A DNA stretch of 64,000 nt from a virus. Positions 1 through 64,000 of the stretch are shown here, in pieces. How positions within the stretch are numbered: the stretch's first letter is position 1; each line of letters starts with the position of its first letter. The notes under the pieces were generated by a model, which was not told where the DNA came from, did not search any database, and saw nothing but the letters and a program-made list of their open reading frames with translations. The position numbers were made by a program, and so were the translations under genes. The stretch spans positions 1 to 64,000 of the IMG/VR virus record IMGVR_UViG_3300032285_004073; one strand, 5' to 3'.

Positions 1-1
1 G

Positions 2-265
2 TGGGCTTATACAACTCCTTCTGATCATACAACAAATGGTGTTAATTTATCAGCTGGTGCTAATTCTCAAGGCATTGAACTCTTAGGAGGTTATGCTACT
101 TCAAATGCAACAATAGATGTAAAGACAGCTTTGAACTTCTTAAACATGGGATCCAATATTGATTACTCGGATGCTGATAAAGTTGTATTAATGGTTAAGC
201 AATTGTCACCAGCTGCTTCTGATGCCTGGATTGTTGCAACAATGAATTTTATAGAAGCTCTTTAA
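2..265 (+). CDS. 3' end of an unknown protein, probably virion/structural (5'-truncated by the window)
   Basis: Open frame from base 2 (WAYTTPSDHTTNGV...MNFIEAL) to TAA at 263-265. Confidence 0.6.
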   Translation, partial: WAYTTPSDHTTNGVNLSAGANSQGIELLGGYATSNATIDVKTALNFLNMGSNIDYSDADKVVLMVKQLSPAASDAWIVATMNFIEAL

Positions 266-283
266 GAATAAGTATTAGTAACT

Positions 284-1120
284 ATGTTTACTATTCTTAT
301 TGGTGTAGTGGCTTTAATTGTTGCTGGGTGTGCTGCTTTCTTTTCTGTACAGGGACTAGCAGCTCTCTATGCAGCTAAGTTTATAGCTGTTTGCATTATG
401 GCTGGAGGCTTGGAAGCTGGAAAGCTTGTTGCTGCTTCCTTTCTTCATAGGTACTGGAATGTCTGTGGAAAGCTTTTAAAAGTTTATCTAACAATAGCTG
501 TTGTTGTTCTGATGGCTATTACTTCATTAGGCATCTTTGGATTCCTTACTGGTGCCTATCAAATGTCCCATTCTAAGGTTGAACTGACTGATACTAAACA
601 GGAAGCTTTAAATTCTAAGAAAGAGTTTTTAACAAATGAGATCAAACAATTAAATGATAGAATAAATACTTTAAATGAAGCAAGAAAAGCACAAGAAAAA
701 AGATTACCAGAAATGTCAACCAAATCGGCTAGACCAATATATGAAGATATTAAAAGATCAGGCGAAGAAATCAACACAACAAGAGCTAGAGTTGATGAAC
801 TTACAAATGAACTATTTCGAGTTAGTCAGGATTCAATCCAAGAAAAAATTGCAGGATCAAAGGAAGTTGACATTGGAACGCTTAAATATGTTGCTAAAGC
901 TTTTAATGTTGACGTGGACACAGTTGTTAAATGGTTTACGCTTGCTATTGTATTAGTTTTTGACCCTCTTGCAATAGCTTTAGTATTAGCTTATAATTCT
1001 TTGATAGAAACAAATCAAATTACAAAAACTCCTACAGAGAAATTAATTACAGAAGAACATAAGAAATCTTTTAATATAAAAAGAAGAATATTAGGAGCAC
1101 ACTATAGAGATCAACAATGA
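284..1120 (+). CDS. Membrane protein with 3-4 TM segments and a central coiled coil
   Basis: Hydrophobic N-terminal helices, heptad-rich middle, C-terminal TM (VVKWFTLAIVLVFDPLAIALVLA); TAAGTA late-type motif at 269-274. Confidence 0.7.
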   Translation: MFTILIGVVALIVAGCAAFFSVQGLAALYAAKFIAVCIMAGGLEAGKLVAASFLHRYWNVCGKLLKVYLTIAVVVLMAITSLGIFGFLTGAYQMSHSKVELTDTKQEALNSKKEFLTNEIKQLNDRINTLNEARKAQEKRLPEMSTKSARPIYEDIKRSGEEINTTRARVDELTNELFRVSQDSIQEKIAGSKEVDIGTLKYVAKAFNVDVDTVVKWFTLAIVLVFDPLAIALVLAYNSLIETNQITKTPTEKLITEEHKKSFNIKRRILGAHYRDQQ

Positions 1121-1269
1121 AACCAATAAAATATACATCTAACAGAAATTATAGAGATTTTTATATAGAAGAATCCGATAACATCAAGAAGCCGGTTTTT
1201 TTAAATAAAAAAAGACCAAATATTCTTAAAAGAATAAAAAAAGCTGTTGATTATATTATTAAGGGATAA
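1117..1269 (+). CDS. Small basic hypothetical protein (50 aa, below the ORF-track cutoff)
   Basis: ATGA overlap with the upstream stop; MKPIKYTSNRNY...VDYIIKG*. Confidence 0.4.
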   Translation: MKPIKYTSNRNYRDFYIEESDNIKKPVFLNKKRPNILKRIKKAVDYIIKG

Positions 1270-1302
1270 TATATTAATAATAGTTCTTTGATAAATAATT
1301 TT

Positions 1303-1753
1303 GGGGGCGTACTGGTTTCGACTCATACTCGAAGTTTGTATCGCACGCAGTGGTTGATCAGCTGGCCACTATAAAAGCTGATTAAAACATAAATGCAAAG
1401 GTAATAACCAATGCAGTTAAGTCTGTCAAGTCATTCGTGACAAATATAGCTGAGTCACTCTTCTCCAACGAAGACGAGCTCTGCCTTATGGCTGCTTAAC
1501 ACTGAGAGAGGATCCTATTAAATCTCTTAGCATAACAATAGGTTTAGAAGGACTTGTGATTCTTAGAAAAAAAGTACAAGGGGTTGTGTGGTACTCTTCA
1601 ACTACATAGGCAGACTCTAAAAGATAGGTCGGTAAGCCATAGCAGCCTGTAGTCAATCAAATGCTAAATTTACCTAAGCATGTAGAAGTATAAATAGAAC
1701 AGTATGAACACAGGGGTTCGACTCCCCTCGCTTCCATTCCCTCGCCTCCACCA
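1303..1753 (+). ncRNA. ssrA: tmRNA
   Basis: 5' GGGGGCGTACTGGTTTCGAC; 3' T-arm GGGGTTCGACTCCCC; acceptor CGCCTCCACCA with G3.U70; PK1 (GTGG 1350-53/CCAC 1366-69, ATCAGCT 1357-63/AGCTGAT 1376-82); tag frame 1395-1499 ending LMAA*. Confidence 0.95.
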
Positions 1754-1759
1754 ATTTAA

Positions 1760-1865
1760 TTGAAGTCGGCAAATACCTCTCCATGATCGTTCGCGAAAGG
1801 TTGTGTGATGTAACCGGCTCGTCGTAAGTTCGTACAAAACCAACACATAATGAAGGACGCTTCAA
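1760..1865 (+). ncRNA. Candidate structured non-coding RNA, family unrecognised
   Basis: GC-richer non-coding stretch closed by TTGAAG/CTTCAA with nested helices and a UUCG hairpin, followed by AAGG..CCTT-U7. Confidence 0.35.
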
Positions 1866-1884
1866 GTTGTCGGGACAAAGGAAC

Positions 1885-2124
1885 TTACACCTTTTTTTCA
1901 GGTTTTAATTGACCACCCCTTCTTAAAGCTCCTCTATAATTAGATGCTTGGAGTTTAGCTTTTTTAGAATCGTGTTTTTTGCTAACCCAATTACTTAATT
2001 TTTGTAACTTGGTAGAAGTAGATAATCCTTTTAAGCTTTTTCTAAATTTTTGCCAATCACTGGCTGAGACTGCTTTGTCTATTTGTTGATGAGTAGCTTC
2101 ATTAAAAAAGGTTTTAAAATTCAT
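1885..2124 (-). CDS. Small basic late protein
   Basis: MNFKTFFNEA N-terminus; TAAATA motif just upstream. Confidence 0.65.
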   Translation of the reverse strand: MNFKTFFNEATHQQIDKAVSASDWQKFRKSLKGLSTSTKLQKLSNWVSKKHDSKKAKLQASNYRGALRRGGQLKPEKKV

Positions 2125-2173
2125 TTTTTATTATTTATGTTGATTTACTTTTATTTTTCTATATTATAGAGGA

Positions 2174-2806
2174 ATGGGAATGTTCGATTATATACACTGT
2201 GAAAAAAAGCTACCTCTAACTAAAGAGATTAAGAAGGCTTTTCCTGATACCGATTGGTCTAAAGAGTCTTTTCAAACAAAGTCTTTAGACAATTCGATGG
2301 CAACATATAATATTAGTAAGTCTGGAAAACTCTCAGTCCTTAAAATTGAGGGTGAGTATGTTCGTACAATGACTGAAGACGAAGAAGAGAAGGCGAGAAA
2401 GCAAAAGAAGTTTTGCTGGCCTTATGAGTTTGTGGAATCTGGTCGTAAAAATGAAAGTGTTGATTATACTGGAGTTGTAGACTTTTATTACTACAGTGAA
2501 GACCTGAAAGGTAATACCTGGGATCTTGAGTTTGCTGCAACCTTTGTTAAAGGTAAGTTAACCAAACTTGTGCTCACTAGTGGAAATATTATTAGAACCG
2601 CTGAAGAGAATGAAGCAGATGAAAAACATTGGATAGACCAACACAATGCTTATATTAATCATCCTTGGACTAAGACTAAGAAAGTTCTTGATAAGATTAC
2701 ATTCAAATATTGGAGTACTTTTTGGAAGAATGTCTCTATTATTATTGATAAGGCAGTCAATAGTTTGTCCAAACTGAGGCTTTGGATTATCCGAAACATG
2801 TACTAA
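2174..2806 (+). CDS. Hypothetical phage protein
   Basis: 210-aa ORF preceded by a sigma70-like promoter. Confidence 0.7.
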   Translation: MGMFDYIHCEKKLPLTKEIKKAFPDTDWSKESFQTKSLDNSMATYNISKSGKLSVLKIEGEYVRTMTEDEEEKARKQKKFCWPYEFVESGRKNESVDYTGVVDFYYYSEDLKGNTWDLEFAATFVKGKLTKLVLTSGNIIRTAEENEADEKHWIDQHNAYINHPWTKTKKVLDKITFKYWSTFWKNVSIIIDKAVNSLSKLRLWIIRNMY

Positions 2807-2807
2807 T

Positions 2808-2909
2808 ATGAGATCATTTGAAAACTTAATTGTTTGGTTGGGTCTACTCACTTTGAGTGCTATACTTTGGTGGACTTTAATCAAGACTTTTATTTTCCTT
2901 TTTCGTTGA
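2808..2909 (+). CDS. Small single-TM peptide (33 aa)
   Basis: MRSFENLIVWLGLLTLSAILWWTLIKTFIFLFR*; starts 1 nt after the upstream stop. Confidence 0.45.
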   Translation: MRSFENLIVWLGLLTLSAILWWTLIKTFIFLFR

Positions 2910-2940
2910 ATATTCCTTAGGTTTCCTATACTATAGGTAC

Positions 2941-3882
2941 ATGAGCAAGATTATAGCAATAGGCGATATTCACAATCGCTGGGTACAAGCTGAGGCTGTT
3001 GCATCAAAGTATGATGATACTCATACTATTGTGTTCACTGGTGATTTTTTCGACAACTTTAATGATACAGCTTTGGATGCTGATCAAACAGCTCGTTGGC
3101 TCAAGGAGTCATTGTCTAAGCTTAATCGAATTCATTTGATGGGCAACCATGATATCAATTATCATTATAAGAATGTTCGACCTGGATCCAATCTTGGTGA
3201 TCAGATCTATTATTGCTCTGGTTATAGTCCAGCTAAGGATGATGCTATTAACAGGATTCTGAATAATGAGGATTGGGATAAAATTAAGTTTGCTCACAAG
3301 CAGAATGGATTTTGGTTTTCTCATGCTGGGTTTCATCCTAATTGGTTCTCTAGTCCTCCTTATGGAATGGATGATCAGATTCTTGAGATTAAGCTGAAGA
3401 AGATTCAACAGGACTTTGATGCTCGAATCTTTAGCAATGAACTCTGTGGAGCTGGAAGGTGCAGAGGTGGAATGCATAGAGTTGGTGGATTGCTTTGGAG
3501 AGATCAGATGCAGGAGTCTTATTCAGGTTCTTGGTGGGATGATACTTCAGGCATCAAACAAGTCTGTGGACATACACCTATGAGAAATGGTATTGATATT
3601 GAAGAGCTTCGTAATAAAGGTCTTTGTATTGATATTGATTGTGGCCTTAAGCAAATCCTTGAGATTGATGAGGATGGTACCTATACTGTTATTGATACTG
3701 GTCTTGATAACTTTTATAAGGAACAAGAAGATAAGTTTCATGCCCAACAAAAGAAAGAAAAAGAGGAGCAGAAGCAAAAGTATCTTAATAGTATAGGTGC
3801 CTATGATCATATCTATAAGCAGCTTGATGACATGACCAATTCTATTATTGATAAAAAGGATGCTCCTAAATGGGAATTTTAA
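2941..3882 (+). CDS. Calcineurin-like metallophosphoesterase
   Basis: GDIHN, GDFFD, GNHD, FSHAG and GHT motifs. Confidence 0.9.
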   Translation: MSKIIAIGDIHNRWVQAEAVASKYDDTHTIVFTGDFFDNFNDTALDADQTARWLKESLSKLNRIHLMGNHDINYHYKNVRPGSNLGDQIYYCSGYSPAKDDAINRILNNEDWDKIKFAHKQNGFWFSHAGFHPNWFSSPPYGMDDQILEIKLKKIQQDFDARIFSNELCGAGRCRGGMHRVGGLLWRDQMQESYSGSWWDDTSGIKQVCGHTPMRNGIDIEELRNKGLCIDIDCGLKQILEIDEDGTYTVIDTGLDNFYKEQEDKFHAQQKKEKEEQKQKYLNSIGAYDHIYKQLDDMTNSIIDKKDAPKWEF

Positions 3883-3998
3883 TATGTTTAAAATATTTGA
3901 CTGGATAGAGATTTTAACGTGAATAAAATTTGGAATCATCCATTAATTGTTAAAGTCTCTATTATTTTAATATTAATAATTTTTTATTTAGAAATAAA

Positions 3999-4430
3999 AT
4001 GGTTAATAACTTGAATAATAAAGTAGTTACTTTTGACTTTGATGATTGTCTCTTTGAAGATCCTTCCTATCAAATAGGAAGTCTTTGGGCTGCTTCTGGT
4101 ACAACATCTGAACCTATTAAAAGAGTACATGACCTTGTTCAACAAAAACATGAGGAAGGTTATGATATTCACGTTGTGACTTCCAGAGAGGAGAAGCATG
4201 TATCCGAATGTTGGGATTTGATTAAGCTTTATAACCTACCAATTAAATCTGTAGTAGCTACAGCGGGAAAGAATAAAACTCCTTTTCTTTTAAAATTGAA
4301 GAGTGTTCTTCATGTTGATGATAATGTTCAAGTTTGTGTTCTGGCTCAACAAGCCGGTATTGAGGTGCTTCTTGTTGATCAGGGGCAAGTGGATATAAAT
4401 TCAACAGCGGCTTTGTTTGATAAGATTTAG
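3999..4430 (+). CDS. HAD-family phosphatase (resembles the phage polynucleotide 3'-phosphatase domain)
   Basis: TFDFDD motif I, VVTSR motif II, HVDDN motif IV. Confidence 0.8.
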   Translation: MVNNLNNKVVTFDFDDCLFEDPSYQIGSLWAASGTTSEPIKRVHDLVQQKHEEGYDIHVVTSREEKHVSECWDLIKLYNLPIKSVVATAGKNKTPFLLKLKSVLHVDDNVQVCVLAQQAGIEVLLVDQGQVDINSTAALFDKI

Positions 4431-4469
4431 CTTGCTAGTTCCAGCTAAAGAACCTATTATATATAGATC

Positions 4470-5033
4470 ATGCATCAAGTATTTCTAATAGCTGACCCGC
4501 ACTTCTCCCATGAGGGAGTCTGTAGATTCCTTCGTGATGATGGCACCAAGCTTCGTCCTTGGGACAATCCTGCAGAGATGGATGAGGCAATGATCGAGAA
4601 CTGGAACAAGGTTGTTCGACCTGTTGATAAGGTTTATGTTTGTGGAGACCTTGTAATGAAGGCCAAGAAGCAGATTCATATTATGAATAGGCTCAATGGT
4701 AAGAAGGTTCTTATCAAGGGTAATCATGATATTGGAGAGCTAAAGGATTATCTTCCATACTTCTATGATATCAGAGCATTCCATATTCTAGACAACTTTG
4801 CTATTACCCACATTCCTATTCATCCAGGCTGCTTGGGTAGGTTCAGAGGTAACATTCATGGACATATTCATCAGAGAAAGGTAATGGAGGTTCGTCCTCA
4901 AGGTTGGGATGATGTTGTTGATCCAAGATACTTCTGTATCTCAGCAGAGCAGATTAACTATACCCCGATTGAGTGGAATGATCTAAGGAAGAAATTCTAC
5001 GCCCAGCTAGGTCTCGAGATTAAAAACTCTTGA
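4470..5033 (+). CDS. Calcineurin-like metallophosphoesterase (short phage type)
   Basis: ADPHFSH, CGD, GNHD, THIP, NIHGHIH motifs. Confidence 0.9.
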   Translation: MHQVFLIADPHFSHEGVCRFLRDDGTKLRPWDNPAEMDEAMIENWNKVVRPVDKVYVCGDLVMKAKKQIHIMNRLNGKKVLIKGNHDIGELKDYLPYFYDIRAFHILDNFAITHIPIHPGCLGRFRGNIHGHIHQRKVMEVRPQGWDDVVDPRYFCISAEQINYTPIEWNDLRKKFYAQLGLEIKNS

Positions 5034-5063
5034 CCTAGTCTTCTTTTACTATAGAATAAGATT

Positions 5064-5279
5064 ATGGATGAGTTAGAAGATAAACTAAAGGAGTACGCTG
5101 AACTAAATCTCTTTATTCAAAAGCTAAAGCCTTTTATGGAGAAGGATAAGATTATAGCTTGGCTTGGTACACCTAATAAGGTTCTTGATAATAAAATTCC
5201 TTTTGATATGATCATGGAAGGTAATATTGTAGAACTAAACAAAATGATCTATGAAGCTGGAGAGGAGGCATTTCAATGA
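5064..5279 (+). CDS. Stand-alone Xre/MbcA/ParS-type antitoxin toxin-binding domain protein
   Basis: AWLGTPNKVLDNKIPFDMI matches the W-L-x-x-P-N-x-x-L-x-x-x-x-P signature; own sigma70 promoter (TTGACC 5030-35, TAGAAT 5052-57). Confidence 0.7.
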   Translation: MDELEDKLKEYAELNLFIQKLKPFMEKDKIIAWLGTPNKVLDNKIPFDMIMEGNIVELNKMIYEAGEEAFQ

Positions 5280-5662
5280 CAAATCATGAAAAGATAATTG
5301 AGCTCAATAAGATCTGGTATTCCTTGATATCTGGAGATCATTTCAAAGACTGTGATTGTCACTTTAGGATTAATACTCATTATTATTATGGGTCTCATGT
5401 TGAGTATGAAGTTGAGCACCATGGCTATATCATGAGAGACATTGGTGTAGAAGCTTTTGGCACATTAGAAGATGCTGAAAACTTTCTTATTCATTCTGTC
5501 TTGAAGAGAGGTATCATGAGTGAGATTAATTGGTTCTTATACCCACCTGAAGATAGTATCTCATATGAACATGAAGCTCTTAATAAAGATGAGATAGAAG
5601 GTTATAAGAAGAGAGTCCTAGAACTTGTTCCAGATATTGAGGAGGAAGAAGATTATGAATAA
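5276..5662 (+). CDS. Hypothetical protein
   Basis: 128-aa ORF, ATGA-coupled to the upstream gene. Confidence 0.65.
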   Translation: MTNHEKIIELNKIWYSLISGDHFKDCDCHFRINTHYYYGSHVEYEVEHHGYIMRDIGVEAFGTLEDAENFLIHSVLKRGIMSEINWFLYPPEDSISYEHEALNKDEIEGYKKRVLELVPDIEEEEDYE

Positions 5663-5858
5663 AGAAGACTATCTATTGCCAGTTCATATAGCAATGCTTT
5701 TAATGGTTCTAGGTTTTGGTATATTCTTTCTTATGATCTTTTGGGATGTAAAGAAGACAGTTAAGAGAGGAAGGAAGTATAGCAGGAAGTTTAAGAAAGG
5801 TTTGCTTAAAGCAAAGAGAAATCTAATCAAGAAGAAGAATTGGTTCTATGAGATTTAA
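5625..5858 (+). CDS. Small membrane protein (one TM plus basic tail)
   Basis: IAMLLMVLGFGIFFLMIFW; the true start is probably the internal MNKED. Confidence 0.55.
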   Translation: MFQILRRKKIMNKEDYLLPVHIAMLLMVLGFGIFFLMIFWDVKKTVKRGRKYSRKFKKGLLKAKRNLIKKKNWFYEI

Positions 5859-6532
5859 ATCTCTTTCAAAGTAACTTTACCTTCCTTGTCAATTATTAGA
5901 TAGTGACAAGGTTCATCACAAAAAGAGCCTGAGTTGTGATATTCTTTTCCTGACTCAGTACATACAAAGCTTTCAGCATAATGGATATGCCCTCCAACAA
6001 TGGCATCATAATCCTTATCCTTAATAAAGTCTATAGCCTTGTTTCTGATCTTAATTTTAACATTCAAAAATGTCTTGGATGTTCTCTTTAACCATCTACT
6101 AAACTTTCTGGATCTATCTATCTTCTGGAAAAAATAATAAATGCTTTCAGCAATATGGGTTATGACTGGATACTTCTTAATGAATGAATCAAACTGATGG
6201 AAATGGATAAACAAAAACTTCTTATTGTTTATTGTTAATTCATACTTGTCAACAAATTCTAGGCCTAGAACCTTTATTAAGAATGTTGAATTGATATCAT
6301 GATTACCTCGAATGAGTGTAACTTCTTTCTTTTTAGCTATCTTTCTAATAAATGCTAATACCTTCCAATGATGCTTTTTATATCTTTCTATATAGTTTGA
6401 ATCAAAGACATCCCCATTTAATATTAAATGATTATATTTTTCTGTTTTTAAAACCTTGACAAGAGATTTAACTCTTGACACAGGTGAACCAAGATGTATA
6501 TCTGAAATAACTAAAATATTATTTTTATTCAT
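5855..6532 (-). CDS. LpxH-like metallophosphoesterase (UDP-2,3-diacylglucosamine hydrolase family)
   Basis: ISDIHLG, NGDVFD, GNHD, HFHQFD, GHIH, NSGS motifs. Confidence 0.85.
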   Translation of the reverse strand: MNKNNILVISDIHLGSPVSRVKSLVKVLKTEKYNHLILNGDVFDSNYIERYKKHHWKVLAFIRKIAKKKEVTLIRGNHDINSTFLIKVLGLEFVDKYELTINNKKFLFIHFHQFDSFIKKYPVITHIAESIYYFFQKIDRSRKFSRWLKRTSKTFLNVKIKIRNKAIDFIKDKDYDAIVGGHIHYAESFVCTESGKEYHNSGSFCDEPCHYLIIDKEGKVTLKEI

Positions 6533-6573
6533 AAAGTTTAAGGGTAATGTTGTGATAATGATTAAGTAATATT

Positions 6574-7413
6574 ATGAATAAAATAATATTACACCCAACC
6601 CTTACACAACAAATACTTAATGAGTATAATGAAGGACTATCAAGTATTAAGCTGAGTAAAAAATATAATATATCTTCTAAAACTATAAGAAGAATTATTA
6701 TAGAAACTGGTGCAAAGATAAGGAATAGACAAGAATCAAGCACAAAATATACTTTTGATCACAATTTCTTTGAGAGTATTGATACACCAGAAAAAGCCTA
6801 TTTTTTAGGTTTTATGCTTGCTGATGGCCATGTTGGTGAAAGGGAAGTTATAATAGCTATTAAGGATGTTGATAGACATATTATTGAAACATTTATAAAA
6901 TGTATTAAGGGAAATAACAGAATAGCTACTATAAAAACCAAATCATCGAAAATGATAAAAAAGGAAACAATAGTTTCAAGATTAAATCTAAGATCAGATA
7001 AAATGATAAAGGATCTTAATTCTATTGGATTAACTAGAAATAAAACTTACAACATTACAACACCTCAGATAGATGGACCCTTACAAAGGCATTTTTGGAG
7101 AGGAGTTTTTGATGGAGATGGATATGTTTCCCTTTTGAACCCTAAAGTGAAGAAGTGGCAATATAAGACATTAGAAGCTGGGCTCTGTGGGCATATTAAT
7201 ACTATAACATCTTTTGCTGAATTTTTAAATAAAAATGGTGTAACAACATCTAAGATCTTTCCAGATCATTCTATATTTTCAGTTAGAATTAATGGAAGTG
7301 CAAACTGTCTAAATCTTTACAAATTATTATATTCTGATATAAATTCAGATCTTTGTCTTACCAGAAAAAGAGAAAAATTCGAAATACACAAAGCCTATAA
7401 AGAACAAGCTTGA
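6574..7413 (+). mobile_element. Free-standing double-motif LAGLIDADG homing endonuclease with N-terminal HTH
   Basis: AYFLGFMLADGHV and HFWRGVFDGDGYV motifs; TAAGTA late-type motif before the ATG; no flanking intron core seen. Confidence 0.9.
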
Positions 7414-7448
7414 CACCTCCACCTAGACAATTTAGAATAAATAATAAT

Positions 7449-7673
7449 ATGAGTAAATTTGATAAATTAACAGAGGCTTATATAAAGGTTGTAAAAGAAT
7501 CATCCCATAATCTCTATACAGATATTTTGAATCCTCTTCATACAATTATTGGTGATGCTGATCATGTAGGAGATGCATTGGATAATGTTGATGATCTTGT
7601 TCAGTTTTTAATTCAAAAGAATCCATCTATTCAGAATGATCTTCTTGAATATGTAAAGAGTAAGAGCTTTTAG
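7449..7673 (+). CDS. Small late protein (track starts at 7410; likely start 7449)
   Basis: MSKFDKLTEAYIKVVKES, 5 nt after TAAATA at 7438-43. Confidence 0.6.
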   Translation: MSKFDKLTEAYIKVVKESSHNLYTDILNPLHTIIGDADHVGDALDNVDDLVQFLIQKNPSIQNDLLEYVKSKSF

Positions 7674-7710
7674 TCTTGACTAGCCCATAGAATGTCTATA
7701 GTATTAAGGC

Positions 7711-7905
7711 ATGTTTAATAAAGAAATTGATTGTTCATTTACAAGGGATGTTGTTTGTCCTCATTGTGGGTATGAGTTTAAGGACTCATATGATTTTTTT
7801 GAATATCATGGTCAAGAGGCTGACTTAGAGTGTTATGAATGTGGTAAAGAGTTCATTGCTTGTAGTCACATTACTATAGATTATAGCTCACATAAGAAGA
7901 AATGA
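7711..7905 (+). CDS. Small zinc-ribbon protein
   Basis: CPHC and CYEC pairs; own sigma70-like promoter. Confidence 0.75.
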   Translation: MFNKEIDCSFTRDVVCPHCGYEFKDSYDFFEYHGQEADLECYECGKEFIACSHITIDYSSHKKK

Positions 7906-7931
7906 CCTCTATTATAGAGAATCTTCTAAGA

Positions 7932-8069
7932 CTAGAAATTCAAAATTCTTGACACTCCATTCACTATTAAATGATCATACTTTTCACTCTTTAGTAACTG
8001 GACTACCTTTTTAACTCTAGATACAGGGCTTCCTAGATGAACATCAGAGATTACTAAAACATTAGACAT
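7932..8069 (-). pseudogene. Truncated paralog of the 5855-6532 metallophosphoesterase
   Basis: MSNVLVISDVHLGSPVSRVKKVVQLLKSEKYDHLIVNG then VSRILNF*; 27/36 residues identical to the N-terminus of the full copy. Confidence 0.85.
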
Positions 8070-8082
8070 CTAGACTATTTAT

Positions 8083-8110
8083 TTGACTTTCCATCCTTTT
8101 GCTCTATAAT
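8083..8110 (+). promoter_or_regulatory. sigma70-type promoter, representative of many
   Basis: TTGACT-16-TATAAT with the ATG 7 nt downstream. Confidence 0.75.
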
Positions 8111-8117
8111 TCTAAAT

Positions 8118-9260
8118 ATGTTCGACTTCTGGCCAAAAGAAAAAACTGTTGATGAATCTACAAACATTGTAGATAAGAATTCTAATGTATATCCAAGCTG
8201 GTCTTGGTCAACAACTATTAAGGATGCTAATGGTAATGACATGACAGTAAATCAGTTAATTACAAAGTACAATACTCTTTTGAATGAGAATAAAATCCTA
8301 AGAGAGGAACTAGAGTCCATTGAAGAGGATGGAACTGTAGAACATAATAATGCAATAGAACTTAGACAAAAATGGTTGGCTGCAGAAGCAACAGCTGCAG
8401 CTTATAAAGAAGATTCAGAAACTATGGCAGCAGCTGTAAATGCTCATAAAGATGAAAATGTTAAATTAGTAGAAAAAATTAAAAAGCTTGAAGATGAGAA
8501 TCTCGAAAATCAAAATGGTAATAAGAATTGGATGAATCTTTATCAAGAAGTAGTGGACAAAAATCGTGAGCTGCTAAAAAACAATAATAGGTTGACTGTT
8601 GATTATAATGCTTTGCTCAACAAAGGTGGTCTGAAGTATATGGAAGCAAAGTTTCAGGCTGTACAAAATGATTGTGATAAATACTCTAAAGAAAGAGATG
8701 AGTATAAGCATCAGCTCAATGCAGCTAATAAAGAGATTGAAGCTTTGAAGAAGGAAAAGAAAGAATCATTTGAGATCCTTAAAAAGACTATTGAAGATGA
8801 GTCAGATAGGTCTGATAAATTGGCATCAACATATACTAATACATGGATTAATTTAGAGACAGCTAATAAAGAAATTGATAAGTTAAATAGACTTATTGGA
8901 GAATATAAAAAAGTTCTTGATAGAATGGAAGCAGAGAAAGGGAAATTAAAGCAGGATATTTATGATGAATATAAGCACTATATCGATGGTCTCAACAGGC
9001 GAATTGATGAATTAAAGGCAGCTAATGAAGAGATTGATAAGCTTACAAAAGAAGGTTTAGAAAAGAAACAAAAGCATCCTATGTACCCTATTCATTGGGG
9101 AGGCTGGGATGGAGCAGCATCAGCACATCCTGAAGAATATAAAAAGTGGTTAAATGAACAAAAAGATAAAGCTGTAGCTGAATCTTTACCTGATGACCTC
9201 GAAACAAGAGTGAAAAGGCTTGAAAAGGTTGTAGAAGAGCTTAAAATTATTAAAAATTAA
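8118..9260 (+). CDS. Long coiled-coil protein with internal repeats
   Basis: Heptads; repeats AANKEIEAL, TANKEIDKL, AANEEIDKL; promoter TTGACT 8083-88/TATAAT 8105-10. Confidence 0.75.
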   Translation: MFDFWPKEKTVDESTNIVDKNSNVYPSWSWSTTIKDANGNDMTVNQLITKYNTLLNENKILREELESIEEDGTVEHNNAIELRQKWLAAEATAAAYKEDSETMAAAVNAHKDENVKLVEKIKKLEDENLENQNGNKNWMNLYQEVVDKNRELLKNNNRLTVDYNALLNKGGLKYMEAKFQAVQNDCDKYSKERDEYKHQLNAANKEIEALKKEKKESFEILKKTIEDESDRSDKLASTYTNTWINLETANKEIDKLNRLIGEYKKVLDRMEAEKGKLKQDIYDEYKHYIDGLNRRIDELKAANEEIDKLTKEGLEKKQKHPMYPIHWGGWDGAASAHPEEYKKWLNEQKDKAVAESLPDDLETRVKRLEKVVEELKIIKN

Positions 9261-9267
9261 AACATAT

Positions 9268-10050
9268 TTAATGTATAAATTTTTTAACTTGTTTGTCTAT
9301 ATCATCTTGTAACAATATACATTTTGGTTTTAATTCATCAAAATTAAAACATTCCCCTTTAAATGTAAGTTTAAAATTTTTACTGTTTTTTACTTTTTGT
9401 ATTATTTTATCAAATTGTATATATGTTGAAATGTCTTTAAGATGTAAAGTTATTAATTTTTTATAATCTACAGTTTGAGATACCACATCTACGAGTCTAT
9501 ACATATAAGGTATTGTAATTGTGTTAATTTTATTAACATATAAATTATTAAATTTATTAATATTATATACCAAAGATATATCACTATGTTTTGTATCTCT
9601 GATTTTAAATTCATTATCAATAATAAACTTGCCTAATACTTTAAAAGTTTTTGCATTCATAAGAATTCCACTACCCCCATAGAGATGAAATTCATTTTTA
9701 CCGGCAATTTTAACTTTATTACCAAATACTTCTAAACTATCATTGTCAAGTTCACTAATATAATTTAATAAATTTGGTATATTAACAAAAGTATCATCAT
9801 CACCTATAAAATACCAATCAAAATCACTATCCTTATGATAATCAAATATTTTTAAAGTTTTATCTATACAGGACAGATAATCATCCGTATCAGATAATTT
9901 AACAATTGGTATATCATCAAATTGATCAAATCCACTTATTAGGTAAAAGTTGGAATTTTTATCTATATTTTTTTTTATATATTTGTATAATCCTCTTGTT
10001 CTTTGTTCGTGCAGATCTCTGCACACCATAAAATTGTAACAAATTTTCAT
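9268..10050 (-). CDS. Fringe/GT31-like glycosyltransferase
   Basis: WYFIGDDDTFVN (DxD), YGGSGIL, HSDISL and TLHLK motifs; very AT-rich. Confidence 0.8.
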   Translation of the reverse strand: MKICYNFMVCRDLHEQRTRGLYKYIKKNIDKNSNFYLISGFDQFDDIPIVKLSDTDDYLSCIDKTLKIFDYHKDSDFDWYFIGDDDTFVNIPNLLNYISELDNDSLEVFGNKVKIAGKNEFHLYGGSGILMNAKTFKVLGKFIIDNEFKIRDTKHSDISLVYNINKFNNLYVNKINTITIPYMYRLVDVVSQTVDYKKLITLHLKDISTYIQFDKIIQKVKNSKNFKLTFKGECFNFDELKPKCILLQDDIDKQVKKFIH

Positions 10051-10102
10051 TATTGTTAAAAATATTTATTGGCAATATTTAAAATATACACTACAATATA
10101 GT

Positions 10103-10333
10103 ATGCCTAAAGTTACAATAGAGTTTAATCTACCAGATGAACAGTCAGAATTTGAAGAAATTAATAATGCTGGAAAGTATTATTCTGTTCTTTGGGATCT
10201 TGATCAGTTCTTGAGAAACAAAACCAAGTATGCTACTGATGAAGTTTCTAAGGAAGAAGTTAATGCTTGTTATGCTTTGAGAGATGAGCTCTGGAGATTA
10301 CTCGGAGAGTATAATCTTGACTTAAACAAATGA
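10103..10333 (+). CDS. Hypothetical phage protein
   Basis: 76-aa ORF with its own sigma70-like promoter. Confidence 0.7.
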   Translation: MPKVTIEFNLPDEQSEFEEINNAGKYYSVLWDLDQFLRNKTKYATDEVSKEEVNACYALRDELWRLLGEYNLDLNK

Positions 10334-10872
10334 AGCCTATTGTTGTTTGGATTACAGGGTTGTCTGGAGCTGGTAAAACAACTCTAGCTAAATCTCTCCA
10401 GAATTTACTCAAAGATAATCACCGTGTCGGACTAATAGATGGAGACGATATTAGAGCTAGACACGATAAACCAAAAGGGTTTGACATGAAGAGCAGAGAG
10501 AGTGTGGTGTATGAAGCTATCTATATGGCTAAGAATATGCTAACATTTCAGAAGGCTAATGTTATTATTGTTGCGATGATCTCTCCTCTTCAGTCAATGA
10601 GAAATGAAGCGCGTAAGATTCTTACAACATATTCGGATGTACGATTTATTGAAGTTTATTTGGATGTACCGCTTGATATTTGCGAGCATCGCGATCCAAA
10701 AGGACTGTACGCAAAAGCGCGTGCTGGTGAAATAACAAACTTTACTGGGATTGATTCAATTTACGAACCAGCAATCAATGCTGAAATTCATATTCCATTT
10801 AATTATTCAGTTGAATTATCAACACAAATGATATATCATGCTATCTATGAAGAAAACACTACAACCGACTAA
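10330..10872 (+). CDS. cysC: Adenylylsulfate (APS) kinase
   Basis: VWITGLSGAGKTT, DGDDIR, CEHRDPKGLYAKARAGEITNFTGIDSIYEP. Confidence 0.95.
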   Translation: MKPIVVWITGLSGAGKTTLAKSLQNLLKDNHRVGLIDGDDIRARHDKPKGFDMKSRESVVYEAIYMAKNMLTFQKANVIIVAMISPLQSMRNEARKILTTYSDVRFIEVYLDVPLDICEHRDPKGLYAKARAGEITNFTGIDSIYEPAINAEIHIPFNYSVELSTQMIYHAIYEENTTTD

Positions 10873-11353
10873 TGATCTCTTTATTCAATTTACGGAAGAT
10901 GAACTTAAAACCCTTAATATTGAACCTGGGGATAAATTTGATTTTAAATTACAAAATGATGGATCAGTTAAACTTGAAAAATATGTTAAATTGGAACTAG
11001 ATATGGAAGAATGGCCAAGGGAAGCCCTTGAATATATTATTAAAGAATCCTGTGAGCAGGATATTACAGTTAATGACATTATTGTCAATTTACTAGAAAA
11101 GGCTGTCAGAAATCTTAAAGATAATAACCTTAAGAGCGAATATGGTTATACAGAATGTGAGGCAGTTCTCCCCACGGCCTGGAATAACGGAAACACATAT
11201 TCCACAGATAATTTGCCTTCTTATGGTTTTAGTAATTTGGCAGACAGTTCATCATTTAAAATGTGTCCGTCATGTTATAATAGCGATACAAGTATTGCTG
11301 GAGATTATAGGAATGAATATAAAATTGAAAATGACATGCTTTACAATGGATGA
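10838..11353 (+). CDS. Protein with AbrB/SpoVT-like N-terminal DNA-binding domain
   Basis: LFIQFTEDELKTLNIEPGDKFDFKLQNDGSVKL pattern. Confidence 0.55.
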   Translation: MLSMKKTLQPTNDLFIQFTEDELKTLNIEPGDKFDFKLQNDGSVKLEKYVKLELDMEEWPREALEYIIKESCEQDITVNDIIVNLLEKAVRNLKDNNLKSEYGYTECEAVLPTAWNNGNTYSTDNLPSYGFSNLADSSSFKMCPSCYNSDTSIAGDYRNEYKIENDMLYNG

Positions 11354-11979
11354 AAAATAATATTGTAAGTATTATTATGAATAAATTTGCTATCTTATTT
11401 TTATCCGTTTTTTTATTGAGTGGGTGCTTGCCCAAATATATAGAAAAACAATCTGAGCCTTTAAAACAAGCTGTCTATGGAGTTAATGATTCTTTGGATA
11501 AAGGTAGAATTGATTTGGCATGGTATTATTCCAATGAAACAACAAAATTAGTAAATCCTCCCAGTATTAGACTTGATGTTAAAAGTTTATATCAAACGGT
11601 TGATGTGAAGAAAACACCAACTGGACAAAGAGTTGTTGTTTTGCCGGAACAACTTAAAGGTGATAAGGTTATAGTTGTTAATACAGATGACTATAAAGAA
11701 TTGATAAAAAATAAAGAAATTGCAAAACAACTACAATCAGAAATTACCGAAAAGGATAAATTTACAAAAAATATAATTGAACAACAACAAAAAAATGAAA
11801 AGATTCAATCAGATCTATTAAATTCTTATAATAATGCAAAATTAAAAATTTCGGAAAAAGATTCATCTATATGGTATAGAAATTTTGTAATTCTTGGATT
11901 ATTGGTTTTAATTGGTGGTTATATTGGTTTAAGGGTGGCCATATCATATGGTAAAATGTCTCTACCTTTTATAATCTGA
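11350..11979 (+). CDS. Lipoprotein with C-terminal TM; candidate unimolecular spanin
   Basis: MNKFAILFLSVFLLSG-C lipobox (probable start 11377), coiled coil, C-terminal TM FVILGLLVLIGGYIGL; adjacent to holin and endolysin. Confidence 0.65.
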   Translation: MKNNIVSIIMNKFAILFLSVFLLSGCLPKYIEKQSEPLKQAVYGVNDSLDKGRIDLAWYYSNETTKLVNPPSIRLDVKSLYQTVDVKKTPTGQRVVVLPEQLKGDKVIVVNTDDYKELIKNKEIAKQLQSEITEKDKFTKNIIEQQQKNEKIQSDLLNSYNNAKLKISEKDSSIWYRNFVILGLLVLIGGYIGLRVAISYGKMSLPFII

Positions 11980-11995
11980 GGTAAATACTTCTGTC

Positions 11996-12460
11996 ATGTG
12001 GCAGAATATTCTTAATATAGGTCAAACCGTTAGTGCTTTTCTTACAAATGGAAAGGCACCGCCAAATACTCCACCTGAATTGGAGAAGAAGATGGAAGAC
12101 ACGAACCATCTTGCATCTAAAAAGTTTTTTGTAATCTTTTCAGCAATTATTATGATTGTGATTATGTTTTTAATGGCAGTTGGTTTTCTTTTTCTTATTC
12201 CAACAGATCATGATTTTGTAGTAACAGCGTATTCTACCATATTCACAAAAATCATAGAAATATTTGGGTTAGTCATATCGGTTTATATAGGCGCACAGGG
12301 TCTTGTTGACTTGAAATATAATAGTTCATCTAGTGCAAGTGTAGCAGGAGAAGCAGACAGTGAAACAACCAAAGAAGAAAAAGATGTTAATATAAATGAA
12401 ACTATATTAACAAACAATGCAAAGGAAGATGACTATAACATTTCGGAGGTAGAAATATGA
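11996..12460 (+). CDS. Holin-like protein (two TMs)
   Basis: Two TM helices, acidic C-terminal tail, directly upstream of the endolysin; TAAATA motif. Confidence 0.65.
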   Translation: MWQNILNIGQTVSAFLTNGKAPPNTPPELEKKMEDTNHLASKKFFVIFSAIIMIVIMFLMAVGFLFLIPTDHDFVVTAYSTIFTKIIEIFGLVISVYIGAQGLVDLKYNSSSSASVAGEADSETTKEEKDVNINETILTNNAKEDDYNISEVEI

Positions 12461-13068
12461 AACAACCAAGTTCAAAAGCATTATCACTTATTTTAGAATA
12501 TGAAGTAGGTGGAGGAAAAACCTATTATGAAAAACATTTAACAAAACCTGAATGGCCCGGTGGTGCTAGTGGGTTTACTTTAGGGATTGGTGTTGATTGT
12601 GGTTATTATTCACCAACTGAACTTGAAAAGTTGTTTCATTTTTTACCAAAAGATCAATTAGAAATAATTAAGGGTGCATCTGGCAAAACAGGACAAGCTG
12701 GTAAAGATTATACTAAAAAACATAAAGATAGCGGAATTGCTGTAACCTGGGATCAAGCAATCGAAATGTTTGATAATCTCATTTGGTCTAAGTTTGCTAG
12801 GTTAGCAGAAAAGGCTTTTCCTGGTTTAGACCAATTATGTGATGATGCTTATGGAGCTATTGTTTCTTTAGTATTTAATAGAGGGTCTTCTCTATCCGGC
12901 GACAGTCGCTTGGAAATGCGTAATATTCGAGATTTAGTACCAAAGAAAGATTATAAAGGTATAGCGGCAGAACTAAGAAAAATGAAGAGAATATGGAAAG
13001 GTAAGGGTTTAGATGGTTTACTAGAAAGAAGAGAAGCAGAAGCTAAACTTGTAGAAACTTGCACATAA
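12457..13068 (+). CDS. Endolysin, GH24/pesticin-like muramidase
   Basis: LILEYEVG, PGGASGFTLGIGVDCG, AIVSLVFNRG, GLLERREAEA. Confidence 0.9.
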   Translation: MKQPSSKALSLILEYEVGGGKTYYEKHLTKPEWPGGASGFTLGIGVDCGYYSPTELEKLFHFLPKDQLEIIKGASGKTGQAGKDYTKKHKDSGIAVTWDQAIEMFDNLIWSKFARLAEKAFPGLDQLCDDAYGAIVSLVFNRGSSLSGDSRLEMRNIRDLVPKKDYKGIAAELRKMKRIWKGKGLDGLLERREAEAKLVETCT

Positions 13069-13331
13069 TGGATTTAAAAGATGTATATTCAAAACAAGTT
13101 AAAAAAACCTCTGTATCCAGTCATGGATTAGGATTTGGTAATAATTTCCCTTCTATAGAGAAGGACCCTATTATTAATCAATTAGAAATTGATGTAATGA
13201 GACAATTAGCTAGTTTAATGCCAAAAGAAGAAATTCCTATAAAGTCTGCTTCTCCTAGTATCAAAATTTTATCTCCAGAAGATGCATTAAAAGAGTTGAT
13301 TGAAATGGAAAAAAATATGAAAATAAAATAA
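13068..13331 (+). CDS. Hypothetical protein (track starts at 13059)
   Basis: TAATG coupling to the endolysin stop; MDLKDVYSKQV. Confidence 0.55.
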   Translation: MDLKDVYSKQVKKTSVSSHGLGFGNNFPSIEKDPIINQLEIDVMRQLASLMPKEEIPIKSASPSIKILSPEDALKELIEMEKNMKIK

Positions 13332-13624
13332 TGAATTATTTTGAAATAAACGAAAAATTAAAAGAAGAATTGTGTTTGAATCACAAGGCCTTTTTTGCCA
13401 AAACTATATTTCTTTCGGCTGGCGCCGTTATATTGCCAGAACCCTTTTATGAAACTACCGTACTATGGGAAAAGGATGAAGACATGAATGTTATTAAAAA
13501 TGCATATAAAATTGTTAGAAAATATCAAAAAAAATTAAAAGAGCAAATGACCGAAGCTATTTTTGAATATAACACCGGTCATCCAGCATTGGTTTGGGCC
13601 ACTTTTACACAAGAGGAGACCTGA
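13331..13624 (+). CDS. Hypothetical protein
   Basis: 97-aa ORF coupled to the upstream stop. Confidence 0.6.
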   Translation: MNYFEINEKLKEELCLNHKAFFAKTIFLSAGAVILPEPFYETTVLWEKDEDMNVIKNAYKIVRKYQKKLKEQMTEAIFEYNTGHPALVWATFTQEET

Positions 13625-13647
13625 ATAGTATAAGTAAATAATATCAG

Positions 13648-14043
13648 ATGAATAGTTACACCCCTGATCAAAATAGTGATAAATTTATAGAAAAATTAAA
13701 CGTATTTGAGCAAAGACATCGCCCATTTATTAATTTAATTATTAAACCTTTATTAACAGTTACTTTATTTTTAGCAGTGGGGTATTACACTATGTGGATG
13801 TCTACTACATATGTTAAACAGGATAATTTTAGAACTTATACAGAAAAACAAGACGAAATTTTTAAAAACCGATTTGAAGTAACTCAATCAAAATTAGAGA
13901 CTATTATTAATAATCAAACAGCATTTGCTGAACAATTAAAATCCTACAATCAACTTTCAAGCATTTTCCAAAAACAATTAGACAATTTAAATGATAAAGT
14001 AACATATTTGGAAAGACAGACATCAGTAAAAAATTCAAATTAA
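13648..14043 (+). CDS. Single-TM coiled-coil membrane protein
   Basis: TM LIIKPLLTVTLFLAVGYYTMW; TAAATA upstream. Confidence 0.65.
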   Translation: MNSYTPDQNSDKFIEKLNVFEQRHRPFINLIIKPLLTVTLFLAVGYYTMWMSTTYVKQDNFRTYTEKQDEIFKNRFEVTQSKLETIINNQTAFAEQLKSYNQLSSIFQKQLDNLNDKVTYLERQTSVKNSN

Positions 14044-14044
14044 T

Positions 14045-14176
14045 ATGAAATTTGACGCAAAAATATCTACTATACTAAACGAAATACATTGTTGGAAAGG
14101 TTTTAAAAAAGTAGGTATGAAGAAGAAAAATGGTAAAATGGTTAATGATTGCCGAAAAATAAAAAAGAAAAAATAA
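14045..14176 (+). CDS. Small basic protein with CWKG..KVGMKKK.GKMV..C motif (not in the track)
   Basis: MKFDAKISTILNEIHCWKGFKKVGMKKKNGKMVNDCRKIKKKK*. Confidence 0.7.
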   Translation: MKFDAKISTILNEIHCWKGFKKVGMKKKNGKMVNDCRKIKKKK

Positions 14177-14177
14177 T

Positions 14178-14375
14178 ATGCCATATAAAATAAGAAAAGT
14201 AACAGCAAATGGTAAAACCGGATATAAAGTTTGTAAAACAACAGGTGGTAAATGTTTTAGTAAAAAACCACTTTCAAAGAAAAAAGCTCAAGCACAAAGA
14301 GCTGCTATTGCAATTCATACACATGAATCTTCAAGCCCTTCTTTAATTAAACTTATAGAAGATGCTTTGAAATAA
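14178..14375 (+). CDS. Small basic protein
   Basis: MPYKIRK...GKCFSKKPLSKKKAQAQRAAI. Confidence 0.7.
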   Translation: MPYKIRKVTANGKTGYKVCKTTGGKCFSKKPLSKKKAQAQRAAIAIHTHESSSPSLIKLIEDALK

Positions 14376-14579
14376 TATATTAGCATAGTAAATAAATTTG
14401 TGAAAAATAAAAGATACTGTTATCGTAATGGAGTCATATTAACTAATAATTGTGATCCACTTTTAAAAGGACAAGTAGTGGAAATCGTTAACGAAACAGT
14501 AGATTCTTATATGGTTAGGGTTTGTTGTAATAGCCCTGTATATACATTAAACAAAAAAGATGTTTTGGTGAATTAAGGG

Positions 14580-15011
14580 TTGATTTATCCTCATATTTTA
14601 TCATATATTTTATATATGATTCATGTAGCACTAGCAAACATTGAAAGTCAAGTCATTAAAGGTATGGTGCTCGAAGCTCCTCCTAATTCCATTGCTTATG
14701 ATGAATATGACAGACCTGTATTGATTGAACAAGGAGCTATCTTTAAGATTACACATAATAATCGTATAGGTATTAATCGTTATCGAATTAATTTAGTAGA
14801 TATTAAAACCGGAGAGAAAAGATATCAAATGAATTATGGCATAGGTAAAAATAAAAAAGGCAATCCTGTATGGTCTCGTAGAAAAGATTTAGAAAATCCA
14901 GAAGATATTCCTCTTTGTTATTCTCTAAAAACTAAAAATCCTCTTTTTAGAAAAGTCCCAGGAGAAAAAAGATATGTCTATACTAAATTAGATACACCTA
15001 TTAGATTCTAG
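14580..15011 (+). CDS. Hypothetical protein
   Basis: 143-aa ORF; start uncertain. Confidence 0.55.
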   Translation: MIYPHILSYILYMIHVALANIESQVIKGMVLEAPPNSIAYDEYDRPVLIEQGAIFKITHNNRIGINRYRINLVDIKTGEKRYQMNYGIGKNKKGNPVWSRRKDLENPEDIPLCYSLKTKNPLFRKVPGEKRYVYTKLDTPIRF

Positions 15012-15013
15012 AC

Positions 15014-15087
15014 GCCCGGTTAGTTTAATGGTAAAACGGTTGATTTGTAATCATCAAACAAGAGTTCGATTCTCTTACTGGGCTCCA
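15014..15087 (+). tRNA. trnT: tRNA-Thr(TGT)
   Basis: GCCCGGT/ACTGGGC acceptor, loop TT-TGT-AA, TTCGATT T-loop, CCA encoded. Confidence 0.95.
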
Positions 15088-15091
15088 TTTT

Positions 15092-16102
15092 TTGTATTAT
15101 ATGAAAGCTAAAATTGTTGGTTGTGGTTTATCAGGGATAACATCAGCTATTCTTCTCAAAGAAAGGGGATATGATATAACCATATATGACACTAGAAATC
15201 ATATAGGTGGTAATTGTTATGATAGTAATCTTTGTGGTACATTAGTTCATAATTACGGTCCTCATCTTTTTCATACAAATGACGAAGAAGTATTTAATTT
15301 TTTGAGTCGTTATACTAGTTGGTTTCAATATCTAAACAAACCAAAAGGTAATACAGAACTTGGGTTACTTTCTCTTCCTTATAGCAAAAAGACTGTAGAA
15401 GAACTTGGAAGAGAATTGTCACAGGAAGAAATTGTTGATGTAATCTTTAGAGATTATTCAGAAAAACAATGGGGTGTTAAATTTGAAGAAATTCCTAAAT
15501 CTATTACTAATCGAGTACCTAAAACTAAAGATTGTGAGGACCCTACTTGGTATGAAGGAGAGAAATATCAATGTCTTCCTAAGGATGGTTATACGAAGAT
15601 GATGGAGCGAATGTTGGAAGGTATTGAAGTTGTTCTTGGTTGTGACTGTGATTATTGGAGGTATGCAGAGGAAGCAGATTTAACCATTTATACAGGTAAG
15701 ATTGATGAATATTTTGATTTTTGTTATGGAAGGCTTCCTTATAGAAGTTTGGATTTTAAACATAAAACAAGTAATACAAAACTAGATTGTGGAATTATAA
15801 ATCAGAATAACAAAACTAATAAATTTACTAGAATTTATGATCATAGCTATTTTAATTATGAACATAAAGGACCTACAATAATAACTCAGGAATATCCAAA
15901 AGATTGTAGTGATAATGATATTCCTTTCTATCCGGTTCCTTGGGGTGAAGGATTACAAATATACGCAAAATATAAAGAACTTGCAGATAAGGAAAAAAAT
16001 GTCATCTTTTTAGGGAGATTAGCAACTTATACCTATTTGGATATGTGGATGTCGGTCAAACAAGCTATATTAAAAATTAGTAGTAATATACCCCAAGTTT
16101 AA
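15092..16102 (+). CDS. glf: UDP-galactopyranose mutase
   Basis: GCGLSG, RNHIGGNCYD, YGPHLFHT, PKDGYTKM, LPYRSL, PFYP, GRLATYTYLDM. Confidence 0.95.
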   Translation: MYYMKAKIVGCGLSGITSAILLKERGYDITIYDTRNHIGGNCYDSNLCGTLVHNYGPHLFHTNDEEVFNFLSRYTSWFQYLNKPKGNTELGLLSLPYSKKTVEELGRELSQEEIVDVIFRDYSEKQWGVKFEEIPKSITNRVPKTKDCEDPTWYEGEKYQCLPKDGYTKMMERMLEGIEVVLGCDCDYWRYAEEADLTIYTGKIDEYFDFCYGRLPYRSLDFKHKTSNTKLDCGIINQNNKTNKFTRIYDHSYFNYEHKGPTIITQEYPKDCSDNDIPFYPVPWGEGLQIYAKYKELADKEKNVIFLGRLATYTYLDMWMSVKQAILKISSNIPQV

Positions 16103-16248
16103 ACTAAGTATATATGTGCTTGATCCTCTAGAAGCTGCTATGACGGGGGTTTTGCTTTTTCCTTTTGTAATTTGTTATATTTTTTTTAAATATCTCTACA
16201 AATTTTTTCTTGCTATCTTGTATAAAATAACATAATATACCTATAGAT

Positions 16249-16320
16249 GTCGCCATCGTCTAAAGGTTAGGACACGCGGTTTTCATCCGTGTAATAGGGG
16301 TTCAATTCCCCTTGGCGATG
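16249..16320 (+). tRNA. trnE: tRNA-Glu(TTC)
   Basis: GTCGCCA/TGGCGAT acceptor, loop TT-TTC-AT; CCA not encoded. Confidence 0.92.
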
Positions 16321-16334
16321 CTAAATATTTTAAA

Positions 16335-16421
16335 GGAAGTGTACTCAAGCGGTTTACGAGAGCTGTTTACTAAACAGCCGAGCCTTTATCGGCTCCGTGG
16401 GTTCGAATCCCACCACTTCCT
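16335..16421 (+). tRNA. trnS: tRNA-Ser-type with anticodon ACT
   Basis: GGAAGTG/CACTTCC acceptor, stem GCTGT/ACAGC with loop TT-ACT-AA (16367-73), long variable arm GAGCC/GGCTC, U73; CCA not encoded. Confidence 0.9.
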
Positions 16422-16426
16422 TATAA

Positions 16427-16501
16427 GCACGGAAAGCTAATCGGTTAGGCAAGGGTCTGCAAAACCCTTTATGGTGAGTTCGACTCTCACTCCGTGCTCC
16501 A
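16427..16501 (+). tRNA. trnC: tRNA-Cys(GCA)
   Basis: GCACGGA/TCCGTGC acceptor, loop CT-GCA-AA, U73, CCA encoded. Confidence 0.95.
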
Positions 16502-16507
16502 TTTTAA

Positions 16508-16595
16508 GGAGGGATGTCTGAGCGGTTTAAAGAGTTAGTCTTGAAAACTAAAGTACTGAAAAGTACCGTGGGTTCGAATCCCACTCCCTCTTCCA
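16508..16595 (+). tRNA. trnS: tRNA-Ser(TGA)
   Basis: GGAGGGA/TCCCTCT acceptor (G1.U72), loop CT-TGA-AA, long variable arm, U73, CCA encoded. Confidence 0.93.
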
Positions 16596-16636
16596 TTTTT
16601 CTTGATAAATACTAAAAATCTTATATTATACATTTA

Positions 16637-16709
16637 CGGGATGTAGCCCAATGGTTAAGGCGCCTGGTTTGGGACCAGGAGATTCCGAGTTCGAGTCTCG
16701 GCATCCCGA
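16637..16709 (+). tRNA. trnP: tRNA-Pro(TGG)
   Basis: CGGGATG/CATCCCG acceptor, loop TT-TGG-GA; CCA not encoded. Confidence 0.95.
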
Positions 16710-16754
16710 TTTTTTCTTATTTAAGCAGACTGTGGTTGGGTAAATATATGTACC

Positions 16755-16991
16755 ATGGAAGTTACTATACAAGAAGCACAAGTAATCACTATTCAGGAAC
16801 CTATAGTGATAGAGGATGTAAGAGATTTATTTACCAGACAGCGTATTATTGCTAAAATCAAAGGATTGCCTCGTTATATCACCCTTTGGGATGGACCTGA
16901 AGAATATGAAGCTGCTGGAAATTGGACAAATGATTCTGCTTTAATTAGAGCCAAAGAAGTACTTTCTGTTTCACCTATTGTCTGGGGTTAA
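16755..16991 (+). CDS. Hypothetical late protein
   Basis: 78-aa ORF; TAAATA upstream. Confidence 0.65.
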   Translation: MEVTIQEAQVITIQEPIVIEDVRDLFTRQRIIAKIKGLPRYITLWDGPEEYEAAGNWTNDSALIRAKEVLSVSPIVWG

Positions 16992-16996
16992 TTTTT

Positions 16997-17350
16997 ATGA
17001 CACTTTCTCCTATTATATCTTCCAATCCAATTAATTCTAATAGTGGATGGACTAATTCTTGGATAACAGTATCTAACGATCAAAGTCGTACATTATATGC
17101 TCAAGCCACCTATAATGTTAACAATCTAGGTAGTAATGGGATCACGGTAATTGCCGGTACTAATCAAGTTGATGGAAATTTTAACGGAATACAAATGATA
17201 ACTTCAACTGTATTTGCTGGACTTACATCATCTGGTACCACAGGCATAAGTGCTATAACAGTTCCTACATTTCCAGCGGGATTTGTTTTAAATGGTAGTT
17301 ACAAATCAATAAAATTAACCAGCGGACAGGTTATTGCTTATAATACTTGA
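16997..17350 (+). CDS. Small beta-rich, probably virion protein
   Basis: Ser/Thr/Gly/Asn-rich composition. Confidence 0.6.
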   Translation: MTLSPIISSNPINSNSGWTNSWITVSNDQSRTLYAQATYNVNNLGSNGITVIAGTNQVDGNFNGIQMITSTVFAGLTSSGTTGISAITVPTFPAGFVLNGSYKSIKLTSGQVIAYNT

Positions 17351-17374
17351 TTAATTTCAGTCATTGGTTATAAT
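17347..17374 (+). promoter_or_regulatory. sigma70-type promoter of purA
   Basis: TTGATT-16-TATAAT with the ATG 6 nt downstream. Confidence 0.7.
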
Positions 17375-17380
17375 AAGCCT

Positions 17381-18379
17381 ATGATTGAATATGTAGATAT
17401 CATTGTAGGTCTTGCTTGGGGTGACGAGGGTAAGGGTAAGATCTCAAGTGCATTGGCAAAAGATTATGATATGGTTTGTCGATGGAATGGTGGACCAAAT
17501 GCTGGTCATACTGTTTATCTTAATGATAAAAAGTATAAAACCCATCTCATTCCTTCTGGAGTATTTCATAATAAACCTTCAATTATCGGTCCTAACTGCG
17601 TAGTCAATATTAATAAATTTCATGAGGAGATAGAATATCTCAAAGAAAATGGTTTTGATACATCATTAGTTAAAATACATCCACACGTTCATGTAATCAC
17701 AAAAGATCATATTAAATTCGATGTAGATTATCTTAAACCAAAGCTAGGAACTACTGGTCAGGGTATTGCTCCGTGTTATGCGGCAAAGGCAAATAGAGTC
17801 GGATTACAAATTAAAGATTCTTCGATTGATCCGATATATCATTGGGATGGAAATCTTAAAGGAAAAATTTTATGTGAAGGTGCTCAAAGTATTTGGCTCG
17901 ATATTAACTATGGCGATTACCCATATGTGACAAGTTCTGAAACCTTTCCTCATAATGCTTGCTCACTTGGATTTTCTCCAAAGAAGATTCGTGATATTAT
18001 TGGTGTGGCAAAGATTTATGATACTAAGAGTGGCGTAGATCCGTTATTCCCCGAATCTTTATGGGATGATCCAATTCTAAACAAGATTATTGAAATCGGT
18101 GGCGAGGTTGGAACCACAACAGGTAGAAAGAGACTTGTTAATTGGCTTAATGTTAGAAAGCTAGTTGATGCAATTAATCTCTCAGGTGTAACTAAACTCA
18201 TTATCAACAAGTGTGATGTGTTAGAAAAAGTCGGAGAATTCAGATACAACTTTGATAACAATGGGTTTGTATCAATTGGTCTTAATCCGTTTAAGAAAAG
18301 TTTAATAAAAGATATAATTGAAAATACAGAATTAGAGGAAAACAACATTGTATTTTCTGGAGACAAGACTAATATATAA
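17381..18379 (+). CDS. purA: Adenylosuccinate synthetase, short form
   Basis: WGDEGKG, GGPNAGHT, GTTGQGIAP, EGAQ, YPYVTSS, GTTTGRKR, NKCD; 332 aa. Confidence 0.95.
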   Translation: MIEYVDIIVGLAWGDEGKGKISSALAKDYDMVCRWNGGPNAGHTVYLNDKKYKTHLIPSGVFHNKPSIIGPNCVVNINKFHEEIEYLKENGFDTSLVKIHPHVHVITKDHIKFDVDYLKPKLGTTGQGIAPCYAAKANRVGLQIKDSSIDPIYHWDGNLKGKILCEGAQSIWLDINYGDYPYVTSSETFPHNACSLGFSPKKIRDIIGVAKIYDTKSGVDPLFPESLWDDPILNKIIEIGGEVGTTTGRKRLVNWLNVRKLVDAINLSGVTKLIINKCDVLEKVGEFRYNFDNNGFVSIGLNPFKKSLIKDIIENTELEENNIVFSGDKTNI

Positions 18380-18387
18380 TCAGCTAA

Positions 18388-18459
18388 TACGGTGTAGATC
18401 AATGGTAGATCCCCAGAATTTGGATCTGGTAGTTGTAGGTTCGAGTCCTACCGCCGTAG
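18388..18459 (+). tRNA. trnQ: tRNA-Gln(TTG)
   Basis: TACGGTG/CGCCGTA acceptor (U1-A72), loop AT-TTG-GA, G73. Confidence 0.9.
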
Positions 18460-18507
18460 CTGTTTTATCTTGACATAAAAATAAAAATATTATATTATTA
18501 ATAAATC

Positions 18508-18864
18508 ATGAGCCAAGAAAATATTAAAACAATTAGATTAATGGAATCATATATTACCTATGAGAATCATGGTGATATAAATCTTAATCTTAACTATTTC
18601 CCAGAATTACAAGGCAAGACTAATAGTGAGATACAAGATTGGTTAAATGCTAATAGTGATAATCTTTATGTGGATAGCAATAACGGTGAAATTCGCAAAG
18701 ATCGTTATTACATTTATACACAAGAAGAATATGATGACATGGCAGTAAACGGAGAAGATCCGGAAATTGACGAAGATGTCATTGAACTTTTAGAATATTG
18801 GAATAATAGTGAGGTTATCTGGGATAAAATTAAGTGTGAGGAAAAAACCTTATACGTCCAATAA
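18508..18864 (+). CDS. Acidic hypothetical protein
   Basis: 118-aa ORF with a TTGACA promoter. Confidence 0.65.
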   Translation: MSQENIKTIRLMESYITYENHGDINLNLNYFPELQGKTNSEIQDWLNANSDNLYVDSNNGEIRKDRYYIYTQEEYDDMAVNGEDPEIDEDVIELLEYWNNSEVIWDKIKCEEKTLYVQ

Positions 18865-18870
18865 TTTTAA

Positions 18871-18957
18871 GGGTAGGTACCGAAGCTGGACAAACGGGGA
18901 GCTCTGTAAAAGCTTTGTCATTCGACTTCGAAGGTTCGAATCCTTCTCTACCCACCA
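18871..18957 (+). tRNA. trnY: tRNA-Tyr(GTA)
   Basis: GGGTAGG/TCTACCC acceptor, loop CT-GTA-AA, long variable arm, ACCA end. Confidence 0.95.
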
Positions 18958-18963
18958 TTTAAA

Positions 18964-19629
18964 ATGAAAATTAAAACGAAACTTACAAAGTTATGTGATG
19001 GTATATACCTTTGTGAAATTGATAATGCTTATGATTTAGCAATGACTTTTTGTCGAGCACAGGAATTCTATGAATCCCCTTTTGAAGAAATAAGAAATAA
19101 GAATTTTACCATGATGCAATTTCAAAGACTTTATTCTTTGAAACGAAATGGTTATTTTTCTTATCCTGAAGATTGGGCAGGATTCAATATTCCTGGTAGT
19201 ATTTTAGAAAAATTCTACAAAGGTGATTGGATAACTAATGATTGGAATGAATATGACGGGGTTTTTAAAAAACTCATTAATCATATAGGTAATGACAAAC
19301 CTTTTTATTTAATTGGAGCGGTGAGAGGAGATAAAGATACTATAGATCATGAATTGTGTCATGCTTTTTATAATTTAAAAGAAAATTATAAAAAAGAAGT
19401 GGACAAACTTATTAGTAAAATCCCTAAAAAAACTTTTAATAAAATGAGAAAGGCCCTCAAAGATACTGGTTATTGCAATAAAGTAATAAAAGATGAGATT
19501 CAGGCATATCTTTCAAGCAGTGATTGTTCTTTTTTTGATGATTATAATTATTGGGAAGAAAATCAAAAGATAGGGAAAGTCTTTGCGAATCATTTTAATA
19601 AACACATTGCCCTAAATATAAAGAAATGA
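18964..19629 (+). CDS. Hypothetical protein with HExxH motif (possible zincin)
   Basis: DTIDHELCHAFY. Confidence 0.6.
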   Translation: MKIKTKLTKLCDGIYLCEIDNAYDLAMTFCRAQEFYESPFEEIRNKNFTMMQFQRLYSLKRNGYFSYPEDWAGFNIPGSILEKFYKGDWITNDWNEYDGVFKKLINHIGNDKPFYLIGAVRGDKDTIDHELCHAFYNLKENYKKEVDKLISKIPKKTFNKMRKALKDTGYCNKVIKDEIQAYLSSSDCSFFDDYNYWEENQKIGKVFANHFNKHIALNIKK

Positions 19630-20792
19630 ATTTTAAAGATTTTTATAGTAAAGAAGAAGGGCATATGATTCTTCTCAAAGATATTGAAGTTAGTGAATCT
19701 CTTGCTTATCATTTAAAAAACAAATTAACATTGGCAGAAAATGTTTTTAGAATTTATTCTGAAGAATATTTTTCTCTAATTAAAGAAGCTCGCAATCTTT
19801 ATAACCAAGATGCCTTGGCTTTGAATGATGAAGATTTAGAATTGATTGAATCTTCCTTAGGTGAAAAAGCTATTTTTGAAGGAAGGGAAGTTTATTTGGA
19901 TGCACCAATTACTATTAATGAAGATTTATTCAATGAGGGATTATCCATTATGCCATCTAATTCTGTAGATACACAAATATTTGTTGACATGGATGGAGTG
20001 TTATGTGACTTGTATAAAGTTGTTGCAGAAAAAATGGGTAAAAAATCATATAAAGATTTAACTCAAAAAGAGTATGCTCAATTTTTTGCAGAAAATGCAA
20101 ATGATATGGACAAAATATTTGCTGAATTACCAAAATATGAATCCACAGATTTTTTAGTTAAAATGCTTAAAGAAGTAGCTGGTGGTTATAAGGTGTGTTC
20201 AGCTAATCTTAAAAATCACGATTCTAGCAAAGTAATAAAAGGCAAAAATGATTGGTTGGATAAAAAGTTAAGTGATCAACCAGATCAACGTATTTTTATA
20301 AGAGAAAAATACAAATATGCTACTACAAATAATAGACCAAATATTTTAATTGATGATTGGAGTGAGAATATTAAAAATTGGATTAATGCAGGTGGTATTG
20401 GTATTCATTATTGTGCTAATGAAGATGATTTAGACGTTGTTATAGAAGGATTGAATATCGCGAGAGAAATTTTAAAGGGTGAACAAACAGAGGGTATGTT
20501 TACAGAAGCCACTAAAAACGGTAAAAAAGTAAAACTTAATCACCCCTTTAGAACACCAGGTGGTCCTAAGAAATTTGCAGTTTACGTGAAAACTCCTAAA
20601 GGTACTATAAAAAAAGTTACTTTCGGTGACCCTAATATGAAGGTTCGTAATGCTAATAAAGCAAGAGCAAAGTCTTTTAGAGCAAGACATAAATGTTCAC
20701 AAAAGAAAGACAAAACAACAGCAGGATATTGGAGCTGTAATATTTCTAGATATCGCAAAGCTCTAGGATTAAAATCATCGAGGGCTTGGTAA
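19626..20792 (+). CDS. Conserved T4-like phage protein with an inserted HAD 5'(3')-deoxyribonucleotidase domain
   Basis: FVDMDGVL, ILIDDWSENIKNWINAGGIGI; C-terminal KVKLNHPFRTPGGPKKFAVYVK...RARHKC...TAGYWSC domain. Confidence 0.75.
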   Translation: MNFKDFYSKEEGHMILLKDIEVSESLAYHLKNKLTLAENVFRIYSEEYFSLIKEARNLYNQDALALNDEDLELIESSLGEKAIFEGREVYLDAPITINEDLFNEGLSIMPSNSVDTQIFVDMDGVLCDLYKVVAEKMGKKSYKDLTQKEYAQFFAENANDMDKIFAELPKYESTDFLVKMLKEVAGGYKVCSANLKNHDSSKVIKGKNDWLDKKLSDQPDQRIFIREKYKYATTNNRPNILIDDWSENIKNWINAGGIGIHYCANEDDLDVVIEGLNIAREILKGEQTEGMFTEATKNGKKVKLNHPFRTPGGPKKFAVYVKTPKGTIKKVTFGDPNMKVRNANKARAKSFRARHKCSQKKDKTTAGYWSCNISRYRKALGLKSSRAW

Positions 20793-21055
20793 TGGATCTT
20801 CCTTTTCATCAGGAAAAAATATCAGATAAACAAATTATTAGATATTTTTCGGAATTTGTAGATGAAGAAGATTTAAAATGGCATTTTGATGCTGAAGATA
20901 GAATTGTTGAAGCTTTAGAACCTACAGATTGGCTCATCCAATTTGATAATAAACTGCCTCAACCCATCGAAGGAGTAATAAAAATCCCGGCAGGTGTTTA
21001 CCACCGAGTGATAAAAGGAAAAAAAGATTTTAAAATTAATATTAAAATGTCTTGA
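20786..21055 (+). CDS. Small cupin-like phage protein
   Basis: WH...DR and IPAGVYHRVIKG cupin-like motifs. Confidence 0.65.
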   Translation: MVMDLPFHQEKISDKQIIRYFSEFVDEEDLKWHFDAEDRIVEALEPTDWLIQFDNKLPQPIEGVIKIPAGVYHRVIKGKKDFKINIKMS

Positions 21056-21088
21056 TCTTTTATATATGAAGAATTAATATAATCAGAG

Positions 21089-21164
21089 GCACGAGTAGCT
21101 CAGTGGTAGTAGCGCTTCCTTTACACGGAAGATGTCGGGGGTTCGAATCCCTCCTCGTGTACCA
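21089..21164 (+). tRNA. trnV: tRNA-Val(TAC)
   Basis: GCACGAG/CTCGTGT acceptor, loop TT-TAC-AC, ACCA end. Confidence 0.95.
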
Positions 21165-21503
21165 TTTTCTATGCACCACACTTTAACAGATATATTATTT
21201 TTTATTGGAAATATTACTATAATTTCCTTTATAACCACAGCAATTTATAGGTTTAATAATCCAAGTAAAAAAACATTAATATCACGTGGCTGTCGTTTTG
21301 TGAAATTTCAAATGTCACAATCTAGGAAGAGATGTTATTATACAATGCCTAGACAATTGAGATCAGATCTTAAATTAAACGTAAGGGGTATAAATAAACA
21401 CAATTGTAGAGAAATAACAGATAAAGTTTTACAAAAATTAGTAGAAGATAATGTTTTAGAATTACAACCCCATGAAAGTGTTGATGTTTATTTTAAGGTT
21501 TAG
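21132..21503 (+). CDS. Membrane-anchored hypothetical protein (true start probably the MHHTL ATG after the tRNA)
   Basis: N-terminal TM; the track start overlaps tRNA-Val. Confidence 0.5.
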   Translation: MSGVRIPPRVPFSMHHTLTDILFFIGNITIISFITTAIYRFNNPSKKTLISRGCRFVKFQMSQSRKRCYYTMPRQLRSDLKLNVRGINKHNCREITDKVLQKLVEDNVLELQPHESVDVYFKV

Positions 21504-21720
21504 CCTTTTTTTTATTGCTATATCTTTATATGCAAATGATACTAATTCATTATCCAATATAACAGATTTAAATACATTTTTAAATCAATCACAAAATGTT
21601 TATTATTTAAAAATACATAACGATAAAAATTTAAACATTATTTTAACAGGAGAAACAATTTTTGAATCAAATATTAAAAGAATTGATACACATAGCTGTT
21701 TTAAAATAATTTTTTGGTAA
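21472..21720 (+). CDS. Small protein with a signal peptide
   Basis: MKVLMFILRFSLFFIAISLYA-N. Confidence 0.45.
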   Translation: MKVLMFILRFSLFFIAISLYANDTNSLSNITDLNTFLNQSQNVYYLKIHNDKNLNIILTGETIFESNIKRIDTHSCFKIIFW

Positions 21721-21724
21721 GTAT

Positions 21725-22255
21725 ATGAAAAAGATGCAAGGAATAGAAAATGTAATTTTTAGCAAAACAGTTCTTTCTGCTAAAATTAAGTCCTTAGGCA
21801 GGTCTATTACTCGTGATTATAAAGACCAAGAATTAACCATTATTAGTTTAATGGCTGGTAGTATCTTATTTACAGCTGATTTAATAAGAGAAATTAACAT
21901 TCCAATTCATTTATATGCTATAACAGTATCAAGTTATAATGGAGAAAAAATAAGCTCAGGAATTTTAAATATTAAAGAATCTTTACCAAATTGTGAAAAT
22001 AAAAATATATTATTAGTAGATGATATTTTAGATTCTGGGTTAACACTTTCTACATTAAAAAATAATATACAAGTTTTGAACCCACTTTCTGTTAAGACTT
22101 GTGTTTTATTGAAAAAAAATATAGCCAGGGATCATACAGTAGAACCAGATTATTATGGATTTGATATAGGAGAGGAATTCGTAGTGGGTTATGGTCTAGA
22201 TTATCAGGGTTTGTATAGAAATGTTCCTTATATAGGGACTTTGCAGGATAAATAA
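21725..22255 (+). CDS. hpt: Hypoxanthine phosphoribosyltransferase
   Basis: ILLVDDILDSGLTL PRPP motif; FVVGYGLDYQGLYRNVPYIG. Confidence 0.95.
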   Translation: MKKMQGIENVIFSKTVLSAKIKSLGRSITRDYKDQELTIISLMAGSILFTADLIREINIPIHLYAITVSSYNGEKISSGILNIKESLPNCENKNILLVDDILDSGLTLSTLKNNIQVLNPLSVKTCVLLKKNIARDHTVEPDYYGFDIGEEFVVGYGLDYQGLYRNVPYIGTLQDK

Positions 22256-22263
22256 GATATATT

Positions 22264-22620
22264 ATGAATGACATTTCTTTATTAAAAGAAGCTTATGATA
22301 AAGTTCTTAAAAGAAACTTGAGAGAAGATTTAAGTGTAGATACCATTTCTCCAGAAATGCCAGTACAAGCTTCTTTAGCCGCGGGACCAGAAACCACCAC
22401 ATTAACACCAGCTTTACTAGACTCTCCTATGGATAAAGAAGAGAGTGAAGTACATGATATGGTAATTGCTAAACTTTTACAAATTCAATCTGAAGCTAAT
22501 GAAGCTTTAAACTTTGTTAAAAGTGGTAAAACCGTTGAGTCTTGGATGTTTGCTTTAGTTGAATTGGCAGCTGATAAGGTCAGCACAGTTAAAAATCATT
22601 TAGAGTTCAGCCAAGGTTAA
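22264..22620 (+). CDS. Acidic late hypothetical protein
   Basis: TAAATA upstream; MNDISLLKEAYDKVL. Confidence 0.65.
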   Translation: MNDISLLKEAYDKVLKRNLREDLSVDTISPEMPVQASLAAGPETTTLTPALLDSPMDKEESEVHDMVIAKLLQIQSEANEALNFVKSGKTVESWMFALVELAADKVSTVKNHLEFSQG

Positions 22621-22665
22621 TACTTGTAATTCCTTTTATATAGTATATAATATATACTTTATACA

Positions 22666-23256
22666 ATGAATGCAGATCATTTAAAATGGCAGACGGTTTT
22701 AGTGTTAAACCGTAATTGGCAAGCTATACACGTTAAATCTCCATCAGAAGCCTTGGCTATGATGTTTTCAGATACAGCTACTGGTCTTGATGTATTAGGT
22801 CAGGATAATATGGTTCCTTATAGATGGAATGAATGGGTTAATTTACCTTATGATGAAAATTCTAGTTATATTAAAACTATAAGAGGAAATATTAAAATTC
22901 CTAAAATCATTATTTTAGCCGAATATGATAAAGTACCTCAAAAAAGACCGAAATTTTCATCTAAAGGTATTTGGAATAGAGACGGTGGTATTTGTCAATA
23001 TACTGGTCAAAAATTGACCCCAAATGAAGGTAATATAGATCATGTAATACCAAGATCTCGTGGTGGCAAATCTACTTGGACTAATTGTGTTTTGGTGCAT
23101 AAAGAAGTTAATGCTAAAAAAGCAGATAGATTGCCGCAAGAAGCTGGTTTAAAATTAATAAGACAACCAAAAGAGCCTAATTCATTGCCCTCTACTTTTT
23201 ATATTAAAAACAGACATAAAATTAGAGAATGGGAATTGTTTTTAAAATATGAGTAG
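22666..23256 (+). CDS. HNH endonuclease (McrA/HNH_5-like)
   Basis: RDGGICQYTG, NIDHVIPRSRGG, WTNCV, NAKKAD. Confidence 0.9.
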   Translation: MNADHLKWQTVLVLNRNWQAIHVKSPSEALAMMFSDTATGLDVLGQDNMVPYRWNEWVNLPYDENSSYIKTIRGNIKIPKIIILAEYDKVPQKRPKFSSKGIWNRDGGICQYTGQKLTPNEGNIDHVIPRSRGGKSTWTNCVLVHKEVNAKKADRLPQEAGLKLIRQPKEPNSLPSTFYIKNRHKIREWELFLKYE

Positions 23257-23674
23257 AATAACTTGGGAAGAGTATGCTTTGAAAATAGCTGAGGTTGCTA
23301 GTCTTCGAAGTGAAGACCCACGAACTAAAGTAGGATGTTGTTTATTGAGACACGATCACACAATAGCTAGTTTAGGGTATAATGGAGCACCAGCAGGTGT
23401 TGAAATACCTTGGGACAATAGAGAAGAAAAACATAAAAGAGTAATTCATGCAGAAATCAATGCTTTAAGAATGATTAAACCAGGAGAGTGTTATCTAGCT
23501 GCAGTTACTCATTCTTGTTGTAATGATTGTTTAAAATCATTAGCAGCTTATGGTATTAAAAAAATAGTTTATAGAAACTATTATGATGCTGGATATCCAT
23601 TAGAGGATATTGCTAAAGAGTTTGGAATAGAAATTGTAAAAATAGCCTCTGGTGCTCAATCAGAACTAAATTAA
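23249..23674 (+). CDS. dCMP deaminase-family protein
   Basis: SEDPRTKVG, GYNG, HAEINAL, THSCCNDC zinc motifs. Confidence 0.88.
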   Translation: MSRITWEEYALKIAEVASLRSEDPRTKVGCCLLRHDHTIASLGYNGAPAGVEIPWDNREEKHKRVIHAEINALRMIKPGECYLAAVTHSCCNDCLKSLAAYGIKKIVYRNYYDAGYPLEDIAKEFGIEIVKIASGAQSELN

Positions 23675-24230
23675 ACTCTTAGCCAACCTTAACGTCAATA
23701 TTAATGACTTCTGGTTGAACCACAGGAACGACTACTCGCAGTAAGCCGTCTGTGTATGTTGATGTAATGTTTTTTGCGTCGGATTTATCACTAAGAGTAA
23801 ATGACAATTGTCCCTTTCTCTTACTGATACCCTTTTTGACGTAGGCTGTATTTTCAACAATTACATCCTCTTCTTTCTCAACATCAATAACAAGATGTCC
23901 ATCACGGACTTTAATATTAATGTTGTCTTTACCAATACCAGCCAATGCTACTTCAATAATATAGCTTGTTGGTTGGCCATCTTTATCCTTTGTCGCTTTG
24001 ACATTATAAGGATATACTGCATTCGGAACGTCAAAAGCGCGTCCATAATCAAGTTCTTCAAGAACTTCTTTAATCCAGCTGTCATTGAACAGAGCAGGAA
24101 GCTGGTTAATTCCTGAACCTGTAGCAGGAATGACCCTGCCGATCGTGTATGGTTGTATTGTTGTTGTCATATATTTCTCCTTTGTTAAGCGAGTTAATAT
24201 GTTTAGCTTTAGTCTTTTTGAGCACCAGAG
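23647..24230. repeat. Inverted repeat pair flanking hsp20
   Basis: CTCTGGTGCTCAA (23647-59) and TTGAGCACCAGAG (24218-30) are exact reverse complements; pairing extends to ~25 bp with bulges. Confidence 0.9.
23679..24170 (-). CDS. Small heat-shock protein (Hsp20/alpha-crystallin)
   Basis: YPYNV, YIIEVALAG, YVKKGISKR, YTDGLLRV; AAGGAG SD; TATAAATA late promoter at 24240-47. Confidence 0.92.
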   Translation of the reverse strand: MTTTIQPYTIGRVIPATGSGINQLPALFNDSWIKEVLEELDYGRAFDVPNAVYPYNVKATKDKDGQPTSYIIEVALAGIGKDNINIKVRDGHLVIDVEKEEDVIVENTAYVKKGISKRKGQLSFTLSDKSDAKNITSTYTDGLLRVVVPVVQPEVINIDVKVG

Positions 24231-24239
24231 CTATGAATA

Positions 24240-24247
24240 TATTTATA
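24240..24247 (-). promoter_or_regulatory. T4-type late promoter TATAAATA for hsp20
   Basis: Exact T4 late consensus upstream of the hsp20 leader. Confidence 0.75.
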
Positions 24248-24274
24248 CACTAATCTAAAATTATCTCAACTTTT

Positions 24275-25951
24275 TTATGCTTCACATGATTTACAAGTCA
24301 TAATAGAACGAGCTAAATCTTTAGAAGGATTAGAACTTCTTTGATAATAAAGTGATTTAATACCTTGTTCCCATGCAAAAATATTAAGCTCATTTACTGC
24401 CTTGGGAGATGTTCCTGCTGGTATCATAAGATTTAAACTTTGACCTTGATCAATATACTTTTGACGACCTGCTGCTTGAATAACAATTTCTTTTTGAGAT
24501 GTTTCTGCAAAAGTCTTGAAAACTTCTTTTTCTTCTTCTGTAAGGAAATCTAAATGTTGAACAGATCCTCCATGAATGAGAATGGATTTCCAAGTTTCCT
24601 CGTCATTCTTATCTTTCAATTTAAGTAAATTTTTAAGATAAGGATTTTTATAAGTAAATTTACCTTTTGCTAAATCTTTAACAAAGTAATTTGATTCAAG
24701 AGGTTCAATACTTGGTGATACTTGACCAAGAATGAAAGATGACGATGTAGTAGGAGCAACAGCAAGTGTTGTTGTATTTCTACGATTATAACCCTTAAGC
24801 AATTCTGGTTCCCCAATCAATTCTGAAAGTTCTTTAGTTGCTTTGTCTGCTCTTTCACGGATTGTTTTCCAAATAGTATTATTAAGAAATTTGGCTTCCA
24901 TGGATTCAAATGCAATTAATTTAGATTGAAGAAGTGAATGCCACCCAAGGACACCCAGGCCTAAAGCTCTATGTCTTATAGCAAACTTTCTCGGGGCATC
25001 CATAAAAGGCATGTCTTTGGTTTTATCAATAAATTCTGACATGACAGCATCAAGAAAATAAATCATAGTTTCTACGGCATCAGTGTCTTTCCATTCTTCC
25101 CACTTTTCAAGATTCATAGAAGAAAGATCACATACAAATGATTCATCATCACTATTAGGGAGCATGATTTCTGTGCAAAGATTAGAATGATTAATCTTTA
25201 AATTCTTATCTTTATAAACCTGCGGAGCTTGATTATTGACGTTATCTGTAAAGAAAATATAAGGATATCCAGACTCAAATCTTTTTTTAAGAACTAAACC
25301 CCAAATTCTACGTTTTTCTTTATCCCCATCAATCATGGATTTCATCCACTCATCACTGACTGTAACACCAATAGAAAGATTTTGAATCTCATTGCCCTCT
25401 GAACGAATTTTTAAGAATTCTTCTATGTCCTTATGATCAATAGGAAGATAAGAAGCAAAAGACCCTCTTCGCACGTTTCCTTGAGAAATGACATTCATTA
25501 AACTCTCAAAAAGCTCCATAAAGTGAACTGTTCCTGTAGACTCCCCTCCTGAAGAAATTGGGGTACCTCTACTTCTTAAAGATCCAAAATAAGCAGAGGT
25601 ACCTCCACCACCTTTTGTCATCATGCCCACTTCAGAAACTTTCTCTAGAATACCTTCCATGGTATCTGGAATATGGGAACCAAAACAAGAAATAGGAAGA
25701 CCTCTATTACGACCAAAATTAGACCAGATAGGAGATGCTAGAGAATAAAAACCTCTATGCATATAATCTTCAAACTTTTTTGCAAATTTTGTATCTCCTG
25801 TAAAATCAACCAAGATTTTTTGAGCTGCTTTGGCTATATCTTTGATTCTTTGTTCTGGTGTTTCTCCCTCTAACAAATAACCTCTTTGAAGGAATTTTCT
25901 GGAATCTTTGTTGAGCCAATAAATATCGGAATGCTGCGCTTCGGTAGTCAT
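24275..25951 (-). CDS. nrdA: Class I ribonucleotide reductase alpha subunit
   Basis: LPISCF, SNLCTEI, VCDLSS, APTTSSS, C-terminal CKSCEA; no intein. Confidence 0.95.
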   Translation of the reverse strand: MTTEAQHSDIYWLNKDSRKFLQRGYLLEGETPEQRIKDIAKAAQKILVDFTGDTKFAKKFEDYMHRGFYSLASPIWSNFGRNRGLPISCFGSHIPDTMEGILEKVSEVGMMTKGGGGTSAYFGSLRSRGTPISSGGESTGTVHFMELFESLMNVISQGNVRRGSFASYLPIDHKDIEEFLKIRSEGNEIQNLSIGVTVSDEWMKSMIDGDKEKRRIWGLVLKKRFESGYPYIFFTDNVNNQAPQVYKDKNLKINHSNLCTEIMLPNSDDESFVCDLSSMNLEKWEEWKDTDAVETMIYFLDAVMSEFIDKTKDMPFMDAPRKFAIRHRALGLGVLGWHSLLQSKLIAFESMEAKFLNNTIWKTIRERADKATKELSELIGEPELLKGYNRRNTTTLAVAPTTSSSFILGQVSPSIEPLESNYFVKDLAKGKFTYKNPYLKNLLKLKDKNDEETWKSILIHGGSVQHLDFLTEEEKEVFKTFAETSQKEIVIQAAGRQKYIDQGQSLNLMIPAGTSPKAVNELNIFAWEQGIKSLYYQRSSNPSKDLARSIMTCKSCEA

Positions 25952-25997
25952 AAAAATTGATTACTATATCTTATCGAATTACTAATGAATAGCAATC

Positions 25998-26969
25998 TTA
26001 AAATAAGTCTGATTCATCAAATGATTGGTTCTTCTTGGAATATTCAACTGGACGAGAATGGAAAAAATCTGTCATATTGTTTCCGAGTAATTCTTCTTCA
26101 AACCATTTTGTCGATTTGAGAAGCTCATTATTAACTTCAAATGCTTTTCTAAAACCAATTTGAACAAGAGAATCATTAATGCGATTCTTGATAAATTCTT
26201 TTAAGATTCCAGCAGTAAGACCTTCTTCTTGAATTCCGTTTACCATCCAATCAACAATCTTTGCTTCGGATTTGAAAGCTTCACCAGCTTCAAATATAAT
26301 TTTATCTTCTAATTCTGCATCAAAGAGATCTGGATATTCTTGACGAATGGTATTAATAATTTTTATACCAACGAGAGCATGAATATTCTCTTCGTTACGA
26401 GTATACTTTACTTGCTGATCTGTATCTTTAAGAACATTCTTAAATCTTGCGAACCAATTGATTACATAAAATTGTGAGAACAAGCTAACATTCTCAACAA
26501 ATAATGTAAATAAAATCAAAGCATAAAGATACTGTTTTTTAGAATCTTTATAAAAACGATGAGTATATTTACGAAGGTAATTTACACGGCCCTGAATCCA
26601 GTCAAGCTTTAAATTTTGTTCAAAAACTTCTTCAAGACCTAATACAGAAATAAGTCTTTCATAAGCATTATTATGAATGACTTCCACATTCGCCATTACA
26701 TATCCAAGATCCTGTAATGATGGATGTGGAAGATTCTCACCGAGTTTTGCCCAAAAGGTTTTAACCGCAACTTCAATCTGACCAATTGCGGAAAGTGTAC
26801 GTATGATAATTTCTCTTTCTTGATCTGTTAAATTAACTTTAAATTGTTGAATATCTGATTTAAAACTGAATTCTTTATCAGTCCAAAATCCATTGTGCAT
26901 TGCTTCAATGTATTCATCTGTCCAGGTGTAAAGGTTAGGTTTGCGTGAAATTTGTTCGTCGAATATCAT
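25998..26969 (-). CDS. nrdB: Class I ribonucleotide reductase beta subunit
   Basis: EVIHNNAY, VENVSLFSQF, RNEENIH, DFFHSRPVEY. Confidence 0.95.
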   Translation of the reverse strand: MIFDEQISRKPNLYTWTDEYIEAMHNGFWTDKEFSFKSDIQQFKVNLTDQEREIIIRTLSAIGQIEVAVKTFWAKLGENLPHPSLQDLGYVMANVEVIHNNAYERLISVLGLEEVFEQNLKLDWIQGRVNYLRKYTHRFYKDSKKQYLYALILFTLFVENVSLFSQFYVINWFARFKNVLKDTDQQVKYTRNEENIHALVGIKIINTIRQEYPDLFDAELEDKIIFEAGEAFKSEAKIVDWMVNGIQEEGLTAGILKEFIKNRINDSLVQIGFRKAFEVNNELLKSTKWFEEELLGNNMTDFFHSRPVEYSKKNQSFDESDLF

Positions 26970-27018
26970 ATCTTTGTCTTCTATTTAGTGATCAATTATC
27001 TTTATTTTAAAATAATAA

Positions 27019-27444
27019 TCACTTAGAATTTAAGGTATTTTTAACTCTAGATAACTTTTTGATTTTCAACGATTTATTTTTTTTATTTTTTCTTTTTTTG
27101 GCTATTTTTTCTAAAAAATTCTTTTGTAATTCTGATTTATAAATTTTATTTGATAGGTGTTTTAAAAAAGCTGCATTTTCTAAACGTGTACTAGTGTTTA
27201 TAAGTCTTTTTTCTGTATAAAGTACCTGTGTTTCACTCCAGTCGGGGAATAGATAATGAACACATTCGTGATATGCAGTTGCTAATAATTCACCACTTGG
27301 GTTTAATTCTATATCAGTCCAATTACAATAACCGTGCGCCCCTCTCATTTTACGAATTGCAAAAAATTCCGGAGGTTTACGCTTGACCAAACTTAAACAT
27401 CTTTTATATATTAATGATAAATCTTTTTTGGTCAATTTTTGCAT
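27019..27444 (-). CDS. Basic hypothetical protein with HExxH motif
   Basis: TAYHECVHYLFPDWSE; TAAGTA upstream. Confidence 0.6.
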   Translation of the reverse strand: MQKLTKKDLSLIYKRCLSLVKRKPPEFFAIRKMRGAHGYCNWTDIELNPSGELLATAYHECVHYLFPDWSETQVLYTEKRLINTSTRLENAAFLKHLSNKIYKSELQKNFLEKIAKKRKNKKNKSLKIKKLSRVKNTLNSK

Positions 27445-27521
27445 ACTTTAATACTTAGATTATAAACACTGATTATAAGATTTCAAGTTGATAGTGTCTA
27501 ATAAAGCTATATATTAATAAT

Positions 27522-28736
27522 ATGTTTGATGCAAAATCTAAAAATTTATTAGGATTTAAAAAAGATGATACAGAATCTTATTATAACCTGATTAATGATA
27601 ATGAGTTCCCTATAAGGAGGTATATTTATAATACCTTTAAAGTTGCGCCGTGTTTTTATTATCCTGATGAAGATTTTAACGGAGATATTTTACCATTTCT
27701 TCTTAAAAACGGTAAATTAATGAGTTTTACTTCGACTGGTAAAATTGATTTAATACAAAAAGATTCTTTAAAAGGAGTGAGAGGGGGAACATTTTGGTTT
27801 AGTTATAAAGATGTTTTTATTAGAGTTACTATTAAAAATCAAACAGATGAGAAGGAACATTTGAGGATTGGTGCAGGGTTTGCATCTAAGGAAATATTGT
27901 GGGAAGAAACGGATGAAGATTTGAAATATTCTTCTTCTTTAACTTTTAATGTAAGTTTTGTAGCTCCTTCTAGTGTACAAAAATATCCCTTAGAAGATTT
28001 TGTGCAATTTATTTCAAAACCGGAAAAAGCCAAAGTTCATCTTTTTATTAAAAATCAATACGGAGAATATGATTTTGAACCTATTAAGATTGATATACCG
28101 GAAAATATAGATTTAGAATTAAATTATGGTAAAGATTTTCTTGAGGTGGATAAGACTATTAAAGAAAGACTTTCAGAAAAATCTAGTGGTTTATATATGT
28201 TTCACGGACCTCCTGGAACCGGTAAAACTACCTATATCAAACACTTAGCAGCACAAATTGATAGAGATTTCATATATGTCCCAACAAGTATGTTGGAATT
28301 CTTTACATCAGATCCTAATAGTTTAAGTGTACTTTTACAAAAATCTAATTCTGTTCTTATTTTAGAAGATGCAGAAAAGGCTATTATGAAAAGAGAAGAT
28401 AATGGAATGGGGTCTAGTGTTTCTTCTCTTCTAAATCTTTCAGATGGTATTATGAGCGATATTTTAAAAACAGCAGTTGTCTTAACCTACAATTGTTCTA
28501 GACAAGATGTTGACGAAGCATTAAAAAGGAAAGGGAGACTTAGAGCTGATTATGAATTTGATTTACTTAAACCAGAGGAAGCTAAAAAATTAGCAAAGTC
28601 ACTAGACTACCCAGATGAATTAATAGAAAAAGAAATTAAGGAAAAAATGTCCATTGCAGATGTTTATAATCTTAAAGATAAGGTTGATTTTTATGAAAAG
28701 AAAGAAGAAGAACAACCAAGAATAGGTTTTAGATAA
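27522..28736 (+). CDS. AAA+ ATPase (BCS1-like C-terminal domain)
   Basis: HGPPGTGKT Walker A, LILEDAE Walker B, LLNLSDG, ALKRKGR. Confidence 0.9.
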   Translation: MFDAKSKNLLGFKKDDTESYYNLINDNEFPIRRYIYNTFKVAPCFYYPDEDFNGDILPFLLKNGKLMSFTSTGKIDLIQKDSLKGVRGGTFWFSYKDVFIRVTIKNQTDEKEHLRIGAGFASKEILWEETDEDLKYSSSLTFNVSFVAPSSVQKYPLEDFVQFISKPEKAKVHLFIKNQYGEYDFEPIKIDIPENIDLELNYGKDFLEVDKTIKERLSEKSSGLYMFHGPPGTGKTTYIKHLAAQIDRDFIYVPTSMLEFFTSDPNSLSVLLQKSNSVLILEDAEKAIMKREDNGMGSSVSSLLNLSDGIMSDILKTAVVLTYNCSRQDVDEALKRKGRLRADYEFDLLKPEEAKKLAKSLDYPDELIEKEIKEKMSIADVYNLKDKVDFYEKKEEEQPRIGFR

Positions 28737-29521
28737 TGGATACCTTTTCAAAATTAGAAAAAACTTTTGATCATATTCTTTTTGTAGATAAAGATCATAG
28801 TTATAGAATTAACGGCAAAATTGCTAAATATTCTGTAACTAAAATTCTTAAAAAATATGAAAAGCCGTTTCCAAGAGATGAAATGGCAAAGCATGTTGCT
28901 AATAAAAAAGGTGTATTAATTGAAGATATTTTACAAGAGTGGGATTATAAAAGAGATTACTCATCACATAAAGGATCAGAATTTCATTTATTTGCAGAAA
29001 ATTATCTACAACGCAGACAGATACCTATTGATAGAAAGGCTATAGAGGTTTTCTTAAAAGAAAATCATAATATAGGAACTGTAGAAGATTATTATAAAGA
29101 ACAAGCACATCTTATTACCAATTTTTTAAATTTTTATAAATGGTGGAAAGAAGATCATGTTTTAATCAAACCAGAATTTGTAGTGGGGGATGAAAATGCT
29201 AGTGTGTGCGGTACTATTGACAATCTTTCTTATAATACCAAAACTAAGAAATTGGTAATATTTGATTATAAAACCAATAAAGCTATAGAAAAGAAAAATT
29301 CAAGAGGAGAAACTTTGTTGCCTCCTTTTCAATATTTACCATCTTGTGAGTTGACTAAATATAGTTTACAGCTTTGTTTATATCAGCATATTATAGAAAA
29401 GCATACTGGGTTAGAAGTAGAAAAAAATTACATTGTTTGGGTAAACGGGAAAGAAAATTATGAATTGATAGAATGTTTAGATCTAAGCAAAGAAGCAGAA
29501 CAAATTCTACAAGAAGCATAA
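28736..29521 (+). CDS. PD-(D/E)XK exonuclease (RecB/Cas4-like fold, no Fe-S cysteines)
   Basis: GSEFH, PE, GTID, IFDYKT, YSLQLCLY. Confidence 0.85.
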   Translation: MDTFSKLEKTFDHILFVDKDHSYRINGKIAKYSVTKILKKYEKPFPRDEMAKHVANKKGVLIEDILQEWDYKRDYSSHKGSEFHLFAENYLQRRQIPIDRKAIEVFLKENHNIGTVEDYYKEQAHLITNFLNFYKWWKEDHVLIKPEFVVGDENASVCGTIDNLSYNTKTKKLVIFDYKTNKAIEKKNSRGETLLPPFQYLPSCELTKYSLQLCLYQHIIEKHTGLEVEKNYIVWVNGKENYELIECLDLSKEAEQILQEA

Positions 29522-29567
29522 TTTTAATTGAATTGGACATCAAACGAGGTAAATATTATCACAACAT

Positions 29568-30341
29568 ATGTCACTCATTAAATCATATCTCTCCGTATTA
29601 AACGAAGACAAAAAGAGCTTCACAAGCACAGGTGTAGCAGCTAATCAGGTCGGTGAACTTGAAGGAGCTAAAGAAAAAGCACATCCTTCTATTGATCCTA
29701 CCGAGAATGTTAAAGACCTTGAAACTCCAGTTGATGGTCCTTCTCAAGAAGACGTTACCGCAGAAGATTCCAAGCCTAAGGCAATAAAGAAAGAATCATC
29801 AAATCCTTTTGATGTTCTTTATAATAAGGTTTTAGCTCAAGAGAATTGGGAACTTGAAGAACAAGAGGAAGAAGATGCAGAAGCTGAAGATGCAGCGAAA
29901 GCTGATGATGTTTTTGCAGGTGTAGATGCTGTTGCTGATGATAAAGTTTCTGACGATGAAGAAGTAGGTTTAGAGCATGTTTTAAATCATCTTAAAAATG
30001 CTATTGAAGCTTTGGAAAAATTAGTGTCTGGAGCCAATAATGATTTAACAGATGATATTGTTGGTGAGGAGGATGCAGGAGAAGAGATAAAACAAGAGGC
30101 TGTTGAAGCTGAAGTTGAAGGTACTGCATTAGAGGATGAGGAAAAGCTCAATCACGGTTTAACCAAGCAAGGTTCTAGAACAGTAAAAGGTGCAGTTCCT
30201 GCTCCTAAGAAAGCAGCTTCTGTAGACAAAGGTAAGAAAGTTGATGGTAAGCCAGTACCTTTCAAACCAACTACAGATCTTACTAGCCCCAAGAACCACA
30301 ATGTTGGTGGTGTAGAAAATGGTAAGTTTCTTTTCGCTTAA
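29568..30341 (+). CDS. Highly acidic late protein, candidate prohead core/scaffold
   Basis: E/D-rich; TAAATA at 29550-55; followed by a strong terminator. Confidence 0.5.
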   Translation: MSLIKSYLSVLNEDKKSFTSTGVAANQVGELEGAKEKAHPSIDPTENVKDLETPVDGPSQEDVTAEDSKPKAIKKESSNPFDVLYNKVLAQENWELEEQEEEDAEAEDAAKADDVFAGVDAVADDKVSDDEEVGLEHVLNHLKNAIEALEKLVSGANNDLTDDIVGEEDAGEEIKQEAVEAEVEGTALEDEEKLNHGLTKQGSRTVKGAVPAPKKAASVDKGKKVDGKPVPFKPTTDLTSPKNHNVGGVENGKFLFA

Positions 30342-30362
30342 TTAAATATTAAACATAAAAAT

Positions 30363-30395
30363 AAAAAACTCCATCGCAAGATGGAGTTTTTTTTT
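30363..30395 (+). terminator. Intrinsic terminator, possibly bidirectional
   Basis: AAAAAACTCCATC-GCAA-GATGGAGTTTTTTTTT. Confidence 0.9.
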
Positions 30396-30418
30396 ACCCA
30401 AATTCCCTAAGTATCTTT

Positions 30419-30760
30419 ATGTTAGGAAGCTTTTCTTCATTTTTTAAAACCTCAACTCCTCATACCAGAGAACATCAACAAAATCCTATGAGGTCTATGA
30501 ATAGAAAACATTTGAATCAAGTGCCTTATTCAAAAAGCCAACAAGCTCTGGATCCTTTAATAGACAATATTATTAAAAATGATAAATACGGAAAATGGCC
30601 CAACATATCATATTATACAGGCAAAAGACTCGCCAAAACATATCATATTACTCATATAGATGACAAGAGCTATTCTAAAGATATTAATAAAACTGGAATA
30701 ATATTAAGTTATAATCCACAAACCAAAAAATTTACTTTAGAAAGAATAAAGAAAAAATAA
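30419..30760 (+). CDS. Hypothetical late protein
   Basis: 113-aa ORF; TAAGTA upstream. Confidence 0.6.
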   Translation: MLGSFSSFFKTSTPHTREHQQNPMRSMNRKHLNQVPYSKSQQALDPLIDNIIKNDKYGKWPNISYYTGKRLAKTYHITHIDDKSYSKDINKTGIILSYNPQTKKFTLERIKKK

Positions 30761-30761
30761 T

Positions 30762-31391
30762 ATGGAATCTTTACGTTTTTTTAATAAACAAATCAATCTT
30801 AATGAAAGACAAAATTTCAATGGTTGGTGGAAAGAACAGATTAATATCTATGGACAGGAAGTGACTTATTATAGTAATGGTACTACTCTTGATGCTTCTA
30901 ATTTCTTATACGGCGAAGATCCATCAGCTAATTTTGGTCCAGGAACACCTTTAATTGTATTATTAAATCTTAATAATGATTCAATACTTTTATCTAAATT
31001 TGGTATAGTAGCTGACGGTGATATAGCCGGTGTCATACATTTTGAGACCTATACATCTATTTTTGGTAATGGAGCAGAACCAAAAGCTGGGGATATTATT
31101 ACTTTACAAGAATTTGGGTCTGATCGTTTAAATTATCCAAAGAGAGGTCCTACGATCTATCAATTAACAGAGGTTATTGATGAATTTCAAGGCAATCCTC
31201 TCGGAGGACACTATGTATGGTTCTTCAAAGGCAAGCGTTATGATTATAGTGGTGAACCTGGTAGTCCTGGAGCTGGTCTGGGTAACAAGTCTTTAGATGA
31301 TAATGCTATAGCTAATATCACTGCAGATTCTAACTTCAATTATGTAGAAGAGAATTCTTGCAGTGATACTAGCGTTTATGGAAATTATTAA
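30762..31391 (+). CDS. Neck/head-completion protein (T4 gp14-like)
   Basis: EQINIYGQEVTYY, LSKFGI, EPKAGDII pattern. Confidence 0.65.
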   Translation: MESLRFFNKQINLNERQNFNGWWKEQINIYGQEVTYYSNGTTLDASNFLYGEDPSANFGPGTPLIVLLNLNNDSILLSKFGIVADGDIAGVIHFETYTSIFGNGAEPKAGDIITLQEFGSDRLNYPKRGPTIYQLTEVIDEFQGNPLGGHYVWFFKGKRYDYSGEPGSPGAGLGNKSLDDNAIANITADSNFNYVEENSCSDTSVYGNY

Positions 31392-31723
31392 ACAATTTCC
31401 ATTTCTTTGCTGGTGAAATCTTCTTCAGTATCTTCTGAATAACACACTTTAATTTTATAATCCTCTTCAAGGATCTTTTTATAAATAATGTGTTCAGTTG
31501 ATTCCATGTATTTAAGGACTGCTAATGGTTTGATTAAATTTTCAAAATCAATATTTTTCTCTTCAGCTTTATCAGCAATAATATTAACTGCTTCGTAAAG
31601 TGAAATCCATCTAGCAAGAGTCATAGCATCTTGGTGAGTTTTATTCCACCATTCTAAAGTATTAGAATTAGAACCAAAATCTAATTTTTCTCCGTTTTCA
31701 TTTAGGTATGTTTGTGTTGTCAT
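31388..31723 (-). CDS. Hypothetical protein
   Basis: 111-aa ORF. Confidence 0.6.
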   Translation of the reverse strand: MTTQTYLNENGEKLDFGSNSNTLEWWNKTHQDAMTLARWISLYEAVNIIADKAEEKNIDFENLIKPLAVLKYMESTEHIIYKKILEEDYKIKVCYSEDTEEDFTSKEMEIV

Positions 31724-31728
31724 ATTTT

Positions 31729-32160
31729 TTAAGATTCAATAGGCGTTACAACCTGATTCTGGAGAGAAGGTGCTACTGTTAAAGGTTCTGTTACTCTAGC
31801 TACCGTAAAATTAATGTTTACAACATTTTTACCATCACATTTATTACAAACAAACTCAATTCTTTTGTTTTCATCTGGCATAAATGTAACAACTTCAGGT
31901 TGCTGACAATAAGCACAACCTAAAATTGTAGACAATTGTTCTAATTTATCTAATTCTTTTTGCCTGGTTTGTTGAATAAAATAGTTATTAACTATATTGG
32001 CAAATAAAGTAAACAGTATATATTGCAATCCTGTAGACAAAATAAAAGAAGCCCAAAAACTTCCATTAAATAATTTAACTGATAAACCAATCAATGTTGA
32101 TATAACTAAAACAACAGATGTTGATTTGATAAATGTAACTAAATTTTTATTAATCTTCAT
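31729..32160 (-). CDS. Two-TM membrane protein with C-terminal zinc ribbon
   Basis: Two TMs; CAYC and CNKC. Confidence 0.65.
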   Translation of the reverse strand: MKINKNLVTFIKSTSVVLVISTLIGLSVKLFNGSFWASFILSTGLQYILFTLFANIVNNYFIQQTRQKELDKLEQLSTILGCAYCQQPEVVTFMPDENKRIEFVCNKCDGKNVVNINFTVARVTEPLTVAPSLQNQVVTPIES

Positions 32161-32202
32161 TAGGATATATTCCTACATAGTGTAAGGAATATCAAGGAGA
32201 TT

Positions 32203-32658
32203 TTAACTAATACCAGGACTCTGTGGTGGTAAAGGACCGGCTAATTGAGCTATTACTAATAATTCTGAACCTATAGTTTTAATATTAATTAAGGTTTTAG
32301 AAGAAAGTTCTTTTAATTCTTCCAATTGTCTTCTTTGGTTATTAGATAATGCTGCATTTTGATCTAAGCAGGTTTCTATTTTATTATAAGCCGCAGTTAA
32401 ATATACAAAACTATCGGTTAAATCTTCATTTATTGTTTGGAGAGGCCAAGGAAGACTTTGAGTTTGTTCTGGTTGTGTATCTGTGGGAGGAAATACTGGA
32501 GGAGCATTGTGTTGATATGGAAAATTATATCCATCTTTTGTACTAAAACCAACAAAGTCTTTACGAGGAGCTTCACTAGCTGCACCCATATGGGCATTAT
32601 TCCATAAGGTGCTAATATCCTCATTTATAACTTCATTCAATGCTCTGTTTAAATCCAT
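32203..32658 (-). CDS. Hypothetical protein
   Basis: 151-aa ORF in an operon after phoH. Confidence 0.6.
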   Translation of the reverse strand: MDLNRALNEVINEDISTLWNNAHMGAASEAPRKDFVGFSTKDGYNFPYQHNAPPVFPPTDTQPEQTQSLPWPLQTINEDLTDSFVYLTAAYNKIETCLDQNAALSNNQRRQLEELKELSSKTLINIKTIGSELLVIAQLAGPLPPQSPGIS

Positions 32659-32659
32659 T

Positions 32660-32842
32660 TTAAGCAGCTCTGCCTTGTCTGACTAAATTGCCACATCTTC
32701 CACACTGCCAACGAATATTCTTTTCTGGCTGTTTGGTTTTTTGATTGACACTTTCTACAATTCTACCCTGGACATGAGCACCACAGAAAGTACATGCTAT
32801 GGGCTGATTGGTAAGAATTTGATAATCTGGTTTGTTATTCAT
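32660..32842 (-). CDS. Small zinc-ribbon protein
   Basis: CTFC and CGRC. Confidence 0.7.
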   Translation of the reverse strand: MNNKPDYQILTNQPIACTFCGAHVQGRIVESVNQKTKQPEKNIRWQCGRCGNLVRQGRAA

Positions 32843-32851
32843 ATTCTATAT

Positions 32852-33736
32852 TTACTCGTGGTCACCAGGTTTCCAATCTTTTTTATGATTGTTTTCCTTG
32901 TGATGTTGTTGTTTATTAGCTTCTTCTTGTTGTTTAAGAAGCTGTAATTCTTTGAATTTATGAGTAATAAATCTGCAAAGCTCGGAACGAACTATGTCTT
33001 CTTCTGTTAATTCCATACAAAAAATGCCTTGAGACTTAGCTTCATCATTATTGAATAAATCAAAGACTTTATTGAAGCCAGATTTACCAACAGGTAAATC
33101 ACTTTGTTCTGGGTCACCACAAAGAAATACTTTAGAAAATTCTCCAATACGGCTCATTAAAGTATGTATTTCTCTGGTAGAAAAATTTTGTACTTCGTCT
33201 GCGCATATAAACTTTGCCGAGAAATGTAATCCTCTAGCAAAATTAATAGGACAAATGGTTAATCTATTATCTTTTTGAAGTCTATCTAATTGAGCTTTAC
33301 AAAGAAGTTCTTCAAATTTATCATGAAATGGTGTAAGATAAACTGCTATCTTTTCGTCTAAAGTTCCTGGTAAGAAACCTAATTTAGAATCAGAAGATTC
33401 TACAGCAGATCGAACTAATACCATGTCAGAAATTCTCTTCATATTAAGAAGAGTAAGACCACAATACATAGCAAGAGTTGTCTTGGATGTGCCTGCCGGG
33501 CCTTTGAGTAAAAGGACCTTAGTACCTTTATCTAGAAATCTACCAATAATTTCTTTTTGTTTTTCCGTCCAAGGCAAATTCTTAATTGTTAAATCAAATG
33601 AGATCTTATCTCTTTGAAAAACATAAGGGGAATTGTCTGCAGTTTTTCCAGCTTCAATGGCTGTTGACGTTTCGTGATGAACTCTACCTGATTGCTTGCG
33701 GTTGAATTCCTTCTTAGCGCGGGGTTTTTTGCCCAT
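32852..33736 (-). CDS. phoH: PhoH-like ATPase
   Basis: GPAGTSKT, GFLPGTLDEK, ARGLHF, DEVQN, GDPEQSD, DIVRS. Confidence 0.93.
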   Translation of the reverse strand: MGKKPRAKKEFNRKQSGRVHHETSTAIEAGKTADNSPYVFQRDKISFDLTIKNLPWTEKQKEIIGRFLDKGTKVLLLKGPAGTSKTTLAMYCGLTLLNMKRISDMVLVRSAVESSDSKLGFLPGTLDEKIAVYLTPFHDKFEELLCKAQLDRLQKDNRLTICPINFARGLHFSAKFICADEVQNFSTREIHTLMSRIGEFSKVFLCGDPEQSDLPVGKSGFNKVFDLFNNDEAKSQGIFCMELTEEDIVRSELCRFITHKFKELQLLKQQEEANKQQHHKENNHKKDWKPGDHE

Positions 33737-33748
33737 ATTTGTTATTAC

Positions 33749-34177
33749 TTAGACAACTGCTCCCTGAACTTTTGTATTGATTGGAGGGTTAACACTTCTT
33801 ACGTTGTTATCTGTTTGTGTATTATTATTTTTCTCCGATGAGGAAGCTGTAGGAGTTACAGGTTTGGTTGAAGATACTGTACCTGTATCAATTGGTTTGG
33901 CATCGAGACCTGCCTTTTTAAAGAGCTCTAAAGTTTTAGCTTGAATTGATGGGTCTAGACTTGAAAATTTAGTTGGAGTTTCATCGTTAAGCATATCAGC
34001 TATTGTAGTTAATAATTCATGATTGGAGCCGCCTTGAGTCCCTAATTTATCAAGAGTAGCATTTAAAGTATCTTTGTCTTTAGAAGGCAAATGTTGTATA
34101 GCATCATTAGCTCTGTCTAAAGTTGTGGGATTTATATTGGCTTCTGCCTCGTTTATTATTTGATCAAACTTCATCAT
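33749..34177 (-). CDS. Hypothetical late protein
   Basis: MMKFDQIINEAE; TAAATA upstream. Confidence 0.6.
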   Translation of the reverse strand: MMKFDQIINEAEANINPTTLDRANDAIQHLPSKDKDTLNATLDKLGTQGGSNHELLTTIADMLNDETPTKFSSLDPSIQAKTLELFKKAGLDAKPIDTGTVSSTKPVTPTASSSEKNNNTQTDNNVRSVNPPINTKVQGAVV

Positions 34178-34270
34178 AATAATATTTACAACTCAAACAT
34201 ATAAAGTCATCGTTTCTAAAAAAAATGCTAAAACGTGCCAAATGAAGGATAAATAGTCTCATAATTTTAT

Positions 34271-36496
34271 ATGTCTACTTTAACCTTAGCATCACCAGGT
34301 GTACAAATTAACGAAGTTGATCTTAGCGTCTTAACATCAACAAGCGGTCAAACCAATGTCTTCGTCACAGGATTTACCTCAAAAGGGCCTACAGATGAAA
34401 TTGTAAATGTTACTAGTATTTCAGATTTCGAAAATACATTCGGAACTCCTAGTAATGCTGCAGAGCGTTATCTTTATCAATCTGCAAGACAGATTTTAAA
34501 TAACTCACCGGCCAATCTTTTAGTTTCTAGAATGCCATACGGCTCTGGCACCGGTGCAGGATTTTCTAATTCTTATAGTGCTTTGGTTTATCCTATCTCC
34601 GCAGTAGATGCAAATGGTAATGATGCACCTTATCAGAGTGCTACACAATATGTAGTATTGCCTCCAGTTTCAATATTGCTTACCCAACAGCAGTATACAA
34701 ACTACATCGAAGATAATAATATTTCTTGGAATGAAAATTATAACAGTTCAGATATAACCGATGCCTCAAATTTAGGTCGTGCAGGTATTATCGTAGTCAA
34801 TCCTACTAAATTAGGTGTTGACAGTCTCTATCAAGGATATTATGTAGGATTGGCTGATAATTCTAATAATAACCCAGCTACAGATTTTATTGCTATTACA
34901 GGTGTTAATACAGTTTATCAAGTTAATAATGGTAATAGTCAAACATTCCAGTCAGTTCCACAATCACGCCTAGCGTTTACTTTAACTCAACCTTTCTCCT
35001 CTCCAGGAAGTAGTATTTCTTATGTTATAGAGAGCTTCCCTACAACATATAGTTTTGGTGCAAGTGCGTATAATGATTGTTTATCTTTATTAGTATTTAA
35101 ATTAAGAGCTTCAACATATAATGCGGATGTCACCACATTATCTTATAATGTAACAGAAGGATATACAGGTTCACTTTATTCTAATAGAACCGCACAAAAT
35201 CCAAACGGAGGAAGTCCAGTTACCTTTAATTTAGCTCAATTAGCCAATCAGAAATCCCGTGATATTCATGTTCTTGTAAATCCAAATATATCTAATGGGT
35301 CTAACTGGGTTAATAGTAATGGGTTTACTAAAAAGGTAAGAGTCTCAGATGCAGCTAAAAATCTTTATTCAACTGGTGTATATCAAGCTGATACTGATTT
35401 GACAGCTAATGACGTGGGAAATGTACCACAAAAATTAGATCGTGTATTAAGCCTTATTGATACGCTTGATCAGCCTTTAGATGTAACCATCGAAGCTGGT
35501 TTGGGAACTATTTGGGCGAGTGCTTACAAGCGTTGGACGGATTCCGCTTTCGGAAAATCATCAATTGGACAACCAACGGTATTTGACGAAAATTATAATT
35601 TAAGTATTACAGGACTTATAAACCAACAAAATGGTTATTCCGATTCTGTGGCTTTAAAATACAATGAAATAGCCAGTCGTTTTGTATCATTTGCTGAAAA
35701 AACACGTCAAGATCATATATTCATAGCCGATCCTTTAAGAAACTTGTTTGTTACTGGTGGCAATTATAAGACTAGTAAAGATCCTTCATTTAATTTCTCA
35801 ACAAACATTTACTGGGGATTAAAAAATCTTTATAGCAGTAGCACTTCAAGTTATGCTGCAACATACGGTAACTGGTTGCTTGTAAATGATGCGGCTTCTA
35901 ATTCACAGGTATGGGTTCCTTCCTCTGGATGGGTTGCAACTATCTTGGCTCAAACATCACAGAAGAATTTCCCGTGGTCAGCTCCTGCTGGTTTAAATCG
36001 CGGAACATTAACAAATGTTCTTGATTTAGCTATTAACCCAACACAAAAGCAAAGAGACCTTCTTTATAGAATCAATATTAATCCTATAGCCTACTTCCCT
36101 GGAGACGGATTTGCGATATATGGTCAAAAAACTCTTTTCACTAAGCCTTCTGCTTTTGATAGAATTAATGTTCGTAGACTTTTCTTAACATTAGAAAAAG
36201 CTACACAACGACTCTTGAAGTATTATGTATTTGAACCTAATACCTTTACCACAAGAGCCAGATTGGTTAACTCCCTTAAACCGATATTTGATCAAGCACA
36301 AAACAATAATGGTTTATATGCTTATCAAATTGTTTGTGACGAACGCAATAACACACCAGATGTAATTGATGCTAATACATTAGCAATATCAATTTATATT
36401 CAGCCCGTAAGAACTTCTGAATTTATCTTGTGTGACTTTATTGCCACACAAACCGGTGTTAATTTCAATGAATTAATTGGAACCAATCAATTCTAA
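34271..36496 (+). CDS. Tail sheath protein (gp18)
   Basis: SPGVQINEVD, PWSAPAGLNRG, RDLLYRININPI, GQKT, SAFDRINVRRLF. Confidence 0.97.
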   Translation: MSTLTLASPGVQINEVDLSVLTSTSGQTNVFVTGFTSKGPTDEIVNVTSISDFENTFGTPSNAAERYLYQSARQILNNSPANLLVSRMPYGSGTGAGFSNSYSALVYPISAVDANGNDAPYQSATQYVVLPPVSILLTQQQYTNYIEDNNISWNENYNSSDITDASNLGRAGIIVVNPTKLGVDSLYQGYYVGLADNSNNNPATDFIAITGVNTVYQVNNGNSQTFQSVPQSRLAFTLTQPFSSPGSSISYVIESFPTTYSFGASAYNDCLSLLVFKLRASTYNADVTTLSYNVTEGYTGSLYSNRTAQNPNGGSPVTFNLAQLANQKSRDIHVLVNPNISNGSNWVNSNGFTKKVRVSDAAKNLYSTGVYQADTDLTANDVGNVPQKLDRVLSLIDTLDQPLDVTIEAGLGTIWASAYKRWTDSAFGKSSIGQPTVFDENYNLSITGLINQQNGYSDSVALKYNEIASRFVSFAEKTRQDHIFIADPLRNLFVTGGNYKTSKDPSFNFSTNIYWGLKNLYSSSTSSYAATYGNWLLVNDAASNSQVWVPSSGWVATILAQTSQKNFPWSAPAGLNRGTLTNVLDLAINPTQKQRDLLYRININPIAYFPGDGFAIYGQKTLFTKPSAFDRINVRRLFLTLEKATQRLLKYYVFEPNTFTTRARLVNSLKPIFDQAQNNNGLYAYQIVCDERNNTPDVIDANTLAISIYIQPVRTSEFILCDFIATQTGVNFNELIGTNQF

Positions 36497-36517
36497 TCTT
36501 AAAGGATAAATATTAAT

Positions 36518-37066
36518 ATGCCTAACTTATTCGAAAATCAAGATATCAATTCATTCTATCAGAATGCAATCAATAGAGACTTTGCACGTACTAATCTATT
36601 TAGATTACTGAATATTAATTCAGGAAGTACTAATGTCTCTTTTGACACTTCTGATTTAGTATATGTCACATCCACTACATTACCACAGCGTTCTATTAAT
36701 AACGTTCAGGTTCCTTTTATGGGATTAAGTTTCAATGTACCAGGAACTGCTCAGTACCCAAATAGTAATGGTTGGTCTGTAACATTTAGAATGCCGCAGG
36801 ATCTTGGAATAAGACAAAAATTAGAGCAATGGTCAAGAGGTGTATTTGATGATGCAACTAGTACAGGTGCTTATGAAGTAAAAAATTTAGGTGATATTAC
36901 ATTAGCCCTTATGGGTAAGAATGGAAATCCGTTAGCTGTTTACAATTTAATAGGAGCATATCTAGTTAATATTGGTGATTATACATTGGATGTAACAACA
37001 GCCGGTGAAATAGTTACACAACCAGCAACTATTGCTTATCAATATTGGACTAGCACATTAGCTTAA
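36518..37066 (+). CDS. Tail tube protein (gp19)
   Basis: DFARTNLF, LP, VPFMGLSFNVPG, WSVTF pattern; follows the sheath gene. Confidence 0.9.
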   Translation: MPNLFENQDINSFYQNAINRDFARTNLFRLLNINSGSTNVSFDTSDLVYVTSTTLPQRSINNVQVPFMGLSFNVPGTAQYPNSNGWSVTFRMPQDLGIRQKLEQWSRGVFDDATSTGAYEVKNLGDITLALMGKNGNPLAVYNLIGAYLVNIGDYTLDVTTAGEIVTQPATIAYQYWTSTLA

Positions 37067-37095
37067 TATTTTATCTGTCTAGATAAATATATTAA

Positions 37096-37794
37096 ATGTC
37101 TAATAGTCCCTACGTCTTTTATCTTGATGTCTTAAGTGATTGGGCTTCTACCATTGCCCTTGAGAGTCAATGGTTCTTGTATTTTGATTTAGCATCTGTA
37201 AATGCATTAAAAGGTGATTTAGGAGCTACTGTTAGAAATTATGATTCTGGTAGCCCAGCAAGTTGGGGTATAAGCTCTGCAACAACATCTGGTTTACTTA
37301 AAGATAAATATCAATTATCTACAGAAAGTTTGGTTGGGTGTGTTTTTGCTAGACAAGTTACTTTACCAGCTGAAAAAATTAATGCTTCTAATGAAGGTGT
37401 TGAATATGCGAGTTATTTAGGACCGGCAACGTCTTCTAATAGAGACCCATATAATAAATTAAGTATAGTTTTTACAGAAAGCAATGCTTCTTTTATAGAT
37501 TTAATTTTAAGACCTTGGTCTATTTTAGTAGGTTATAATGGTTTAGTGGCCAGGGCTCCAGGATCTCCTAAAAATGTAAAATGTGATTTTGCTGATGTAG
37601 TATTTTTGGCAAAAAATGGTTCTGGTAACGCTATGTCAAAACGCAAAATTTTTAGATTTTATAATATAGCCCCTGTATCTGTTACTGGTTTATCACAAAC
37701 ATATGCAGCCGAAGGTATGATTTACGGTAATGTTGATTTTGTTTACGATTATTATAGTGTGTTTGATGCTGATACTTCAAACCATTTTATTTGA
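37096..37794 (+). CDS. Tube-fold baseplate/tube initiator (gp54-like)
   Basis: gp19-like pattern; position. Confidence 0.55.
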   Translation: MSNSPYVFYLDVLSDWASTIALESQWFLYFDLASVNALKGDLGATVRNYDSGSPASWGISSATTSGLLKDKYQLSTESLVGCVFARQVTLPAEKINASNEGVEYASYLGPATSSNRDPYNKLSIVFTESNASFIDLILRPWSILVGYNGLVARAPGSPKNVKCDFADVVFLAKNGSGNAMSKRKIFRFYNIAPVSVTGLSQTYAAEGMIYGNVDFVYDYYSVFDADTSNHFI

Positions 37795-37822
37795 TAATAA
37801 ATAGAGTCTTTGTTATAATATA

Positions 37823-38791
37823 TTGATGCTGGAATATATTCACAATATAGAAATGCCTTTTTGTGGCAAAAATATTAATTTTAGAGAATTAACAAATTTA
37901 GAACAAATATATATTTCCAAGGCAAATATAGTAATGCCGCCAGAAAATAAAGAACCTGAATTATACAGTTCTTATTTTAAGAATATTGTTTTTAATTGTG
38001 TACAAAACAAAGAGGTTTTAAAAGAATTAAATTTAATAGAATATATTCTATTTATTACAAAATTAAGAATGACTTGTTTTGGTTCGGATATAGAACTTTC
38101 TTATAATCAAGAAAACGAAAATGATGAATACAAAAATGTCAAAATAAATATAGAGTTGCAATCATTTATGCAAAATCTTTATAATGGTTCTTCTTGTCTT
38201 GAAAGAAATCCAATTACCATTAATAATATTGAAATTGTTTTAAATTGGCCATTACAAACATCAGAAAATTATTTTCTCAAGCTTGATTCGGATGTAAATT
38301 CTGTTATTTCATCCTTGCCAGAATTTGTATCGGAAATACGAATCAAAGACAAAATAATAAAAATGTTAGATTATTCTATTGAACAAAAACAAGATATATT
38401 TAATAATCTTCCCGTTGCTGTAAGAACTAGAATTCAAAATGAAATTTTGAAATCATTACAAACATTATCAACTCAAGATTTATTTGGTATTAAACATTTG
38501 TCTAATTATAAATTCAGCTTTTTTAATAAATTATATCAAGACATAATAAGATTATTTTTTTCTTTTGATTTAAGAGGATTGTATAGAGAGTATTATATTC
38601 TAGCTTCTAAAAGAATACCACCTTTTTATTTGGATAATAAAACATCAACAGATAAAAAAATTTATTTGTCTATTCTAGAAGAAGAAATGGCTAGTAGAGA
38701 ATCTTCAGATATCAATTCAGGAGGAACTCCATTAGGTGGTACTCCTCTCGAAAATTTAGCTCGTGAATTTGGAGATGAATTACCTAATTAA
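37823..38791 (+). CDS. Baseplate hub assembly protein (gp26/gp51-like)
   Basis: FRELT..EQ, LFITKLR; position before the tape measure. Confidence 0.55.
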   Translation: MMLEYIHNIEMPFCGKNINFRELTNLEQIYISKANIVMPPENKEPELYSSYFKNIVFNCVQNKEVLKELNLIEYILFITKLRMTCFGSDIELSYNQENENDEYKNVKINIELQSFMQNLYNGSSCLERNPITINNIEIVLNWPLQTSENYFLKLDSDVNSVISSLPEFVSEIRIKDKIIKMLDYSIEQKQDIFNNLPVAVRTRIQNEILKSLQTLSTQDLFGIKHLSNYKFSFFNKLYQDIIRLFFSFDLRGLYREYYILASKRIPPFYLDNKTSTDKKIYLSILEEEMASRESSDINSGGTPLGGTPLENLAREFGDELPN

Positions 38792-38796
38792 AATAT

Positions 38797-39618
38797 ATGC
38801 CAGAGAATTCTGTAGAAATTGAAACCTTGTCATTTAAAGATGCTCTTAATGCTTTAGATGCAATTACTAAAGACACATTTGTTAGTGATGTTTGGATACC
38901 ATCTCTTAACAGAACAATTTCTATTAAAGAAATTAATGCCAAACAACAAAAAAATTTATTAGAAGCAGCAATAGATTCCTCCGTTTATAAATCTTCTTTT
39001 GCTAAAGCTTTTTATGAAATTATAACAACTAATATATCAGAATCTAAAGAAGTTATTGATAACTTGACATTAGCAGATAAAATTTCTATTTCCGTTTGTT
39101 TAAGAAATCAGATAGCACCTACTATAAAAGTAGAATTTACAGAAGGTGCAGAATCTGAAGATTATCCTTTGAATACTATTATTGAGAGGGTTAAAGCTTA
39201 TACACCACCTAACTCAGAGACTTTTGAAATTACGAAAAACGGAGTTTCTGTATCGGTAACAACGGCTCTTCCCACTATACTTTCAGATGTTCAATTTGAT
39301 ACTTTTTTATTAAAAAATAAAAAGAAAACAGAAGATTCTGAAGAAGTAAAAACAATTATTACAGATGCTTTCTTAGGAGAGACTTCCAAATATATAAAAA
39401 GTCTTTCTATTGACGGGGTAGATTTAAATTATTCTTCCTTTTCAATATATCAAAAGATTCAATTTGTAGAAAAATTACCGGGAGCTATAATACAACAAAT
39501 TTTAAATATAGTTACAAAATGGAAAAAAGAATTGGAAGATTTAATCACCGTAAAATCTTTAGACGGTGAAAAATCTAAAGTATTAGAGTTAGATAGTTTG
39601 TTATTTTTGAACAATTGA
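38797..39618 (+). CDS. Baseplate hub assembly protein paralog (gp26-like)
   Basis: IPSLNRTISIKEINAKQQK pattern. Confidence 0.55.
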   Translation: MPENSVEIETLSFKDALNALDAITKDTFVSDVWIPSLNRTISIKEINAKQQKNLLEAAIDSSVYKSSFAKAFYEIITTNISESKEVIDNLTLADKISISVCLRNQIAPTIKVEFTEGAESEDYPLNTIIERVKAYTPPNSETFEITKNGVSVSVTTALPTILSDVQFDTFLLKNKKKTEDSEEVKTIITDAFLGETSKYIKSLSIDGVDLNYSSFSIYQKIQFVEKLPGAIIQQILNIVTKWKKELEDLITVKSLDGEKSKVLELDSLLFLNN

Positions 39619-39655
39619 TTCTTCTAGAGTTAGGCATAGGATCTAAGTATTCTAT

Positions 39656-41842
39656 ATGCCCCCAGAAGTACAAGCCTTAATAATTTCTAAATTAGAAAAA
39701 ATGGATCCTTTGGATTCAGGAGCTTTTTTTAGAATTGTACTAGAAGATAAATCAATTCAAAAAATTGTTTTAGATAAATTAACTAAAATAGTAGGTTCTA
39801 CTAATTTAGAAAAAGTATTCAATACTGCTGCTGCGCAAATACAACAAAGCGTAAACAAAATTAGGAGTGCAGCAGATGCTGCATCTACTATTGTTGATGA
39901 CCTCTCAACTAAATCTAAGAAATCCGGTTCCTCATCTTCTAAGGATAAAGATAAAGCAATGTTGGAATTTTTGAAAGTTTTAGGACTTTCTTTAACTACT
40001 GGTAAAAGGGGTTCGTCAATAGAACCTATATTGTATAAAACCAAAAAAGATGAATTAGAATTATCTGAAAGTTCTATTAAAAAATTTGCTAAGGTGGCTG
40101 GTCTTTCTAGTAAAGAAACTGACCTTTTACTTAAAAAATTAAAAACTACTGTAGATCATATAGATGATAATTTAGGTCTTTTGGACAGCTTTTTAAAGCG
40201 CAAATCTGGCGGTTTTCTTGACCTTCTTATTAGTTTTGGTAAATTATTGTTATCTGGTGGACTTGCTATTTTACTCTCATCATCTTTTGGCCCAGCAATT
40301 ACTGGAGTCGTAGATCGTATTTTTGGAACTAATTTAACTGGATTATTTGCTCCTTATAGACAAGCCCTAGCTAAATGGCAGGGTTACATAGATATGTTTG
40401 GGAAATATTCTGTTGAAATTGGTTTATTACTACTAAACGGAGCTAGTGGATTTAAAAAATTATTAACCATGGGTGTTTTTGGTGGTAGATTATCTAAAGG
40501 CATAACAGAAGCTTCAAAAATAGTAAAGCCGGGTATAATAGAAAGATTAAAACTAGCTGCTGGAATCATTAAAGTAGATCCTTTAAAGAATTTACCAGCC
40601 ATGGAAAGAGATGCTAAGGGTGTAATAAGAATAGCTAAAGGTGTAAAAGATGCTTCTGGAGTTGGAATTGGTGGGCGTATGGTGTCAAAAGAGGCAGCTG
40701 CAGCGTTTGAGGCAGCTGAAAAAGCGGCTGCAGCTGCAGCTGCAAAGGCTGCTTCAATGGGTTTTATAGGCAAGTCTTTAGGAAACATAACAAGTTTTAT
40801 AGGAAAAGCTACAAGTGTGGTAGGGAATGCTCTTAAATTTAGTGGTTTTGAAAAAATAGGTGGCAGTCTACTAGGTAAAATAGGAGGTAAGCTTTTTAGA
40901 AGAATTCCTTTTGTAGGTGCTTTGATTAGTTTTGGTTTAGGTATAAAAAAGATTTTTGATGGTGATGTAATAGGTGGTATGTTTGATATAACTTCTGCAC
41001 TTGTTGGTTTTATTCCTTTTGTGGGTATTCCTTTATCATTTGCTATAGATCTTTTAGGCAGTGCTGTAACTAATGCAGCGGGAGGAGATAAAAATAAAAA
41101 AGGAGATGTTATATCGACTTTTTTCAAAAATTTAATGAAAAATTTTCTTAGAACTTTTGTTAATTTTATGCCAGAAAGTTTCGGCATAAGAGCTGCTGTT
41201 GCAAAATTTTTAGGAGTCGATATAGGTGCTGCTGGTAATGAAAATATAACACCACCAGTTAATCCTCAAATGCCTACCAAACCATCTACCCCTGGTGATC
41301 ATGCTTTAAAAATGGGTGAAACATTTAGTAAAGATCAAGTAACTCCAGAATTTTTAGCAAAACATCCCGGATTAAAATGGTTCCAGCAAGGAAAGGATAA
41401 AAGTAGAGGATTTTATAAAAATACTATTGAAGAAAATCAAGAACAACAATCTTCTTCTCCACCAGCGACTCCTGCCCCAGTTCCAGCTCCAGCTCCGGCT
41501 CCTGCGCCGGCTCCTACACCGAAGTGGCATGTTGGGTCGACACCACCTAAATTTTGGGTTTCAAAGGAAATGGAGGAAGCTGCACAAAGCAATTCTTGGT
41601 CAAAACGATTTGCTACAAATGAATTGCATCCGGAATTAAAACAACATTTGTCATCTTTGAGTCGTATAATGTCCGATATGTCTTTAAGCTTTAAAGATTA
41701 TCAAAATGCTATGTCCCAAGCTAATAATTCTATTGTAAGTATTAATAATACTTCCGTATCAGATGGTGGTTCTGAAGGATTCTTTATGGGTTCTAGAGAT
41801 CCATTATTTGAAACACGATTTGCTTATAAAAATCTCAAATAA
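39656..41842 (+). CDS. Tape measure / gp29-like protein
   Basis: Gly/Ala-rich hydrophobic repeats (RRIPFVGALISFG); PAPAP linker at ~41461-41520. Confidence 0.75.
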   Translation: MPPEVQALIISKLEKMDPLDSGAFFRIVLEDKSIQKIVLDKLTKIVGSTNLEKVFNTAAAQIQQSVNKIRSAADAASTIVDDLSTKSKKSGSSSSKDKDKAMLEFLKVLGLSLTTGKRGSSIEPILYKTKKDELELSESSIKKFAKVAGLSSKETDLLLKKLKTTVDHIDDNLGLLDSFLKRKSGGFLDLLISFGKLLLSGGLAILLSSSFGPAITGVVDRIFGTNLTGLFAPYRQALAKWQGYIDMFGKYSVEIGLLLLNGASGFKKLLTMGVFGGRLSKGITEASKIVKPGIIERLKLAAGIIKVDPLKNLPAMERDAKGVIRIAKGVKDASGVGIGGRMVSKEAAAAFEAAEKAAAAAAAKAASMGFIGKSLGNITSFIGKATSVVGNALKFSGFEKIGGSLLGKIGGKLFRRIPFVGALISFGLGIKKIFDGDVIGGMFDITSALVGFIPFVGIPLSFAIDLLGSAVTNAAGGDKNKKGDVISTFFKNLMKNFLRTFVNFMPESFGIRAAVAKFLGVDIGAAGNENITPPVNPQMPTKPSTPGDHALKMGETFSKDQVTPEFLAKHPGLKWFQQGKDKSRGFYKNTIEENQEQQSSSPPATPAPVPAPAPAPAPAPTPKWHVGSTPPKFWVSKEMEEAAQSNSWSKRFATNELHPELKQHLSSLSRIMSDMSLSFKDYQNAMSQANNSIVSINNTSVSDGGSEGFFMGSRDPLFETRFAYKNLK

Positions 41843-41845
41843 TAT

Positions 41846-42865
41846 ATGGCTTTTAATTTTTTCTATATTAATACAGTTACTACTACTACCAAAGGAGTAA
41901 CGGTTTCATATCCAAAAGCAGAACCTAATTCTCTTGGTACTGTATTAGACGTTTTAAATAAATTTCGTTGGAAAAATTCTGGAAGTGTTGCAGAAGTGCC
42001 AAGTTTATTTTTAACAGAATATTCTTTAGATTACGGATCATATTCTGCAAATATAGCTCGTTTATTAGAAGGCGTTTCTCAAGCTGCTGCTGGTTCATTA
42101 GATCCTTATCAAGTTTTATATCAAGCTGATTTAACCGGGTTTCATTATAATTTACCTTATCTAGTTAAACCAGGAACAACATTAAGAGGTTCTATTTCCA
42201 ACAGTTGGAAAGATTCAACTCAAGATATAGGTAACATGGCACAAGATGCTTTCAAAGCAGTTGGAGGGGGAGAAGCATATAAATTGTTAGCAGGTGCAGC
42301 GGAAACGGTTGCTGGTTTTATTGCACCTGGTTATGGAGCAGAACCTGTGCAAGCTTTTAATAATACTAACCCTAACGAGATTACAATTTCATTTCCGCTT
42401 TATAATACGACTAGTATATCAGAAATGATGGATAACTATAGCTTTGTTAGTTTATTGCAGTTTCAAAATTTAAAAACCAGAACAAGTTTCTTATCTTATA
42501 TACCACCAAAAATTTACACAGTCGACGGATTAGCTGATGGTGGTGTTTATATGCCAGCTGCTTATATTAGTAATTTATCTATAGATTCTATAGGGACAAC
42601 CAGATCTTTAAAAGAATTAGGTGGAGTGAGTAGTAATGCTGGAGCTACTTTAATACCAGAAGCTTATAGAGTAACAATCACTCTCAAAGAATTAATACCT
42701 CAAAGCTCTAATATTATGTATGGAGTAATGGGCGGGAAAAAAGTAGAAGTCATATCCGTACCACCTACAGGAGGAGTTTTAGATGTTTTAACACAAAGTC
42801 CACTTAGAGGAGCATTTGTTAATCCTGCAATTATACCTACCGAGACAATAGGACCTGTAAAATAA
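41846..42865 (+). CDS. Baseplate tail-tube cap (gp48-like)
   Basis: Position after the tape measure; ITISFPLYN and AYISNLSID pattern. Confidence 0.55.
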   Translation: MAFNFFYINTVTTTTKGVTVSYPKAEPNSLGTVLDVLNKFRWKNSGSVAEVPSLFLTEYSLDYGSYSANIARLLEGVSQAAAGSLDPYQVLYQADLTGFHYNLPYLVKPGTTLRGSISNSWKDSTQDIGNMAQDAFKAVGGGEAYKLLAGAAETVAGFIAPGYGAEPVQAFNNTNPNEITISFPLYNTTSISEMMDNYSFVSLLQFQNLKTRTSFLSYIPPKIYTVDGLADGGVYMPAAYISNLSIDSIGTTRSLKELGGVSSNAGATLIPEAYRVTITLKELIPQSSNIMYGVMGGKKVEVISVPPTGGVLDVLTQSPLRGAFVNPAIIPTETIGPVK

Positions 42866-42866
42866 T

Positions 42867-43226
42867 ATGAATAGAAATTCTTTTTCCAATTTACCAAAAA
42901 TTTCTTTATATAGTTATGAAAATTTTTTCAATATCTATACAGATATTTCTACTAATAAAAATTTTTATAATTTGTTGGCTTCTATCAACATATCTCCTTC
43001 TAATAACGAAAAAATACAGACTTCTTATGTTGTTACAGAACCAGACACATGGATTTCTATATCCTATAAATTTTATAATACTATAGATTTGTGGTGGTTA
43101 GTTTGTGCTTATAATCAAATACAAAATCCAACAAAAATGCCAGAACCTGGCACTAAATTAAATTTATTAAAAACTGAATATGTAAGCACTGTATTATCAG
43201 TATTAAATAAACAACTCATTCAATAA
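42867..43226 (+). CDS. Baseplate wedge protein (gp53-like, LysM-type)
   Basis: DTWISISYKFYNTIDLWWLVCAYNQIQNP. Confidence 0.85.
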   Translation: MNRNSFSNLPKISLYSYENFFNIYTDISTNKNFYNLLASINISPSNNEKIQTSYVVTEPDTWISISYKFYNTIDLWWLVCAYNQIQNPTKMPEPGTKLNLLKTEYVSTVLSVLNKQLIQ

Positions 43227-43626
43227 ATTTTTTTATATCAAAAAAGAATCTTACAGTACTATAATTTCCACTCATTTCTAATATAGAATAACAATAAATT
43301 TGATTTTTTATTTTGAAATAATAAGGATCTGGAAACAAATCATCAAATAATTCTAACTCAAAATATACATCTAAATTTTCGTCTAAGAATTTTATAACTT
43401 CTTCTTCTTTTATATCCTCTAGAACAGATTGATCTAATTCTGCTAATTTATCTTGAAATTTATTCCAAGTACCTTCTTTATTGCTGTGGTTTAAAAGAAA
43501 AATGGGATATTTGTTTTTAAGATTAAATACTTTACTATCAACGGATAAAAAAGAATATTCTTCCGGTGTTTGTTCTAAAACCTTGAGGTATTTGGCGGAG
43601 TTATATCCTTTCTTTTTAGGTTTCAC
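43216..43626 (-). CDS. Hypothetical protein (track extends to 43743; GTG at 43626 more likely)
   Basis: GTG lies 7 nt after a minus-strand TAAATA and avoids a head-to-head overlap with terminase. Confidence 0.55.
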   Translation of the reverse strand: MKPKKKGYNSAKYLKVLEQTPEEYSFLSVDSKVFNLKNKYPIFLLNHSNKEGTWNKFQDKLAELDQSVLEDIKEEEVIKFLDENLDVYFELELFDDLFPDPYYFKIKNQIYCYSILEMSGNYSTVRFFFDIKKFIE

Positions 43627-43629
43627 CTC

Positions 43630-43639
43630 TAAATATTTA
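43630..43639. promoter_or_regulatory. Palindromic bidirectional late-promoter core
   Basis: TAAATATTTA reads TAAATA on both strands between divergent genes. Confidence 0.55.
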
Positions 43640-43645
43640 TAATAA

Positions 43646-45532
43646 ATGGCTAGAAGATCAAAAGACGAAGAAGATGATGATGACAATTTAGAAAATCTTT
43701 CTTTAGATGAAATAGAAAATGATGATATATTAGTAGACGGCAAATATTTTCAGGGTAATGAAAATATTCTTCGTCAAAATGCTACGTTTAAATGGACAGA
43801 AGAAATGATAGCAGAGTTAAAACTCTGTACAAAAAGTATTTTACATTTTGCCGAAGCTCACTTTTTTATTACAACGGAAGAAGGCAAACGCCGTATAGAA
43901 TTGTATAAATATCAAAAAAAATTATTAAAAGCCTTTAAAGCAAATAGATTTAATGTAGTATTATCTAGTCGTCAAAGCGGTAAAACAACCACTATTACCA
44001 TATATGCTTTATGGTTAGTATGCTTTCAAAAAGATAAAAGAGTTACAATTGTAGCTAACAAAGAATCTACAGCTAAAGAAATTTTCGCTAGAATTAAAAT
44101 GGCTTATGAACAATTACCAATTTATCTTAAACCAAACGTTAAGTCTTGGAGAAAAGATGGATTTGTTCTTGGTAATGATTCTGCTATAACCGTTAGTACA
44201 ACATCATCTTCCGGTCCTCGTGGTACTACTAGTAATCTTTTGATTATAGATGAAATGGCTCACTGCCCATCAGAATTGATGAAAGAACTTTGGAGATCCG
44301 CTATTCCTATTATTTCTTCCATGAAGAAATCTCAAATTGTGGTTATTAGTACACCTAATGGAACTGATAATAAATTTTATGAGCTTGTAACTGATGCAGA
44401 AAAGAAGGATAGTGAATGGCATTTAGAAAGAGTAGAGTGGACAGATGTTCCTGGAAGAGACGAGGAATGGAAACGCAGAGAAATAGCCATGATGGGATCC
44501 GAGGAAGATTTCTTGCAAGAATATTGCAATATGTTTATTTTGCCTGGTAAGAGTGTAGTAGATACTTCTTATTTAGACGAATTAAAAGCTCAGGCTAAAG
44601 AACCTGTTTTAGTCAATGATGAAGGTGCATATAAAATATATGATTTGCCTAAACCAGGCAATCTTTATATTATAGGTGTAGACGTAGGAGAAGGTATAGG
44701 AAGATCTAATACTGTTGCACAAATTTTAGATGTAACAGATTTACAAAATATAAACCAGGTAGCGGTTTATGCAACTAGTACTATGTCTCCTTTTCTTTTT
44801 GGAACTAAATTAATGAGTATTCTCAATGATTGGGGACGTCCGCCTATTCTTATAGAGAACAACAATAATGGTCAGCAAGTATTAGATGTTCTTTGTCAAA
44901 CTCATCAATACGAAAACGTAGTATCCTACCAATTTGAAGGTAATAGTAAACATTATGATACTTCTAAAAGATTGGGTATACATAATCATACCAATACAAG
45001 ATATAAAGGTATAACAAATTTTAGATATTGGGTAGATAGTTTAAAAGTTGTTAAATTGAATGATTTAGATACTATTTTAGAACTTTATAATTTTATTAGA
45101 TTACCTAATTTCACCTATAGTAAAAGAAGTGATAAAGATTTGGATGACAGAATATTTGGTTTAATTTGGGCCCTTTTTATATTAGACCCTTCTTTAGTAT
45201 CTAGATATTTTGTATTATCAGAATTAGATGATCAAGGAAGGCCACAAAAAATACAAGCCCTGGTAGACAATAGTGATTATATTAAAAAAAGTCCTCTTTT
45301 AATAGGTGGATCTTATACTTTAGAAAAGAATAAGTATTCAACAAATCTACCTACCTTTATGACTTTTAAACAACAAAATAATCCAGCACTGGAAGACGAA
45401 GCAAGAAATTTGTGGGTGTGGTTACATACTCAAGCCGGAACAGAAAAAGACTTACTTAAAAATTCTTTAACAATAGATAATACTAAAGATAAGTCTTCTA
45501 TAGAGGAATATAGACCTATTATATTATTTTAA
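43646..45532 (+). CDS. Terminase large subunit (gp17)
   Basis: SRQSGKTT Walker A, LIIDEMA Walker B, ISTPNG, FLQEY, IGVDVGEG, DDRIFG. Confidence 0.97.
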   Translation: MARRSKDEEDDDDNLENLSLDEIENDDILVDGKYFQGNENILRQNATFKWTEEMIAELKLCTKSILHFAEAHFFITTEEGKRRIELYKYQKKLLKAFKANRFNVVLSSRQSGKTTTITIYALWLVCFQKDKRVTIVANKESTAKEIFARIKMAYEQLPIYLKPNVKSWRKDGFVLGNDSAITVSTTSSSGPRGTTSNLLIIDEMAHCPSELMKELWRSAIPIISSMKKSQIVVISTPNGTDNKFYELVTDAEKKDSEWHLERVEWTDVPGRDEEWKRREIAMMGSEEDFLQEYCNMFILPGKSVVDTSYLDELKAQAKEPVLVNDEGAYKIYDLPKPGNLYIIGVDVGEGIGRSNTVAQILDVTDLQNINQVAVYATSTMSPFLFGTKLMSILNDWGRPPILIENNNNGQQVLDVLCQTHQYENVVSYQFEGNSKHYDTSKRLGIHNHTNTRYKGITNFRYWVDSLKVVKLNDLDTILELYNFIRLPNFTYSKRSDKDLDDRIFGLIWALFILDPSLVSRYFVLSELDDQGRPQKIQALVDNSDYIKKSPLLIGGSYTLEKNKYSTNLPTFMTFKQQNNPALEDEARNLWVWLHTQAGTEKDLLKNSLTIDNTKDKSSIEEYRPIILF

Positions 45533-45535
45533 TTT

Positions 45536-46135
45536 ATGTTACAGCCCATTTTAAATAGATCTCGTTCTGATAAATTTTTACTAATTTTGGATTTACCACC
45601 AGCATTAAAAGGTAAACAAGACAGTACATTACAGAGCGGTTATAATCCAGATCAAATTCAATTTACAGTTTATGGATCTCCTGTACCTAAAATTACTATA
45701 CCAGAAATAGAAATACCTTTTGGTGGACAATTTATAAAAGTATCTAGTGGATCTAGACCCTCATTCCCATCTTTGGATATCAAATTTTTGATTGACAATG
45801 GATATCAAAATTATTGGACTCTTTGGAATTGGTTAAATCTTTTTAATGATTCTAGAGAAGGCACATCCGATTTAAATGCAAATTTAAATCATCGCGATAA
45901 AAATATTTTTTTAACAAATCCTTTAAGCAAATATACTTCCAATTTTAGCCTTTATGCTTTGGATGAATTTGATAAAAAGATTATTTCTTTTGATTATACT
46001 AATGCCTTTATTACGGGATTGAGCGAAATAAATTATTCCTATCAAGAGCCTTCAGAAATTACCTGTAATGCTACTTTTGTATATAATCAATTACAAGTTA
46101 ATCTCTTGAAAGATGTTAATGTGTCTTCTTGTTAA
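45536..46135 (+). CDS. Tube-fold tail completion protein (gp3/gp19-like)
   Basis: P.ITIP, LDIKFLIDNGYQNY..LWNW, NAFITGLSEINYSY. Confidence 0.7.
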   Translation: MLQPILNRSRSDKFLLILDLPPALKGKQDSTLQSGYNPDQIQFTVYGSPVPKITIPEIEIPFGGQFIKVSSGSRPSFPSLDIKFLIDNGYQNYWTLWNWLNLFNDSREGTSDLNANLNHRDKNIFLTNPLSKYTSNFSLYALDEFDKKIISFDYTNAFITGLSEINYSYQEPSEITCNATFVYNQLQVNLLKDVNVSSC

Positions 46136-47802
46136 TTATGGCTGTAGAAAATCCAGATTTTGTTCATCAAATAAATGGTCAATTTTATCATGTACAAATT
46201 TGGCTTCATAATGATTTGGAAGAATACAAACCTTTTTTAATTCATTTTAGTTATATACAAGAATTAATCATAGAAGAATCTTTAGTAGATTGGCCTAGTA
46301 GAGGTTCTATTACTTTAATAAATGACTTTGAGGTGTTTGAGAGAGGTGCTTTGTCTACGAATTCAAAAAATAAAACAAATAATGGAGGTACAGTAAAAGC
46401 TCCGTATGTTTTTAGGACTGATGGACGCAATAAATTAGGTATTAAAATATACCCTATAAAAGGAGATCCTTTTAACACAGGTGTACCAGATATAGGAGAT
46501 GATTTAACACCTGCCTTATGGGAAATAAGTTTAGATGGTGCTATATATGATATTGAAGATTTGCCTACAAAGAATAATCATCAAAAAAAATTACGCAAAT
46601 TATATTTTCACGATGAACGAAATCAAATTTTAAATGAAAGAAATTTAGAATGGTCTACTTCAAAATACGGACCAAACCAAGGTCAGATAGGGACTACAGA
46701 TATTCAAAGAACAATGCCAGCTAATATGGCTATTCAATCTATATTACATGCGGCTGGCTCTAATAGTTCTAATCCCTTGATACCAGATTTGATGGTGGGA
46801 TATGATTATGATGGTTCTATAGATAAACCTAATGTAAAATTTGCAAATATAGATAATAATAATTGGGATACAGGACCCTCTTCTCCTCAAATTGATGATG
46901 GAGGTTGTAATGTTTTTTATACTTCACCTGCTCATCATTGTGCTAATGATGATATAGCATATATGATGAATAACGCTGTAGGACAAGATGGTAGTCCTGT
47001 GTTTTTAAGCTTTGGTAGATGGTCTGGTGATAAAACTTGGAAATTAATTTCTTTAGGCAAATATTTTCAAAAAGCTAGTGAAAATCAAATTGAAAAATTA
47101 ATATTGGAAGACGGTATGGACGGCTCTACAACGCCTCCATATATTGCTAGGGCACCTAATGATGTAGGAACTGATATTAAAAATTTTCAATCTGGTATTG
47201 CTTCTCGTATCAGAAAATATTTCTTTGCACAAATGTCCCCAGAAGATGATGCTAGAATTAAGAATACACCTATATACAATTATAATTTTGCCAATTCTGA
47301 ATTTAACATTATATTTTCCGGAAAAAGTGATAGTATGAATTTGCCTAATAATAACGGAAATACGGCAGAAGGAGTATTTCAGAATTTAAATAATTTAGCT
47401 AAATCTGGATTATATGGATATCAACAGCCAGGTAGTGGGCAAATTCTTTTAAATTTAAATCAAACCAAACAAAAAGGTTTGATGACAACACCGTATTTTG
47501 AACCACAGACATTTTTTCCAAAAATGAAAACTGGTTTACAAATGACTAGTGATAGTATTTTCTTAAATCAGGCTCTACATTTTAGAGCTCCTGGATTAAC
47601 TTTTAGATCGCCTGGAAAATTTGTCTTCGTTGATAGAACTACCTCTAGTGATAATAATCCCTTCGATGATAGATTTTGTGGACAATGGCTTATTCATAAA
47701 GTAACTCATAGATTTACCCAAGTCTCTTATCATACGGATGTAGTTTGTAATAAAATAGATGCCTTTTCTCAAATTTTTAATTCTTTTGGTTTAAAATTTT
47801 AG
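46129..47802 (+). CDS. Baseplate hub protein (gp27-like)
   Basis: C-terminal PGLTFRSPGKFV..D...GQWLIHKVTH pattern. Confidence 0.65.
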   Translation: MLIMAVENPDFVHQINGQFYHVQIWLHNDLEEYKPFLIHFSYIQELIIEESLVDWPSRGSITLINDFEVFERGALSTNSKNKTNNGGTVKAPYVFRTDGRNKLGIKIYPIKGDPFNTGVPDIGDDLTPALWEISLDGAIYDIEDLPTKNNHQKKLRKLYFHDERNQILNERNLEWSTSKYGPNQGQIGTTDIQRTMPANMAIQSILHAAGSNSSNPLIPDLMVGYDYDGSIDKPNVKFANIDNNNWDTGPSSPQIDDGGCNVFYTSPAHHCANDDIAYMMNNAVGQDGSPVFLSFGRWSGDKTWKLISLGKYFQKASENQIEKLILEDGMDGSTTPPYIARAPNDVGTDIKNFQSGIASRIRKYFFAQMSPEDDARIKNTPIYNYNFANSEFNIIFSGKSDSMNLPNNNGNTAEGVFQNLNNLAKSGLYGYQQPGSGQILLNLNQTKQKGLMTTPYFEPQTFFPKMKTGLQMTSDSIFLNQALHFRAPGLTFRSPGKFVFVDRTTSSDNNPFDDRFCGQWLIHKVTHRFTQVSYHTDVVCNKIDAFSQIFNSFGLKF

Positions 47803-47803
47803 T

Positions 47804-48097
47804 ATGCTCAACAAAAATCATCTCCAGGAACATTTAAATAATTTCGCCAGAACTTCTACTTTTCCTAGTAAAGTACAAATGGCTAAAAATTTAGGTCAGA
47901 GTATTGTAAGAAACGTTCAAAGCGTCGCAGCTGGTAATCCATTAAATGTACCAGATTCATTAGCTCAAAATAGATTATCAATCTGTAATGGTTGTGAATT
48001 TTTTGATAAAATATCTCAACGATGTTCTAAATGTGGATGTAAAATGGCTGTCAAGACTTATTTAAAAGCTGAAAAGTGTCCTATAGGTAAGTGGTAA
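47804..48097 (+). CDS. Cys-rich small protein
   Basis: RLSICNGC...CSKCGC...KCPIGKW. Confidence 0.7.
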   Translation: MLNKNHLQEHLNNFARTSTFPSKVQMAKNLGQSIVRNVQSVAAGNPLNVPDSLAQNRLSICNGCEFFDKISQRCSKCGCKMAVKTYLKAEKCPIGKW

Positions 48098-48680
48098 CAT
48101 AAAAATCTGATATTTCATAAGCAATTTTTTGAATTTCTTTTTTATAATCTTTTAAATTTTCATAGTCTGATGTATGAATTATTTTATCTGCCAATCCTTT
48201 AATAATTTTATTATTATTTAATTCAAAATCATTAGCTGGTTTTAATCCTTCTCTTTCAATATAAAATAAAGTTCCCTTTACTTCATCTTTAAGCCACCAA
48301 ACTTCATCTTTAGGATATTCAATATATCTTATATCTGTAATAATAGATATATTATTCTTCATAAATCCTTTATTAGCGTTTAATTTTTCTATAAAATAGC
48401 GTCCTTTTGTAGTGTTTCTCATCAGTCTTCCATATTCTACAAACAAAGGTCTAAGCATTTTTTTCTCTTTGTCGTTGTGTGTATGAACACATAAACCAGT
48501 TTTAGAAAGAATTAAAGGCTGTAGATCTTTTCGTATACAATCACCTGCAATAGAAAATCTTTTTGCTTCTATATTATGTTTTTGTTTAAAAGCCTTTATA
48601 AGAGCTTCACATAAAGAATCTTTACCTGCTCTTGCATGACCAGACAAACCAATGGGAGGGTAAAATACGCTGTTTGCCAT
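48081..48680 (-). CDS. Deoxynucleoside monophosphate kinase (gp1-like)
   Basis: IGLSGHARAGKD, RPLFVEYG..MR, IITDIRY..E. Confidence 0.85.
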   Translation of the reverse strand: MANSVFYPPIGLSGHARAGKDSLCEALIKAFKQKHNIEAKRFSIAGDCIRKDLQPLILSKTGLCVHTHNDKEKKMLRPLFVEYGRLMRNTTKGRYFIEKLNANKGFMKNNISIITDIRYIEYPKDEVWWLKDEVKGTLFYIEREGLKPANDFELNNNKIIKGLADKIIHTSDYENLKDYKKEIQKIAYEISDFYVTTYL

Positions 48681-50219
48681 AAGTTTTTATATAATATTAT
48701 ATTTATGGCGGCTAATCAAGTCACAACTTTTACGTCTAAAACTCCTTTAAGTCAAGTTATTCAATCTACTGGGCAAAGGGGTAATATAACATTTACTTCT
48801 AATATAGATGCAACTAAGGGAATATTGCATAATTTAGAAATTGCTTCAGGTCTATTAATAGACCCCTCAAAGATAACTGCTTTTAGAAAGATTACTATAG
48901 ATGCTTTTAAAATACATGGAGACAGTAATCAATATGCTGCAGAGTTGGATATTTTAGTAAATGGGCAAAAAGCTTTGGGTCATATTTGGGCAATCGATGC
49001 TACAGATCCTTATATAATAGATAATACTCGATACAAGTCTTTTGTAAAGAGGATGTTTGAAAATCATTTTTTAGAAGAATTACAAAAAGTTACTCCAGCT
49101 GGTCAACGAGGAGAATTGGTTACTGGTGGTTTATTGGGTATACATGCTTTATCAATGAACGGTATGGCATCTAATCCTATTACAGGTCCTAATTTACAAA
49201 ATGATAGTTTATTAGGACAACTTTTAAATGATATACACCCTGGCATGGTAGATGGTATAGAAAATTTCTGTAATATTATTCGTACTAGATCCTATCTTAC
49301 TATGCCTCCTTCTTCCTTTGGAAGTTTACAGACATTTCTTCACAAAGTACAAGGCGCTATTAGTAGTTTTATACAATCTCTTTATGATATATATCATGGA
49401 GTTTTATTATATTTGCAAAGAATTGCTATAGTGATTAATGGTCTTTTGACTGCATTAAATCAATGGGTTTATGAATGGATTAATAAAAATATTCCTTTAG
49501 ATTTAATTTGTGCCATTTTAGGTGCTACACAGGCTATATTAGATGACGTTGCTTTCTTTGCACAATTGTTTGCTGGTGGTGATGGTTTGTTTAATGCTAT
49601 AAATTCTGTACAAACTGTAATCAATTATGCTGCTAAAGGTTTAAGTTTCGCATATAATCCTATTTCTATTTTAAATTTAATTCCAGGAGTTAGTGATGTA
49701 TTTGCGGCTTTAAATCAATTAGAATCAGATCCTCAAGCTTTCATGGGGTCTTTAATTTCTCACTTTGGGTTTTCTAAAGGTTTACAAGGAAGAGCTTTTC
49801 AAATAGCCAATGCCATCCTTTTACATTATGGTTTAGAGAGTCAATTAGGCCCGTTAGGTTCTGTGTTATTAAGTGCAGGAGTAGCTGGAAATAGTAGTCA
49901 ATGGTATAGAACAGGTAATACTGGTATTGGTAATTTTGGTAATATGGCTTATGGCAATGTTACGCCTAATCCAACTTATCTTGATCCGGATAACCCATTA
50001 GGTATTTTAGATATAAACAATAATCAATACTTTAATGCAGTGGGTACAGATCTGAGTAAATTTACAAACAATTTAAATGATATACCCGGAGCAGCAGGTG
50101 CAGCTGCCAATGAATTGAAAACTAATGTTGTAAATCTTTTTAATCCCAACGCTCCACAAACAGTTGCACCAGTGACTCCTACTCCAGTTACCGGTAATAC
50201 AGCTGCTACAGCACAATAA
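48636..50219 (+). CDS. Hypothetical baseplate/virion protein (true start probably MAANQV)
   Basis: Long ORF directly upstream of the gp5-like genes. Confidence 0.6.
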   Translation: MTRQTNGRVKYAVCHKFLYNIIFMAANQVTTFTSKTPLSQVIQSTGQRGNITFTSNIDATKGILHNLEIASGLLIDPSKITAFRKITIDAFKIHGDSNQYAAELDILVNGQKALGHIWAIDATDPYIIDNTRYKSFVKRMFENHFLEELQKVTPAGQRGELVTGGLLGIHALSMNGMASNPITGPNLQNDSLLGQLLNDIHPGMVDGIENFCNIIRTRSYLTMPPSSFGSLQTFLHKVQGAISSFIQSLYDIYHGVLLYLQRIAIVINGLLTALNQWVYEWINKNIPLDLICAILGATQAILDDVAFFAQLFAGGDGLFNAINSVQTVINYAAKGLSFAYNPISILNLIPGVSDVFAALNQLESDPQAFMGSLISHFGFSKGLQGRAFQIANAILLHYGLESQLGPLGSVLLSAGVAGNSSQWYRTGNTGIGNFGNMAYGNVTPNPTYLDPDNPLGILDINNNQYFNAVGTDLSKFTNNLNDIPGAAGAAANELKTNVVNLFNPNAPQTVAPVTPTPVTGNTAATAQ

Positions 50220-50225
50220 TCTATC

Positions 50226-51323
50226 ATGGAAAAAGTATACGGAATACATTTAGGACTTGTTATAAGTGATACTCAAGATCCTAATGGTAAAAATGGGTGT
50301 CAAATATTTTTCCCTCATTTATCCAATGCTATGTTATCTCTTTTAAATGAAAAATCAACAGATTTAAAATTTAAAGATCCTAAAGATTTATACAGCAAAG
50401 ATCCTACTTTTATAGACCATTTAAAAACTGTTCTACCTTGGGCTGAATGTGCCGCACCTATATTTGGAGGTTCTAGTGGTCTTTGGAATTCATCTACTTC
50501 CCAAACAGCTATTAATAGTGGATCTACTGTGTCTCCGTATAATAATGCTGATGTCACAAAACAATATCCCAATAGCAGTAATAATATGAATTTGGACGGA
50601 ACCAAACCAGCAACTGCTTCACCAGTTTCTGGCTCATCCAGAACATTAACCGCTACAAAATATAGCTTTGGTCCATCTGTAGGTGGTCCTGATACATCTG
50701 GAAGTGATGATACAAATACAAATAAAGGTATAGGCGCTATAGGAGAACAAAAAATAATTTTAGGTCCGGGAGCTGCCGCGTCTAATGAATATCCTTTGGG
50801 TACGGTTTTATTAAATGCTAGCACTGGTGAAAAAATGGTAGTTGTTGACAGACCACGAAGTGATATAAAAGGTACTGTAGATGTTTGGCAAGATCCTTCA
50901 CTTTACAACAATGCTCCAACAGGACCATCAGATTTCCAAGTAGTGGGAAATGTTGACACCGCAAAATTATCTGATAATGCTAGTTTACAAGCTGCTATAG
51001 CTGATTTGCCTGGTAAAATAGTCGCTGGCGAGAGTGCCTCTTATTGGTTGAATCAAGGTACTGCTGCTATAGCAAGTGCTTCTGGAAGTGGATTTGCCCC
51101 TTCAACGGAATCAAAAAATGCAAAAATGGTTATGATTCCTGATAGATCAAGAGCATTAGCCAAAGCATCTAATATAGGATTGCCAGGATCCCCTGTAGGA
51201 ACCTTTTCCACACCTAATGCTGGTTCTAAAGTTTGGGCGTTCTTTTTAGGAGGAGATGTTCAAAGACCAGTTTATTTCGCTCAAGCAGTCAATAGTAGTG
51301 ATATCGCTGCGTTAAATACTTAA
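50226..51323 (+). CDS. gp5 N-terminal OB-fold protein with an inserted 3D/DPBB-like muralytic domain
   Basis: G.V...QDP, LPWAECAAP.FGG ... GTFSTPNAGSKVWAFFLGGDVQRPVY; internal TATKY...YPLGT...VVDRP..IKGTVDVW. Confidence 0.75.
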   Translation: MEKVYGIHLGLVISDTQDPNGKNGCQIFFPHLSNAMLSLLNEKSTDLKFKDPKDLYSKDPTFIDHLKTVLPWAECAAPIFGGSSGLWNSSTSQTAINSGSTVSPYNNADVTKQYPNSSNNMNLDGTKPATASPVSGSSRTLTATKYSFGPSVGGPDTSGSDDTNTNKGIGAIGEQKIILGPGAAASNEYPLGTVLLNASTGEKMVVVDRPRSDIKGTVDVWQDPSLYNNAPTGPSDFQVVGNVDTAKLSDNASLQAAIADLPGKIVAGESASYWLNQGTAAIASASGSGFAPSTESKNAKMVMIPDRSRALAKASNIGLPGSPVGTFSTPNAGSKVWAFFLGGDVQRPVYFAQAVNSSDIAALNT

Positions 51324-51327
51324 TAAT

Positions 51328-53367
51328 ATGCCCAAATCCATAGAAACAACAGAAAATCAAGAAACCATTACGCATAGCATTAATGCTCGTTATAGTGGTA
51401 TACAATTTGTGGATAGTAAACAAAAAGATCCAAACGGATCTCAAACACCAAAAGATAAATCATTTACTATTTGGCAAAATTCTTGGGGTTCTTTTATAAG
51501 ACAGCAAGCTGGTAATATTATAGGTAGAGCTTTGGGTAATGTTAGTTTAGATGCTGGAGATGAAATACATATATCCGGTCATAAAAAACAAGAAGTAATA
51601 ACTGATGGTGCTGCTATTTTTATTAAAGGCACCTCTGTCAACAATCACGGTGATAACACAGACGAGCAAAAAGCTCTAATGCAACAATATAAAGATCATA
51701 TGGACGCCGTGTCTGAAGCTTCTAAAAAAGCTATTAAATCCACTCCAGCTGAGAAAACACAATGTCCTAATTGTGCTCAGCAACATTTAGTGGATGATAA
51801 AAGTGATCCTTGGACTGTTATTTTAAGAAGAGTAAAAGATTTAATCGGTAATATTCCTTTTTATGCTTTGCCGTTTAAAACCATACAATGGTTAATACAA
51901 AATGTATATTGTGCATTATTGGGTGTTAAAAGTAATAACTCTTTAGCAAAAAATAATTCTTGCGGACCTGGATGTGTTAACGGACAAAAAGACGGTATGT
52001 CTGCTAAATTACAAGCTGGTGCATCTGCTGCTAGTACAGAATTAGCACAAAGAAGTGATGATTTAAAACGTATAGAACAATTATTAGGAGATACTTCTGT
52101 CAAGGTAGAACCTCATGTTCATGGGTATATGGGTGTTTATGGTAATCCTACAGTTCCAAAACATAGTCCATATATAACCATGGATAGCCATCATTCTATA
52201 CCTACTAATTTAAGAGTATCAGATGTCTTAAGAAATAAACTATATGTGACTACAGAAGGCAATCCTAAGCAAGTAGTTTATCAACCACCTCCACATCTCC
52301 CTTTTGGTAATTTAACTTTTAACGTAGAAAATAAATTTTCTCTCACTGCTGGAAACGCTGGAGCGGATATTCTTTCTACCGGAGAAGTAACCATAAGAGC
52401 TGGTTCAGTCCATATTAATGGTTCTCAAGGAGAAGTATCTCTTACTAGTGGCAATCTTACTACTATTGGAGGAAAAATGGTTTATATATCAGCGGATGAT
52501 GGTTCTGGAGATTCTGGTGTTTGTATTGATTCAAAATATACCTATGCTCGAGGAGCCTTTAATGTTAATGGTGATGCTAGTTTCAATGGTCATGTGACTA
52601 TTGACGGAGGTTTGACCTGTACACATTTTACATATCCTACCATGGCTGTGCCTACAGATTTAGCATCAACATCTAAATGGGCATCCGAAGGTGCAAATTG
52701 GCAATTTTTTGGAGCAGCTTTGAATATGTCAAATTTTGCTAAAGATCTTGTATTAAAGTATGGTGTAGGTTTGTTATTGGAAACTGAAGCAGGGTTGCTT
52801 AGTTTGGCTATGGAAATGTTTAATATAATAATGATGGACACGGTGGTAGAAATATTACCTACTGGTTTTGCTATAGGAATTTGTCCAGTTGGTCCAGTTT
52901 TTTGTGTACCTCCTGTGGGCGGTGTTTGGAATTGGAGACATAATCACACTCTTGCAGGTCATGATCATGATCATGAATATGATGCACCGGCTGGAATTAT
53001 GCACACTGAACATTTAGGTGTTGGTAATCATAGAGTAGCTGGTAACCCTGCACCTACTCCTGCACCTACTGCTACACAATATCCTAGACCCGGACCCAAG
53101 GCTTGGTCTGGTGGTTGTGGTGGAGGTGGACTCTTTGCTAAGATTCGTAATCAAAGATATGGAATCAATTCTGAGGATGCCTATAACGGAACTAATACAG
53201 TACAAACAACAACCAAGAGAAATTCAGATGGTTCTATTTATCCATTCCCAATTTCAACGTGGACCCTCAATAATTTACCATCAGGTGGCAGTATTGATCC
53301 AAACACTGGTTACTTTACACCGGCTCAAACATTATCTGGTGTAGATTGTACTCCGATTGAAAGTTAA
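51328..53367 (+). CDS. gp5 C-terminal beta-helix/spike-like protein
   Basis: G/I/T-rich short beta repeats; HNH and HDHDH near the C-terminus. Confidence 0.6.
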   Translation: MPKSIETTENQETITHSINARYSGIQFVDSKQKDPNGSQTPKDKSFTIWQNSWGSFIRQQAGNIIGRALGNVSLDAGDEIHISGHKKQEVITDGAAIFIKGTSVNNHGDNTDEQKALMQQYKDHMDAVSEASKKAIKSTPAEKTQCPNCAQQHLVDDKSDPWTVILRRVKDLIGNIPFYALPFKTIQWLIQNVYCALLGVKSNNSLAKNNSCGPGCVNGQKDGMSAKLQAGASAASTELAQRSDDLKRIEQLLGDTSVKVEPHVHGYMGVYGNPTVPKHSPYITMDSHHSIPTNLRVSDVLRNKLYVTTEGNPKQVVYQPPPHLPFGNLTFNVENKFSLTAGNAGADILSTGEVTIRAGSVHINGSQGEVSLTSGNLTTIGGKMVYISADDGSGDSGVCIDSKYTYARGAFNVNGDASFNGHVTIDGGLTCTHFTYPTMAVPTDLASTSKWASEGANWQFFGAALNMSNFAKDLVLKYGVGLLLETEAGLLSLAMEMFNIIMMDTVVEILPTGFAIGICPVGPVFCVPPVGGVWNWRHNHTLAGHDHDHEYDAPAGIMHTEHLGVGNHRVAGNPAPTPAPTATQYPRPGPKAWSGGCGGGGLFAKIRNQRYGINSEDAYNGTNTVQTTTKRNSDGSIYPFPISTWTLNNLPSGGSIDPNTGYFTPAQTLSGVDCTPIES

Positions 53368-54272
53368 AGTACTTTTGTGCTAGGTAAAATAACATTAGTT
53401 GTTTCACTAGTATTATTTTCAACTGGCAAATATTTAGACAAAAAGGAATAATTTGATAAAGGCTCTATTAAAGACGATGACAAATAATCTATTGATTTAG
53501 GATCCAAAGTTACTGAAGTAGGGGGAGAAACTAATTCACCCGGATTGGCATAATTTAAAATTGGCGATGTCATTGCTGTTATCATATTCATTGAAATTGA
53601 AGTCAATGAAACACCGGCTGTAGTATCTCCGGGCATGGTAAAAGGTGTTAATGATACGCCTAGTTGTGATGAAATATAATCTGCTTGATCATAATAATAT
53701 TTTATACTGACATCATTTTCATTTGTCTTTGTTAAATTAACAATAAACATATAACTCTGCGGCAGCACTAATAACTGAACAGTCCATCCAGAATATTTTA
53801 TTTTTAAAAAATTTAAAAAATCATTTGCATGTGTCTGTAAAGAAGATTGATATAGTTTATATATTCTATCAACAACCTCGCCTGATTCTATCCTTGCTGT
53901 ATTTGTAACATTAGCACAATTTGTTGTAGCCTTTATAATAGGCACACCCTCAGCATCACAAATATAATCATTTATTATTTGACAACCCCCTGCATCTGCA
54001 ATTTCTCTTCTTGCTTGTAATCTAGGAATAAATTCTGTATAAATAGCCGATAAAACAGAACCTAAAGAAAATCTACCATCTGTAATATTATTAAATACTG
54101 CTGGATCAAATTTTAATTGATCTAAAGATTTTTGTGAAAGTGATCCATCTCCTTTAATCTTTCCTTCAAATGTCGGATCTAAAGAAGCTGCAGCTAAATC
54201 CGCAATAAATTGCTTACCATCATAATAAAGTTTATCAGCTGTTAAAGAAGGCCAGGACGTATAAATTGACAT
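53364..54272 (-). CDS. Hypothetical protein
   Basis: 302-aa ORF. Confidence 0.65.
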   Translation of the reverse strand: MSIYTSWPSLTADKLYYDGKQFIADLAAASLDPTFEGKIKGDGSLSQKSLDQLKFDPAVFNNITDGRFSLGSVLSAIYTEFIPRLQARREIADAGGCQIINDYICDAEGVPIIKATTNCANVTNTARIESGEVVDRIYKLYQSSLQTHANDFLNFLKIKYSGWTVQLLVLPQSYMFIVNLTKTNENDVSIKYYYDQADYISSQLGVSLTPFTMPGDTTAGVSLTSISMNMITAMTSPILNYANPGELVSPPTSVTLDPKSIDYLSSSLIEPLSNYSFLSKYLPVENNTSETTNVILPSTKVL

Positions 54273-54280
54273 ATATTTAA

Positions 54281-54709
54281 TTAGTCTAAAAGGTTATTTT
54301 GCTGTTGCTGAATAAAGATAGTTTTAAGAAATTCCATAATGGCATCCCTATCTCTAGGGGATTTATAATACTGAATTACAATTCTTTCACCTTCTGTATT
54401 ATATCCAAATATCATAAAGGTATCCAAATATTCTGTTGCAGTATTTTTTAAAATAGATAAATCCCTAACAGCTATTTTATCATCAAAATCTTTTTGTTTA
54501 GACCATTTATCCAAACCCTTTTCTAATTCTGCATTATTAATAGAATTGAATAAATTAATTTTTATGTCTTCTAAAGACATAGGTTCTTTTGTCTGAACCT
54601 TAACTGAAGAAAGAGAAGGAACTGCCTCTAAAGACAGTTCCTTCTTTTTATTTTTCTTGCCCTTTTTATTAGGCTCCTGCATAAGTCGAGGACTTATTAG
54701 TAATACCAA
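54281..54709 (-). CDS. Hypothetical protein
   Basis: 142-aa ORF. Confidence 0.6.
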   Translation of the reverse strand: MVLLISPRLMQEPNKKGKKNKKKELSLEAVPSLSSVKVQTKEPMSLEDIKINLFNSINNAELEKGLDKWSKQKDFDDKIAVRDLSILKNTATEYLDTFMIFGYNTEGERIVIQYYKSPRDRDAIMEFLKTIFIQQQQNNLLD

Positions 54710-54992
54710 ACTTGTTCAAGTACTCTACAATAACCTCAATGGAACTGGTCTTAATCTTGAAATTTTCTGGAATATATTGTCCTCCATCATGCATTTCAAA
54801 ATACTCTTCGCCAATATCATTATGATTGTTATAACACGTAATGAATATAGATGCTACCTGGGGATCTACAATAACAGTCCAAGAGCGAGGGTCCTGATAA
54901 CCAAAATCGCTAAAAAGCTTATCGGCTACATATCCACTGTCTCTCAGTCTCTTAATGAAGTAACTGCATGTTGTTATTTTATTCTTTGCCAT
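54669..54992 (-). CDS. Hypothetical protein
   Basis: 107-aa ORF downstream of the clamp. Confidence 0.65.
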   Translation of the reverse strand: MAKNKITTCSYFIKRLRDSGYVADKLFSDFGYQDPRSWTVIVDPQVASIFITCYNNHNDIGEEYFEMHDGGQYIPENFKIKTSSIEVIVEYLNKFGITNKSSTYAGA

Positions 54993-55019
54993 ATATTTTA
55001 TTTAATTAATGTGTTTGGT

Positions 55020-55775
55020 TTATTTTACTAGAGCTGAAACGATATATTTCAATTCTACATCATCATCTTCCTTATTTTGAAAGATGAAAACTTTATACTG
55101 ATTATTAATTTTTACTTTAATATCAGTTTTGCAAGAAGCAAGATTTTTAAAAACTTCTGTATTAACAGGAAGAGCATCCACAATTGCCGATCCTTCTACA
55201 TTGTCAGCCACAATTAAAGTCATGTTGTCAACATTTTGTAATGTACGGTCATTAATTTCAGCGTAAACCTTGTTTTCTTTAGAATAAAAATATATCTTAG
55301 TAAGATCTGAAGCAAAAGCATATCCTGCCATTATTTGACGAATTTTACTAGTAGTAAGAATAAATTCTGTATCAAATTTTAATTGAGACATTTTTTCTAA
55401 ATTAACGGCTGTTTCTCTAATAACACTATCGTCTACTAAATGATATTTAAAAAATGTTTTTTCTCCATCTGATGTCTTAACTTCACATTTAATATTATTA
55501 ATATTATATTCAATGGAAAATTCCCCGTCATCTCCGAGACACTCTAAACCTGATATTAACTTTTTAATACTGATTAAATTTAATCTTATCGAGTCATTTA
55601 ATACAAAAGGTAATTTAGCTTTTGCGTAAAGAATAACCGTCTTATCCGAAGAAGAACATATAGAATATAAACTATCCTTATCAGCTTTAAGGACACAGCT
55701 TTCTGTGAGTCTATTGACTGGTTTAAGAATCTTCTCTAAGAAGCTCTTAGGAAGTGGAATGTGTATTTCTGACAC
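55020..55775 (-). CDS. Sliding clamp (gp45-like)
   Basis: FFKYHLVDDSVI linker motif; size; replication context. Confidence 0.8.
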   Translation of the reverse strand: MSEIHIPLPKSFLEKILKPVNRLTESCVLKADKDSLYSICSSSDKTVILYAKAKLPFVLNDSIRLNLISIKKLISGLECLGDDGEFSIEYNINNIKCEVKTSDGEKTFFKYHLVDDSVIRETAVNLEKMSQLKFDTEFILTTSKIRQIMAGYAFASDLTKIYFYSKENKVYAEINDRTLQNVDNMTLIVADNVEGSAIVDALPVNTEVFKNLASCKTDIKVKINNQYKVFIFQNKEDDDVELKYIVSALVK

Positions 55776-55779
55776 TTAA

Positions 55780-56268
55780 TTAGTCTAGTTGATTGTTTTT
55801 ATTCTTTTCTGTAAAGGAAGCAAATACTTTACCAAGCATACCCGACATCTTAGTCAAAGTAGCATTAGTTCTTTCTAATTGGGATCTAATGGCTTGAATA
55901 TCTTCTTTTGAAACAGAGACATTATTATTTTCTACTTGTGAACTTCCTGGAATTTGTACAATTGATTGCGGAATAATAGGATTATTAAAAATTGGAGAGC
56001 TTACAGGAGAGCCAGCAGAGGTATCTGGCACCTGTTGAAGTGCCAGAAGCTCTGCGTCTCTAACTGCTTTTTCCATTCTTAAATCCACAGGAACAGGTGA
56101 ATTTTGGGTCACCTGTCCACCCATTAAAGGTGCAACAAACCTTTGCATATCAATTTTATTAGCCTGATTATTACTTCTCTCAACAGTCATATTATCCACA
56201 CCATTAAGATGTGTACCAACCATTCTTGCTAACATTGCCGCTTCAAAGACTTGTTGCTGTGGATTCAT
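55780..56268 (-). CDS. Hypothetical Gln/Pro-rich protein
   Basis: 162-aa ORF. Confidence 0.6.
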   Translation of the reverse strand: MNPQQQVFEAAMLARMVGTHLNGVDNMTVERSNNQANKIDMQRFVAPLMGGQVTQNSPVPVDLRMEKAVRDAELLALQQVPDTSAGSPVSSPIFNNPIIPQSIVQIPGSSQVENNNVSVSKEDIQAIRSQLERTNATLTKMSGMLGKVFASFTEKNKNNQLD

Positions 56269-56269
56269 A

Positions 56270-57115
56270 TTACTTTAAGTCTCTACCGGCATGTGTAACC
56301 GAAACTGCAATCGAAGAGTGAATGGACTCGTAGTGATTGACAATTACAAGATAATCCTTAATGCGACCATCAAGATCCTTGTCTAACTCAACTGCAACCT
56401 TACGCACCATATCTTCAACAAAGACTGGATTCTCATACATAAGTTCCGTCTGATATGCTTCGTCAACCCTCTTAAGAGCATTGACAATGGGTGCAGAGCT
56501 GCTTCTCTCAACTGCACCAACAAGCTCTTCGAACCAATAAACATCCTTGCCTTCTGTGCCTGGATGATTGATCTCAACGGTAACATCCGCATAAGACTGC
56601 TGATTATGGGCTCCATAATCACTGATCTCTTTAGAGCAAGGGCAGAGGGAAGCATAAAGAACATTGGCGTGAAGATAAAACTTCTTCTCACCGTTAATAA
56701 GACGTCCTTCAAAGGATCCCTGATAATCCATGTGAGACTTAACTTTAGAAACCGGAGCTTCCTTAATCATGAAATAATCAAACTTGATCTTGATGTAAGC
56801 ATTCTGAGACTTCAGACGATTCTTACATTCATCAAGGAGAAGATCCATAACCTGATCAATGCGATGGGTCTTATTAGCAAGAACCTCTTCAACCAGGATA
56901 CGATAGCGACTCATGTTTGTACCTTTGACCTCAGGTGTAAGGTCAGTGTACATACTGATGATTGCCTTGGTGGGGTTAATGGTTCCATCTTGTCTAATAA
57001 TCTCCATAGGAACTACAATATTCCTAGAACCAACTTTAGGAATATACTTCTTAGGGAAACCATCCAGCGTATTTTGAATATCTGGAATGTCGTCGTTTGT
57101 CTTTATTCTTGGCAT
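56270..57115 (-). CDS. folE2: GTP cyclohydrolase type IB (track start 57178; likely start 57115)
   Basis: KGTNMSRY, SLCPCSKEIS.YGAHNQ, LKRVDE, ENPVFVEDMVR, ESIH. Confidence 0.93.
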   Translation of the reverse strand: MPRIKTNDDIPDIQNTLDGFPKKYIPKVGSRNIVVPMEIIRQDGTINPTKAIISMYTDLTPEVKGTNMSRYRILVEEVLANKTHRIDQVMDLLLDECKNRLKSQNAYIKIKFDYFMIKEAPVSKVKSHMDYQGSFEGRLINGEKKFYLHANVLYASLCPCSKEISDYGAHNQQSYADVTVEINHPGTEGKDVYWFEELVGAVERSSSAPIVNALKRVDEAYQTELMYENPVFVEDMVRKVAVELDKDLDGRIKDYLVIVNHYESIHSSIAVSVTHAGRDLK

Positions 57116-57143
57116 ATATTTGTTTGTTTGTTGTTTAATTGAA

Positions 57144-58010
57144 TTACAGATCTTTGAGAATATCTTGGATACGATCATTTTGATCTGATAGGACTTCGTT
57201 ATTATCCTCTACAACTGTAGAAGAAGCAACGGTGTTTGTTGATACTGGAGCTATATAGGTTTCCTCTTCCTCTTCCTGAATATCTACCTTAGGAGCAGAG
57301 ACTTCTTCATTTCCGTGAAAATGGACATTAAGAAGCTTAGTAATATCTTCTGGTGTCTTATGCTCAAAGATATTGTCAAGAGGCTTAAAGGCCTTATAAA
57401 TCTCTTCAATATCCTGCGCTCCCTCAAGAGGAGAAGGAGCAACAAATTTGGAACTAACATAGGTAGGATAACCACCCTCATTTTCTTCCACCTTGATGCG
57501 AAGATTGCATCCTTTTTCGGATAGATCGAAAATCTTTGCCCCGAGGTCATCCGAATCATCACCGCTGATGGCATCAGTAATAATCTTAGCAAGCTGCTTA
57601 CCGTAACGGAGAATCTTAACCTGACCCTGATTCTCTGGATTGGTTGGATCCTTAATTACATAGACATTGGCGAGCCAATTCTCATTGCGCTTAATAGGAG
57701 AAATACGCTTGATCTCTGCCTCGTTATTGGTGCGATAAACCTTAGAACGATATTCATCAATAGGACAACGCTCTCCATAGGTTGTAGGACAAGTACAAGA
57801 GACAAGCTGATTAGTTACTACACTCTTCCAAAGATGATGATAGTAATGATAAAGGGTGCGCTCTGGAGCTTCAATATTAGGAATAAGGCGTACCAAATAG
57901 GTATTACCAATCTCCAGCTTCATAAAGTCTCTGAATCCGCTTTCGGTATTGGATGACTTCTTGTTGAGAGCCTCTTTAATAGACTCGAATAGGTTAGTGT
58001 TGTATTTCAT
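57144..58010 (-). CDS. Single-stranded DNA-binding protein (gp32)
   Basis: VRLIP, CPTTYGERCPI, NPENQGQV, YGKQL, FDL.EKG, acidic C-terminal tail. Confidence 0.93.
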   Translation of the reverse strand: MKYNTNLFESIKEALNKKSSNTESGFRDFMKLEIGNTYLVRLIPNIEAPERTLYHYYHHLWKSVVTNQLVSCTCPTTYGERCPIDEYRSKVYRTNNEAEIKRISPIKRNENWLANVYVIKDPTNPENQGQVKILRYGKQLAKIITDAISGDDSDDLGAKIFDLSEKGCNLRIKVEENEGGYPTYVSSKFVAPSPLEGAQDIEEIYKAFKPLDNIFEHKTPEDITKLLNVHFHGNEEVSAPKVDIQEEEEETYIAPVSTNTVASSTVVEDNNEVLSDQNDRIQDILKDL

Positions 58011-58710
58011 ATGTTTGTTTGGTTTGGTTTTCGGTTGTTTGTTTAATATTATATGGAGTCTTAATATTTTTCAACTCTTCTATAATAAAAATTTTAATTT
58101 TTTTTGTAGCTTCTCTTATTAAAGATTTTGCTTTAGGTGAATTGTGATATCTAGTACGAATAGCATTTATAGTATTAGATAAATTGGGTGCCCAAATAGC
58201 TTGTTCATCTTCTGACATATTTAAAATATTAGTTGAACCATTTAATTCCATTATACTATATGGATTAATTAAATGCTCTCTATAATGTTGTGTCCATATA
58301 GGCATTCTTCCTATTTTAAAACTTAAATATTGATCAAGATGTATCCTGTTCTTAATACAGAACATAGCAATAAATCTAAGACTTTCTTTAATTTTATCAA
58401 ATTGTTTTTCTGGTGATTGATCTTCCAGCTGTTGTTGATAAAGACTGTAAGCTCTAATAGCCGCTCTAGTAGTAAAGAATTTAAGTGGCGGACATTTTTC
58501 ATCCGGGTGAAGACCGCGAGGTGCACCAAAAAAATCATCCCATTTGATGTGAGAAAATTTTCTAAAAAAATTATACATCCTCTTTATAAGAACTACGTTC
58601 TCTGAGGATATATCTGAAAAATCTTTTCTTGGTTGGTAAGGTAAACCATTACGAGAATGTTTTAAATAACAATTGTAAATGGCTTGCTCTGTTTTATTCA
58701 GTTGATTCAA
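57994..58710 (-). CDS. Possible helicase loader (gp59-like)
   Basis: Size and position directly upstream of gp32 as in T4; sequence motif weak. Confidence 0.45.
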   Translation of the reverse strand: MNQLNKTEQAIYNCYLKHSRNGLPYQPRKDFSDISSENVVLIKRMYNFFRKFSHIKWDDFFGAPRGLHPDEKCPPLKFFTTRAAIRAYSLYQQQLEDQSPEKQFDKIKESLRFIAMFCIKNRIHLDQYLSFKIGRMPIWTQHYREHLINPYSIMELNGSTNILNMSEDEQAIWAPNLSNTINAIRTRYHNSPKAKSLIREATKKIKIFIIEELKNIKTPYNIKQTTENQTKQTYEIQH

Positions 58711-59011
58711 TGGGTTTCTTTTTTTTGTTGTGTTTGGATCGGAAAATCTTTTTATATATATTAGGAGTACTTCCTAAATAGGCACGCATAATATTTTGTA
58801 AACTATAGTCTCCTAATATTTCAAAATATAACTTTTGTGTTCTTTTATCTTCTATTAAAAATTTAAGGAAATTCAAATAATTAAATTTTTTGCCTTTAGC
58901 TATACAGACAAAAGAAGCAAATTTCATAGTAATATCTTCAAATTCTGAAAGATCAAATACGTCTGAAGGGTTTGAACTTTCTTCTATCTGTTGCGAAGAA
59001 GTAATAATCAT
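58694..59011 (-). CDS. Hypothetical protein
   Basis: 105-aa ORF; position matches T4 gp33 but there is no motif support. Confidence 0.5.
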   Translation of the reverse strand: MIITSSQQIEESSNPSDVFDLSEFEDITMKFASFVCIAKGKKFNYLNFLKFLIEDKRTQKLYFEILGDYSLQNIMRAYLGSTPNIYKKIFRSKHNKKKKPIESTE

Positions 59012-59904
59012 AAAGGTTTTAAATTTTTTGTAATTTCCATAAAGAGAGGAGTTATTTTACCACCAGCTGCGAATTCATGACCACCTCCTTCACAAATTTT
59101 TTCTGCAAAAGCCCCTACATCTACAGGATCTTCTTTAGTACATTGTCTTATAGAAACTTTTTCTGTTTTTGTATTAATAAAGAAAAATATATCTGGTTTA
59201 TGTTTTTGAATAAGAATATCCATTACTTGAGGTACTATTCTATCCACCAACCCTGCGCATATTTTTTTCTTTTTATTTACAATATTTAATTCACCGGAAA
59301 AAATAGGCACTTTATTGGCTTCATCAATCGCTTCCTTTTTAATAAAATTAATAGCTCTTTTTTGTTCTGGGGTAAATGGTTTGTAACCATTCATGTAGTC
59401 TTTAATAAATTCTGAAAATTTATTTCTATATTGAGACCAAAAAAGAATATTTAAATCGTAAGAAGATGGGAATTTAAGATTATAAGAATCAAAATCATCA
59501 GCTAATAATATTAGCATTTTTTGCATATCATTCAATTCTGGTGAAGATTGTGCAAACAATTTTCTAGTTAAAAGAGCATTAGAAGAATATTCTTTATATA
59601 AAACTTTGGCTTTTTTAAATTTATTAGCAAACCTTTCTGAAGATTTATGATGATCTATAAAGGTTACATTTTCTTTATCTAAAAGAGGTATAAATTCATC
59701 TCTTAAAGCTAAATCTAAAACAAAAGTGGTAGGATTATTATGAGTATTAGAATAATGTTCCTTGATTTTATCTATTATCTCTAAATTATTTAAAGGAAAA
59801 TAATGAAACGTAGCATCTGGTCTTGACCACATTAATGCTAAAAGGCTTACTGCTCCATCTAAATCATTGTGCGTAAAAACATGATAGCATTTTGACATAT
59901 TCAT
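59008..59904 (-). CDS. DHH-family phosphoesterase with DHHA1 domain
   Basis: HNDLDG, VLDL, IDHH, GGGHEFAAG. Confidence 0.9.
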   Translation of the reverse strand: MNMSKCYHVFTHNDLDGAVSLLALMWSRPDATFHYFPLNNLEIIDKIKEHYSNTHNNPTTFVLDLALRDEFIPLLDKENVTFIDHHKSSERFANKFKKAKVLYKEYSSNALLTRKLFAQSSPELNDMQKMLILLADDFDSYNLKFPSSYDLNILFWSQYRNKFSEFIKDYMNGYKPFTPEQKRAINFIKKEAIDEANKVPIFSGELNIVNKKKKICAGLVDRIVPQVMDILIQKHKPDIFFFINTKTEKVSIRQCTKEDPVDVGAFAEKICEGGGHEFAAGGKITPLFMEITKNLKPL

Positions 59905-59928
59905 TATTTAATAGTATGTCACAAACTT

Positions 59929-61317
59929 TCACCCCTCATCATCTAAATTCTCTATAAGATTAAGTGTGTCTGCTATACTTTGAATACCACCACTAATAGA
60001 TCCTGGTATATTTCTCCTTTGAGAATTAAATGATTGTGCTACGCTGTCTGGGTCTCTAAGAGTAAGTGTAGGATAGTCAATTTCTAAAACCGTATGACAT
60101 TCTCTAGGCCCGAAGCGGTTTTTTGTAATACCCAAATGAATAATACCTAATTCAAAATCTTCTTCTTCCGTCCAAATAGAGAATTGAGCATCTGCAGTAT
60201 GAGCAAGACCCATAGATTCAGATACTGTTTCCAATCCTGGATTATTTTGATCATATGCCGACCTATTAGCCTGTGTTGCAGAAATAACCGGACAGGAAAA
60301 ATAATAAGACAATGCTCTAATCTGTTCTGTAATATGTTTGATTGCCTCGTAAGAATTAGTTCCTCTTTCTGGTGGCGCCACTAGATTTAAATAATCTAAT
60401 ACGATAGCATCTGGTTTAATACCTTTCTTAACCAATCTCTCTAAGAATGCTTTGATTTGAATAGGAGTAATGGCTTTGGGAGGAAATTCTTTAATAATAA
60501 GCTTAGCATCTTGATGTCTTAATTTATAAGCATTAAGTGAGTCTTTAAGAGGATCAATTTGCATAGGCAAATCATTCATAGCAATGCGAGACAATGAGGA
60601 ACTAATGCGTTTAGCATAAACCTGCTCTGCCATTTCCAAAGTAATAAGGACAACGGTTTTATTTTGACTAAGAATGTTTGTAGCAATATTACCTAAGAAA
60701 ATAGATTTACCGACATTGGTGACTCCATAAAATACATAAAGTGCTCTACCTTCTGCCATAAAACCACCACCAATTTTATCATCTAACCATTTCCAACCAG
60801 AAGGAATAGTTTTAAATACCTTCTGGAGATCTTCGCAATGCTTATCAATTTGCTCTAGATAATCTAATCCAAAGCTTTCTACCAATGAAATACTACATGC
60901 CTTTTCAAAATCTTCTAAAATTTGAGAAGAATTAATAGTGCCAGATTGTACATCTACGGATGTTTTAAGAACTGTATTATATACAGCCTTTTCTTTAAGA
61001 AATTTTTCTGTGTTAACTAATAATACTTCTTTATCGTAATTTTTATCAATATCTGTAAAGCTTAAAGCTACACTTTTTAATGCGTCTCTTTTTTCTGGCT
61101 CTATTAAATGAACTTTAAGTTCTGTAATATTTGGTATTTTATTATAAGTTGAATAAAAATTAGCTAAAGATTCAAATACAGTTCTTATATTCTTATTCTC
61201 AAAATAAGACGGTTTGGCATGTTCAATAATACTTTCCAAGTATATTGGATCAACCAAAGAATTGTATATCATGATCTTCTCAAAAAGATCATAATCTATA
61301 GGTAATGATTTAATCAC
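59929..61317 (-). CDS. Replicative DNA helicase (gp41/DnaB-like)
   Basis: TNVGKS, LEMAE, IKEFP, LDYLNL, SATQANR, SESMG..HTAD, KNRFG. Confidence 0.95.
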   Translation of the reverse strand: MIKSLPIDYDLFEKIMIYNSLVDPIYLESIIEHAKPSYFENKNIRTVFESLANFYSTYNKIPNITELKVHLIEPEKRDALKSVALSFTDIDKNYDKEVLLVNTEKFLKEKAVYNTVLKTSVDVQSGTINSSQILEDFEKACSISLVESFGLDYLEQIDKHCEDLQKVFKTIPSGWKWLDDKIGGGFMAEGRALYVFYGVTNVGKSIFLGNIATNILSQNKTVVLITLEMAEQVYAKRISSSLSRIAMNDLPMQIDPLKDSLNAYKLRHQDAKLIIKEFPPKAITPIQIKAFLERLVKKGIKPDAIVLDYLNLVAPPERGTNSYEAIKHITEQIRALSYYFSCPVISATQANRSAYDQNNPGLETVSESMGLAHTADAQFSIWTEEEDFELGIIHLGITKNRFGPRECHTVLEIDYPTLTLRDPDSVAQSFNSQRRNIPGSISGGIQSIADTLNLIENLDDEG

Positions 61318-61328
61318 TCAAATAGAAA

Positions 61329-61511
61329 TTAACGACCCCAACTAGTGCCACCAAAAAGATTTGAAAATCCATTTGTAGTATTATTCCCCACAGATGCTGC
61401 TTTCGGCGCTGGTTTATGGATAATATTATTCAAATGCTGAATATTAATATCTTCTTCCAATTGATCTGGGTTCATTTTATTTAATTCGTCTCTTAATTGT
61501 TTGTATGTCAT
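61329..61511 (-). CDS. Small hypothetical protein
   Basis: 60-aa ORF. Confidence 0.5.
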   Translation of the reverse strand: MTYKQLRDELNKMNPDQLEEDINIQHLNNIIHKPAPKAASVGNNTTNGFSNLFGGTSWGR

Positions 61512-61515
61512 AATT

Positions 61516-62037
61516 TTATACTCCTGGTCTATTACTAATTATAGGTGAAGATGTTTGGGAGGTCACGGATGGATGTATTTTTAAAGAAATATCTTCTTTA
61601 GAATAAATTGCTGAATTATTTTCGTGTTCAAATACCTCAACCTTGTCTACCCAACATCTGTCACCGTATTGCTCTTTAATAAAATCCGATGCTGTTTTAA
61701 AACACCATTCTGCTGCTCTTTCTATACCAACACCTTCTGGCATGATTCTTAAAACTGCAGCTCCCCTTTCTTCAAGTTGCTTCCAAAGATCAAGACAAGG
61801 ATCATCTGCTGCAACACAAAGCGTATGATCAAATTGATTTTGTAATATATCTTTAAGAGGTTTAAGACCCCCGAAATCTACCGCCCAATTACGAAAATCT
61901 AATTCTTTGCAACCAAACCAAAATTTGGCTTTGAGTTGATATCCATGTACATATTGACAATGACTATGTTGTGCTCCGTATTGTCTAAAAGCACATGATC
62001 CTAATTCTATTACTTTTGTTGATGTATAATTACTCAT
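61516..62037 (-). CDS. queD: 6-carboxytetrahydropterin synthase (track start 62079; likely start 62037)
   Basis: CAFRQ, HC.YVHGY, VDFGGLK, FDH, VEVFEHENNSA. Confidence 0.9.
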   Translation of the reverse strand: MSNYTSTKVIELGSCAFRQYGAQHSHCQYVHGYQLKAKFWFGCKELDFRNWAVDFGGLKPLKDILQNQFDHTLCVAADDPCLDLWKQLEERGAAVLRIMPEGVGIERAAEWCFKTASDFIKEQYGDRCWVDKVEVFEHENNSAIYSKEDISLKIHPSVTSQTSSPIISNRPGV

Positions 62038-63223
62038 TTTCTTCGTTATTATTTTCCTCTGATAAAAAATCGTCTTCAATATCTACTTCTTCTGTTATAG
62101 AAGCATTATTAAAACAAAGTTGGGTCTTAAGTTTTTCTTCTAAAGATGGAAGAATTTTATTCCAAACTTCTTCATCATCCTTCCAATCTTTGAAGAAGCC
62201 TAATATTTCTCCATTAAAAGAATGTCGGTGACCCACTTTCTCCAAGACACCGTATCCTTCACACATTTCAAGTAGACCGGAATATTTGTTAAGACCCGTT
62301 CTAAAATTCAAATACATTTCTGTTTCTAAATAAGGAGGAACAAATCGATTTTTAGTAGTAAGAGCTCTAAGAGTCAATCCATTAATATCTTTGGATAAAG
62401 GAGTAACGTCTGTATTAGCATCTTTATTTTTACTATCGCTTGACCTTTCTGCCTTCTTAGCCATTTGAACAATAACTGATGCCATATATAGAGGTCCAGA
62501 TCCTCCTGCTTGTTTTTTGATAGCTGAAGGATGAAGCTGGGAAGGATCCTCATAGATATGATTAGTAAAAACTACTGGACAATTAGCCTTAGCAGCTGAA
62601 TGTGTAATAGCCCTCATCATACTCTTTAAAGCCTTGGCTCTGTTTCCCATGTCTGGAGTGTCAGAACCTTCATCAATCTTTTTCTTTTCTTGGGTTGTAA
62701 TAAGATTACCTAAAGAATCAATAACAATAAGTACCTTACCTTGTAAACCTTTTTGTATAACATTGTCTAAAAATTTAACAATTTGATTGCGACAATTTTC
62801 TGTTATCTCGCTTGGAACGTGTTTGATTTTAGAAGAATCACATCCTAAACGTGAAGCTGTTGCTTCATCCAATGCACCTTCTGTATCAAAATATGCAACA
62901 TGCATACCTTTCATAAATTGTGCATTAGCCATTACTTTATTACACATAAGAGTCTTACCACAAGATTCTGGCCCAATAAATCCAGTCAATCTTCCCATAG
63001 GAATTCCACCATAAAGTGAACCTGAAATAATTGCATTTAAAGCATAACTTCCAGTGTCAATCCAATCTTTTACAGTTGAAAGACTATTTTTATCAAGATA
63101 TGCTGCTTCAGGATTTAAATCCTCTAAAACCTTAAAGGCATCTTCAATAGTGCCACCGGTTACTTCTTCTGTATCTGTTTTCTTTTTGTATGCCATATAA
63201 TATATAATAACAAAAAAGCTCAA
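62030..63223 (-). CDS. uvsX: UvsX/RecA recombinase
   Basis: DTGSYALN...G, GPESCGKT, FDTE, VIDSLG, TNH, GG. Confidence 0.93.
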   Translation of the reverse strand: MSFFVIIYYMAYKKKTDTEEVTGGTIEDAFKVLEDLNPEAAYLDKNSLSTVKDWIDTGSYALNAIISGSLYGGIPMGRLTGFIGPESCGKTLMCNKVMANAQFMKGMHVAYFDTEGALDEATASRLGCDSSKIKHVPSEITENCRNQIVKFLDNVIQKGLQGKVLIVIDSLGNLITTQEKKKIDEGSDTPDMGNRAKALKSMMRAITHSAAKANCPVVFTNHIYEDPSQLHPSAIKKQAGGSGPLYMASVIVQMAKKAERSSDSKNKDANTDVTPLSKDINGLTLRALTTKNRFVPPYLETEMYLNFRTGLNKYSGLLEMCEGYGVLEKVGHRHSFNGEILGFFKDWKDDEEVWNKILPSLEEKLKTQLCFNNASITEEVDIEDDFLSEENNNEENE

Positions 63224-63247
63224 CTTGTCAATGACAAATTGAGCTTT
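63212..63247 (-). terminator. Intrinsic terminator
   Basis: AAAGCTCAA-C-TTGTCA-A-TGACAA-A-TTGAGCTTT; the A-run gives a U-tract on the minus strand. Confidence 0.8.
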
Positions 63248-63269
63248 AAAGTGTTAAACTAGATCTTTT

Positions 63270-63659
63270 TTACTCATCAAAAAGATTAATCACTCCGCCC
63301 TTACCACCAGGGGAAGCTGGTTCAGAAGGTGGAACAAAGATGTTACTCTTATTAAACATCTGGCTGTATTGTGCCTGAAGTCGGAAATCAATAGCTTCAA
63401 TACTGGTCTCTGTAATGTTAGCCTTCTTGTAGAAGAAGGTGACATCATCCGTCTTATCAGGAAGGAACTCCCTGAAAAAGATTGGAAGCAACTGAACAGA
63501 CATTCTACCGGATTGATCCTGTGGTACTACATTAAGTACAACTGGATTCTTCAAGGCAAGAACACTGTCAGTGGTCTGATCAGCAACGACTTCACCCAAA
63601 AGGGTGCGGCCAACTGTGTCTAGGATGGTTGTTAGGTTTGTTGTTGTTGTTTCGCTCAT
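63270..63659 (-). CDS. Hypothetical Sm-like/beta-barrel small protein
   Basis: DTVGRTLLGEV...LALKNPVVL; TAAATA upstream. Confidence 0.6.
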   Translation of the reverse strand: MSETTTTNLTTILDTVGRTLLGEVVADQTTDSVLALKNPVVLNVVPQDQSGRMSVQLLPIFFREFLPDKTDDVTFFYKKANITETSIEAIDFRLQAQYSQMFNKSNIFVPPSEPASPGGKGGVINLFDE

Positions 63660-63669
63660 AAAATATTAT

Positions 63670-63999
63670 TTACTTGGTTTCTTTTATAGGCAACGGATTC
63701 CATTGCAAAGCTTCTGAAGTATTTGGAAAGATTTCTGCAAAAATATTTCTAATAGCTAATGCTATTTCTCTATGTTCTTTTTGCGTATCTTCTTTAGTTC
63801 TTAAATCTAAATAATGTATCCAAGATCTTAAAGTACCACTCATATATAAAGTAGTTTGTGTACAAAGAGGTAAAATCATTCTAGCGGTTTCTCTCGCAGC
63901 TCCTCTTTCTAAGAGATTATCATATAATTTAGCAGATTCTATTAAATGATTTTGTATTAATTTTAAATCTTCTTCGCCCAGTGGAAGAGTATCTGTGCT
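63670..63999 (-). CDS. thyX: Flavin-dependent thymidylate synthase, 3' part (truncated by the window)
   Basis: Frame is open to the window edge: ...GAARETARMILPLCTQTTLYMSGTLRSWIHYLDLR...TQKEHR. Confidence 0.92.
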   Translation of the reverse strand, partial: STDTLPLGEEDLKLIQNHLIESAKLYDNLLERGAARETARMILPLCTQTTLYMSGTLRSWIHYLDLRTKEDTQKEHREIALAIRNIFAEIFPNTSEALQWNPLPIKETK

Positions 64000-64000
64000 G

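Follow-up and report, generated by a model that had tools for sequence, protein, structure and literature searches.

To our knowledge, few bacterial or phage mRNAs have their own 5' and 3' ends paired with each other, and the hok/aapA, hbs and icaR cases that we know of are each confined to one gene family or one organism. The hok-type toxin mRNAs (fbi) and aapA1 of H. pylori are compact and stable molecules whose 5' terminus is paired with the 3' end of the full-length message, as covariation across homologues supports. The hok-type fold-back keeps the mRNA translationally inert until its 3' end has been trimmed, in a system that also includes an antisense RNA. Local end structures are also known, namely the 5'-terminal stem-loop stabilisers of the E. 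coli ompA type (cited in PMC3669281) and the hairpins of intrinsic terminators.

Pairing between the two UTRs of one message has been described for hbs of B. subtilis, where a 14-bp interaction, proven by compensatory mutations, restricts attack by ribonucleases (Braun, Durand and Condon 2017, PMC5737220). The hbs pairing is internal to the leader and hides a site for RNase Y; a terminator hairpin lies separately, downstream of it (PMC5737220). In icaR of S. aureus, the 3' UTR is reported to pair with the SD itself, which blocks translation and recruits RNase III (Ruiz de los Mozos et al. 2013, PMC3868564). A further relevant class is formed by the ROSE-like elements, which typically precede small heat-shock genes and carry a U(U/C)GCU sequence that faces the SD in an imperfect pairing, from which a G is predicted to bulge (PMC3669281, PMC11342760). 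In the short Pseudomonas elements studied by Krajewski et al., the thermometer is derepressed when hairpin I is disrupted; ROSE elements with a single hairpin are not known, and a stabilising effect of hairpin I on the mRNA has been proposed (PMC3669281).

Here we describe an hsp20 gene whose predicted late mRNA is closed by a helix between its leader and its trailer. The gene lies in a 64,000-nucleotide stretch of viral DNA (the window), which is positions 1 to 64,000 of the IMG/VR virus record IMGVR_UViG_3300032285_004073. This 176.8-kb record has a T4-like gene content and is approximately 82% complete. A sequence-only reading of the window had proposed that the hsp20 mRNA is clamped end to end by a helix of about 25 bp. 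We examine the helix in the window and in relatives from viral and metagenome contigs, compare it with the systems above, and weigh the roles that it may have. Searches of the literature for a clamp or thermometer of a phage hsp20 gene returned no published account.

The end-to-end helix of the predicted hsp20 transcript

The hsp20 coding sequence (23679..24170, minus strand) specifies a protein of 163 aa with an alpha-crystallin domain (Pfam HSP20, E = 2.2e-14). Its AUG is at 24170 and its stop codon at 23681-23679. Upstream is a T4-type late promoter element, TATAAATA (24240..24247, minus strand), which stands, as had been proposed, just above the 5' arm of the helix: 5 nt separate it from the first paired base. 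The motif is depleted in the window, with 8 occurrences against 15.4 expected. From the promoter spacing we infer that hsp20 transcription starts at the first base of the helix. An HNH endonuclease gene lies approximately 400 bp from the hsp20 unit. Isolate phages yielded no relative of this hsp20, either in a nucleotide search or in a protein search at E <= 1e-8.

The 5' arm (24201..24234, minus strand) is composed of AUAG (24234-24231), the 13-nt core CUCUGGUGCUCAA (24230-24218), then AA, AGA and CUAAA, which reach 24208, and finally GC and UAAAC (24205-24201). The 3' arm (23642..23676, minus strand) begins 3 nt past the hsp20 stop codon and reads GUUUA (23676-23672), A, UUUAG (23670-23666), U, UCU, GA, UUGAGCACCAGAG (23659-23647), a bulged G (23646) and CUAU (23645-23642). 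The letters are those originally described, with 13 perfect bp and flanking stems on the minus strand. The helix is 5 bp longer on its inner side than had been noted, where UAAAC pairs with GUUUA, and comes to approximately 30 bp in total. An interrupted helix therefore joins ~34 nt at the very start of the predicted mRNA to ~35 nt after the stop codon, across the ~525 nt that separate the two arms.

This pair of leader and trailer is the top inverted repeat of the region according to a repeat finder, and the core 13-mer is found in the window at the two arm sites only (0.05 expected). Inverted repeats of 13 bp are not rare in themselves, as the window holds 9 pairs at spacings of 100-1500 nt. 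The whole duplex is predicted at -37.9 kcal/mol, compared with -12.1 kcal/mol for shuffled trailers (z = -7.9), and it is the strongest when leader and trailer are paired in the same way for each of the window's 76 ORFs with 100 codons or more (median -12.4). When the complete predicted transcript of 599 nt is folded, the helix closes the MFE structure as well as the centroid (z = -6.4). The 5'-terminal bases are thus paired with the 3' end of the mRNA, as both ends are predicted. No Rfam family matches the arms or the leader.

The same ranking was used to look for other clamped genes. The runner-up duplexes, at 56270-57178, 22264-22620, 22666-23256 and 11996-12460, were rejected because they are not above their own shuffles.

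The 3' arm also overprints the last codons of a convergent dCMP deaminase gene (Pfam dCMP_cyt_deam_1), in agreement with the sequence-only reading. Nine extra codons (ASGAQSELN) and the stop codon of this gene (23645..23674, plus strand) read through the arm. The deaminase homologue of one relative (L025) ends ...FKI*, 6 nt outside the arm, and the window gene continues from ...VKI by the nine codons. This tail appears to have arisen as the deaminase frame incidentally ran on into an RNA element that is itself under constraint, and would place no constraint on the arm.

Relatives of the locus and compensatory change in the arms

Searches of viral and metagenome contigs returned 148 loci, mostly from freshwater lakes. 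These were reduced to 79 distinct flank sets, in which the Hsp20 protein is 48-84% identical to that of the window. The helix is kept in 67 of the 79 distinct loci, which come from lake and marine viral contigs. Duplex energies of the 67 range from -16 to -47 kcal/mol and are at or below -27 kcal/mol in 65, compared with -8 to -18 kcal/mol for shuffles.

The pairing is retained by arms of differing sequence, for example CUUCGGCGCUCAA / UUGAGCGCCGAAG, GCCCUAGUGUU / AACACUAGGGGC and UUGACUUCUAGUGCC / GGCACUAGAAGUCAA. In an unfitted MAFFT alignment of the full transcripts, both sides have changed in 15 of 17 pairs. The covariation score of this alignment is 0.357 and that of column shuffles 0.203 +/- 0.009; none of 500 shuffles reaches 0.357, and the score falls to 0.06-0.16 when the partners are slid by 1-3 columns. 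RNAalifold, run with the arms aligned separately and not fitted to the window structure, recovered a 10-bp core between the arms. Single pairs of this core are mixtures, such as UA in 48 and CG in 12, or GC in 44 and AU in 16. Arms are also matched within loci: cognate arms have a mean energy of -35.6 kcal/mol and non-cognate arms -22.5 kcal/mol. When the 67 trailers are ranked against each leader, 22 leaders have their own trailer in first place and 43 have it among the best five. Covariation in related phages had been named at the outset as the check to make on the helix, and compensatory changes are present at nearly every pair among 67 distinct relatives.

The surroundings of the unit are far less constant. 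A rough ORF call distinguishes at least 28 kinds of upstream neighbour and at least 40 kinds downstream, tRNA genes included. Because the neighbours vary so widely, the complementarity belongs to hsp20 and not to its surroundings.

The placement of the promoter is also shared. Relatives carry an ATAAATA-like element, and one distant clade has TGTATAAT (an extended -10) in place of TATAAATA. The promoter element ends 4-7 nt before the first pair in 28 of 40 loci, with a mode of 4; the spacing was placed by script for these 40 of the 67 and left unassigned in 27, and RNAduplex added spurious A-U pairs into the promoter. A late motif of the T4 type spans about -13 to -6, so that with T4-type spacing a gap of 4-7 nt would put the first pair at -1 to +2. 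In the clade with TGTATAAT, the helix starts 2-7 nt past the element, which is about the expected start of that promoter. Covariation, the placement at the predicted start and the mobility of the arms with the gene together give strong support to the proposal of an RNA helix that joins both ends of a late hsp20 mRNA.

The described systems resemble this arrangement in part. As in the hbs and icaR type of pairing, complementary UTR segments are kept by compensatory change. The phage gene shares with hbs, whose mRNA is small and highly expressed, a 5' UTR that pairs with its own 3' UTR. It differs from hbs in that the helix is about 30 bp long, takes in what are predicted to be the first and last transcribed bases, has no separate terminator and encloses a ROSE-like hairpin. 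The 5' terminus is paired with the full-length 3' end and covaries with it, as in hok and aapA1. Unlike those genes, which are small toxin ORFs with an antisense RNA and an mRNA kept untranslatable, the phage gene encodes a chaperone, the 163-aa Hsp20; no antisense partner was seen and the SD lies outside the clamp. The phage mRNA has in common with icaR a pairing between both UTRs of one message, and differs in that the phage SD lies outside the long-range helix. Among hbs, hok/aapA, icaR and ROSE there is no phage case, and no case in which a terminal closing helix of about 30 bp occurs together with an SD hairpin of the ROSE type.

The SD hairpin, the 3' end and the clade without the helix

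The 30 nt of leader between the 5' arm and the ORF hold CUCGCUU and AAGGAG ahead of the AUG. Predicted folds and motif conservation define here a ROSE-like hairpin (24168..24201, minus strand). CUCGCUU (24193-24187) is predicted to pair with the SD, AAGGAG (24182-24177), leaving G24190 bulged. This pairing, CUC-G-CUU / AAG-GAG around an unpaired G, recurs in every MFE fold between 5 and 45 C. A predicted lower stem, CAUAU / AUAUG, extends over the start codon and covaries with the second codon, as in L142 and L143, which have ACUCAU / AUGAGU. The CUCGCUU motif is present in all 67 helix-bearing leaders, is invariant or nearly so over the whole set, and is found in 0 of the 12 helix-less leaders. 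The ROSE-like motif occurs once in the 176.8-kb record. The sequence-only reading had held that the SD is not covered. This is correct for the clamp itself, which leaves the SD free, but the local ROSE-like hairpin that is predicted to mask the SD had been missed.

The hairpin shares several features with the short ROSE-like thermometers of ibpA (PMC3669281; Tong et al. 2024, PMC11342760). A U(U/C)GCU sequence faces the SD, a G in the anti-SD strand is bulged by prediction, and the gene downstream is a small heat-shock gene (HSP20). In both cases a short hairpin occupies the 3'-proximal part of the leader and a stable structure stands just 5' of it. In the ibpA elements that structure is the local hairpin I, whereas the phage leader contributes one strand of a helix and the 3' UTR contributes the other. 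The phage leader has no stable local 5' hairpin, since its place is taken by the long-range helix; without the 3' arm, the 5' segment is predicted to form a weak local fold only. The phage element is also unlike ibpA in being phage-borne, in its late promoter and in having no Rfam ROSE match, and the likeness is one of predicted folds. The Rfam ROSE, ROSE_2 and ROSE_3 models gave no match at E <= 1 in 23400-24500 or at E <= 10 in 24140-24250.

The predicted unpaired fraction of the SD rises from 0.01 at 5 C to 0.07-0.20 at 45 C. The thermodynamic models have the SD paired at more than 85% at temperatures up to 45 C. Since this modelled opening is small, 'thermometer' is used here for a resemblance only. 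The temperature-sensing part would more likely be the local SD hairpin than the 30-bp clamp. RNAalifold applied to the 60-nt leader at 37 C returned no consensus structure, owing to the weakness of the SD hairpin and to the many gaps in the alignment, and the folds were therefore taken sequence by sequence. By analogy with the ROSE elements, the clamp is a natural candidate for the role of hairpin I.

The sequence after the helix may bear on how the transcript ends. A run of five U (23638..23642, minus strand) comes right after the last bp and is a possible 3' end or termination tract. No local compact terminator was found downstream of hsp20 in the window, and the helix, with ~525 nt between its arms, is not the compact short-loop hairpin of an intrinsic terminator. 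At least 5 U in the 8 nt past the helix are found in 17 of 67 relatives, compared with 5% of background windows, a rough count made with automatic helix ends. Many other relatives have a TATAAT-like word past the helix, often ahead of tRNA genes. Since the U tract is shared by only about a quarter to a third of relatives, termination by the helix is possible but not general.

The 12 helix-less sequences form one clade (quick tree, SH-aLRT 94), so that one change suffices to account for them. In this clade the late promoter is followed after 4-5 nt by a local 5'-terminal hairpin. The hairpin covaries, with UGUCGG...UCGACA, UAUCAG...CUGAUA and UGCUGA...UCAGCA in different members, and its 5' strand is still similar to the 5' arm (GGUGCUC). 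The clade lacks an SD as well as the ROSE motif, and most of its loci have a strong canonical intrinsic terminator past the stop codon. As predicted from these sequences, the same gene is provided either with two local end structures or with one end-to-end helix.

The helix-bearing loci resemble the ompA-type stabiliser and the terminator in that the 5' terminus is base-paired and U residues come after a stem at the 3' side, and the helix-less sister clade uses exactly these elements, a 5' hairpin and a terminator. The difference is that in the helix-bearing loci both jobs are apparently done by a single helix with a 'loop' of ~525 nt. This replacement is the best available argument that the helix takes part in protection of the 5' end and in formation or protection of the 3' end.

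Possible roles of the helix

The sequence-only reading had offered a stabilising, a processing and a temperature-sensitive role for the helix, between which sequence alone does not discriminate. The reading that we favour, and consider reasonably probable, is that hsp20 is a self-contained late transcription unit whose mRNA is folded back on itself: an RNA clamp would seal both ends of the message, would serve as a scaffold for the ROSE-like hairpin, and would perhaps define the 3' end. The helix encloses the whole coding region and the hairpin predicted to mask the SD and AUG. Burial of the 5'-terminal nucleotide would block removal of pyrophosphate and the 5'-end-dependent attack of RNase E or J, and burial of the 3' tail would block 3' exonucleases. 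The helix and the U run, with no other terminator, probably set the 3' end. Short ROSE-like thermometers need a stable hairpin I beside the labile SD hairpin, and the clamp would replace it. Full-length hsp20 mRNA would in this way build up as a long-lived pool, with translation gated at the SD hairpin. The helix-less clade would accomplish the same jobs with its 5'-terminal hairpin and classic terminator.

A duplex of 30 bp is also an obvious substrate for RNase III, so the helix could trigger cleavage instead of preventing decay. It may be a processing stalk cut by the host RNase III, in the manner of the 16S/23S rRNA stems or the T7 R sites, and we regard this as unlikely, though the least so of the alternatives to the clamp. 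Cleavage would trim the ends of the mRNA or excise hsp20 from longer transcripts that contain tRNA genes, and the message would be activated or destroyed; tRNA genes flank the unit in many relatives, in keeping with this reading. Known RNase III substrates share an architecture of interrupted dsRNA with internal loops. The hsp20 helix has such an architecture, including a conserved bulge, and exceeds the ~20 bp or more of dsRNA that a flanking stalk would require, at ~30 bp and -37.9 kcal/mol. In S. aureus icaR, pairing of the 5' and 3' UTRs is reported to recruit RNase III (PMC3868564). The position of the promoter points the other way: it is conserved and directly abuts the 5' arm, which argues against a long precursor and leaves little or no 5' flank to remove. 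The helix-less clade, moreover, substitutes an end-protecting hairpin and a terminator rather than a processing site, and the phage encodes no RNase III.

The clamp would also bring the stop codon beside the start region, and a switch linked to translation might follow from this. The nascent RNA would hide the AUG and formation of the clamp would free it, as a prokaryotic closed loop, so that the helix would certify full-length mRNA or recycle ribosomes. The inner end of the helix is 3 nt from the stop codon and directly adjoins the hairpin of the SD and AUG. In 4 of 7 representatives folded at 37 C (WIN, L014, L002 and L143), the predicted unpaired fraction of the AUG is 0.01-0.24 without the 3' arm and ~0.5-0.7 with it. 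In these thermodynamic predictions the effect is absent in L018 and L050 and small in L025, and the SD is masked with and without the 3' arm. We therefore hold the switch to be quite improbable. Its fullest form, to which we would give equally little credence, is a closed-loop device in which one helix terminates transcription across the 525-nt loop, seals both ends, and restricts translation to complete mRNAs or hands ribosomes back. Such a device would be a phage analogue, in outcome, of eukaryotic circularisation through the cap and poly(A). Circularisation or back-splicing of the hsp20 mRNA itself, also raised by the sequence-only reading, found no support.

Several observations separate an RNA helix from a repeat in the DNA. 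In 31 of 67 loci, which come from several clades with different core sequences, the 3' arm retains the bulged G that adjoins its core on the outside, and further bulges are specific to one arm; the original argument that such imperfections favour an RNA helix is thereby reinforced. A strand asymmetry is suggestive, though weak: sense duplexes exceed antisense ones in stability by a mean of 2 kcal/mol (40 vs 26 loci), and G:U and A:C mismatches stand at 66:48 among sequences that are phylogenetically related. In the assembled data hsp20 is flipped in 0 of 67 distinct loci and in all of them points away from its promoter. A search of the whole 176.8-kb record, at its ~82% completeness, for serine and tyrosine recombinases (Resolvase and Phage_integrase domains) found none, just as no invertase had been visible in the window. 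It is thus very improbable that the arms are sites at which an invertible or mobile hsp20 cassette recombines, and that gene conversion has maintained their likeness: exactly one gene is bracketed by the inverted repeats, the unit is found in many contexts and the HNH endonuclease gene is close by, but the uniform promoter-proximal orientation, the conserved strand-specific bulges and loops by which the arms differ, an arm sequence that drifts freely with pairing kept (unexpected for a site recognised by a protein) and the lack of a recombinase in the record lead us to reject the invertible segment within the limits of assembled data.

With the clamp as the preferred reading, the phage hsp20 genes represent a well-supported natural 'closed' prokaryotic mRNA, for which 67 sequences supply natural compensatory mutations and the sister clade, with its 5' hairpin and terminator, supplies a natural control. 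The system is suited to questions of how end-to-end pairing relates to the lifetime of an mRNA, to the formation of its 3' end and to its translation, and of how far ROSE-type thermosensors depend on a neighbouring stable helix. The element is compact, with ~70 nt of UTR sequence, and is a candidate mRNA-stabilising module. For the phages themselves, these sequences point to a chaperone gene that may be regulated post-transcriptionally in abundant, uncultured T4-like phages of lakes.

Sister-clade hsp20 genes and their flanks

The sister clade lacking the helix includes hsp20 loci L039, L040, L042, L046, L132, L135, L137, L140, L141, L144 and L145 from related viral and metagenome contigs, and the flanks considered were approximately 100 nt on either side of the gene. 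These hsp20 genes are without the clamp (the pairing of the 5' and 3' arms of the mRNA), without a Shine-Dalgarno sequence (SD) and without the ROSE motif, the ROSE-like hairpin element found opposite the SD in helix-bearing hsp20 leaders. Their leaders have a 5'-terminal hairpin with covariation directly 3' of GATAAATA, and a strong intrinsic terminator is present in most of the loci. Because no SD is visible at the start codon, the sequences indicate that translation initiation of these genes must differ from the SD-based kind. Four members (L140, L141, L144 and L145) share a conserved G+C-rich segment (GCGACACCUGCCGAUUGCCCAUGGGGCUAUGCGAA...) within the first ~90 nt past the hsp20 stop, instead of a terminator. 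Either a structured RNA or the beginning of a further gene may account for this segment.

Surroundings of the 3' arm

The C-terminus of the convergent dCMP deaminase is extended by nine residues, ASGAQSELN, whose codons (window 23645-23674, plus strand) lie in the DNA of the hsp20 helix's 3' arm. In L025, the stop of the deaminase homologue falls just ahead of the arm. The start of the deaminase gene has an 8-nt overlap with an HNH endonuclease gene (window 22666-23256, plus strand; Pfam HNH_4, HNH and HNH_5), which may be a free-standing homing endonuclease. The gene order around it varies among relatives. Another exact 13-bp inverted repeat, the G+C-containing AGGAGAAGCAGAC, is found in the lysis-gene region (window 12346-12358 and 13244-13256), its arms lying 898 nt apart.

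Promoter-like elements near the clamp

The word TATAAT or TATATAATA recurs directly 3' of the helix, 5-15 nt past the 3' arm, in many relatives (L012, L016, L017, L028, L031, L078, L092 and others). A tRNA-Ser or tRNA-Cys gene often lies 15-60 nt downstream of this word, a putative promoter that may serve these tRNAs and adjoins the hsp20 3' end. The late promoter word TATAAATA is depleted in the window as a whole, occurring 8 times where dinucleotide-preserving shuffles predict 15.4 +/- 3.9, as would be the case if stray late promoters were selected against. In the distant L050-L059 clade the clamp-plus-ROSE unit is preceded, 10-20 nt upstream of the 5' arm, by the extended -10 type element TGTATAAT rather than late TATAAATA. 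This replacement implies that the unit would belong to a different timing class there, with the mRNA architecture unchanged.
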